Origin: Alphaproteobacteria bacterium | GTDB lineage: Bacteria; Pseudomonadota; Alphaproteobacteria; UBA6615 | DNA length: 13,160 nt | Direction of reading: 5' to 3' | NCBI GenBank assembly: GCA_017643325.1 | Contig: JAEPNS010000060.1 | Coordinates: 1 to 13,160, forward strand | In this document: positions 1-13,160 of the stretch, one piece after another | Numbering within the stretch: the first letter of the stretch is position 1 | Layout of the letters: each line of letters opens with the position of its first letter | Position numbers and translations under genes: made by a program | Notes under the pieces: generated by a model | Databases searched by the model: none | What the model was told of the DNA's origin: nothing | What the model saw: the letters and a program-made list of their open reading frames with translations, nothing else

Positions 1-2
1 AC

Positions 3-767
3 CACCAGTTCTGTTTCGGCGATTCCAACGGCTGTGCGTCCGGCGGCAACCTGGAGGAGGCGATCCTGCAGGGTACGCTGGAGCTGATCGAGCGTGATGC
101 GATTTCGCAGTGGTGGTACAACCGCCTGGCGCTGCCGGCGGCCGACCTGTCGGGCGTCGACACAAAGATCGTCGACTCCATGGAGCGCTACTGCAACGAG
201 CACGGCCTGACGTTCGAGGTGCTCGACCTGACCGCCGACCTTGGCATCCCCGTGGCCGCCTGCGTCACCGCCCGCGCCAGCGACGGCGGCGCGATCACCA
301 TCGGCTTCGGGGCGCATCTCGACCCGGTCGTTGCGTCGACCCGCGCGCTCACGGAGGTCAGCCAGCTGCTGCCGTTCAACGACCAGGGCGAGTTCGCGCT
401 GGACGGGGACAAGTTCACGGCCGCGAAGGACTGGTACGACACGGCGTTCCTGGAGCAGCATCCCTACCTGAAGGCGGCGGACGCTGACCGGGCGGACCTC
501 GCGCCGGGCCTCGGGGATGTGGCGTCGATCGACCAGGCGGTGCGGTTCTGCGTCGACCGGCTGGCGGAATTCGACCTCGAGCTGATCGTGCACGACTTCG
601 ACCGCAAGGACGTGCCGCTGTCGGCGGTGCGCACCGCGGTTCCGGGCATCTGCCACTTCTGGAACCGGCGCGGCAACCCGCGGCTCTACGAGGCGCCGGT
701 GCGCGCCGGTCGGCTCGACAAGCCGCTGACCGAGGACGAACTGAACCCGATCAGCTTCTACGTCTGA
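3..767 (+). CDS. YcaO-domain protein, C-terminal ~255 aa (5' end lies outside the window)
   Basis: Frame 3 is open from position 3 and is the same frame as the listed 180-767 ORF. It translates to HQFCFGDSNGCASGGNLEEAILQGTLELIERDAISQWWYN..., the characteristic YcaO ATP-binding/active-site motif (GxASGxxxEEAxLQGxxELxERDA). GC3 bias is strong. No TfuA-like or other partner gene follows; downstream is a 246-bp noncoding gap. Confidence 0.8.
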   Translation, partial: HQFCFGDSNGCASGGNLEEAILQGTLELIERDAISQWWYNRLALPAADLSGVDTKIVDSMERYCNEHGLTFEVLDLTADLGIPVAACVTARASDGGAITIGFGAHLDPVVASTRALTEVSQLLPFNDQGEFALDGDKFTAAKDWYDTAFLEQHPYLKAADADRADLAPGLGDVASIDQAVRFCVDRLAEFDLELIVHDFDRKDVPLSAVRTAVPGICHFWNRRGNPRLYEAPVRAGRLDKPLTEDELNPISFYV

Positions 768-824
768 GGCGACAAAACTTTATGTCTCCGAGCGGTAGGG
801 ATTCGAGCGGAGTCTCCATTTCCC

Positions 825-975
825 AATTGTCATGCCCGGACTTGATCCGGGCATCTCTTCCTGACTGAGCCCTCACCCTGAGCCTGACGAAGGGCGAGGG
901 CGACAACCTCATACTTCGACAGGCTCAGCATGAGGTTGTTTCGGGATACGCGGGACGAGCCCGGGCATGATGTGC
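825..975. repeat. Intergenic element with nested and mutually exclusive inverted repeats, in the convergent gap between the YcaO gene and the small membrane protein gene. Could be a REP/MITE-like element, a terminator cluster or a structured RNA.
   Basis: Perfect hairpin atgcccgga(832-840)/tccgggcat(846-854) with loop cttga. tcatgcccgg (830-839) is also the exact reverse complement of ccgggcatga (961-970). ctgagcctg (878-886) pairs with caggctcag (920-928). gccctcaccc (869-878) pairs with gggcgagggc (892-901) with one mismatch. aacctcat (905-912) pairs with atgaggtt (930-937). No ORF with coding-like composition is present. Confidence 0.4.
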
Positions 976-1013
976 AGGCAAGCAGAAACCGCTGAAATTC
1001 AGACGACGGAACC

Positions 1014-1199
1014 TTACGGATTCGACGGCTGGGCCCGGTCGGCGGTGCGCAGGAGCAGGACCGCGAGCAGCATCAGCAACGGGCTGAAGATCAGCGCCAG
1101 CAGGGTGACCCCGATCGCGCCGATGCGTGTCGTGCGGCCGAGATAGCCGACGCCGAACGCGCACAGGATGTAGATAACGGCGGCGGGAAAGACGACCAT
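1014..1199 (-). CDS. Small hypothetical membrane protein, 61 aa, two predicted TM helices
   Basis: ATG start at 1199 with an AAGGGA Shine-Dalgarno-like sequence 9 nt upstream on the minus strand. Two hydrophobic stretches (AAVIYILCAFGVGYLG; IGAIGVTLLALIFSPLLMLLAVLLL). Codon usage matches neighbouring genes. Last gene of the minus-strand block that begins with the ABC transporter. Confidence 0.5.
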   Translation of the reverse strand: MVVFPAAVIYILCAFGVGYLGRTTRIGAIGVTLLALIFSPLLMLLAVLLLRTADRAQPSNP

Positions 1200-1253
1200 G
1201 ACGTTGCGTCCCTTGTGTTGCGTGGTGCCAGTCTAGCGGGAGCGGGCCCGCAG

Positions 1254-1275
1254 GCTCAAGGCCGGCTCAAGGCCG
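1254..1275. repeat. Perfect tandem 11-mer (ggctcaaggcc x2) spanning the stop codon of the SPFH gene
   Basis: Direct reading: ggctcaaggcc at 1254-1264 and again at 1265-1275. Confidence 0.5.
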
Positions 1276-2634
1276 GGTCACGACCGGCGGCGCGTTGCTC
1301 GGCCGGTTCAGGTCCATCGCCGCACCGGGCGACAGCTCGGTCCCCATGTCGGCCCCCGGGTCGCTGCCCGACATCGCGGTGGTCCCGGTCGAGAGGATCT
1401 GCTGGCTCGCTTCGGGGTTGCCGCCCTGGTCGCCCGCGATCCCGAGACGGCGCAGCGTGCGCTGCCAGCTCGATTCCCGCCGGCTGTGGGAAGAACCGGA
1501 TACGCCCGGCTGCAGGTCCTGGCCGGTCTCGCTGCGCGGCTTCTGCCCGGCGTCGCCCTGGGTCTGGCCCGGGCTGTCGGACGGGTCGAGTTGCGTCCCC
1601 GACGGGGCGGCCGGGAAGGGCTGGCGGGTCGCCGGCTGGTTCATGATGTTGCGGCCGTCGTTCGGGAAGATCGGCGGCAGGCTCTGGAAGTTCGGCAGCT
1701 GGAACTGTTCGGCCGTGACCGGCGGCACCGGCTGCGGCGTGCTCGGCACGTTGGCGATGTCGCTGCCGAGGATCAGCGGCAGCTGGTCCCTGTTGCCGCC
1801 GACGACCACCACCTTGGAGTTCGGCGACTGCGAGAGCTGCACCGTCGCCTCGATGCCGCGCCAGGTGAGCAGCGTGTCGTTCAGCGCCTCGCTGACGATC
1901 GCGTAGAAGTTCCGCAGGCCGATCGCCTGCACGCGCAGGCGCTCGGCCTCGCGCTGCTCGGCGGCGATCAGGAACTCGTACCCGGCCGCGCGCTGCTCCT
2001 GCGCGAGCTTGACGTCGATGGCCGTCGCGACCTGGACCGGCAGGCGGATCTCGGTGATCACAAGGTCGTCGATGGCGATGTCCGCCGACAGGCCGTGCTG
2101 GCGCATCCGCCGCAGGATGTTCTCCTGCAGTTCGGGGTGGTCGACCGAGTAGAGCTCGTTCGAGTTGATGTGGGTGATCTCGTCACGAATGATCGAGCGG
2201 ACCAGGGGCTCGACGATGCGGGTCGGGTAGTCGAGCCCGAGGCGCGTCAGTACGTCCGGCGTGTTCTCGGAGACCGGGCGGAAGAGGGCGGCGCCCTCGA
2301 CCGTCACCCGCATGCCCTCGGCCGACAGGGCGACGACCTCGTAGGGCAGGCGCTGGGTGCGGACCTCGAACAGGAAGATCCTGTCCCAGGGCAGCTTCGC
2401 GGTCAGGCCCTCGCCGATGGTGTCGTCGAGCACCGTGCCCCCGTCGAGCAGGCTGAAGTACACGCCGACATGGCCCGGCGGGACGGTCACGAAGACGAAG
2501 CGCCACAGCACCAGCAGCAGGAAGCCGACAAGGATCGCGATGCCGACCGCCCAGGCAACGATCTTCTCGGTCCTGCCGAACAGCGGTTGCTGCCCGTTGC
2601 GGCGCGCGGCCGTATCTGCCTGTTGCGTCGTCAT
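1267..2634 (-). CDS. SPFH/band-7 (prohibitin/HflC-like) membrane protein with a ~180-aa low-complexity Pro/Gln/Gly/Ser-rich C-terminal tail
   Basis: N-terminal TM helix (IVAWAVGIAILVGFLLLVLW) followed by a band-7-like core (VPPGHVGVYFSLL...EIRLPVQVATAIDVKLAQEQRAAGYEFLIAAEQREAE). The C-terminal third is compositionally biased and disordered-looking. The start ATG (2634-2632) overlaps the upstream ABC gene stop as ATGA. Confidence 0.75.
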   Translation of the reverse strand: MTTQQADTAARRNGQQPLFGRTEKIVAWAVGIAILVGFLLLVLWRFVFVTVPPGHVGVYFSLLDGGTVLDDTIGEGLTAKLPWDRIFLFEVRTQRLPYEVVALSAEGMRVTVEGAALFRPVSENTPDVLTRLGLDYPTRIVEPLVRSIIRDEITHINSNELYSVDHPELQENILRRMRQHGLSADIAIDDLVITEIRLPVQVATAIDVKLAQEQRAAGYEFLIAAEQREAERLRVQAIGLRNFYAIVSEALNDTLLTWRGIEATVQLSQSPNSKVVVVGGNRDQLPLILGSDIANVPSTPQPVPPVTAEQFQLPNFQSLPPIFPNDGRNIMNQPATRQPFPAAPSGTQLDPSDSPGQTQGDAGQKPRSETGQDLQPGVSGSSHSRRESSWQRTLRRLGIAGDQGGNPEASQQILSTGTTAMSGSDPGADMGTELSPGAAMDLNRPSNAPPVVTRP

Positions 2635-4274
2635 CGGGTCTCCTCCCCGTCGGCGGTGCGTTCACGCGCCTGTCCGTCGACCAGCACCAGCGTGCGGTCG
2701 GCGACATGGAAATACTGATCCTCGTGGCTGACGATCACAAGGGTTCGGCCCTCGCGTTTCCACTTCGGAAGCAGCTCGTTGTAGAAGCGTTGGCGGAATT
2801 CAGGGTCCTGGTCGGCGGCCAGCTCGTCGAGCACGAGGATCGGCCGGTTTTCCAGCAGCGCAACCGCCAGCGCAAGACGCTTGCGCTGGCCGGTCGACAG
2901 GTTCGTATTCGTGAATACGCCCTCGCGGTACTGGGTCTTGTGCGCGATGCCGAGCTCGCCGAGCAGCGCGTTGACGTCGGCCTCGGGCACATGCTCGAGG
3001 CCGTAGAGGCGGTCGAACAGGTGGAAATCGCTGAACACACCCGAGAACAGCGCGCGGTAGTCGGCGACGTTGCTCTCGTCGACCGGCACGCGGTCGCGGT
3101 AGATCATGCCGGATTCCGGCTCGTACAGCCGGGTCAGCGCCTTGACCAGCGTCGACTTGCCGCTGCCGTTGCCGCCGACGAGAAACAGCATCTCGCCGCG
3201 CTGGATATGCAGGCTCGTCGGGCCCATCGTGAAGCTGCGCGCGCCGTCCGGGTCGTAGTAGCTGTAGCGCAGGTCCTCGATGTCGATCCGCTCGAACGTC
3301 TCGCCATCCTCGGGCGCGGCTTCCGGGCGCAGCGCGTCGCGCAGGAACCTCTCGACCGTGTCCAGTTCGTCGATCGCGAAATTCGCCCGGGTGATGACGG
3401 GCACGGCTTTCAGGATCACCTCGACGACCGACAGCATGAACACGGCCACGTAGACCGACTGCACGATCACCGCCTGGTCGCCCACGAAGGGCGGCAGCAC
3501 GAACGCGATCATCGCCAGCGTCGTGTAGAAGAACAGGTAGGAGACGCTGATCCCGCGATTGATCTGGATGGCGGCCTCGACCTGGGCGTTGCGAAGCATC
3601 CCGGACTCCGGGGCGAGGTGGCTGTGCTCCAGTGAATCGCCGCGCGGATGGTTGAGCTTCACTTCCTTGAAGCCGTCGATCAGGTGCCGGAACAGCGCGT
3701 AGAAGATGCCCTGCCGCTCGCTCGACGCGGTCAGGGATTCGTGCACCTGCCGCTGCGTCAGGCGGTAGAAGAAGGCGGTCAGCACGATCAGGGTCGCGAT
3801 CACCGCGAACACCAGCGGCGAGACGAGAAGGGTGTAGAAGCCCGCCAGCACCAGCGCGCCGAAGGCCGACACGCCGTGGATCGCCATGATGGCGGCCTCA
3901 GTCAGCATCTGCGAGTTGCGGGTCAGCGTGTCGTAGACCCGGTTCGGTCCGAAGCTTTCGAACCGGCCGTAGTCCGACCGCCGGACGAGGTCGGCATAAT
4001 CCCGGCGGATGCGGTCGAGCAGGTCCTCGACGATGGCCGCCGACAGGCGCTGGCCGACGGCGTTGCCGCCGATGACGCCGAACGCCACGAGTGCGAACAA
4101 AAGGAGGCCGAACAGGTCGGGTGTTGCCGTGCCGTCGGACCCGGTCTCGGGGTCCAGCACGAAGCTGATCACGACCAGCACGCCCAGCAGGCCGAAGGTG
4201 CTGGCCATCAAAGACAGGATCAGCTTGAGGCGGCGTTCCCCCGCCGCTTCCCAGACCAGCCGAATGAACTTCAC
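2631..4274 (-). CDS. Fused permease/ATPase ABC exporter of the YojI/SyrD/PvdE 'cyclic peptide transporter' type, 547 aa
   Basis: N-terminal half carries about 6 hydrophobic TM segments. C-terminal half carries Walker A GGNGSGKST, ABC signature LSTGQRKRLALAVAL and Walker B/D-loop ILVLDELAADQDPEF, which is typical of that family. The start is GTG at 4274-4272 (plus-strand cac), preceded by GAGGA 6 nt upstream on the minus strand. Confidence 0.85.
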   Translation of the reverse strand: MKFIRLVWEAAGERRLKLILSLMASTFGLLGVLVVISFVLDPETGSDGTATPDLFGLLLFALVAFGVIGGNAVGQRLSAAIVEDLLDRIRRDYADLVRRSDYGRFESFGPNRVYDTLTRNSQMLTEAAIMAIHGVSAFGALVLAGFYTLLVSPLVFAVIATLIVLTAFFYRLTQRQVHESLTASSERQGIFYALFRHLIDGFKEVKLNHPRGDSLEHSHLAPESGMLRNAQVEAAIQINRGISVSYLFFYTTLAMIAFVLPPFVGDQAVIVQSVYVAVFMLSVVEVILKAVPVITRANFAIDELDTVERFLRDALRPEAAPEDGETFERIDIEDLRYSYYDPDGARSFTMGPTSLHIQRGEMLFLVGGNGSGKSTLVKALTRLYEPESGMIYRDRVPVDESNVADYRALFSGVFSDFHLFDRLYGLEHVPEADVNALLGELGIAHKTQYREGVFTNTNLSTGQRKRLALAVALLENRPILVLDELAADQDPEFRQRFYNELLPKWKREGRTLVIVSHEDQYFHVADRTLVLVDGQARERTADGEETR

Positions 4275-4366
4275 CGAAAATCCTCGCCCGTTTTCAGCGC
4301 GTTAAGGCCGGGGACCATGACAGGACTTGCCGCGAATGTCACGGCAGGCGGGGCGGGACGGTGGCG

Positions 4367-5968
4367 CTAGAATTTGCGGCGGAGTTCCATGCGCACGCCG
4401 GCCAGATCCTCGTCGTTCTCGCGGATGCCGTACATGGCGTCGGTGCGCAGCAGCCACCGGTCGCGGCCGAAGAGGTTCATCTGGTAGCGCAGGCCGAGCG
4501 CATACTGGTCGCCGCGCGCGGCGGACGAGCGCGACATCGGCTGGACGGTGGCGAGTTCGGCAACGATCTGCCGTGACAGGTCGAACAGGTAGCTCACGCC
4601 GATCGCCCCGCCCCACGCATCGCGCGCGGTATCGTCGAGCTTGGGAAACCCCGTCAGTGCGTCGGTCTCGAAGTTGATGCCGGTGTTCTTGAGCAGCCCG
4701 TCGCCACCGCGCGCCAGCGGCTGCGGACGGTCGAGGCCGATGAAGGCGTTGAAGTAGGGAACCAGCGTCGTCGGCAGCGACGTGACGAGCGAGTTCTCCA
4801 CCAGCAGGGCCACGCCGTCGGCGGTCTGCGTCTGGTCGCCGCCGGGATCCTGTCCGACGGCCCACACGGCGCGCACCGAGTTGGACAGCCAGCCGCCGTA
4901 GCGCTTGGTCCAGGCGCCAACGAAGTTATGGTAGCTGAAGTCGCCCTGGGGCCGGTCGCGGGTATCGTCGGTATAGCCCCAGCCCGCCTCCAGGTGGCCC
5001 TCCCGCATGTCGGCGAAGGTCACGACACCGACCACGTTGCCTGCATGGTCGGCGAGCGCGCCGTCGTCGTCCACGAGCGCCGCGCTCGAGACCTTGTCGA
5101 CACCGCCGAAGAAGGTGATGTCGTAGTTGGAGATATCCAGCCGGCGCGAGTTGCGTGCGGTGAGCGCAAACGCGCCGCCGACGAACGCGTCGTCGACCCA
5201 GATGCCGTTCTGGAAGAACATCGGAACAAGCCCGAAGGTGAACGGCAGGTCCCAGCTCGTGTATTCGTCCGACAGGCCGGTGTAGATGGCGCCGAGGTCG
5301 CCTTCGAAGAAGAAGTTCTCGACATTGGCGTCGAGGATCAGGTCGCCCTGGTCGCGGTCGTTGCCGGCGAACTCGTAGCGCGTGAACTGCCCGCCCTGGT
5401 CGACCGGCCGGAAGAAGGCGTGCAGCCGCTCCGTCGCCGTCAGTTTCAGGTCCACATCGAGGTTGAGCCGCGTGGCGACGAGCCCGGTTTCGGTGTCGCC
5501 GTTGTCGTTGAAGGCGACGGCGGTGCGCCAGTCGCCATAGACCAGAAGCTGCGGCCGGACGAGATTCTTCGCCCCGACCAGGTCATGGCCGGCGCCGATC
5601 GGGCCCTCGCGGTATTGCGGGTATCCGAACTCGAGCACCGGGCGCGGCGTGGTCACCGCGCGCTTGCCGCCGTAGATCTCGAGTTGTGCCTCGACGTCGT
5701 ATGGCTCGTCCGGGTAGGTCGGGTCCGGCCGGTAGTCTTCGGCATCGTGCGAGGAGCGCCGGACGGCGGGGTCCATCTCCGGCGGTGCCTGGTGGCCCTC
5801 ATGCTCCGGGCTGCCGGTGCGCTCCTCCTGGAGTTCCGGCGGCGGCGCGCCGCGGCGCGGGGTCTGCGCGGTCTCGATGACAGTCTGGGCGACGGCGCTG
5901 CCGGCGACAAGAAGCGCGGCGGCCAGGGCTGCGGCCGGGGCCGATCGTTTCATGGTGTCCAACATCAC
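4367..5968 (-). CDS. Putative outer-membrane beta-barrel (porin-like) protein, 533 aa. Has a Sec signal peptide and a disordered acidic/Pro/His-rich N-terminal extension.
   Basis: Signal peptide MKRSAPAAALAAALLVAGSAVAQ. The body has alternating hydrophobic/polar residues with abundant Gly/Asp/Asn/Tyr. It ends in ...RMELRRKF with a terminal Phe, typical of OM beta-barrels. The start overlaps the stop of the upstream cytochrome gene (ATGA at 5965-5968). Confidence 0.6.
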   Translation of the reverse strand: MMLDTMKRSAPAAALAAALLVAGSAVAQTVIETAQTPRRGAPPPELQEERTGSPEHEGHQAPPEMDPAVRRSSHDAEDYRPDPTYPDEPYDVEAQLEIYGGKRAVTTPRPVLEFGYPQYREGPIGAGHDLVGAKNLVRPQLLVYGDWRTAVAFNDNGDTETGLVATRLNLDVDLKLTATERLHAFFRPVDQGGQFTRYEFAGNDRDQGDLILDANVENFFFEGDLGAIYTGLSDEYTSWDLPFTFGLVPMFFQNGIWVDDAFVGGAFALTARNSRRLDISNYDITFFGGVDKVSSAALVDDDGALADHAGNVVGVVTFADMREGHLEAGWGYTDDTRDRPQGDFSYHNFVGAWTKRYGGWLSNSVRAVWAVGQDPGGDQTQTADGVALLVENSLVTSLPTTLVPYFNAFIGLDRPQPLARGGDGLLKNTGINFETDALTGFPKLDDTARDAWGGAIGVSYLFDLSRQIVAELATVQPMSRSSAARGDQYALGLRYQMNLFGRDRWLLRTDAMYGIRENDEDLAGVRMELRRKF

Positions 5969-7821
5969 TGAATCTCGAACTCGACCGCGTAGGGATGGAT
6001 GTCGATCATCCAGTCGTTGATCCGTTCCTCCATCTCGCGCGTCGCGCCGACGAAGCGCATGAAGTAGATGGGCTCGGCGCGCGAGCGCATGCGCACCTGC
6101 AGCTTGTAGGTACCGGGCTTGGTCAGCAGTTCGCCGGGCACCTCGTACTCCGCGTCACGCCAGCCGAGCGGCGGGATCGAGCGGCCCTCCATGCGCACGA
6201 AGGGCGGATGGTTCAGCACCGTCGTCGGCAGGTTGGCCGGGCGCAGGAATGGCAGCTGGTCGATGTCGAACTGCACCGGCAGGTACATTTCCCGGTCCGT
6301 GCCCTTGACGTTGGTGGTCAGGAACTTGGTCTGCAGGTTGAAGAGCTGGTCGTCATGCTCGATCGTGCCCGCCGCGACGTCGAGCGAATGCAGGTCCGCC
6401 ATGTCGCCGAGGGAGTCGACGTAGCCCGATTCCCAGATGTTCTTGCCGTCAGGGTCGAGCAGCGCGACGTTCAGCCAGATCTCGGGCTGCGCGCCCAGCG
6501 AACCCGAGGGCAGGTTGTGGCCCTTGTCGGTGTTCGTGACCCGGTAGCGGAAACTGAAATCCCGGCCGAGGCGCGGCGCGCCGTCGTCGAAGAAGGGCCC
6601 GTCGATCCGGCTGCCGTTCTCCATCACGGCGAGGCGGTCGCGGCGCTTGTCCTCCAGCAGCTTCTCGTTCTGCTGGATCACGAAGCGGGCGAACATGCGG
6701 TCATCGCGCTTGCGCCAGACGTCCGGGAAGTCCGGCGTCGCGATCTCGCCGTCACGCAGCCGGTTCTCCCACTCGGCCAGGCCCCACCCGGCGCGGTAGT
6801 CGAAGGTGAGCCATTCCTTGATCGACCAGCGCAGGCCGCGCGGATTGAACGGGAACAGGCCCGGATGCGAGATCGGGTAGCCGGGACCGTAGAAGGCGTG
6901 GTTCGAATGGCGCGCGTTCGGGTCGCCGATCACGCGGCCGTTGACGATCGCGACCGGCCACTCCGCATAGCCCTTCGCCTCGCCCGGCACCTTGCCCATG
7001 TGGCATTCCTGGCACGTGACGCCGGCCTCCGCGGCGGGGCTGTCGCGATACTGCTCCCACACGACCTCGAGCTTGATGCCGAGGTTGACGGCCACCTGGT
7101 GGCAGGACACGCAGAACTGGGATTCGCCGATCTGCTCGAACTCGATGGCGCCGAGGTGAATCTTCGCGCCGTCGGGGTCTTCCTGGGTTGCGACCTTGTA
7201 CTCGTCCGGATTGCTGAGCACGTTCTCGAGATTGTCGGCGCGCCCGATGCCGTAGACCGGCTGCTCGATCGGGCCGGGCTCGATGTGGCGCTCGCCGTTC
7301 ACCTTGCCGAATTCCGCGCCGACGCGGTGGCAGGTGACGCAGGTGATGCCCTCGCGCGCGACGATCGAGCGCTCCCACAGCGGCTTTTCGCGGGCCTCGC
7401 CGCGCTGGGTGCCGACCTGCTGGTGGCAGCGCACGCAGAACGCGCCGATCGTGCCGGACGACAGGTCGTTGATGGCCTGCTCGAACTTGTGGAACATCGG
7501 CGAGATCGACGCGTAGGCGTGGTTCGATGACGCCCACTCCGTGAAGATCTTCTGGTGGCACCGCCCGCAGGTCACGGCCGACGGAAACTCGGTCTCCTCA
7601 AACAGGGCCCGGTGCGGGTCCTTGCCCTCGGTCAGTGTCGACGCGGTCTGGTAGGCCGCCGGCACGTCGCTGCCGTCCGGCGCCGGCGCGAACCAGATCT
7701 GCGACGGGGGCAGCTCGTCCACCGTCATCGCGGTGTCGGAGATGGCCGGCGTCGCGCCGGAGAAAAGAAGGGCGGCGCCGAAGAGGAGCCAGGGGGAATT
7801 GAATTGGCGAAGCACGGGCAC
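5965..7821 (-). CDS. Pentaheme c-type cytochrome, 618 aa; periplasmic, with a heme-free C-terminal ~350 aa
   Basis: Sec-type signal (LLFGAALLFSGA). Five CXXCH motifs (CGRCH, CVRCH, CVTCH, CVSCH, CQECH) all lie in the first ~270 aa. The start is GTG at 7821-7819 (plus-strand cac), 3 nt after the stop of the upstream cytochrome gene, consistent with termination-reinitiation. Confidence 0.85.
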   Translation of the reverse strand: MPVLRQFNSPWLLFGAALLFSGATPAISDTAMTVDELPPSQIWFAPAPDGSDVPAAYQTASTLTEGKDPHRALFEETEFPSAVTCGRCHQKIFTEWASSNHAYASISPMFHKFEQAINDLSSGTIGAFCVRCHQQVGTQRGEAREKPLWERSIVAREGITCVTCHRVGAEFGKVNGERHIEPGPIEQPVYGIGRADNLENVLSNPDEYKVATQEDPDGAKIHLGAIEFEQIGESQFCVSCHQVAVNLGIKLEVVWEQYRDSPAAEAGVTCQECHMGKVPGEAKGYAEWPVAIVNGRVIGDPNARHSNHAFYGPGYPISHPGLFPFNPRGLRWSIKEWLTFDYRAGWGLAEWENRLRDGEIATPDFPDVWRKRDDRMFARFVIQQNEKLLEDKRRDRLAVMENGSRIDGPFFDDGAPRLGRDFSFRYRVTNTDKGHNLPSGSLGAQPEIWLNVALLDPDGKNIWESGYVDSLGDMADLHSLDVAAGTIEHDDQLFNLQTKFLTTNVKGTDREMYLPVQFDIDQLPFLRPANLPTTVLNHPPFVRMEGRSIPPLGWRDAEYEVPGELLTKPGTYKLQVRMRSRAEPIYFMRFVGATREMEERINDWMIDIHPYAVEFEIQ

Positions 7822-7824
7822 GTC

Positions 7825-9126
7825 CTAGTTCAGGTAATCCCGGAGTTTGGCGAGCGCGCTGCGGAAGCCGCTCGATGAGTAGCGGGTCGGGGACTCGGTG
7901 GCCTCGTAGAGGCTTTCGAGTTGCTGCGGCGCGGACCGTCCGAGGGAATCGAGCAGCGCCGCGGCGGCCATGGTGGCCTGTTCGGCGGCGCCGAAGTCGA
8001 CATAGTCCGAGGAATGATCGCGCGATACGAGGGTCGCGAGGGTTGCCTTGAGGTCGGCTTCGCGCAGCGGGTTCTCGACGAGGTTCCGGGTCATGCCGTC
8101 GACCGTGCCCGCGAGCGTGTCAGCCGCGCGCGCCACGGCCGACGCACCCTGGCGGGTGGCGCGGTGCAGGGCGCGGGTCTGTGACTTGAGCGTGTCCGCC
8201 AGCTTGGAATCGCGTCCCTCGGCGATCGCGCGGAGCATCACGAGGTTCGCGTCGTAGAGCTGCGGTTCGCCGGGACCGAGGCCGACACCGGGCTGCGGCG
8301 ACCATTTCGCGTTCGTGTAGGAGTGATGGCAGCTGCCGCACTCGAAGAAGGTGAACTCGGGGAACAGGTGGTTGCGTCCGCGCATGGACTTCGCGAGCGC
8401 GCGCAGCTGGTTGCCGGCGGCGACGGCCTGGCCGATGGCCCACAGGTTTGCCCCGTCCGTCACCGGCTTGCGCTGGCGGTAGTCGTCGTCGATGCGCACA
8501 TGGGCCGGCTGGTTTATGGAGAAGGTGTCGAGCTCGAAGGACAGGCGCGGATGGCCCGCGGCCATCAGGCGGTGCGACACGATCCGGTCCGGGTTGGCCT
8601 GGTGGCATCCGAGGCAGAGTTCCGCCCGCTTCACCGGGTCGTCGGTCGGGTACATGCCCAGCGAGACCAGTGTCGGCCGGTCGCTCAGGCCGCTGACGTG
8701 GGTGCCGAGCCAGTTCTCCGCCCCGCCGTGACAGCTCTCGCAGCCGACACCGCTGGTGATGTCGAAATTGTTGCCGCGCCGGTCTTCGGACACATTGTCC
8801 GCGTGGCACTGCAGGCAGGTCCCGGATTCATGGGCGGCGCCGATCCCCAGCCGCGCGGCGATGCGCTTTCCCCGGTCCGACTGGAGCGCCTTGTAGGCAC
8901 CGGAATGCGCGTCGTGCGTGCTCCAGACAACAAACTCGTTCTGCAACACGACCGAGTTCTGCCAAGGCTGCACCGCGCCGTGACAGGTCGAGGCGGCACA
9001 GGTCTGCACGCCGAGATGGATCGCGCCGTTGTCCTGCGCGAGCGCCTGGTTTGACGTGAACGAAAGTCCGAAAATCAGCGCCGCAACGAACAGGTCGCGA
9101 ACGGCGCGTGCCCCTTGAAAATTCAT
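7825..9126 (-). CDS. Multiheme c-type cytochrome, 433 aa: 4 canonical CXXCH plus one CX4CH, with an Ala-rich helical C-terminal half
   Basis: Signal peptide ending ...SNQALAQ. Motifs CAASTCH (CX4CH), CLQCH, CESCH, CLGCH, CGSCH. The CAASTCH motif was verified by reverse-complementing 8980-9000. First gene of the minus operon that starts at the 9127-9284 divergent region. Confidence 0.85.
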   Translation of the reverse strand: MNFQGARAVRDLFVAALIFGLSFTSNQALAQDNGAIHLGVQTCAASTCHGAVQPWQNSVVLQNEFVVWSTHDAHSGAYKALQSDRGKRIAARLGIGAAHESGTCLQCHADNVSEDRRGNNFDITSGVGCESCHGGAENWLGTHVSGLSDRPTLVSLGMYPTDDPVKRAELCLGCHQANPDRIVSHRLMAAGHPRLSFELDTFSINQPAHVRIDDDYRQRKPVTDGANLWAIGQAVAAGNQLRALAKSMRGRNHLFPEFTFFECGSCHHSYTNAKWSPQPGVGLGPGEPQLYDANLVMLRAIAEGRDSKLADTLKSQTRALHRATRQGASAVARAADTLAGTVDGMTRNLVENPLREADLKATLATLVSRDHSSDYVDFGAAEQATMAAAALLDSLGRSAPQQLESLYEATESPTRYSSSGFRSALAKLRDYLN

Positions 9127-9210
9127 TTTTGCCCCGACCGCTGCCCTGCGGCCCCTTCGCGTTCGATTTCGGAACGGTAACCCAGTATACTCAAATCAGT
9201 TTGTTGGTGT

Positions 9211-9226
9211 AGTGATTCGTATCACA
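9211..9226. promoter_or_regulatory. Candidate CRP/FNR-family operator (aGTGAttcgtaTCACa) in the divergent promoter region between the cytochrome operon and the flavo-FeS operon
   Basis: 16-mer agtgattcgtatcaca matches TGTGA-N6-TCACA with one mismatch. Its core GTGAT-N4-ATCAC is a perfect palindrome resembling the FNR box TTGAT-N4-ATCAA. It is centred ~66 bp upstream of the 9285 start and ~92 bp upstream of the 9126 start. The surrounding 9127-9284 region is the most AT-rich stretch in the locus. Confidence 0.4.
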
Positions 9227-9284
9227 CCCTTCGGCTTGGGCAGCCGGCAGGGTTATTGTAAGGGAGCGGGCCGCCTCAAGGCCC

Positions 9285-11678
9285 GTGGGTTCTGGGGAGA
9301 GTTTCGGGGGCGTGTCTCAGGTTCAGGTCGCCATCGTGGGTTCGGGTCCGGCAGGATTGAGCGCCGGCGCGCGCGCGGCCGTGCGCGGCCTGTCGCATGT
9401 CGTTCTCGAGCGGACCGAGCAGCCGAGCAACACGATCTTCCGCTTCCAGAAGGGTAAGCATGTCATGGCGCAGCCGGCGCACACGCCGCTGCGCAGCGAG
9501 ATCCCGTTCGAGGACGGACGCCGCGAGGATGTGCTCGCGGCCTGGCTTGCCCGCGCGGAAGAACTCGGGGTCAATTTCCGGTTCAATTCCGAGGTCACCG
9601 GCATCACCGGGAGCCGGGGCGATTTCGTCATTTCGCTCGCCGACGGCGAGGAGGTGCGCGCCGAGACGGTCGTGCTTGCCGTCGGACTGCAGGGCAACCT
9701 GAACAAGCTGCGCGTGCCCGGCGCCGAGCTGCCGCATGTCGGCTACCAGCTCGACGATCCCGACGAATTCGAGCATGAGCGGATCGCCGTGATCGGCGGC
9801 GGCGACGCCTCGATCGAGAACGCGCTCGCGCTGGCGGAGCACAACGAGGTCACGATCATCAACCGCTCGGACGAGTTCGCCCGGGCGAAGTCCGCCAACG
9901 AGAGCGCGATCCTCGCCGCGATCGAGTCGGGACGGATGGACGTGGCCTACAACGCGAACACGATCGCGATCGAGCCGGACACGCTGGTGCTCGAGACGCC
10001 CGAGGGCGAGGCGCGCATTCCCTGCGAGCGGATCATCGCGCGTCTCGGCGCGGCGCCGCCGCGCAAGCTGGTCGAGGCCTGCGGCGTGGAATTCCCGACG
10101 GAGGAACGCAACGCGCTGCCGGAGGTCTCCCCGCAGTACGAATCGAACGTGCCCGGGCTGTACGTCGTCGGTGCGCTCGGCGGGTTCCCGCTGATCAAGC
10201 AGGCCCTCAACCAGGGCTACGAGGTCATCGAGCATATCGTCGGGGAGGATGTGGAACCGGCGGACGCGCCGCTGCTGCGCGAGAAAATCTCCGCGGCGCA
10301 GGGCTGGGACGTCGACGGCTTCCTCGAGGCGGTGCGCACGCGTGTCCCGATCTTCGCCGAGCTCAATGCGCTGGTCCTTCGCGACACGATGCTCGAGTCC
10401 GAGGTGCACAGTTTCACGGACGGCGAGATCGTGTTCCGCCGGAACGACTACACCAACAGCCTGTATGTGGTCATCGAGGGCGCGGTGCGGATCCATCTCG
10501 ACGACGAGATGCCGCCGAAGGCGAGCGTGCAGCTGGGGCAGGGCGCCTTCTTCGGAGAGATGGGCCTGATTTCCGGCCGCCGGCGCAACGCGACCGTGTC
10601 CGCGATCGGCAACGCGCTGCTCCTCGAGGTGCCGCGGCGGCGGATGATCACCTTGCGGGCGAGCGTACCGTCGGTCCGCGAGGCGATGGACCGCGAGGCG
10701 GTGGCACGCTCGATCCAGTCGCACCTCGCGCCGGGTCTCGACCGCGACAGCATCGACGACATCGCGGCCGCGGCCACGATCCACAACTGGTCGAAGGGTC
10801 AGGTTCTGTTCAGCGAGGGCGAGGAGGGCGACAGCCTGCACCTCATCCGCCGCGGCTCGGTGCTCGTGCGCAAGAAGATCGGCGACCACGACGTCGTCCT
10901 GAACTATGTGGCGGCCGGCAACTATGTGGGCGAGATGGCGCTGGTCAGCGGCGAGCCGCGCAACGCGACCGTCGCGGCGGCCGCCGACTGCGAGACCATC
11001 CGCATCGAGCGCGACGACTTCAACCGGCTGATGGACCGCCACCCCGACCTGCGCACCGAGATCGAGCAGGTGCGCGAGGCGCGCGCCGCGATCACCGCCC
11101 GCATGGCCGAGAGCCCGGACCAGGGCAGCCTGATCGAGTTCCTGGTCGACCAGGGCGGCAAGGAAGCCACCGACATCCTGCTGATCGACGAGTCCCTGTG
11201 CGTCGGCTGCGACAACTGCGAGAAAGCCTGCGCCGGCACCCACGGCGGCATCACGCGGCTCGACCGCGAGGCGGGGCCGACCTACGCCGACATGCACGTG
11301 CCGACATCCTGCCGGCACTGCGAGCATCCGCACTGCATGAGCGACTGCCCGCCCGACGCCATCAAGCGCGCGATGGGCGGCGAGGTCTACATCACCGATG
11401 CCTGCATCGGCTGCGGCAACTGCCAGCGCAATTGCCCCTACGACGTGATCCAGATGGCGAACCCGCAGATGGGCGAGCGCGGCTGGCTCGCGAGCCTGCT
11501 CGGCGGCATGGCCGGCAAGCGCGCCGAGGTGTCCGACGGGCCCAAGCAGGCCGTGAAGTGCGACATGTGCCTCGACATCGACGGCGGCCCGGCCTGCGTG
11601 CGGGCCTGCCCGACCGGCGCGGCAATCCGCGTCCATCCGTCCGAGGTTATCGAGCTCGTGACCGGGAGCGGGCGATGA
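9285..11678 (+). CDS. Multidomain redox protein, 797 aa: FAD/NAD(P)-binding oxidoreductase (two Rossmann motifs, no CXXC), then two tandem cNMP-binding domains, then a NrfC/FdnH/PsrB-like four-cluster [4Fe-4S] ferredoxin module
   Basis: VAIVGSGPAGL (FAD GxGxxG) and VIGGGDASIENA (NAD(P) motif). Two cNMP-binding signatures: FGEMGLISGRRRNATV and VGEMALVSGEPRNATV. Four Cys clusters: CVGCDNCEKAC, CRHCEHPHCMSDCP, CIGCGNCQRNCP and CDMC...ACVRACPTGA. No signal peptide, so it is cytoplasmic. The GTG start at 9285 is uncertain; GTG at 9312 (VSQVQVAIVG...) is an alternative. Confidence 0.8.
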   Translation: MGSGESFGGVSQVQVAIVGSGPAGLSAGARAAVRGLSHVVLERTEQPSNTIFRFQKGKHVMAQPAHTPLRSEIPFEDGRREDVLAAWLARAEELGVNFRFNSEVTGITGSRGDFVISLADGEEVRAETVVLAVGLQGNLNKLRVPGAELPHVGYQLDDPDEFEHERIAVIGGGDASIENALALAEHNEVTIINRSDEFARAKSANESAILAAIESGRMDVAYNANTIAIEPDTLVLETPEGEARIPCERIIARLGAAPPRKLVEACGVEFPTEERNALPEVSPQYESNVPGLYVVGALGGFPLIKQALNQGYEVIEHIVGEDVEPADAPLLREKISAAQGWDVDGFLEAVRTRVPIFAELNALVLRDTMLESEVHSFTDGEIVFRRNDYTNSLYVVIEGAVRIHLDDEMPPKASVQLGQGAFFGEMGLISGRRRNATVSAIGNALLLEVPRRRMITLRASVPSVREAMDREAVARSIQSHLAPGLDRDSIDDIAAAATIHNWSKGQVLFSEGEEGDSLHLIRRGSVLVRKKIGDHDVVLNYVAAGNYVGEMALVSGEPRNATVAAAADCETIRIERDDFNRLMDRHPDLRTEIEQVREARAAITARMAESPDQGSLIEFLVDQGGKEATDILLIDESLCVGCDNCEKACAGTHGGITRLDREAGPTYADMHVPTSCRHCEHPHCMSDCPPDAIKRAMGGEVYITDACIGCGNCQRNCPYDVIQMANPQMGERGWLASLLGGMAGKRAEVSDGPKQAVKCDMCLDIDGGPACVRACPTGAAIRVHPSEVIELVTGSGR

Positions 11679-12511
11679 GCGCGGCACCCCTGCACAGCGG
11701 GTTCCTGACCCACAAGCGGATGATGTTCGCCTGGCTGGCGCTGCTGCTCGTGCTCGCCGTCGCCGCGGCCTGGTACTGGCAGGAGATGCTGCCGCCGTCG
11801 GCGGTGGATCTCGGGTTCAGCTACGGGCTGGGGACGCTGGCACTTGTGATCATGCTCTGGCTGACATGGTTCGGCGTGCGCAAGCGCAGCTACGCGAAAG
11901 GGGCGGGGCGGCTGAAGGCGTGGCTGTCGGCGCATGTCTATCTCGGCCTGTCGCTGGTGTTCCTCGTGCCGCTGCACGGCGGCTTCACCATCGCGCCGGA
12001 CATCCACGGGATCGCCTATGTCCTCGTGCTGGTCACGGTCTTCACCGGCCTGTTCGGGGTCGCGTTCTACGGTTTCTACCCCCGCCGGGTGACCGCGAAC
12101 CGCGAGGGACTGACCTTCGACGCGATGCTCAAGCGGATCGCGGAGATCGACATCGAGCTGCGCGGCCTGTCGACCCAGCTGTCGGAGGCGGCCAACAACA
12201 TCGTGCGCCGCGAGGCGGAATCGGGCCGCATCGGAGGCGGCGTGGGAATCCTGTTCGCCCGGCCGATCAACAAGGCACGGCGCGCACGCCAGGCGCTGCT
12301 GCGGCTCAACCTCGACTCCGACGCGGGCAACCGCGCGGCGGCGCTGCTCGAGAGCAAGGCGGCCGTGGTCGACAGGCTGCAGCGCGATATCCAGATGCGC
12401 TCGCGCCTGCGGGCGTGGCTGCTGCTCCATGTGCCGCTGTCGCTTGCGACCCTCGCGGCGGTGATCGCCCACGCGGCGGGCATGCTCATGTTCGGCCTCG
12501 GATCGGTGTAA
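11675..12511 (+). CDS. Integral membrane protein (~5 TM, 278 aa) with two His-x13-His pairs in TM helices; candidate diheme cytochrome b membrane anchor
   Basis: ATG at 11675 overlaps the upstream stop (ATGA at 11675-11678). The six-frame track's 11198 start lies inside the upstream gene and is rejected. TM3 WLSAHVYLGLSLVFLVPLHGG and TM5 LLLHVPLSLATLAAVIAHAAG each carry two His 14 residues apart, as in bis-heme b ligation of cytochrome b/FdnI-type subunits. A ~130-aa Arg/Ala-rich soluble region lies between TM4 and TM5. Confidence 0.7.
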   Translation: MSAAPLHSGFLTHKRMMFAWLALLLVLAVAAAWYWQEMLPPSAVDLGFSYGLGTLALVIMLWLTWFGVRKRSYAKGAGRLKAWLSAHVYLGLSLVFLVPLHGGFTIAPDIHGIAYVLVLVTVFTGLFGVAFYGFYPRRVTANREGLTFDAMLKRIAEIDIELRGLSTQLSEAANNIVRREAESGRIGGGVGILFARPINKARRARQALLRLNLDSDAGNRAAALLESKAAVVDRLQRDIQMRSRLRAWLLLHVPLSLATLAAVIAHAAGMLMFGLGSV

Positions 12512-12517
12512 CCGGCC

Positions 12518-13160
12518 ATGCGCGTCCTCGTCACACACCGCCTGCGCCGCACCCGCCGGGAAGGCTATGTCGAGCGCTCCGAGACGCTCGAGGGCGAAAC
12601 CATCCGGATCGGGCGCGGCTCGGATGTCGAGCTGCACCTGCCGGACGGGCGCGTCCTCCTGCACCATGCCACTCTCGCGGTCGAGAACGGCGAGCTGATG
12701 CTGCGCGCGGACCCGAGCGCGGAGATCGAGCTCGACGGCATCCCGGTGGATATCGCCCAGCTCACGCCGGGCCGCACCGTCGCCGTCGGCCCGTACGACA
12801 TTACCTGCGGCGAAGCTGTCGAGGGCCACGACGCCTGTATCAGTGTCGAGCTCGCGCGCCCCATGGGCGATGCCGAGACGATCGTGCGCGAGCGCGTCCG
12901 CACGCCCCTGCTGTCGCGTTCACGCAGCGGATGGGCGCTCGGCGGCCTGCTGGGGCTGGTGCTGCTGGTCGTCGGCGTGGGCATCCCGCTGAGCTCGTTC
13001 CTCGGCGAGCGCGAGACGCAGCGCGTCGCGACCGACGCGGGCGAGACCGACATCATGCGGATGGCGGAGAGCATGTGGCTGACCGAGCAGCTCTCGAGCG
13101 TGCATGACAACCTCGAGGCCGGCTGCCAGGCCTGCCATGTCACGCCCTTTGCGACCGTCG
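12518..13160 (+). CDS. Partial CDS (3' end outside the window): FHA-like N-terminal domain, one TM helix, then an extracytoplasmic region containing a CXXCH heme-binding motif
   Basis: It is absent from the six-frame track because there is no stop before the window end, but frame 2 is open from ATG 12518 to 13160 with strong GC3 bias. N-terminus ETIRIGRGSDVELHLPDGRVLLHHATLAVENGELMLRADPSAEIELDGIPV resembles an FHA fold (GR...SR.HA pattern). TM helix WALGGLLGLVLLVVGVGIPLSSFL. CQACH lies near the window end. Confidence 0.6.
   Translation, partial: MRVLVTHRLRRTRREGYVERSETLEGETIRIGRGSDVELHLPDGRVLLHHATLAVENGELMLRADPSAEIELDGIPVDIAQLTPGRTVAVGPYDITCGEAVEGHDACISVELARPMGDAETIVRERVRTPLLSRSRSGWALGGLLGLVLLVVGVGIPLSSFLGERETQRVATDAGETDIMRMAESMWLTEQLSSVHDNLEAGCQACHVTPFATV

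Follow-up and report, generated by a model that had tools for sequence, protein, structure and literature searches.

The window, that is, the whole 13,160-nucleotide stretch of DNA analysed here, carries three adjacent minus-strand genes: cytA (positions 7825 to 9126), cytB (5965 to 7821) and a barrel gene (4367 to 5968). Each product has a signal peptide. CytA is a PtdD-type periplasmic cytochrome of 433 aa with a c554-like heme domain, one CX4CH motif and four CXXCH motifs; CytB is a PtdA-type pentaheme cytochrome of 618 aa and the candidate catalytic subunit; the third protein, PtdB, is an outer-membrane barrel of 532 or 533 aa. These ORFs, sizes and heme counts agree with the original prediction, and its statement that the C-terminal parts of both cytochromes are heme-free also holds, every Cys lying inside a heme motif. 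The genes are packed in operon fashion: the gap between cytA and cytB consists of a stop codon and one codon in the same frame, and the stop codon of cytB overlaps the start of the barrel gene (GTGATG). In the public gene call on a metagenome contig with the same gene set, the barrel protein is 100% identical and comprises 532 aa from an ATG, and PtdA starts two codons later than in the window ORF.

The unit had been taken to comprise these three genes, but it reaches past them, up to position 13160. Across a divergent intergenic region (9127 to 9284), three more conserved genes form a plus-strand operon (9285 to 13160), which encodes a cytoplasmic flavo-iron-sulfur protein of 797 aa (9285 to 11678), the membrane protein PtdF of 278 aa (11675 to 12511) and the N-terminal part of PtdG (12518 to 13160; 214 residues), which is cut by the window end. 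Nor is the family new, as had been suggested: the ptdABCDEFG cluster was named in 2023 in marine bacteria by Elbon, Stewart and Glass (bioRxiv 10.1101/2023.11.21.568154), who describe PtdA as a pentaheme protein with a beta-sandwich, PtdB as a porin and PtdD as a "tetraheme" protein. Because this published description matches the gene content, the three minus-strand genes can be assigned as ptdD, ptdA and ptdB, and with the divergent operon they appear to form one system of six genes. The published features present in the window are the porin gene beside ptdA, the periplasmic tetraheme PtdD, the cNMP/4Fe-4S protein PtdE, and PtdF. On the other hand, the window has two divergent operons and neither a separate FNR-like + 2Fe-2S gene nor any other separate PtdC gene; instead, PtdE carries a TrxR-like FAD domain in the same polypeptide, and the window flavoprotein unites what the publication gives as two proteins, PtdE (cNMP + Fe-S) and an FAD/NAD(P)H module, PtdC. 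In addition, its Fe-S part has four cluster motifs versus two in the published system, PtdD has an additional conserved CX4CH, and the N-terminus of PtdG is an FHA domain, whereas the published one is Cys-rich. Literature searches for later work on ptd or UBA11136 gave the one preprint only.

Treatment of the genes as a conserved unit is strongly borne out by their synteny: in 86 of 87 related loci of other genomes, ptdA and ptdB lie side by side, far more often than chance would give, and the sole miss lies at a contig end. PtdD, whose position varies, was found in 70 of the 87 loci and the flavoprotein in 64. Of the 37 loci that are flanked by 8 kb or more on either side, 34 encode PtdD, 32 the flavoprotein (with the match including the FAD domain in 22 of the 37) and 25 PtdF; overall, the ptd genes co-occur in at least four arrangements. 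The TrxR-like FAD domain fused to PtdE and the separate FNR-like + 2Fe-2S protein are mutually exclusive across loci, the latter gene being restricted to loci without the fusion, and two unrelated NAD(P)H flavin modules appear to serve one role in ptd loci. All-against-all ORF clustering of 88 sequences recovered the FNR-like PtdC in 20 loci, as well as a lineage-specific glutamate dehydrogenase, and gave no seventh conserved gene, the remaining clusters being high-GC shadow ORFs. The ABC exporter, Band7 and YcaO genes were rejected as ptd parts, as they are not conserved beside ptd genes: Band7 and YcaO had zero matches at ptd loci, and the ABC query matched at 25-27% identity in three loci only.

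The intergenic region between the two operons contains the CRP-type inverted repeat AGTGATTCGTATCACA at positions 9211 to 9226, the sole match in the window to TGTGA-N6-TCACA with at most one mismatch. Similarly, the equivalent region of loci L005 to L008 and L010 has matches to TGTGA-N6-TCACA with one or two mismatches, and a putative CRP-type site is kept in the ptd promoter region. A search of the divergent intergenic region for a sigma-70 consensus promoter found none. A terminator scan gave weak matches alone, all but one of them within coding sequence, and transcription may run from ptdB into the ABC gene.

PtdD has a CAASTCH motif at residue 43 and CXXCH motifs at residues 104, 129, 171 and 263. 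It matches Pfam Cytochrome_C554 (E 7e-9), and its profile matches Nitrosomonas c554 (1bvb) with an E value of 4.8e-7. The C-terminal part is alpha-helical and poorly conserved, and in a profile search its sole matches were designed helical repeat proteins. At least 90% of 55 homologues retain the CX4CH motif, and in a set of 34 it does not vary at all; a fifth heme in PtdD is therefore plausible. By its resemblance to c554, PtdD may be a carrier of the type that partners multiheme enzymes.

In the translation of PtdA, the CXXCH motifs start at residues 85, 129, 161, 237 and 270 and account for all 10 Cys residues. The protein consists of a five-heme helical domain (residues ~65-400), a long helix (372-402) and an Ig-like beta-sandwich (404-617) with a conserved, unmodelled insert at 498-546; the model contains no hemes, and its heme domain is of low confidence (pLDDT about 40-70). 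The median identity among relatives is 68% for PtdA versus 53% for PtdB, 40% for PtdD and 33% for PtdF, and the heme-free domain of PtdA contains many invariant residues. When the PtdA model was compared with the entire PDB by Foldseek, nothing reached E <= 0.001; the matches were only generic Ig-like ones, with no MccSep entry. The best structural relative is the pentaheme low-potential cytochrome c552 of Thermochromatium tepidum (PDB 5ze8; 17% identity, 435 aa versus 618 aa in PtdA), which presumably also carries an Ig-like domain.

A close parallel in architecture is MccSep, or ExtKL, encoded with ExtI in Geobacter sulfurreducens, a polysulfide reductase that was earlier classed as a conduit (bioRxiv 10.1101/2025.11.18.688581; PMC6148476). 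Like PtdA, MccSep is a periplasmic pentaheme protein in which a helical cap holds the hemes and an Ig-like beta-sandwich forms the stem, its gene adjoins that of a porin-like outer-membrane protein, and its cluster has no surface cytochrome; PtdA weakly matches the NCBIfam ExtKL model (E 1e-8, 34 bits versus a cut-off of 250). MccSep has a conserved Sec/Cys site at U325, with the heme-ligating C239 as its active-site partner (bioRxiv 10.1101/2025.11.18.688581), whereas PtdA lacks both a heme-ligating Cys and any Sec/Cys within its stem. Furthermore, ExtI is described with 21 transmembrane segments versus 18 strands in PtdB, and ExtHIJKL lacks three parts that ptd has, namely a decaheme, a b-type membrane protein and a flavoprotein for NAD(P)H. 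MccSep-type catalysis by PtdA was rejected because the Sec/Cys site residues are missing, and NrfA-type catalysis because PtdA has no CXXCK; on PF02335 (Cytochrom_C552), PtdA scores 21.0 bits versus a cut-off of 24.1, across 32 residues only. Nevertheless, because PtdA combines the highest conservation in the system and invariant heme-free residues with the MccSep-like cap and Ig architecture, we read it as an enzyme, a candidate terminal reductase for a small solute; the analogy to its relatives makes a small inorganic sulfur or nitrogen species our best guess for the substrate.

PtdB contains no Cys and ends in ...RRKF. Its AlphaFold2 model (mean pLDDT 81) comprises a disordered Pro/Glu-rich stretch (residues 27-80), a conserved N-terminal segment (81-135) and a barrel of 18 strands (136-531); a prediction of the strand number was among the checks proposed with the original prediction. 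The model is far nearer to OprD/AlgE-type channels than to MtrB, which places the predicted barrel in the OprD/AlgE fold class, and we infer that PtdB would act as a channel and not as a sheath. Its fold similarity to OprD/Occ porins is strong at an identity of 7-11%, and across the 18-strand channels OprD/Occ, AlgE, ChiP and maltoporin the identity is 7-12%; unlike them, PtdB has a ~110-residue N-terminal periplasmic extension and is genetically tied to cytochromes. No sequence family was found for PtdB in Pfam or NCBIfam at E <= 1, OprD/Occ included, and a sequence search of the PDB was also empty. Consequently, assignment to a substrate-specific porin family, which would have spoken against a new conduit, succeeds at the level of fold and fails at that of sequence family. 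The long loop L7 (413-449) is highly conserved, more so than the strands, and is presumably extracellular. The constriction loops of OprD fold inward, and by analogy L7 of PtdB may line the pore.

The original prediction had also held that the genes do not fit MtrAB, PioAB or Pcc, and this is upheld by the strand number, the OprD/AlgE-like structure and the empty family searches; Pfam is expected to include an MtrB/PioB barrel model, so that this family was covered. The likeness of ptd to MtrAB/PioAB/MtoAB lies in a multiheme cytochrome gene adjoining a barrel gene and in a decaheme within the system. However, the barrel has 18 strands versus ~26 in the MtrB/PioB family, and the cytochromes beside it have five hemes each and are no MtrA-family soluble decahemes (PtdA and PtdD score 21-29 bits on the NCBIfam DmsE-family decaheme model, versus a cut-off of 192). 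No surface lipoprotein cytochrome of the Pcc type (OmaB/OmbB/OmcB) was found, as the loci hold no further conserved cytochrome family, and PtdA and PtdD, having no Cys outside the heme motifs, have no lipobox and cannot be lipoproteins. Nor is a heme motif fused to the barrel as in Cyc2, PtdB being free of Cys. A true porin-cytochrome conduit, in which the heme chain would end at or in PtdB and deliver electrons outside the cell, for instance to minerals or chelates of Fe(III) or Mn(IV), is nevertheless the most probable of the rivals. The barrel gene invariably adjoins a multiheme cytochrome gene; the c-type hemes, about 20 with those of the decaheme anchored in the inner membrane, could bridge the periplasm; and the conserved PtdA insert 498-546 and PtdB segment 81-135 could form a contact. 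The ptd authors themselves suggested a conduit and report iron reduction at the depth at which ptdAB is transcribed (bioRxiv 10.1101/2023.11.21.568154). We rank it below a reductase with a channel and consider it rather unlikely, since the evidence leans to an enzyme.

The flavoprotein at the head of the divergent operon has a TrxR/YpdA-like FAD/NAD(P)H domain without the redox CxxC (Pfam, NCBIfam), two cNMP-binding domains, four CX2CX2-4CX3C motifs and no TM segments. PtdF, with about five TM helices by hydropathy, contains two His pairs, H87/H101 and H252/H266, which are conserved in 43 homologues, lie on two TM helices and are each 14 residues apart. Such a spacing is known in cytochrome b and in NOX/ferric reductase domains. 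PtdF also weakly matches Ni_hydr_CYTB/cytochrome b561 (Pfam, E 0.027), and these sequence features make it a candidate for electron transport across the membrane by two b-type hemes. The ptd paper calls it ferric reductase-like (bioRxiv 10.1101/2023.11.21.568154). The part of PtdG in the window comprises a cytoplasmic FHA-like domain (Pfam Yop-YscD_cpl/FHA), one TM helix and the first CXXCH; its full-length close homologue in locus L006 has 578 aa, 10 CXXCH motifs and one TM segment at 137-166, and 10 CXXCH motifs are found in 56 of 63 PtdG homologues.

A flavoprotein together with a di-heme-b membrane protein is the logic of NOX and FRE on separate polypeptides. Electrons exported from NAD(P)H might accordingly be passed, at the cell surface or in the outer periplasm, either to O2, giving superoxide or peroxide, or to Fe(III) complexes in the course of iron uptake. 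In its broadest form, this view would make ptd a widespread bacterial equivalent of NOX/ferric reductases that spans the envelope: an NAD(P)H oxidase that is gated by cyclic nucleotides, does without quinones and feeds the outer membrane. The FNR-like variant has a weak match to the NAD-binding domain of ferric reductase, most hosts are aerobic Proteobacteria of marine and fresh waters, and a flavoprotein controlled by cyclic nucleotides would fit a process that is both costly and regulated. In NOX and FRE, however, the acceptor takes its electrons straight from the outer b heme, which leaves 20 extra c hemes and the highly conserved PtdA unexplained, and in loci with annotated neighbour genes no iron-uptake gene recurs; we regard both this chemistry and the broader NOX-counterpart view as improbable. 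If true, that view would explain NADH-dependent extracellular superoxide or reductive iron acquisition by marine heterotrophs, for which we know of no enzymatic source.

Based on the results presented above, our preferred reading, to which we give a probability of about 45%, is that ptd is a periplasmic reductase that draws on NAD(P)H, works without quinones and has a channel of its own. The two alternatives of the original prediction, a conduit or a periplasmic enzyme with a porin, were thus aptly chosen, and the evidence leans to the second. Once NAD(P)H is oxidised by the cytoplasmic flavoprotein, which may be gated by its two cyclic-nucleotide-binding domains, electrons would pass through its four Fe-S clusters to PtdF and, over two b-type hemes, across the inner membrane. 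From PtdF they would be handed to the inner-membrane-anchored decaheme PtdG, to the c554-like PtdD and finally to PtdA, the presumed terminal reductase; the small solute would enter, or its product leave, via PtdB, the 18-strand OprD/AlgE-like channel. Such a path bypasses the quinone pool and would therefore not conserve energy but be of use in detoxification, assimilation or redox balancing. Several points weigh against it. Twenty c-type hemes from the inner membrane to PtdA are a long wire for a soluble periplasmic enzyme and look more like extracellular electron transfer; no open or unusually ligated heme could be recognised in PtdA with the low-confidence model of its heme domain; PtdA has neither the Cys/Sec on which catalysis by MccSep depends nor a CXXCK as in NrfA; and small anions are usually served by general porins, which leaves a dedicated channel to be explained.

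We infer the outward direction of electron flow from the electron-input end, as two distinct NAD(P)H-type flavin modules in one position fit electron input. In the opposite direction, PtdA would oxidise a periplasmic or extracellular donor, e.g. reduced sulfur, Fe(II) or hydroxylamine, and electrons would travel to the cytoplasmic flavoprotein. The resemblance of PtdD to c554, which takes electrons from hydroxylamine oxidoreductase, and the origin of the best structural relative of PtdA in a purple sulfur bacterium are consistent with such a flow, as is the presence of ptd genes in nitrite oxidisers (bioRxiv 10.1101/2023.11.21.568154). On the other hand, NAD(P)+ reduction via c and b hemes would be uphill, and the system encodes no energy-coupling subunit and no link to quinones or terminal oxidases; with the recruitment of two NAD(P)H-type modules to one position, this makes inward flow the least probable of the readings considered.

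As judged from its sequence, the ptd gene set would hold all parts for electron transfer from NAD(P)H to the outer membrane without quinones, and whether it is a conduit or an enzyme with a channel decides how metagenomic "porin-cytochrome" matches are to be read; the precedent of Geobacter ExtHIJKL/MccSep is that such clusters can prove to be enzymes. New relative to the published ptd description are the 18-strand OprD/AlgE-class barrel predicted for PtdB, the di-heme-b His signature of PtdF, the fifth heme motif of PtdD, the two mutually exclusive NAD(P)H modules and the putative CRP-type site in the promoter region. Transcription of ptdAB is high in an oxygen-deficient zone (bioRxiv 10.1101/2023.11.21.568154). 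In a collection with one genome per species, at least 570 stretches contain relatives of the pentaheme gene; most hosts belong to the Alpha-, Beta- and Gammaproteobacteria and come from sea water, lakes, groundwater or soil. Among the carriers are cultured organisms that might be accessible to genetics, namely Solimonas terrae KIS83-12, Kordiimonadales IMCC3096, Minwuia thermotolerans and Ferrovibrio. In Kordiimonadales IMCC3096, all seven genes are arranged on a single strand in the order D-E-F-G-A-B-C.

The three minus-strand ORFs (433, 618 and 533 aa) lie exactly where the original prediction had placed them, with the heme motifs as it described. The 433-aa protein (PtdD, 7825-9126) carries a signal peptide, a CX4CH motif (CAASTCH, residue 43) and CXXCH motifs at residues 104, 129, 171 and 263; the 618-aa protein (PtdA, 5965-7821) has five CXXCH motifs, at residues 85, 129, 161, 237 and 270; and the 533-aa barrel protein (PtdB, 4367-5968) has a signal peptide, no Cys and a C-terminus ending in RRKF. 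All Cys residues of PtdD and PtdA belong to heme motifs, and the C-terminal parts of both are long and heme-free. The PtdD and PtdA genes share a frame, with a stop codon and one further codon as spacer, and the stop of PtdA overlaps the start of PtdB (GTGATG). A metagenome contig (ENA ERZ23500436) holds the same gene set, its genes being called at 433, 616 and 532 aa; the barrel protein there is 100% identical. The G+C content of the window is ~67%, and the antisense ORFs of 803, 511 and 347 aa opposite real genes (9276-11687, minus strand; 5995-7530 and 4928-5971, plus strand) are shadows of high G+C; a Pfam scan of the 803-aa ORF gave no matches.

Across a 158-bp intergenic region, three more genes run divergently from ptdD-ptdA-ptdB, so that the predicted three-gene unit becomes six genes in the window. 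Elbon, Stewart and Glass named a ptdABCDEFG cluster, in which PtdB is a porin and PtdF a membrane protein resembling ferric reductases; the cytochromes include PtdD, a periplasmic tetraheme, and PtdG, a decaheme; PtdC is an oxidoreductase that binds FAD/NAD(P), and PtdE binds cNMP and has 4Fe-4S clusters (bioRxiv 10.1101/2023.11.21.568154). The same authors reported ptdAB transcripts from Alphaproteobacteria of an oxygen-deficient zone, noted the c552 homologue, proposed either an extracellular-electron-transfer porin-cytochrome complex or a nitrogen-cycling role, and stated that the function "remains completely unknown" (bioRxiv 10.1101/2023.11.21.568154). The window agrees with the published description in each of its parts, so that what was found here is a system described before but uncharacterised; a literature search found no later publications on ptd. 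The cluster is a widespread, strongly conserved candidate electron-transfer system with cultured carriers available for testing.

The window proteins were searched against a collection of 87 loci, taken from other genomes and from metagenomes; 37 of these have at least 8 kb on each side (full-flank loci). The PtdA and PtdB genes adjoin in 86 of the 87, the sole exception being at a contig end, and PtdB lies immediately downstream of PtdA in 83 loci and upstream in three. Among the full-flank loci, PtdD was found in 34, the flavo/Fe-S protein in 32 and PtdF in 25; the PtdG N-terminus, a short query from a divergent family, was found in 19, and whole-protein clustering placed a decaheme PtdG in 63 of 88 sequences (the 87 loci plus the window). 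Relative to the window proteins, median identity is 68% for PtdA, 53% for PtdB, 49% for the flavoprotein, 40% for PtdD and 33% for PtdF. The gene order is variable (divergent or on a single strand, with PtdD before or after the PtdA-PtdB pair), which speaks for functional coupling of the ptd genes rather than inherited synteny. Two metagenome-assembled genomes, Legionellales SP289 (loci L017 and L018) and Geminicoccaceae IP29b_bin.180 (L068 and L086), each contain two PtdA-PtdB loci, suggesting duplication or the binning of two strains.

The first divergent gene (9285-11678, plus strand) encodes a 797-aa protein that has no transmembrane segment. Two cyclic-nucleotide-binding domains and four iron-sulfur motifs (CX2CX2-4CX3C) accompany a TrxR/YpdA-like FAD/NAD(P)H domain from which the redox CxxC is missing. 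In the Halofilum locus L003, this protein is called as three genes of 467, 140 and 174 aa. Kordiimonadales IMCC3096 has all genes on a single strand, in the order D-E-F-G-A-B-C; its PtdE combines cNMP with Fe-S domains and lacks an FAD domain, and its PtdC, anchored in the membrane, is FNR-like and NAD-binding and carries a 2Fe-2S domain, whereas in the window the FNR-like gene is absent and the TrxR-like domain is fused before the cNMP/Fe-S part. By the wording of the ptd paper, the published PtdC could be of either type. In 20 loci (within L049-L087; 13335-14615 in L061), the barrel gene is followed by one for a membrane-anchored, FNR-like NAD-binding protein with a 2Fe-2S domain. The pyr-redox domain is undetectable in all 20, and the window flavoprotein gives weak matches (27-35% identity) in 19, the twentieth being truncated; in full-flank loci these weak matches start at query residue 356 at the earliest. 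A fused or adjacent FAD domain is present in 22 of the 37 full-flank loci. As judged from domain content, the TrxR-like FAD domain and the FNR-like protein are mutually exclusive in ptd loci. The presence of two unrelated NAD(P)H-flavin modules at the same position is the main argument for NAD(P)H as the source of the electrons, and the opposite view, in which electrons flow inward, appears very improbable.

PtdF (278 aa, 11675-12511, plus strand) has approximately five transmembrane helices. Its residues conserved among 43 homologues include His87 and His101 on one helix and His252 and His266 on another; each pair is spaced by 14 residues, the signature by which cytochrome b and NOX/ferric-reductase domains hold two b hemes stacked across the membrane. 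On this signature PtdF is predicted to carry two b hemes; Pfam returned only a weak cytochrome b561 match. That ptd exports electrons to O2 or Fe(III) in the manner of a NOX or a ferric reductase is considered improbable. In the N-terminal part of PtdG (12518 to the window end, plus strand), a cytoplasmic FHA-like domain and a single transmembrane helix precede the first CXXCH; the full-length close homologue of PtdG in locus L006 has ten CXXCH, as do 56 of 63 homologues. The cytoplasmic N-terminus differs by cluster type, being FHA-like (12518-12800 in the window) or Cys-rich, the latter with the pattern YERP...CGR...C.RGP...CGG...C (L061 7839-8000; L067 4169-4350), which might bind metal. 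In L003, a HiPIP gene (7852-8184) lies directly upstream of the ptd cytochromes.

The heme domain of PtdD is c554-like (Pfam E 7e-9; profile against Nitrosomonas c554, E 4.8e-7). Its CX4CH does not vary among 34 homologues, so that in this lineage the "tetraheme" probably binds five hemes, unlike the Kordiimonadales PtdD, which has four CXXCH and no CX4CH. The C-terminal part is helical and poorly conserved, with E382 and Q383 as the only invariant residues, and its profile matched designed helical repeats alone. In some gammaproteobacterial loci, such as L045 (13217-14638 and 14943-16298), two PtdD paralogues in a row, c554-like and with four CXXCH each, lie downstream of the barrel.

Based on the parts, predicted locations and co-inheritance observed here, electrons would pass from NAD(P)H to FAD and the four Fe-S clusters of the cytoplasmic flavoprotein, then to the two b hemes of PtdF, and from there through the anchored decaheme PtdG and PtdD to PtdA. 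The ptd gene set contains no quinone-linked subunit, and such outward flow would dissipate the membrane potential rather than build it; a detoxifying, assimilatory or redox-balancing role is therefore expected rather than respiration.

The PtdA family is large, with more than 3,000 matches scored, and conserved to an unusual degree, the best 120 listed being at 67-85% identity. The heme-free half is rich in invariant residues, e.g., GHNLPSGSLGAQPEIW and NHPPF.RMEGRSIPP. The PtdA model (pLDDT 65, with poor heme regions, as expected without hemes) consists of a helical heme domain, a long helix (372-402) and a beta-sandwich (404-617), whose insert 498-546 is conserved yet unmodelled. The profile matched a PDB sequence at E 5e-6, with four of the five heme motifs paired in the printed stretches, and a Foldseek search of the model gained no further relative. 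The CXXCK of NrfA is missing from PtdA, and the NCBIfam ExtKL model matched weakly (E 1e-8, 34 bits, cut-off 250). ExtKL of Geobacter sulfurreducens, or MccSep, has been reported as a tetrameric pentaheme protein, composed of a helical cap and a stem of Ig-like fold, that reduces polysulfide using a heme-ligating Cys and a selenocysteine; its gene adjoins that of the porin-like ExtI, and the cluster was initially classed as an electron conduit (bioRxiv 10.1101/2025.11.18.688581; PMC6148476). PtdA has this architecture in common with MccSep but is excluded from being one, because it contains no free Cys.

The AlphaFold2 model of PtdB (44 sequences, mean pLDDT 81) has 18 strands by DSSP elements (residues 136-531), preceded by a disordered region (27-80) and a conserved segment (81-135); in the model, long and short connections alternate as expected for a periplasmic N-terminus. 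Structure comparison scored OpdQ (OprD/Occ family) at 26.7, OccAB3 at 26.0, Campylobacter MOMP at 25.9, AlgE at 24.0, ChiP at 23.1 and maltoporin at 21.0, and the top matches are all 18-strand channels; MtrB (6r2q_B) scored only 12.5. The OprD/AlgE-like fold bears out the predicted misfit to MtrAB, PioAB and Pcc, and the two alternatives proposed, a conduit or an enzyme with a porin, were well chosen; the claim of a new family fell with the 2023 naming of ptd. As sequence identity to the structural matches is just 7-12% and Pfam, NCBIfam and PDB sequence searches gave no family match, the assignment is to a fold class rather than to a family. The longest connection, L7 (413-449), has a conservation of 0.83 versus 0.68 for the strands, and the short L3 reaches 0.91; in OprD, the constriction is formed by inward-folded L3 and L7. 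The usual barrel-radius formula gives a C-alpha radius of ~16-17 Å at 18 strands and ~23-24 Å at 26, and PtdB, as modelled, could not sheathe an MtrA-like cytochrome. The main rival, a true porin-cytochrome conduit, draws support from the length of the heme chain and from the strictness with which PtdA and PtdB adjoin, but is rated less likely. As the last step we tentatively prefer PtdA as the reductase of a small solute passing through PtdB (probability about 0.45), given that PtdB has the fold of an 18-strand channel, in which the conserved L7 may line the pore, and that PtdA is conserved in the manner of an enzyme, and given also the c554-like partner, the absence of a surface cytochrome and the MccSep precedent. 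A PtdB subgroup (homologues P0150-P0176, mostly metagenome sequences, one named Gammaproteobacteria) measures ~820-845 aa instead of ~530 aa, with an N-terminal Cds6_C NTF2-like domain (PF24125) before the barrel.

In the divergent intergenic region, a CRP-type inverted repeat, AGTGATTCGTATCACA (9211-9226), is the sole window match to TGTGA-N6-TCACA at no more than one mismatch, and L005-L008 and L010 have CRP-type matches with one or two mismatches at the corresponding site. The flavoprotein has cNMP domains as well, and the two observations hint that cyclic nucleotides exert control at two levels. Beyond ptd, the window contains the C-terminal part of a YcaO cyclodehydratase (3-767, plus strand, running off the window start), an SPFH/Band7 protein (1267-2634, minus strand) and an ABC transporter (2631-4274, minus strand; NCBIfam cyclic-peptide exporter TIGR01194, 295.5 bits, cut-off 286.2). 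Band7 and YcaO had no matches in the 87 loci and the exporter had matches in only three, at 25-27% identity; this stretch, not conserved beside ptd genes, resembles a RiPP-type neighbourhood with no relation to ptd.

Follow-up and report, generated by a model that had tools for sequence, protein, structure and literature searches.

PtdE, a proteobacterial flavin and iron-sulfur protein with tandem cyclic-nucleotide-binding domains, as a candidate electron-input subunit of the Ptd multihaem cytochrome system

Introduction

What is the function of a polypeptide in which an NAD(P)H-flavin module, two cyclic-nucleotide (cNMP)-binding domains and a four-cluster [4Fe-4S] ferredoxin module are fused, and does cAMP or cGMP act on it directly? 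We addressed this question for a gene in a 13,160-nt stretch of DNA from an Alphaproteobacteria bacterium (hereafter the window). An earlier note on this DNA, made from the letters alone, had described the fusion as unusual and had proposed direct allosteric control of an electron-transfer enzyme. A preprint names a gene cluster, ptdABCDEFG, in marine Alphaproteobacteria, and calls its function "completely unknown"; the set encodes a pentahaem protein, a porin, a tetrahaem protein, a cNMP/4Fe-4S protein, a 'ferric reductase-like' membrane protein and a decahaem protein (10.1101/2023.11.21.568154). PtdE is described there with two 4Fe-4S clusters and no mention of a flavin module; a separate FAD/NAD(P) oxidoreductase is called 'PtdC', a label that the supplement gives to the tetrahaem gene ('ptdC') (10.1101/2023.11.21.568154). 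We found no follow-up literature on ptd. Ptd names were assigned to the window genes by the preprint's descriptions, not by its sequences.

Results

The ptdE-like gene is intact and widespread

The plus strand is open over 9285..11678 as a single ORF, which the earlier note had read as 797 aa. The open frame stands, but translation more likely starts at GTG 9312 than at GTG 9285, since the downstream start is used in NCBI record P0001 and homologue alignments begin there. The resulting product of 788 aa, nine residues shorter, is 100 % identical to that record, and its numbering is used throughout (Table 1). Its translation contains GSGPAG, two GE...RNATV cassettes and four Cys motifs. We conclude that the ptdE-like gene is real. 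An ORF on the minus strand (9276..11687, 803 aa) is an Arg/Ala/Gly-rich shadow ORF without a recognisable motif. The possibility of two genes split by a frameshift, raised earlier as a potential flaw, is ruled out by colinearity with more than 120 listed full-length homologues (750-842 aa) and across 80 genomic loci. The product has no signal peptide, in agreement with the previous claim that Tat and Sec signals are lacking: the Rossmann beta-alpha-beta unit begins within the first 10 residues. No TM segment was found.

At least 593 species genomes, from Alpha-, Beta- and Gammaproteobacteria, encode relatives of PtdE; among the hosts in culture are Oceanibacterium hippocampi, Alcanivorax sp. 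1008, Pseudomarimonas arenosa, Zavarzinia sp. and Erythrobacter colymbi. JGI annotates the protein as 'CRP-like cAMP-binding protein/thioredoxin reductase/Fe-S-cluster-containing hydrogenase component'. Thus the fusion, already annotated and named in the preprint, is neither rare nor new to databases, and to call this common architecture unusual was an overstatement. Conservation counts given below refer to 81 PtdE sequences and neighbourhood counts to 80 genomic loci.

Table 1 Features of the ptd region of the window
Feature	Position	Strand	Evidence and remarks
ptdB-like putative outer-membrane porin, 533 aa	4367..5968	-	Signal peptide, C-terminal Phe, no Pfam match
ptdA-like pentahaem cytochrome c, 618 aa	5965..7821	-	Signal peptide
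ptdD-like tetrahaem cytochrome c, 433 aa	7825..9126	-	Signal peptide, 4 CxxCH + one CxxxxCH; divergent from ptdE
Divergent ptdD/ptdE intergenic region	9127..9311	.	CRP-like palindrome AGTGA-N6-TCACA at 9211-9226
ptdE-like gene, 788 aa	9312..11678	+	Flavin module, two cNMP-binding domains, four-cluster Fe-S module; NCBI record P0001
TrxR-fold FAD/NAD(P)H module, residues 1-312	9312..10247	+	Pfam, motif conservation, fold search
cNMP-binding domain A, residues ~345-465	10344..10706	+	Pfam, CRP alignment
Domain A phosphate-binding cassette FFGEMGLISGRRRNATV, G415-T428	10554-10595	+	Pocket conservation, CRP alignment
cNMP-binding domain B, residues ~470-600	10719..11111	+	Pfam, CRP alignment
Domain B phosphate-binding cassette YVGEMALVSGEPRNATV, G540-T553	10929-10970	+	Pocket conservation, CRP alignment
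Four-[4Fe-4S] ferredoxin module, residues 622-780	11175..11651	+	Pfam, Cys conservation
ptdF-like gene, 278 aa	11675..12511	+	~5 TM helices + cytoplasmic helical insert; ATG overlaps ptdE stop (ATGA)
ptdG-like gene, 5' part	12518..13160	+	Cut by window end

PtdE carries a flavin module without a redox disulfide and a four-cluster wire

All three modules of the proposed fusion were recovered by domain HMMs above Pfam curated cut-offs. The N-terminal module matched Pyr_redox_3 (106 bits) and Pyr_redox_2 (95 bits). Its FAD motif (G10-x-G12-P13-x-G15 with E33) and NAD(P)H motif (G162-x-G164-D165; N184-R185-x-D-E188-F189-x-R191-A-K193) are invariant in the 81-sequence alignment. The segment INRSDEFARAK aligns with the NADPH site of E. 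coli TrxB, HRRDGF-RAEK, and NADPH is probably the preferred donor. There is no CxxC redox disulfide: an invariant YQLDDPDE stands at the position of the TrxB CATC. Assignment as a thioredoxin reductase (TIGR01292) was rejected on this ground and on a score of 62 bits against a cut-off of 343. A YpdA/Bdr bacillithiol disulfide reductase (TIGR04018) was likewise rejected, at 135 bits against 339.9; the position of the Cys in the YpdA/Bdr GGGPCG motif is occupied by G, A or S in the homologues, with C in 3 of 81. In fold searches YpdA was closest (TM 0.85), the nearest folds being YpdA and the TrxR-type ferredoxin-NADP+ reductases (FNRs) 3ab1, 3lzw and 5ygq. With a TrxR fold, FAD and NAD(P)H motifs and no CxxC, the module therefore resembles TrxR-type FNRs; the region of their C-terminal flavin-stacking subdomain is replaced in PtdE by the cNMP tandem.

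The C-terminal module matched Fer4_11 (40.6 bits, cut-off 26.2) and Fer4_7 (43.8 bits, above cut-off). Its 16 Cys (C630/633/636/640, C667/670/675/679, C698/701/704/708 and C750/753/762/766) are 100 % conserved in the 81 sequences. PtdE thus differs from its preprint description, in having four cluster motifs rather than two, together with an FAD/NAD(P)H module. The earlier note had assigned the ferredoxin to the FdnH/NrfC type. The four clusters hold, but among solved structures the module is nearest to the cytoplasmic wires HycB3/HycB4 (7qv7) and HycB (7z0s), and the closest NCBIfam families are HydN and the AegA N-terminus, followed by ArrB, DmsB and NrfC; FdnH is not among the 25 families listed. 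The marks of the FdnH/NrfC subtype, Tat export and/or a C-terminal TM anchor, are lacking in PtdE.

Invariant residues at both domain junctions (P316-A317-D318; F610, G615, E618, T620 and D621) suggest that the domains are coupled. A Foldseek search with a PtdE model returned no full-length solved counterpart, matching the flavin module and the cNMP tandem only, separately; a PKA regulatory domain appeared at rank 32.

Both cNMP-binding pockets are conserved

The family cNMP_binding (PF00027) matched two stretches of PtdE with 132.6 bits (cut-off 27.5), which confirms the two domains. The pocket residues, G415/E416/R425 in domain A and G540/E541/R550 in domain B, belong to the Gly-Glu and Arg-x-Ala elements that in cNMP-binding domains make contact with the ribose and phosphate groups. 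They are each present in 81/81 sequences, and in alignment both pockets are in register with G72/E73/R83/A85 of E. coli CRP, so that the Arg and Glu on which the allosteric proposal depended are in place. Indeed, the G-E and R-x-A-T elements of either domain show little or no variation among 81 species whose proteins are ~50-60 % identical overall. The GE...RNATV signature noted previously is found in both cassettes, but 'RNATV' is a minority variant: the residue after the pocket Arg is S, T, A or N across the family, and typically Ser/Thr, a spread that points to neither cAMP nor cGMP as the ligand. The tandem aligns as one unit with PKA RI-alpha, and the long C-helix of domain B (residues 578-600) leads into the Fe-S module.

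As had been stated, PtdE lacks a helix-turn-helix (HTH) domain: no HTH family is among the Pfam matches listed, and the protein has no output domain besides its electron-transfer modules. Given this, and given the invariance of the pocket residues in all 81 species, the most economical reading of the sequence is that cNMP would directly control an electron-transfer protein.

A putative membrane cytochrome and multihaem cytochromes accompany ptdE

The earlier note overlooked the gene after ptdE and the conserved multihaem-cytochrome cluster. The ptdF-like gene is concealed inside an over-extended ORF (11198..12511), and a further ORF (11866..13107, 413 aa, no Pfam match) is a spurious alternate frame; ptdF and ptdG are the real genes there. 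PtdF has five invariant His (H87, H101, H111, H252 and H266) and an invariant cytoplasmic R69-K70-R71 loop. Four of the His form two His-x13-His pairs, H87/H101 and H252/H266, in predicted TM helices, and would provide four TM His able to ligate two haems, as in the cytochrome b561 family (PF01292). The window protein scores below threshold for this family (14.7 bits, cut-off 30.1); weak matches were obtained for 32/35 PtdF relatives (best E 3.5e-8), and weak matches to Ferric_reduct for 11/35. We conclude that PtdF is likely a two-haem cytochrome b.

An HMM for PtdF matched in 62/80 ptdE loci, and the two genes are neighbours in a large majority of the loci for which sufficient sequence is available; over 59 loci the gap between them has a median of 28 nt. 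A search begun from a 38 %-identical PtdF returned the same gene company, showing that the linkage is reciprocal. In the window ptdE and ptdF overlap (ATGA) and are probably translationally coupled; in Erythrobacter the overlap is likewise 4 nt. The earlier remark that ferredoxins of this type usually dock onto a membrane b-cytochrome was apt, in that the putative partner is the very next gene.

The ptdG-like part encodes an FHA-like domain (residues 23-93), which the preprint mentions nowhere (10.1101/2023.11.21.568154), one TM segment (144-162) and a first CxxCH at 203; full-length homologues have ~569 aa and 10 CxxCH (decahaem). PtdG lies within 10 kb of ptdE in 69/80 loci, in two gene orders. 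The window thus holds the gene set of the Ptd cluster: proteins with 5, 4(+1) and 10 CxxCH (the 10 as counted in full-length homologues), a ferric-reductase-like protein and a porin, the last label being taken from the preprint's description (10.1101/2023.11.21.568154). The preprint's PtdC is absent from the window. Other local features do not belong to the family: the CRP-like palindrome upstream of ptdE is present in 3/81 loci, and the ABC exporter (2631..4274), SPFH protein (1267..2634) and YcaO are not conserved near homologues, a transposase taking the place of this region in the closest relative (L001).

Discussion

We consider it somewhat better than an even chance that PtdE is the cytoplasmic, cNMP-gated electron-input subunit of a membrane-spanning Ptd system. 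NAD(P)H, probably NADPH, would reduce FAD in the disulfide-free TrxR-fold module, and electrons would then pass through the four C-terminally fused [4Fe-4S] clusters to two b haems of the membrane protein PtdF, and from there to periplasmic PtdG and the tetrahaem, pentahaem and porin proteins. Binding of cAMP or cGMP to the PKA-R-like tandem would change the position of the wire with respect to the flavin or PtdF, switching flow on or off; movement of the wire would be expected because the C-helix of domain B leads straight into it. The outward direction is supported by established bioenergetics, as electrons pass favourably from the membrane's negative side to its positive side. Such flow would deplete both NADPH and membrane potential, a cost that would provide a rationale for tight gating. 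A more specific reading, which we hold only tentatively and think rather less probable than not, is that PtdE-PtdF-PtdG performs second-messenger-gated, quinone-independent export of electrons of cytoplasmic NAD(P)H through the inner membrane to periplasmic and outer-membrane multihaem cytochromes, as a bacterial, multi-subunit functional analogue of NADPH oxidase or ferric reductase.

Electrons might instead run inwards, from external or periplasmic donors (Fe(II), reduced sulfur or nitrogen species, an electrode) through the cytochromes, PtdF and PtdE to NAD(P)+, with the cNMP domains regulating uptake. In principle, both TrxR-type FNRs and HycB-type wires can run in either direction, and PtdE hosts include Woeseiaceae and other possible lithotrophs. 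Consistent with this, ptd genes have been noted in nitrite oxidisers, and roles in nitrogen or iron cycling discussed (10.1101/2023.11.21.568154). However, such flow opposes the membrane potential, reduction of NAD(P)+ requires a very low-potential donor or energy input, and no proton- or ion-coupling subunit was seen in the ptd cluster, so we regard the inward direction as unlikely.

Two further explanations seem to us slightly less likely again, and about equally so. PtdE could be a free soluble NAD(P)H:acceptor reductase, acting on a metal chelate, a quinone or a small redox protein, that is merely co-expressed and does not dock onto PtdF; it does stand alone in two loci, and at the far end from PtdG in one operon layout. 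The ATGA coupling in the window, the overlap in Erythrobacter and the prevailing adjacency with ptdF speak against this, as does the four-cluster chain, which suits a wire to a partner and would be superfluous for a small-molecule reductase. Such a chain reaches over tens of angstroms, by estimate. Alternatively, the cNMP-like domains may have ceased to sense cyclic nucleotides and serve as a spacer, a dimerisation scaffold or a binder of other small molecules. Domains of the CRP/FNR family are known to bind haem, 2-oxoglutarate, chlorophenols and other ligands, and the recurrent neighbour clusters that were scanned within 10 kb included no conserved gene for a nucleotide cyclase. Yet CRP/FNR domains with divergent ligands typically lose the phosphate-binding cassette, whose key elements PtdE retains in both domains, and the Pfam score is high.

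If cNMP-gated input by PtdE is correct, cAMP or cGMP acts in hundreds of proteobacterial species on an electron wire and not on transcription. To judge from the literature we found, this would be the first example in which a cyclic nucleotide acts directly on a respiratory-type electron-transfer chain. A porin-cytochrome system would, moreover, have an input that is fed by NAD(P)H and bypasses quinone. In marine oxygen-deficient zones, where it is not known which microbes reduce iron, ptdAB is reported to be highly transcribed in abundant Alphaproteobacteria (10.1101/2023.11.21.568154). Since cultured hosts exist, the gating hypothesis is open to direct testing.

PtdE shares the two-Rossmann TrxR fold with the TrxR-type FNRs (B. 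subtilis YumC 3lzw, Chlorobaculum 3ab1, R. palustris 5ygq) and with YpdA/Bdr (7a7b), as well as FAD and NAD(P)H motifs, absence of CxxC and, as predicted for PtdE, one-electron transfer to an Fe-S partner. Unlike in the FNRs, this partner is fused in cis, beyond two cNMP domains, and the Cys14 position of YpdA is not kept in the family. The 16-Cys four-[4Fe-4S] module is common to HycB, HydN, the AegA N-terminus and FdnH, and the pairing of FdnH with FdnI, a two-haem PF01292-type membrane cytochrome, parallels that of PtdE with PtdF, for which this class is putative. In contrast to FdnH, PtdE is cytoplasmic, without Tat signal or TM anchor, and its wire is fused to its own flavin dehydrogenase, whereas wires of the HycB/FdnH class serve a molybdo- or NiFe-enzyme. 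AegA/YgfT and GltD-type proteins also carry NAD(P)H-flavin and multi-cluster ferredoxin modules on one polypeptide, but in the opposite domain order, with another flavin-domain subfamily and without regulatory domains.

For the regulatory part, the mycobacterial cAMP-regulated acetyltransferase Pat, whose NCBIfam model NF058543 matches PtdE, offers a precedent in bacteria, since its fused cNMP domain directly controls an enzyme without an HTH, and the PKA regulatory subunit has the same tandem CNB-A/CNB-B arrangement. The regulated activity in PtdE would differ from both in being electron transfer, and we found no characterised cNMP-oxidoreductase fusion in the literature. At the level of the whole system, the proposed route resembles that of NOX/FRE enzymes, from cytoplasmic NAD(P)H through flavin and two TM b haems to an outside acceptor, but is distributed over separate subunits and includes an additional four-cluster wire. 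It also resembles MtrCAB-type porin-cytochrome conduits in combining multihaem cytochromes with a porin; in Mtr systems the electrons come from the quinone pool by way of CymA, whereas the Ptd route would have no quinol dehydrogenase step.

PtdE is a three-module fusion with a probable later start

At about 68 % G+C the window carries long ORFs on both strands, with one on each strand between 9276 and 11687. The minus-strand frame is an Arg/Ala/Gly-rich shadow ORF; the plus-strand product contains GSGPAG, two GE...RNATV cassettes and four Cys motifs. The frame of the ORF first proposed at 9285-11678 stands, but its start is more likely GTG 9312: P0001, the database record matching PtdE at 100 % identity (788 aa), starts at this codon, as do the homologue alignments. 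We number residues from this GTG; starting at 9285 would add nine. As the earlier note had claimed, one polypeptide carries all three modules, each above Pfam curated cut-offs: Pyr_redox_3 and Pyr_redox_2 cover residues 14-311, cNMP_binding matches two stretches (132.6 bits), and Fer4_11, Fer4_7 and related families lie at 671-779. Also in agreement with that note, no HTH family was listed in the Pfam search, and PtdE has no signal peptide. It has no TM segment either. The protein has no DNA-binding or other output domain.

Every one of the best 120 matches to PtdE is full-length (length 750-842 aa; identity 54-90 %) with the same three domain sets. Scanning a single genome for each species yielded at least 593 stretches encoding relatives in Alpha-, Beta- and Gammaproteobacteria, with Oceanibacterium hippocampi, Zavarzinia sp., Alcanivorax sp. 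1008 and Pseudomarimonas arenosa among the cultured hosts. We conclude that the fusion is neither a frameshift artefact, as had been considered, nor rare, so that its supposed unusualness was overstated; that it is real is well supported. The matches are annotated as 'cyclic nucleotide-binding domain-containing protein' at NCBI and as 'CRP-like cAMP-binding protein/thioredoxin reductase/Fe-S-cluster-containing hydrogenase component' at JGI. The family already has a name and is otherwise uncharacterised.

Cofactor and ligand sites are strictly conserved

Conservation was assessed in 81 aligned sequences and, separately, in 52 database sequences. Cofactor-binding and ligand-pocket residues are strictly conserved in all three modules. 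In the flavin module, the FAD site (G10-x-G12-P13-x-G15 and E33) and a second dinucleotide site (G162-x-G164-D165) are invariant, and N184-R185-x-D-E188-F189-x-R191-A-K193 aligns with the NADPH 2'-phosphate motif of E. coli TrxB, HRRDGF-RAEK, whose arginines we take to serve the 2'-phosphate. Where TrxB has its redox-active C-A-T-C, the PtdE family has an invariant YQLDDPDE, so PtdE is not a thioredoxin reductase. A YpdA/Bdr identity was also rejected: the TIGR04018 score of 135 bits is far under the cut-off of 340, and the Cys14 position holds G, A or S. Closest to the predicted fold of PtdE are YpdA (TM 0.85) and the TrxR-type ferredoxin-NADP+ reductases 3ab1, 3lzw, 5ygq and 6gar, a flavoprotein class that hands single electrons to Fe-S proteins.

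The cNMP tandem aligns as a single unit with the two domains of PKA RI-alpha, and its pocket residues line up with CRP G72/E73/R83/A85, an alignment that the note had proposed. G415/E416/R425 and G540/E541/R550, and with them the Glu and Arg expected of each pocket, are kept in all 81 sequences; A427/T428 and A552/T553 are kept in about 90-99 %. The GE...RNATV signature reported for both domains is present, although its Asn is a minority variant: the residue after the pocket Arg is mostly Ser or Thr in the family.

Sixteen cysteines of the Fe-S module are 100 % conserved (81 sequences; 630/633/636/640, 667/670/675/679, 698/701/704/708 and 750/753/762/766), and among solved structures the module comes closest to HycB3/HycB4 (7qv7) and HycB (7z0s), which are cytoplasmic electron wires. 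Both domain junctions hold further invariant residues (52 database sequences): P316-A317-D318, and F610, G615, E618, T620, D621, L623, I625 and E627. In the AF2 model (pLDDT 78, pTM 0.68) the second cNMP domain has a long C-helix (578-600) that runs into the Fe-S module. In PKA and Epac, the corresponding helix shifts upon ligand binding.

ptdE is linked to a membrane protein and multihaem cytochromes

Genes around ptdE in the window
Feature	Coordinates	Strand	Remark
YcaO-domain gene	3-767	+	open from left window edge
SPFH/Band-7 protein	1267-2634	-	
Fused TMD-NBD ABC exporter	2631-4274	-	
533-aa secreted protein	4367..5968	-	C-terminal Phe; divergent from ptdE
Pentahaem	5965..7821	-	divergent from ptdE
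Tetrahaem (ptdD)	7825..9126	-	divergent from ptdE
Membrane-protein gene (ptdF)	11675..12511	+	ATG overlaps ptdE TGA as ATGA
Decahaem gene (ptdG), 5' part	12518-13160	+	cut by window end

PtdE homologues are tightly and reciprocally linked to genes for a His-rich membrane protein and for multihaem cytochromes. At 80 loci, ORFs lying up to 7 kb from the homologue were clustered without bias; this gave, on the same strand, a conserved ~298-aa membrane protein (59/80; median gap 28 nt) and a conserved ~569-aa protein that combines an FHA-like domain with 10 CxxCH (60/80); a ~433-aa tetrahaem lies divergent or directly upstream at 29-30 loci. HMM searches of six-frame translations placed a decahaem gene within 10 kb at 69 of the 80; at seven of the remaining 11, the sequence available downstream is shorter than 800 nt. 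Nine loci seemingly without partners have the permuted order (F)-G-...-D-E. The linkage to the membrane protein is reciprocal: with a 38 %-identical membrane protein of Erythrobacter colymbi as query, an 817-aa Pyr_redox/cNMP/Fer4 protein lies upstream (4-nt overlap) and a multihaem cytochrome follows. ptdE and ptdF are probably translationally coupled.

In L001, the closest relative, the cluster stops at the same genes on both sides. We therefore regard the ABC exporter, SPFH and YcaO genes of the window as unrelated neighbours; they do not recur beside the ptd genes of other genomes, and in L001 a transposase takes their place. They may belong to a RiPP or azoline-type peptide locus. A 413-aa ORF without family match (11866-13107, +) overlaps ptdF and ptdG in another frame; it is spurious, typical of high GC, and gene callers could mis-annotate it.

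Putative partner proteins and a possible second output module

PtdF (278 aa) has no Pfam match at 1e-3. H87, H101, H111, H252 and H266 are invariant in its family; H87/H101 and H252/H266, with 13 residues between the two His of each pair, lie in predicted TM helices (AF2 model, pLDDT 85.7; helices 77-101 and 216-273). By the positive-inside rule, two loops, the invariant R69-K70-R71 and YPRR, would lie on the cytoplasmic side. H87 and H252 would then ligate a putative haem near the cytoplasm, and H101 with H266 one near the periplasm.

PtdG, in the window and at L032:13244-14926 in another genome, comprises an N-terminal cytoplasmic FHA-like domain, one TM helix and a haem domain. The FHA score is 37.8 bits in L032, while the window's copy stays under the cut-off; of IGRG, G-R alone is invariant, and the Ser-x-x-His usual in FHA domains is hard to recognise. 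It is unusual for a periplasmic multihaem cytochrome to carry such a domain, which may serve for docking on PtdE or PtdF or for sensing Ser/Thr-kinase signals. PtdD has, beyond its four CxxCH, a CAASTCH (CxxxxCH) at residue 43, near the N-terminus, which could be a fifth-haem site.

In most genomes outside the window's lineage, three other conserved genes replace ptdA/ptdB (L032:14923-22364, L003:15492-22351 and about 36-46 other loci). The first encodes a protein of ~650 aa with three HbpS-like (haem-binding/degrading) stretches, another a protein of ~600 aa that matches no Pfam family, and the third one of ~1200 aa that has LVIVD repeats and 10 CxxCH; all three were also recovered, on the strand of ptdE, by the 7-kb clustering. 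Together they resemble a second output module of the PtdE-F-G core, so far undescribed.

A CRP-type palindrome, AGTGA-ttcgta-TCACA, lies between ptdD and ptdE at 9211-9226. Its core, GTGA-N6-TCAC, is present a single time in the window, where 0.17 would be expected, and also ~74 nt upstream of ptdE in L001, and is upstream of ptdE in only 3/81 loci; cAMP-CRP might conceivably also control transcription in the window's lineage. The same intergenic region of L001 (9790-9945) contains a duplicated ~60-nt segment, tagtatggt...cccgctatggtcac.gtga..aata.cacttgg twice, bearing CRP-like half-sites.

Discussion

Direct control of an electron-transfer protein by a cyclic nucleotide, either cAMP or cGMP, is a reasonable reading of the PtdE sequence. 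Electrons would pass from NAD(P)H through FAD and four [4Fe-4S] clusters to two b haems in PtdF, then to PtdG and other cytochromes and possibly a porin, and cNMP binding would shift the position of the Fe-S wire. PtdE might instead be a free-standing soluble reductase, a reading made less likely by the conserved ptdF linkage. Likewise, the cNMP-like domains might be purely structural or bind a non-nucleotide ligand; their pocket residues match those of CRP. Electrons might also be taken up inward; thermodynamics and membrane potential favour outward flow. Since outward flow would drain reducing power and membrane potential, there is a rationale for gating at the protein level.

A ptdABCDEFG cluster was named in ODZ Alphaproteobacteria in a preprint (10.1101/2023.11.21.568154), in which ptdAB are strongly transcribed and function 'remains completely unknown'. 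The window carries ptdB, A, D and ptdE, F, G, matched by description only because the preprint supplement labels the tetrahaem 'ptdC'. The preprint gives PtdE two clusters and mentions no flavin module, whereas we count four clusters plus a flavin module; it likewise has no occurrence of an FHA domain, in contrast to the FHA-like domain in PtdG here. Our literature search found no follow-up work on the cluster and no characterised cNMP-oxidoreductase fusion. PtdE is thus potentially the first example of a cyclic nucleotide acting directly on an electron-transfer chain, which is testable. Compared with characterised systems, PtdE would be a new variant in which cNMP sensors are built into the flavo-Fe-S input module of a porin-cytochrome-type conduit.

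Follow-up and report, generated by a model that had tools for sequence, protein, structure and literature searches.

Introduction

NOX and ferric reductase enzymes pass electrons from NAD(P)H across the membrane over two stacked b haems with bis-His ligation, the paired histidines in NOX being spaced by x13 and x12. Cytochrome b of the bc1 and b6f complexes carries its H-x13-H pairs on the diagonal helices B and D, and the helices between them have conserved glycines spaced by about 14 residues. The FdnI/CybB type (structure 1KQF) places its haem ligands on TM1, TM2 and, as a pair, TM4 of four transmembrane (TM) helices, and its H-x13-H helix runs from out to in.

Among genes of cytochrome-rich modules, PtdF of the ptdABCDEFG cluster has been listed as a cytoplasmic-membrane "ferric reductase-like" protein of "completely unknown" function (Elbon et al., bioRxiv 10.1101/2023.11.21.568154), and the same preprint reports the module also in nitrite oxidisers. 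The MAGs from which ptd was described are marine and alphaproteobacterial, the same kind as the source used here; unlike the present work, that preprint gives PtdF no histidine, haem or topology analysis. On the other hand, a 5-TM protein encoded beside an FHA-nonahaem protein ("NHC") in Ferrigenium straubiae was described as having no redox motif, and a scaffold role was proposed for it (bioRxiv 10.64898/2026.01.22.701106).

The window analyzed here is a stretch of 13,160 nt from an alphaproteobacterial contig (JAEPNS010000060.1), and our target within it is a gene for a small membrane protein. A previous sequence-only reading had taken the product for a putative new di-haem cytochrome b anchor, translationally coupled to a flavo-FeS protein, that could conduct electrons from a cytoplasmic FeS module to the periplasmic side. 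From comparison with its homologues we put at roughly 60% the probability that the target carries two b haems and serves as the membrane-spanning part of a transmembrane electron wire made of three proteins. The features of the locus are collected in Table 1.

Table 1. Features of the locus, with positions in the window.
Feature	Position (nt)	Strand	Basis
533-aa protein, signal-peptide-like N-terminus, no Pfam match, at the PtdB porin position	4367..5968	-	gene order per bioRxiv 10.1101/2023.11.21.568154
Pentahaem cytochrome c, PtdA-like, five CxxCH	5965..7821	-	motif count, Pfam multihaem families
Multihaem cytochrome c, PtdD-like, divergent, 4 CxxCH + 1 Cx4CH	7825..9126	-	Pfam, motif count; co-located in marine relatives only
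Upstream partner, PtdE-like, 797 aa	9285..11678	+	Pfam, NCBIfam, sequence reading
Target gene, PtdF-like, predicted di-haem b protein, 278 aa, 5 TM	11675..12511	+	translation, GC3, homologues, AF2 model
TM1, residues 17-35, in to out, at the periphery of the bundle	11723..11779	+	hydropathy, charge; few covariation couplings to other helices
TM2, residues 48-67, out to in; invariant G53/G67 14 apart, then R69-K70-R71	11816..11875	+	conservation, charge, covariation
TM3, residues 83-101, in to out; H87 cytoplasmic, H101 periplasmic layer; motif SAHxYLG...LH	11921..11977	+	conservation, topology
Invariant H111, then TM4, residues 112-133, out to in; G125, G128, Y132	12005..12073	+	conservation, covariation
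Cytoplasmic helical insert, residues 134-246, ~113 aa, 22 K+R, 13 D+E	12074..12412	+	AF2, covariation
TM5, residues 247-272, in to out; H252 cytoplasmic, H266 periplasmic layer; motif WLxxHVP...AH	12413..12490	+	conservation, covariation
His codons H87, H101, H252, H266	11933-35, 11975-77, 12428-30, 12470-72	+	target ORF
Downstream partner, PtdG-like, truncated at the contig end	12518..13160	+	Pfam, motif search

Results

The target gene and its neighbors

The GC3 of the target ORF (0.925) matches that of real genes elsewhere in the window, and its start Met is common to the homologues in the alignment. Its ATG and the TGA that ends the upstream gene share nucleotides as ATGA (11675-11678), which fits the coupling to the flavo-FeS gene claimed earlier. 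In homology searches a single sequence as query retrieved 383 homologues and a profile more than 4600; at 50% identity the family comprises 3886 representatives.

The upstream protein contains a TrxR/YpdA-like FAD/NAD(P)H domain that lacks CxxC (the FAD and NAD(P)H motifs are both present), two cNMP-binding domains and, at its C-terminus, a ferredoxin domain whose 16 Cys form four groups of the CxxCxxCxxxC(P) type, like those of HydN, DmsB and NrfC. In the partial protein encoded downstream, an FHA/YscD-like cytoplasmic domain is accompanied by a single TM helix (about residues 138-162) and by the first CxxCH, CQACH at residue 203; full-length relatives of this protein have 556-630 aa and 10 CxxCH.

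Matched by gene position and description, the target almost certainly belongs to the same family as PtdF. Its gene lies between those for a cNMP/4Fe-4S protein and a decahaem protein, as ptdF does between ptdE and ptdG, and genes for pentahaem, porin-position and tetrahaem counterparts lie alongside, the porin counterpart being assigned by position only. Copies 77-86% identical to the PtdA-like pentahaem protein were found in L001, L005, L007 and L008. Unlike the ptd cluster, the locus has the FAD domain fused to the cNMP/FeS protein, and a separate ptdC was not seen in the window. The 5-TM protein of F. straubiae is very likely a member of this family too, to judge from a three-gene architecture in which it likewise goes with a [4Fe-4S] protein and an FHA-TM-multihaem cytochrome c; its authors saw a scaffold, whereas two b haems are argued here for the target.

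Synteny was scored in 80 genomes of Alpha-, Beta- and Gammaproteobacteria, Myxococcota, Spirochaetota, Acidobacteriota and Eremiobacterota. The gene for an FHA-TM-decahaem cytochrome c follows the target homologue immediately 3' in about 78 of them (its product is decahaem in 71 of the 77 genomes that could be scored), and the flavo-cNMP-FeS gene precedes it immediately 5' in about 72, with gaps between the linked genes of -4 to about +20 nt. The presence of FeS and TM-anchored decahaem genes on either side of the target in nearly every genome lends support to the electron path from a cytoplasmic FeS module to the periplasm that had been suggested.

Invariant histidines and membrane topology

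Conservation was analyzed over 218 homologues with a median identity to the query of 35%. The two His-x13-His pairs that had been noticed are indeed present on two TM helices of the translation, one on TM3 within SAHVYLGLSLVFLVPLH, which holds H87 and H101, and the other on TM5 within LLHVPLSLATLAAVIAH, which holds H252 and H266. H87, H252 and H266 are each kept in 218/218 homologues and H101 in 217/218. Conservation of at least 98% was found at 31 of the 278 positions, which include five of the seven histidines (Fisher p = 2e-4). Each helix from TM2 to TM5 carries an invariant pair spaced i/i+14 (G53/G67, H87/H101, H111/G125 and H252/H266, respectively), and the invariant glycines lie at the same two depths as the His layers. 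Besides the histidines, G53, G67, G125, G128, Y132, Y89, S85 and R69-K70-R71 are invariant.

The distribution of positive charge is consistent across the family, the mean number of K+R in the 218 sequences being 1.7 in the N-terminus, 0.4 in L1, 4.9 in L2, 0.0 in L3, 20.2 in the insert and 0.0 in the C-terminus, which in the target extends 6 residues beyond TM5. By the positive-inside rule the protein is N-in/C-out. This topology keeps both His pairs inside the membrane and at two depths, with H87 and H252 in the cytoplasmic leaflet and H101 and H266 in the periplasmic one. A natural in-frame fusion, P0286, in which the cytoplasmic flavo-FeS protein forms the N-terminus of a member of the target family, fits an N-in orientation.

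The helices number five by our count, and H111, which the sequence-only reading did not mention, is the fifth invariant histidine among the 218 homologues, placed at the periplasmic start of TM4; it is surplus to two bis-His haems.

Between TM4 and TM5 lies the insert, its location as first described and its length about 113 aa in place of the 130 or so given then; across the family it ranges from 113 to about 190 aa. Within it P136, N142-R143, G187-G188 and D238 are conserved, and the AF2 model, which is confident overall (mean pLDDT 84.7), folds residues 148-168, 171-182, 200-210 and 216-246 into helices with pLDDT up to 95-97. Covariation also gave antiparallel couplings inside the insert (I155-L235, L162-A221 and N142-D238).

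Helix packing from covariation

Mean-field DCA was run on 425 sequences (Meff 280). The top couplings cover all four cyclic neighbor pairs, TM2-3, TM3-4, TM4-5 and TM5-2. TM2 is coupled to TM3 (F66-L84, A56-L97) and to TM5 (T64-S256, M60-T259), and TM4 is coupled to TM3 (V95-L119, L92-L126) and to TM5 (V120-L255, I110-A265). Between TM3 and TM5, on the other hand, just three couplings were found, which are weaker and parallel, with offsets of 165, 164 and 171; the strongest is V98-V263 (offset 165), and P99-V263 has offset 164. An offset of 165 also separates H87 from H252 and H101 from H266, which brings each of these pairs into register.

This coupling pattern demonstrates, at the level of sequence covariation, that TM2, TM3, TM4 and TM5 form a closed four-helix bundle in which the His helices TM3 and TM5 are diagonal and in register. 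The predicted layout is that of a two-haem b bundle, from which we infer haem binding.

Profile and structure comparisons

The best sequence-family signal came from PF01292 (CybB, HyaC, FdnI). The query itself scored 14.7 bits (E = 0.027), under the Pfam gathering cut-off of 30.1, and 30 of 34 family members matched at E<=1, a weak but recurrent signal; among ten relatives, P0096 (33.9 bits) and P0027 (31.1 bits) were the only ones to pass the cut-off. PF01794 (NOX, FRE, STEAP, MsrQ/YedZ; gathering cut-off 28 bits) was not matched by the query at E<=1 and was weakly matched by 13 of the 34 members (best E = 0.0025, about 17 bits), TM2-4 falling on profile positions 1-85. DUF4405 was weakly matched by 5/34. 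Taken with the conservation of the four histidines and the diagonal, in-register helices that carry them, these recurrent matches favor the di-haem b reading.

Searches of the PDB gave neither a sequence match nor a discriminating fold match for the target. As it also fails the PF01292 and PF01794 cut-offs, the target defines, by these comparisons, a family of small, widespread and uncharacterised proteins separate from both. The earlier description of the anchor as new calls for qualification, since PtdF had been named before (bioRxiv 10.1101/2023.11.21.568154); what is argued here is the candidate assignment of two b haems.

Against the E. coli proteins MsrQ, CybB/YodB, FdnI/HyaC and NarI, hhalign returned probabilities below 1% with reference profiles that are thin. 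For MsrQ the values were 0.3-0.5% with a shallow profile, whose sequences show identities of 77% or more throughout and, for nearly all of them, of 84% or more. The low-probability MsrQ alignment is collinear and sets H101 opposite MsrQ H91 and H252 opposite MsrQ H151.

The whole AF2 model retrieved sensor four-helix bundles in Foldseek (TorS, PilJ and McpS, E >= 0.13). Such matches, the lack of a significant match between the query and the curated haem families of Pfam and NCBIfam, and the scaffold proposed for the Ferrigenium protein on finding no redox motif (bioRxiv 10.64898/2026.01.22.701106) would suit a non-haem scaffold or signaling subunit, in which the conserved histidines take part in a polar network or coordinate some other metal, and the long insert transduces signals among the membrane and the FHA and cNMP domains. 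We regard this explanation as very improbable: the Foldseek matches are non-significant and driven by long helices, and four invariant intramembrane histidines spaced i/i+14 on diagonal helices, with glycines at the same depths, are the hallmark of bis-His di-haem bundles and hard to explain otherwise than by haem.

Comparison with known di-haem proteins

The geometry had been likened to that of cytochrome b, FdnI and HyaC. The first of these comparisons stands for cytochrome b of bc1, and the other two are loose, with ligands on TM1, TM2 and TM4 in those proteins. His pairs on helices i and i+2 are the pattern of bc1 cytochrome b and of NOX/ferric reductase domains. With cytochrome b of bc1/b6f the geometry is identical, as can be seen from G53/G67, H111/G125 and the covariation bundle of the target, but there is no detectable sequence similarity, the membrane orientation is opposite, and the target lacks the Qo/Qi sites and the eight-helix architecture.

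As in PF01794 proteins, TM helices three and five of the target bear the His pairs and run in to out, and the loop between TM2 and TM3 is basic and lies towards the dehydrogenase module. The target differs from them in its spacing (x13/x13 versus x13/x12 in NOX), in having five TM helices versus a six-TM core, and in its TM4-5 insert; moreover, the flavin sits on a separate subunit, four FeS clusters would stand between flavin and haem, and the proposed acceptor is a multihaem cytochrome c versus O2, Fe(III) or MsrP. PF01292 proteins share the di-haem bis-His arrangement predicted for the target and a four-cluster FeS partner, as in FdnH-FdnI, whereas the target has five TM helices, of which TM1 and TM2 are free of invariant histidines, and its two H-x13-H helices run in to out. 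NarI of NarGHI, a di-haem b protein with five TM helices like the target, which exchanges electrons with a cytoplasmic four-cluster FeS subunit (NarH), is the closest analogue for docking on the cytoplasmic side; in contrast to the target, it has its ligands on TM2 and TM5 with other spacings, is N-out and oxidises quinol.

The PF01292 signal, weak as it is, bears on whether a quinone takes part, as characterised members of that family reduce or oxidise quinones. A di-haem b anchor with a quinone/quinol site, like FdnI, HyaC, NarI or CbcL, would make the module an NAD(P)H:quinone or quinol:cytochrome c oxidoreductase and not a through-wire; the invariant H111, Y89, Y132 and S85 could line such a site near the outer haem, and a quinone link has been proposed for the neighboring multihaem protein in Ferrigenium (bioRxiv 10.64898/2026.01.22.701106). 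This version appears unlikely, given that the His layout is unlike that of FdnI/HyaC, that no known Q-site motif was identified in the target, and that genes for a cytoplasmic donor and a periplasmic acceptor adjoin it in about 90% of genomes, giving a complete wire without quinone.

Proposed electron path

In the two-haem wire that we favor, H87 and H252 would ligate the cytoplasmic-side haem and H101 and H266 the periplasmic-side haem, about 21 Å apart, and the invariant glycines of TM2 (G53, G67) and TM4 (G125, G128) would leave room for the porphyrins. The upstream protein may dock through its 16-Cys FeS domain to the RKR loop between TM2 and TM3 and to the insert, which we propose as a platform where the FeS partner, the FHA partner or both could bind. 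The decahaem cytochrome c encoded downstream would be anchored beside the target by its single TM helix, with its FHA-like domain in the cytoplasm, and its first haem would take electrons from the outer haem, near the invariant H111. On thermodynamic grounds, outward flow is most likely, from NAD(P)H through FAD, four [4Fe-4S] clusters, two b haems and ten c haems, a direction that would be redox-downhill and aided by the membrane potential. The chain may lead onward, in the source organism, to the adjoining porin and multihaem proteins.

Such a module would amount to a split NOX/ferric reductase that needs no quinone and whose activity is probably gated by cyclic nucleotides. The full version of this proposal, in which electrons pass from a cNMP-gated flavo-FeS protein through 5-TM di-haem b proteins of a new family to an anchored decahaem cytochrome with an FHA-like second regulatory input, is put forward tentatively. 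If true, it would mean signal-controlled export of reducing power to the periplasm or cell surface in at least 600 bacterial species of at least six phyla.

TrxR-like FNR-type flavoenzymes are reversible, and the same architecture could in principle run inwards, with periplasmic or extracellular donors, such as Fe(II) or reduced cytochromes delivered via the porin-cytochrome genes, feeding the decahaem protein, the two b haems, the FeS/FAD protein and finally NAD(P)+. Modules built alike have been described for Ferrigenium, which oxidises Fe(II), and, according to the ptd preprint, for nitrite oxidisers. We hold reverse flow to be quite improbable: inward electrons would oppose the membrane potential, the step from c-type haem potentials to NAD(P)+ would be uphill with no proton-coupling element evident, and most bacteria that carry the family live as ordinary aerobic heterotrophs, Lysobacterales and Rhodospirillales among them.

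Finally, the flavo-FeS gene is not adjacent to the target homologue in L028, L037, L038, L043, L078 and L079, and so the electron donor may differ in these genomes. The betaproteobacterial L038 and L043 have the target homologue together with the FHA-decahaem gene.

Gene and histidine conservation

The gene for the PtdF-like membrane protein is entered in the database record, whose source is a marine alphaproteobacterial MAG, as hypothetical protein JJ899_05345. Its GC3 is 0.925 and its codon-position GC is that of the window's real genes (window GC, 65-70%), its start Met is common to homologues, and its ATG shares an ATGA with the stop codon (TGA) of the 797-aa gene upstream. A single-sequence search retrieved 383 homologues and a profile search more than 4600. 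When 1.84 billion representatives were searched exhaustively by HMM, 3886 family clusters (50% identity) were found at E ≤ 1e-3, of which 1971 reached E ≤ 1e-10.

The sequence-only reading had proposed a putative diheme cytochrome b anchor on the basis of two His pairs spaced 14 residues apart. Both strings quoted there are present in the translation and carry H87/H101 and H252/H266, with 14 residues separating the members of each pair. Across 218 homologues, whose identity to the query has a median of 35%, H87, H111, H252 and H266 are retained throughout and H101 in 217, so the four His that the proposal took as ligands are indeed conserved. Conservation reaches at least 98% at 31 of the 278 positions, which include five of the seven His (Fisher p = 2e-4).

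Coordinates of the genes discussed in the window and in related loci
Feature	Location	Strand	Basis
PtdF-like membrane protein	11675-12511	+	translation, 278 aa
Flavo-cNMP-FeS gene	9285-11678	+	domain matches and sequence motifs
FHA-TM-cytochrome c gene	12518-13160, runs to contig end	+	FHA/YscD-like domain, one TM, first CxxCH
Tetra/pentahaem cytochrome	7825-9126	-	CxxCH motifs
Pentahaem cytochrome	5965-7821	-
Putative porin, 533 aa	4367-5968	-
Full-length downstream homologue, related locus L005	L005:6844-8574
Full-length downstream homologue, related locus L001	L001:10859-12580

Membrane topology

Hydropathy places five TM segments at residues 17-35, 48-67, 83-101, 112-133 and 247-272. Basic residues (K+R) alternate strictly from loop to loop, numbering 2 at the N-terminus, 0 in loop 1, 6 in loop 2 (which includes the invariant R69-K70-R71), 0 in loop 3, 22 in the TM4-TM5 insert and 0 at the C-terminus of the query, with family means in the same order of 1.7, 0.4, 4.9, 0.0, 20.2 and 0.0; the protein is therefore assigned an N-in/C-out topology. 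TM3 and TM5 are both predicted to run from the cytoplasm to the periplasm, with H87 and H252 roughly one turn in from the cytoplasmic face and H101 and H266 near the periplasmic face, whereas H111 would lie at the periplasmic start of TM4. The charge topology puts the four paired His within TM3 and TM5, inside the membrane, where the sequence-only reading had located them. That reading had also described a charged insert between TM4 and TM5, which is present, but at residues 134-246 it measures 113 aa instead of ~130 aa.

The N-in topology fits a 1110-aa metagenomic homologue (P0286), an in-frame fusion that places the flavo-cNMP-FeS protein N-terminal to a family member, although this is a single case that may stem from loss of a stop codon or from misassembly. 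The TM2-3 loop of P0286 is further extended by a long basic insertion. Another homologue, P0291, was considered as a fusion to the downstream gene and rejected as a frameshift artefact with low-complexity read-through.

Architecture of the helix bundle

Each helix from TM2 to TM5 carries one invariant i/i+14 pair (G53/G67, H87/H101, H111/G125 and H252/H266, respectively), which defines two layers in the membrane. Mean-field direct-coupling analysis of 425 non-identical family sequences (Meff 280) gave top couplings between TM2 and TM3 (F66-L84, A56-L97), TM3 and TM4 (V95-L119, L92-L126, V95-V122), TM4 and TM5 (V120-L255, I110-A265) and TM5 and TM2 (T64-S256/L257, M60-T259), with antiparallel packing in each case. 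These couplings describe a predicted closed four-helix bundle of TM2-TM5, to which TM1 is peripheral. Just three weaker couplings link TM3 and TM5, in parallel orientation (V98-V263, P99-V263 and L84-L255; offsets 165, 164 and 171), and at an offset of 165 H87 comes level with H252 and H101 with H266. The His-bearing TM3 and TM5 are predicted to stand diagonally and in register, with invariant Gly at the same depths on the intervening helices.

The bc1 cytochrome b and the NOX/ferric reductase domains each enclose a pair of bis-His haems in such a bundle, ~21 Å apart, and the PtdF-like protein resembles both in its diagonal, in-register His helices and in the Gly of the helices between them. 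An AF2 model (mean pLDDT 84.7, pTM 0.73) contains the same helices and a well-ordered helical cytoplasmic domain; together with couplings internal to the insert (I155-L235, L162-A221, N142-D238), it shows that the TM4-TM5 insert is a folded domain.

Relation to known haem-b families

The query matched no Pfam or NCBIfam family above cut-off. When 34 family members were scanned singly against Pfam at E ≤ 1, PF01292 (prokaryotic cytochrome b561/Ni-hydrogenase b) was matched by 30 (best 3.5e-8), PF01794 (ferric reductase TM domain) by 13 and DUF4405 by five, all three being TM families that bind haem b and belong to a single Pfam clan. Two relatives barely exceeded the PF01292 gathering score, and a few family members bear the UniRef label 'Ferric reductase like transmembrane component'. 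In the PF01794 matches, TM2-TM4 of the family align with the start of the profile, an alignment topologically consistent with TM3 and TM5 matching the His-bearing helices 3 and 5 of NOX/FRE, whereas the arrangement of PF01292, in which TM1, TM2 and TM4 bear the ligands, does not match that of the family. The protein is therefore filed as a distinct family of di-haem b kind, outside PF01292 and PF01794.

A PDB search with the family profile returned nothing beyond coiled-coil noise in the insert, the same search with the insert-deleted alignment (A2) gave no match at E ≤ 10, and Foldseek against the PDB gave none below E = 0.13. Alignment of the family profile by hhalign with E. coli MsrQ, CybB+YodB, FdnI+HyaC and NarI gave probabilities below 1% throughout, the MsrQ profile being shallow because its homologue search yielded close sequences alone (all ≥77% identical, nearly all ≥84%).

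Flanking genes and their linkage

The upstream protein contains a TrxR/YpdA-like FAD/NAD(P)H domain that has GxGxxG motifs and lacks a redox-active CxxC, two cNMP-binding domains whose phosphate-binding cassettes are largely intact (GE...RNATV), and a C-terminal domain whose 16 Cys form four CxxCxxCxxxC(P)-type groups and which matches HydN, DmsB, NrfC and ArrB-type four-cluster proteins. The preprint that named the cluster ptdABCDEFG, with a function described as 'completely unknown' (bioRxiv 10.1101/2023.11.21.568154), gives two clusters, whereas the Cys pattern here resembles that of four-cluster HydN/DmsB. The ptd cluster is highly transcribed in oxygen-deficient-zone Alphaproteobacteria.

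In the downstream protein, a single TM helix links a cytoplasmic FHA/YscD-like domain to a decahaem cytochrome c in the periplasm; full-length relatives have ~556-630 aa, and ten CxxCH motifs were found in 71 of 77 scorable downstream loci. The FHA-like part of 71 relatives retains GR and His, and a conserved Leu replaces the phosphate-binding Ser of SxxH, so this domain may not bind phosphothreonine and may serve in docking instead of reading pThr. Conserved Thr residues occur at the start of the TM4-TM5 insert (T140 in 183 of 218 homologues; T147 in 177, plus 17 with Ser), and, purely as speculation, these could be phospho-acceptor sites for the adjoining FHA-like domain.

With each species represented by a single genome, the PtdF-like gene was found in at least 598 genomes; its cultured carriers include Nisaea, Oceanibacterium hippocampi, Erythrobacter colymbi and Tahibacter soli. 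The best 80 of these loci, from Alpha-, Beta- and Gammaproteobacteria, Myxococcota, Spirochaetota, Acidobacteriota and Eremiobacterota, have the flavo-cNMP-FeS gene immediately upstream in ~72 cases and the FHA-decahaem gene immediately downstream in ~78, with intergenic gaps of -4 to ~+20 nt. In two betaproteobacterial MAG loci (L038:5878-8538 and L043:5608-8565) the homologue and the FHA-decahaem gene adjoin ccm-like genes without an adjacent flavo-FeS gene; two Lysobacterales loci also lack the flavoprotein gene, a further locus has a tetrahaem gene in the upstream position, and one is an orphan. Because of these exceptional loci without the flavoprotein gene, the b-protein/decahaem pair is suggested to be the tightest, core unit, and its electron donor may vary. 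Porin and extra cytochrome genes are limited to a minority of the best 80 loci, chiefly marine relatives; here, the tetra/pentahaem, pentahaem and putative porin genes are transcribed divergently from the operon. At L005, the closest genome relative among the loci listed, the operon stops after the decahaem gene.

A candidate transmembrane electron wire

Conservation, topology, bundle architecture and gene linkage are shown by sequence analysis and support the proposed diheme b anchor, and from them we infer that the protein binds two b haems, one ligated by H87 and H252 and the other by H101 and H266. A different role was put forward for the 5-TM protein of the Fe(II)-oxidising Ferrigenium straubiae, which has the same three-gene architecture, including an FHA-multihaem combination called unprecedented: with 'no matches to redox active' motifs, it was suggested to be a scaffold (bioRxiv 10.64898/2026.01.22.701106). 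We regard a non-haem scaffold or sensor as very improbable. Published accounts either leave ptd function 'completely unknown' or take the membrane protein as redox-inert; the gene was already flagged as PtdF, and we found no later literature on Ptd. The evidence for four His in two layers appears to be new, as does the bundle architecture.

For the diheme protein we propose that the basic loop between TM2 and TM3, together with the helical domain between TM4 and TM5, would dock the upstream protein's terminal FeS cluster, and that the periplasmic haem, with H111 nearby, would pass electrons to the first haem of the adjoining TM-anchored decahaem cytochrome. The whole would form a split NOX-like wire of FAD, four FeS clusters, two b haems and ten c haems, with the cNMP and FHA-like domains as two regulatory modules. 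Outward flow, from NAD(P)H to the periplasm, is the most probable direction, because it would be downhill in potential and assisted by the inside-negative membrane potential. Inward flow would be uphill in redox potential and against the membrane potential, with no coupling device visible, and seems improbable. A quinone site on the b subunit has a modest chance, since H111, Y89 and Y132 have no assigned role and leave room for one.

If the outward wire is correct, this widespread family would supply the missing inner-membrane step of the ptd cluster and connect NAD(P)H in the cytoplasm directly, bypassing quinones, with the multihaem cytochromes of the periplasm, under cyclic-nucleotide and possibly also phospho-dependent control. 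Such a quinone-free, cyclic-nucleotide-controlled link would be an unusual design for bacterial extracellular/periplasmic electron transfer.

Other features of the contig

The 433-aa cytochrome encoded at 7825-9126 has, besides four CxxCH motifs, a CAASTCH (Cx4CH) at residue 43; with this extra motif it may bind five haems, as against the four implied by the label 'tetrahaem PtdD'. The 159-bp divergent intergenic region (9127-9284) contains a CRP/FNR-type half-palindrome, AGTGATTCGTATCACA (9211-9226, + strand), the sole match in the window to TGTGA-N6-TCACA with at most one mismatch (~0.2 expected per window by chance). It was rejected as a CRP-like promoter site, as related loci do not conserve it ahead of the flavoprotein gene.

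The contig begins within a YcaO-type cyclodehydratase gene, of which the C-terminal half alone is present (1-767, + strand), followed on the minus strand by genes for an SPFH/Band-7 protein (1267-2634) and an ABC exporter (2631-4274). The exporter passes the NCBIfam model TIGR01194, 'cyclic peptide export ABC transporter' (295.5 bits against a cut-off of 286.2), and the three genes may be what is left of a RiPP/thiazole-oxazole peptide cluster adjoining the cytochrome genes.

Follow-up and report, generated by a model that had tools for sequence, protein, structure and literature searches.

The window analysed here, one entire MAG contig of 13,160 nt, ends within a real gene, which codes for an inner-membrane cytochrome with a cytoplasmic FHA-type domain and one membrane helix. 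Judged from intact relatives, its periplasmic part would carry ten haems, only the first motif of which lies within the window. Together with the products of the two genes in front of it, this cytochrome may form a transmembrane electron-transfer module, in which it would serve as the periplasmic 'wire' and the FHA-like domain as a phospho-independent cytoplasmic docking piece. We consider the chances of this proposal to be about even. The coordinates of all features are given in Table 1.

Table 1. Features of the 13,160-nt window, listed from the truncated cytochrome gene towards the other genes
Feature	Position	Strand	Basis
FHA-TM-multihaem cytochrome c gene, 5' 214 codons	12518..13160	+	ORF, coding pattern, orthologues
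Cytoplasmic FHA-like beta-sandwich, residues ~1-115	12518..12862	+	Pfam, profile, AF2/Foldseek
Single TM helix, residues ~139-162, with invariant Pro157	12932..13003	+	Hydropathy, AF2, positive-inside
His196, candidate distal haem ligand ahead of the first haem motif	13103..13105	+	Invariant in family
First predicted c-type haem attachment motif CQACH, residues 203-207	13124..13138	+	Invariant; first of ten in orthologues
278-aa 5-TM protein gene with ~110-aa cytoplasmic helical insert	11675..12511	+	Invariant His, topology, Pfam relatives
797-aa cytoplasmic protein gene: TrxR/FNR-like FAD + NAD(P)H domain without CxxC, two cNMP-binding domains, C-terminal four-[4Fe-4S] domain	9285..11678	+	Domain/motif search
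433-aa secreted multihaem cytochrome (4 CXXCH + 1 CX4CH; Cytochrome_C554-like), divergently transcribed, candidate periplasmic partner	7825..9126	-	
618-aa secreted pentahaem cytochrome, weakly similar to ExtKL, DmsE and GSU2203	5965..7821	-	
533-aa protein, signal peptide, C-terminal Phe	4367..5968	-	

The reading frame of the cytochrome begins with an ATG 6 nt past the stop codon of the upstream gene (12509-12511) and contains no stop up to the final base of the window. The gene is thus cut by the end of the contig, as the preliminary description had claimed, and in the NCBI annotation it appears as 'hypothetical protein JJ899_05350, partial'. The GC content at its three codon positions is 0.74/0.48/0.91, the same pattern as in the other real genes of the window. 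An antisense ORF at 12565-13143 shows 0.47/0.73/0.91 instead and was dismissed as a shadow frame of GC-rich DNA. Long shadow ORFs are abundant in high-GC DNA and a single CXXCH is visible in the window, hence one might suspect that the cytochrome frame itself is such an artefact and its haem motif accidental. The coding-type GC3 argues against this, as do 820 homologues at E<=1e-3 with a conserved architecture, the invariance of the CXXCH in the family and the rarity of such a motif by chance, as it arose in only 372 out of 200,000 shuffles of the 214 residues (0.19%). The homologues, together with an intact orthologue in a syntenic position (L012:10843-12582), already refute the artefact reading, to which we attach practically no probability. 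This orthologue has 579 aa and 10 CXXCH and is 83% identical across all 214 residues of the window protein; the orthologues as a group measure 576-579 aa. The earlier expectation that further haems may follow downstream is thereby supported, and the opposite case, a stop codon just beyond the window and an isolated chance CXXCH, does not agree with orthologues of about 579 aa and ten haems.

Within the family, C203, C206 and H207 of the first motif are invariant, as is H196 (141 sequences). Ten CXXCH motifs occur in 123 out of 132 full-length representatives, or in 129 if CX3-4CH variants are counted, and ten further near-invariant His are consistent with bis-His haems. In a frameshift-corrected relative, Pfam Cytochrome_C7 scores 66.8 bits (cutoff 24.8) and Cytochrom_c3_2 43.4 bits (cutoff 25), and these models match 61 and 59 out of 62 family members, respectively. 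The family profile finds the c7 polymer GSU1996 (3ov0) with an E of 1.5e-15, and the C-terminal part of the family reaches 38.4 bits with the TIGR04257 nanowire_3heme model (cutoff 40); NCBIfam holds no specific model for the window cytochrome. These matches point to a multihaem domain of the c3/c7 type (class III), with covalent attachment predicted from the CXXCH motifs, an assignment made through the relatives, as the window protein itself includes 12 residues of this domain.

Two apparent relatives, P0002 (308 aa) and P0003 (204 aa), were rejected as full-length family members. Three-frame translation of the corresponding loci, L001 and L002, revealed frameshifts splitting one gene of ~550-580 aa; these frameshifts are apparently assembly errors, and the intact L012 orthologue was used in their place. 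When the genome contigs were scanned with the reconstructed protein, only multihaem proteins of Saprospiraceae/Bacteroidetes were found, at 25-28% identity within the haem region, which is uninformative on the FHA fusion. The family comprises at least 405 clusters at 50% identity, is distributed over Alpha-, Beta- and Gammaproteobacteria and includes cultured strains of Erythrobacter and Zavarzinia among its hosts. The combination of domains had initially been called unusual. This holds for the literature, since a 2026 preprint describes an FHA/multihaem combination as unreported (bioRxiv 10.64898/2026.01.22.701106), but not for sequence space, where it characterizes a large and conserved family.

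Between the two domains lies a single TM helix with a Kyte-Doolittle peak of 2.44, preceded by a region of 138 residues. Since five K/R precede the helix and two K/R together with four D/E follow it, an N-in/C-out orientation is expected. According to the positive-inside rule, the N-terminal region is then cytoplasmic and the haem domain periplasmic, and a signal peptide is not present. The first haem motif follows ~40 residues past the helix, and the linker in between is poorly conserved and has low confidence in the AF2 model. The topology of the preliminary description, with one helix joining a cytoplasmic FHA domain to an extracytoplasmic domain containing a CXXCH, can therefore be retained.

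The FHA fold itself is only borderline at the level of Pfam. The top match of the window protein is Yop-YscD_cpl (28.3 bits, cutoff 33.2), followed by FHA (PF00498) with 20.2 bits and an E of 8.4e-4, just short of the cutoff of 20.7; both cover residues 23-93. The more sensitive comparisons are clear: the family profile matches the FHA domain of GarA with an E of 3.9e-9, and residues 1-115 are modelled by AF2 as an all-beta structure with a pLDDT of ~97, for which each of the best 50 Foldseek matches in the PDB is an FHA domain or a protein containing one (GarA, OdhI, Rv0020c, Rv1747; probability 1.00), with target TM-scores of 0.6-0.75 for isolated FHA-domain chains. A poor score of an FHA HMM would, in the earlier description, have spoken against the fold; at the level of profile and structure, the FHA assignment is upheld. 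Its structural Gly-Arg and His are kept across the family.

A different matter is the phospho-signalling input that had been proposed on the basis of this fold. The domain could bind a pThr on a partner protein or on a kinase encoded elsewhere, and Ser/Thr phosphorylation would then switch the assembly or the activity of the haem wire. Such a role is in line with the closest structures, which bind pThr (GarA, OdhI, FhaA, Rv1747), with the 41 out of 62 relatives that match Pfam FHA at E<=1e-3 (best 8.6e-9), and with the grouping of the conserved residues on the canonical binding loops. In the beta3-beta4 loop (codons at nt 12611-12616) Gly32 is found in 141 of 141 sequences and the phosphate-binding Arg33 in 135 (96%), and Arg45 is conserved on the peptide-binding face; therefore, a pocket for a phospho- or acidic ligand may still exist. 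In one relative (L013) a Metallophos phosphoesterase gene is located directly downstream. However, the Ser of the canonical S-R-x-H motif, which contacts the phosphate, corresponds to Leu47 in the window protein, and at this position the family has mostly Ala (47), Leu (32) or Pro (16), with Ser in merely 11 of the 141 sequences (~8%). The next residue is Leu instead of Arg in 112 of 141, the SxNG loop (beta6-beta7) is shortened or deleted and unconserved in alignments to Rv1747 and GarA, and the clade of the window protein has the lowest FHA-model scores in the family. A neighbouring kinase or phosphatase, the check proposed initially, did not turn up: no Pkinase or PP2C gene is located in the window, nor within 8-10 kb at the listed loci of eight relatives. 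Judged by these residues and neighbourhoods, the phospho-signalling reading appears weak and we regard a phospho-regulated cytochrome as unlikely.

The gene neighbourhood fits the other earlier suggestion, a scaffold for an electron conduit, much better. Directly upstream of the cytochrome gene lies that for a 5-TM protein (~280 aa) in 11 out of 11 loci, at a spacing of 5-11 nt (the window, L001, L002, L010-L015, the P0008 locus and, from the literature, Ferrigenium; L010-L015 stands for L010, L011, L012, L013, L014 and L015). In the window its start overlaps the stop codon of the preceding gene (ATGA), which codes for a flavo-cNMP-FeS protein. This protein has two Rossmann motifs and 16 Cys arranged in four cluster motifs. 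The order in the window is flavo-FeS, 5-TM, cytochrome. The flavo-cNMP-FeS gene (~800 aa) precedes in eight of the nine sequenced loci that reach far enough, and its stop overlaps the start of the 5-TM gene. It is missing from its position in L011, which counts against the three-subunit module.

The 5-TM protein has two pairs of His, His87/His101 in TM3 and His252/His266 in TM5, each 14 residues apart and all four invariant in 35 sequences with identities down to 34%; the topology expected from the positive-inside rule agrees with their pairing. Cytochrome b561 (PF01292) is matched by 27 of the 35 sequences (best E 3.5e-8) and Ferric_reduct by 10. In the PDB, Foldseek found no match to this protein with E<0.4 and a sequence profile yielded coiled-coil noise only; NCBIfam has no specific model for it. 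The His pattern and the family matches make a b-type cytochrome with two haems its probable identity.

Further upstream, on the opposite strand, are the genes for two secreted multihaem cytochromes and for the 533-aa protein. The latter matches no Pfam or NCBIfam model and might, by its signal peptide and C-terminal Phe, be a candidate for the outer-membrane barrel of a porin-cytochrome conduit. At 9212-9225 lies a conserved GTGA-N6-TCAC site, a possible target of CRP-family regulators.

The 5-TM protein would bind two b haems, one close to each face of the membrane (His87 and His252 at the inside, His101 and His266 at the outside), and we propose that electrons cross the membrane there. The path would lead from cytoplasmic NAD(P)H, FAD and Fe-S clusters over the dihaem b to the decahaem c and on to the neighbouring secreted cytochromes and the outer-membrane protein, or in reverse; of the two directions, outward flow, with the module as a regulated outlet for electrons, is the simpler one in thermodynamic terms. 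The FHA-like domain would be a docking module rather than a canonical pThr reader, comparable to the FHA domain of YscD in the T3SS and to the phospho-independent mode of GarA, and its conserved loop face with Arg33, Asp43 and Arg45 would tie the cytochrome either to the flavo-Fe-S subunit in the cytoplasm or to the insert (residues 136-245) of the 5-TM protein. Going one step further, the triad could be a hitherto uncharacterised, cyclic-nucleotide-gated NAD(P)H:periplasmic-cytochrome oxidoreductase. As a bacterial analogue of NOX or ferric reductase, it would pass electrons over the inner membrane independently of the quinone pool and supply a porin-cytochrome conduit, with the FHA fold re-used as a cytoplasmic clamp coupling the haem wire to the dehydrogenase. 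This more specific form we put forward only tentatively.

Alternatively, the cytochrome might meet the quinone pool on its own, as a quinol dehydrogenase or quinone reductase of the CymA/NrfH/NapC type, with the 5-TM protein as a merely structural platform and the FHA domain as an unrelated regulator. This hypothesis is favoured in the Ferrigenium preprint, where it is argued for the FHA-bearing nonahaem cytochrome NHC (bioRxiv 10.64898/2026.01.22.701106), and the topology of one TM helix plus periplasmic haems is indeed that of CymA and NrfH; also a weak profile match to NrfH was found (E 0.02). NapC/NirT membership was nevertheless rejected, as PF03264 does not match the window protein, its orthologues, the reconstructed relative or the 62 family members to a significant degree. 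Moreover, the distance of ~40 residues between helix and first haem motif differs from NrfH, where haem 1 sits at the membrane surface, and the four invariant His of the neighbouring protein with its cytochrome b561-family matches provide a better membrane redox site. We therefore think a quinone-reactive cytochrome of this kind rather improbable. Slightly less probable still appears a role of the FHA domain in localisation or oligomerisation, for instance by clustering conduits or by recruiting an unrelated cytoplasmic protein, without docking to the partners of the triad. Membrane-tethered FHA domains such as those of YscD, EssC and TagH do work in assembly, and Yop-YscD_cpl is the top Pfam match, but the strict coupling of the gene to two partners suggests a complex of fixed stoichiometry, and no other conserved cytoplasmic candidate is seen in the neighbourhoods.

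Several known systems share parts of the proposed module. YscD/SctD has the same order of a cytoplasmic FHA fold, a single TM helix and a periplasmic domain. Its FHA domain lacks a canonical pThr site and serves as a docking platform. The window cytochrome differs in that it stays under the YscD cutoff (PF16697, the Yop-YscD_cpl score given above) and has a periplasmic haem domain instead of ring-building motifs; T3SS genes are not found in the window. GarA and OdhI are the closest solved structures, and GarA the top profile match, to the FHA-like domain, and the pThr face of GarA also binds unphosphorylated enzyme partners. Both are, however, soluble single-domain regulators whose Ser/Asn pThr site is intact and whose N-terminal tail can be phosphorylated, and the window protein has neither such a site nor such a tail. 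NapC, NirT, CymA and NrfH are likewise periplasmic multihaem cytochromes anchored in the inner membrane by a single helix, but they are tetrahaem proteins belonging to PF03264, with the helix at the extreme N-terminus and without a cytoplasmic domain. The logic by which a multihaem c in the periplasm is combined with a haem-b subunit in the membrane and a ferredoxin-like protein with four clusters is shared with Hmc, Tmc, DsrMKJOP and FdnGHI (four-cluster FdnH and dihaem b FdnI), and NCBIfam matches to HmcA, HmcB, DsrO and HydN were found, all of them weak and far under the family cutoffs. In contrast to these complexes, which have no FHA domain, the Fe-S domain of the window is cytoplasmic and fused to an NAD(P)H flavoprotein and two cNMP domains. 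Finally, the c7 trihaem polymers ('nanowire') of the GSU1996 type resemble the C-terminal part of the family, but GSU1996 is a soluble periplasmic protein with twelve haems that has neither a TM helix nor an FHA domain.

The closest counterpart comes from Ferrigenium straubiae, for which a membrane-associated nonahaem cytochrome c of unknown function, 'NHC', has been described (bioRxiv 10.64898/2026.01.22.701106, section 6.3.2). Like the window family, it has its FHA domain in the cytosol, a single TM helix and, in the periplasm, a multihaem domain; it lacks a signal peptide and adjoins a 5-TM protein with no annotated motifs and a [4Fe-4S] protein. NHC has nine haems by the count of the preprint, against ten in the window family, and the likeness is one of architecture and synteny only. 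In the 5-TM protein, where we see the invariant four-His pattern and the b561-family matches, no redox motif was recognised in the preprint. The hosts differ as well, a Fe(II) oxidiser of the Gallionellaceae there and an alphaproteobacterial MAG here. Because the architecture and the neighbours have already been described in Ferrigenium, the window gene is, by these two features, a further member of a known but uncharacterised family. In the Gallionellaceae pangenome, cluster 403 of c-type cytochromes ('Forkhead-associated protein', 27 genomes) has an FHA annotation and 10 CXXCH as well (PMC10734462, Table 1), a comparison by table entry alone that does not extend to topology, neighbours or function; members of this 'Forkhead' cluster were not found in the supplements of that paper.

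In extracellular electron transfer, as in neutrophilic Fe(II) oxidation, few steps are as poorly resolved as the crossing of the inner membrane by electrons. Here, a widespread cytochrome family is strictly linked to a probable dihaem-b protein and usually also to an Fe-S flavoprotein of the NAD(P)H type with cNMP sensors. Since cultured hosts exist in Erythrobacter, such as Erythrobacter colymbi (GCA_002155685.1), and in Zavarzinia, the triad hypothesis is directly testable. Should the three proteins really form a complex, this would add a new class to the electron gates of the inner membrane and give a clear example of an FHA fold acting outside of Ser/Thr-kinase signalling.

The window, one complete contig of 13,160 nt from an alphaproteobacterial MAG, has a G+C content of about 68% and holds nine real genes, which were called from codon-position GC, ORF translations and Pfam. 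Those for the YcaO protein, the ABC exporter and the SPFH/Band-7 protein may belong to a RiPP-type cluster, unrelated to the gene triad at the other end of the contig.

Genes and sites of interest in the window
Feature	Position	Strand	Remarks
YcaO protein, C-terminal part	3-767	+	start lost at contig start
SPFH/Band-7 protein	1267-2634	-	tail of ~200 low-complexity residues
ABC exporter	2631-4274	-	
533-aa secreted protein without family match	4367-5968	-	
618-aa secreted multihaem cytochrome	5965-7821	-	
433-aa secreted multihaem cytochrome	7825-9126	-	
Divergent intergenic region	9127-9284		
CRP-type palindrome	9211-9226		core 9212-9225
797-aa protein, FAD / two cNMP / Fe-S	9285-11678	+	divergent from cytochrome genes
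278-aa membrane protein	11675-12511	+	
FHA-TM-cytochrome ORF	12518-13160	+	ATG 12518; 214 codons, open at contig end
CQACH motif	13124-13138		residues 203-207 of the FHA-TM-cytochrome

The start codon of the FHA-cytochrome gene lies 6 nt past the stop of the upstream gene. Its product has a sole strongly hydrophobic segment, at residues ~139-162, with five K/R before it and two K/R plus four D/E after it. Therefore, the FHA domain is cytoplasmic and the C-terminal part is outside, as attachment of a c-type haem requires. Chance alone yields a CXXCH in 0.19% of shuffled versions of the protein, and both the motif and His196 are invariant across the family. A word-indexed search returned only two close homologues, both from assemblies frameshifted in this gene. 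Two database entries, P0002 (308 aa) and P0003 (204 aa), were rejected as whole proteins, being truncated artefacts of several frameshifts inside the cytochrome genes of loci L001 (9892-11540) and L002 (282-1528); in L001 the flavoprotein and 433-aa cytochrome genes are likewise split. A search with the 278-aa protein led to L012, a megabase contig that keeps the entire cluster unbroken and in synteny. Its orthologue has 579 aa and ten CXXCH motifs and is 83% identical over all 214 target residues, which bears out the expectation of further haems downstream. The alternative, an isolated chance motif closed by a stop just beyond the contig end, is rejected by inference, since orthologues run on.

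Exhaustive searching by phmmer brought up 820 representatives with E<=1e-3; 405 reach E<=1e-10. Exactly ten CXXCH motifs are present in 123 of 132 full-length representatives (129 of 132 counting CX3-4CH variants), and nearly all have the single TM helix at ~140-162. Since ten further His are near-invariant, ten bis-His haems are suggested. Above cutoff, Pfam assigns the haem region of relatives to Cytochrome_C7 and c3_2, and that of the family matches the c7-polymer GSU1996 (E 1.5e-15). In the databases these proteins carry generic names ('cytochrome c3 family protein', 'FHA domain-containing protein', 'pSer/pThr/pTyr-binding forkhead associated (FHA) protein'). They come from alphaproteobacterial MAGs, Azospirillaceae, Nisaea, Zavarzinia, Granulosicoccaceae and Usitatibacteraceae, among others; an Erythrobacter colymbi isolate was reached via the gene of the five-TM partner.

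As a single sequence, target residues 23-93 score just below the Pfam cutoffs for Yop-YscD_cpl (28.3 bits, cutoff 33.2) and, borderline, FHA (20.2 bits, cutoff 20.7). Read strictly, this score decides neither way on the refuting case named in the preliminary description, a poorly scoring FHA HMM. At E<=1e-3 these models are found in 50/62 and 41/62 family members, respectively, and the profile of the 62 members matches the GarA FHA domain with E 3.9e-9. An AF2 model built with the same family alignment is all-beta over residues 1-115 (pLDDT ~97); in the PDB, the 50 entries ranked highest by Foldseek are without exception FHA domains or proteins containing one (prob 1.00), with target TM-scores of 0.6-0.75 for isolated FHA-domain chains. 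The fold assignment is sound because it rests on both profile-level and structure-level matches. Thus, the architecture read by the preliminary description, an FHA fold joined by one TM helix to an extracytoplasmic c-type haem, was right and is real, beyond chance. The domain appears more diverged in the clade of the window (proteins 55-83% identical), where precomputed Pfam FHA matches are absent, than elsewhere in the family, where most of the distant members have one. The order FHA, TM helix, periplasmic domain is also that of YscD. Membership tests rejected the target both as a T3SS YscD and as a member of the NapC/NirT family.

The same description had offered two roles for this domain, phospho-signalling input or a scaffold for the electron conduit. 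The phosphothreonine site was read from alignments to Rv1747 FHA-2 and GarA and from column statistics of 141 sequences. The canonical Gly-Arg (G32 in 141/141, R33 in 135/141), His (H50, 106/141), Asn-Gly turn and Gly-Asp...Gly are kept. The phosphate-contacting Ser is replaced by Ala, Leu or Pro (Leu47 in the window) and found in only 11/141; the Arg following it is Leu in 112/141, and the SxNG loop is shortened and unconserved. A search for a nearby Ser/Thr kinase or phosphatase found neither Pkinase nor PP2C genes, be it in the window or, over 8-10 kb, in those loci of relatives that were listed. Together, the lost Ser, the shortened loop and the lack of such neighbours leave phospho-signalling a weak proposal, and the scaffold is favoured. 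Judged by these residues, the target is not a canonical pThr-binding FHA, and canonical recognition is unlikely. Asp43 and another Arg, R45 (108/141), are conserved on the canonical loop face; this basic face points to a specific binding partner, perhaps a group that is acidic or phosphorylated. The sole phosphatase-like neighbour seen across loci is a Metallophos (calcineurin-like phosphoesterase) gene directly 3' of the FHA-cytochrome gene of Erythrobacter colymbi (L013, 10673-11566).

Wherever upstream DNA exists (the window, L001, L002, L010 in part, L011, L012, L013, L014, L015 and the P0008 locus), the cytochrome gene follows, after a gap of 5-11 nt, a gene for a ~280-aa five-TM protein. 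The ~800-aa flavoprotein gene precedes the five-TM gene in eight of the nine loci extending far enough, L011 being the exception, and its stop overlaps the five-TM start where checkable (window, L012, L013, L014). Apart from that one missing member, the triad is obligatory and translationally coupled. The flavoprotein of the window combines a pair of cNMP-binding domains with four [4Fe-4S] Cys motifs, all complete. It resembles a TrxR-type ferredoxin-NADP reductase, because it has two Rossmann motifs, matches Pyr_redox_2/3 and YpdA-like models and is without CxxC. The five-TM protein (model pLDDT 85.6) has a cytoplasmic helical insert of 110 residues between TM4 and TM5 and five invariant His: H87 and H101 in TM3, H252 and H266 in TM5, and H111. 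By positive-inside topology, H87 and H252 are near the cytoplasmic face, H101 and H266 near the periplasmic one. This four-His layout is the one expected for a stack of two b haems with bis-His ligation; its 14/14 spacing is that of cytochrome b in the bc1 complex. Cytochrome b561 (PF01292) is matched by 27/35 family members (best E 3.5e-8) and Ferric_reduct by 10/35; fold searches were supportive, not decisive. The partner is probably a dihaem b cytochrome.

A CRP-type palindrome, aGTGA-TTCGTA-TCACa, separates the cytochrome/OMP operon from the flavoprotein/5-TM/FHA-cytochrome operon. No other GTGA-N6-TCAC occurs in the window (0.17 expected), and alignment with the intergenic regions of L012 and L001 shows this one unchanged. 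L001 (12587-16981) and L012 (13553-17956), the two relatives closest to the window, have genes for a CHASE2-adenylate/guanylate cyclase and a CHAT-domain protease directly after the cytochrome gene. The cyclase is a possible ligand source for the cNMP domains of the flavoprotein. Domains, cyclase and palindrome together suggest that the triad is regulated by cyclic nucleotides.

The 533-aa protein begins with a signal peptide and ends in Phe (...RRKF), matches neither Pfam nor NCBIfam, and is conserved in L001 and L012 (532 aa). Its gene shares 4 nt with the end of the 618-aa cytochrome gene, and the protein may be a novel outer-membrane barrel of a porin-cytochrome conduit. The 433-aa cytochrome, Cytochrome_C554-like, has four CXXCH and one CX4CH (CAASTCH); homologues recur near the triad in distant relatives, at the P0008 locus and in L011. 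Loci of more distant relatives (L011 11728-19539, L013 11742-16864, L014 9804-15585, L015 3005-10742) have, after or beside the triad, a different set of ~650-aa HbpS-like, ~610-aa (without family matches) and ~1300-aa multihaem/LVIVD-repeat proteins. Because these accessory genes differ, the core triad seems to plug into alternative outer modules.

A full-text literature search found two relevant reports. A Gallionellaceae pangenome lists, without comment, a cluster named 'Forkhead-associated protein', with 10 haems and present in 27 genomes (PMC10734462). A preprint on Ferrigenium straubiae describes a nonahaem cytochrome, NHC, with an FHA domain in the cytosol and a single TM helix, adjoining a five-TM and a [4Fe-4S] protein; its authors state that FHA plus multihaem was not previously reported, see no recognisable redox motif in the five-TM protein and favour a CymA/NrfH-like quinone link (bioRxiv 10.64898/2026.01.22.701106). 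NHC and the window gene match by architecture and synteny. Hence the latter adds one more member to a family that was noticed only recently, is functionally uncharacterised and has already been flagged in the literature. New here are how large the family is and how widely it is spread phylogenetically, the fixed ten-haem count, the degenerate pThr site, the four-His and b561-family evidence for the five-TM partner, and the recognition of the Fe-S partner as an NAD(P)H-flavoprotein with cNMP domains.

Beyond domain content, we infer the function of the triad as follows. The three products would form one inner-membrane complex, in which electrons would pass between the cytoplasmic NAD(P)H/FAD/[4Fe-4S]x4 centres, the pair of b haems and the decahaem wire in the periplasm, and from there on to the secreted 433- and 618-aa cytochromes and the 533-aa protein. 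The most economical role of the FHA-like domain would be that of a cytoplasmic docking element, since it shares its side of the membrane with the flavoprotein and the five-TM insert; YscD, with its like domain order, and the phospho-independent binding mode of GarA would be parallels. The FHA-multihaem fusion is a true oddity, and its triad could represent a new kind of inner-membrane electron gate.
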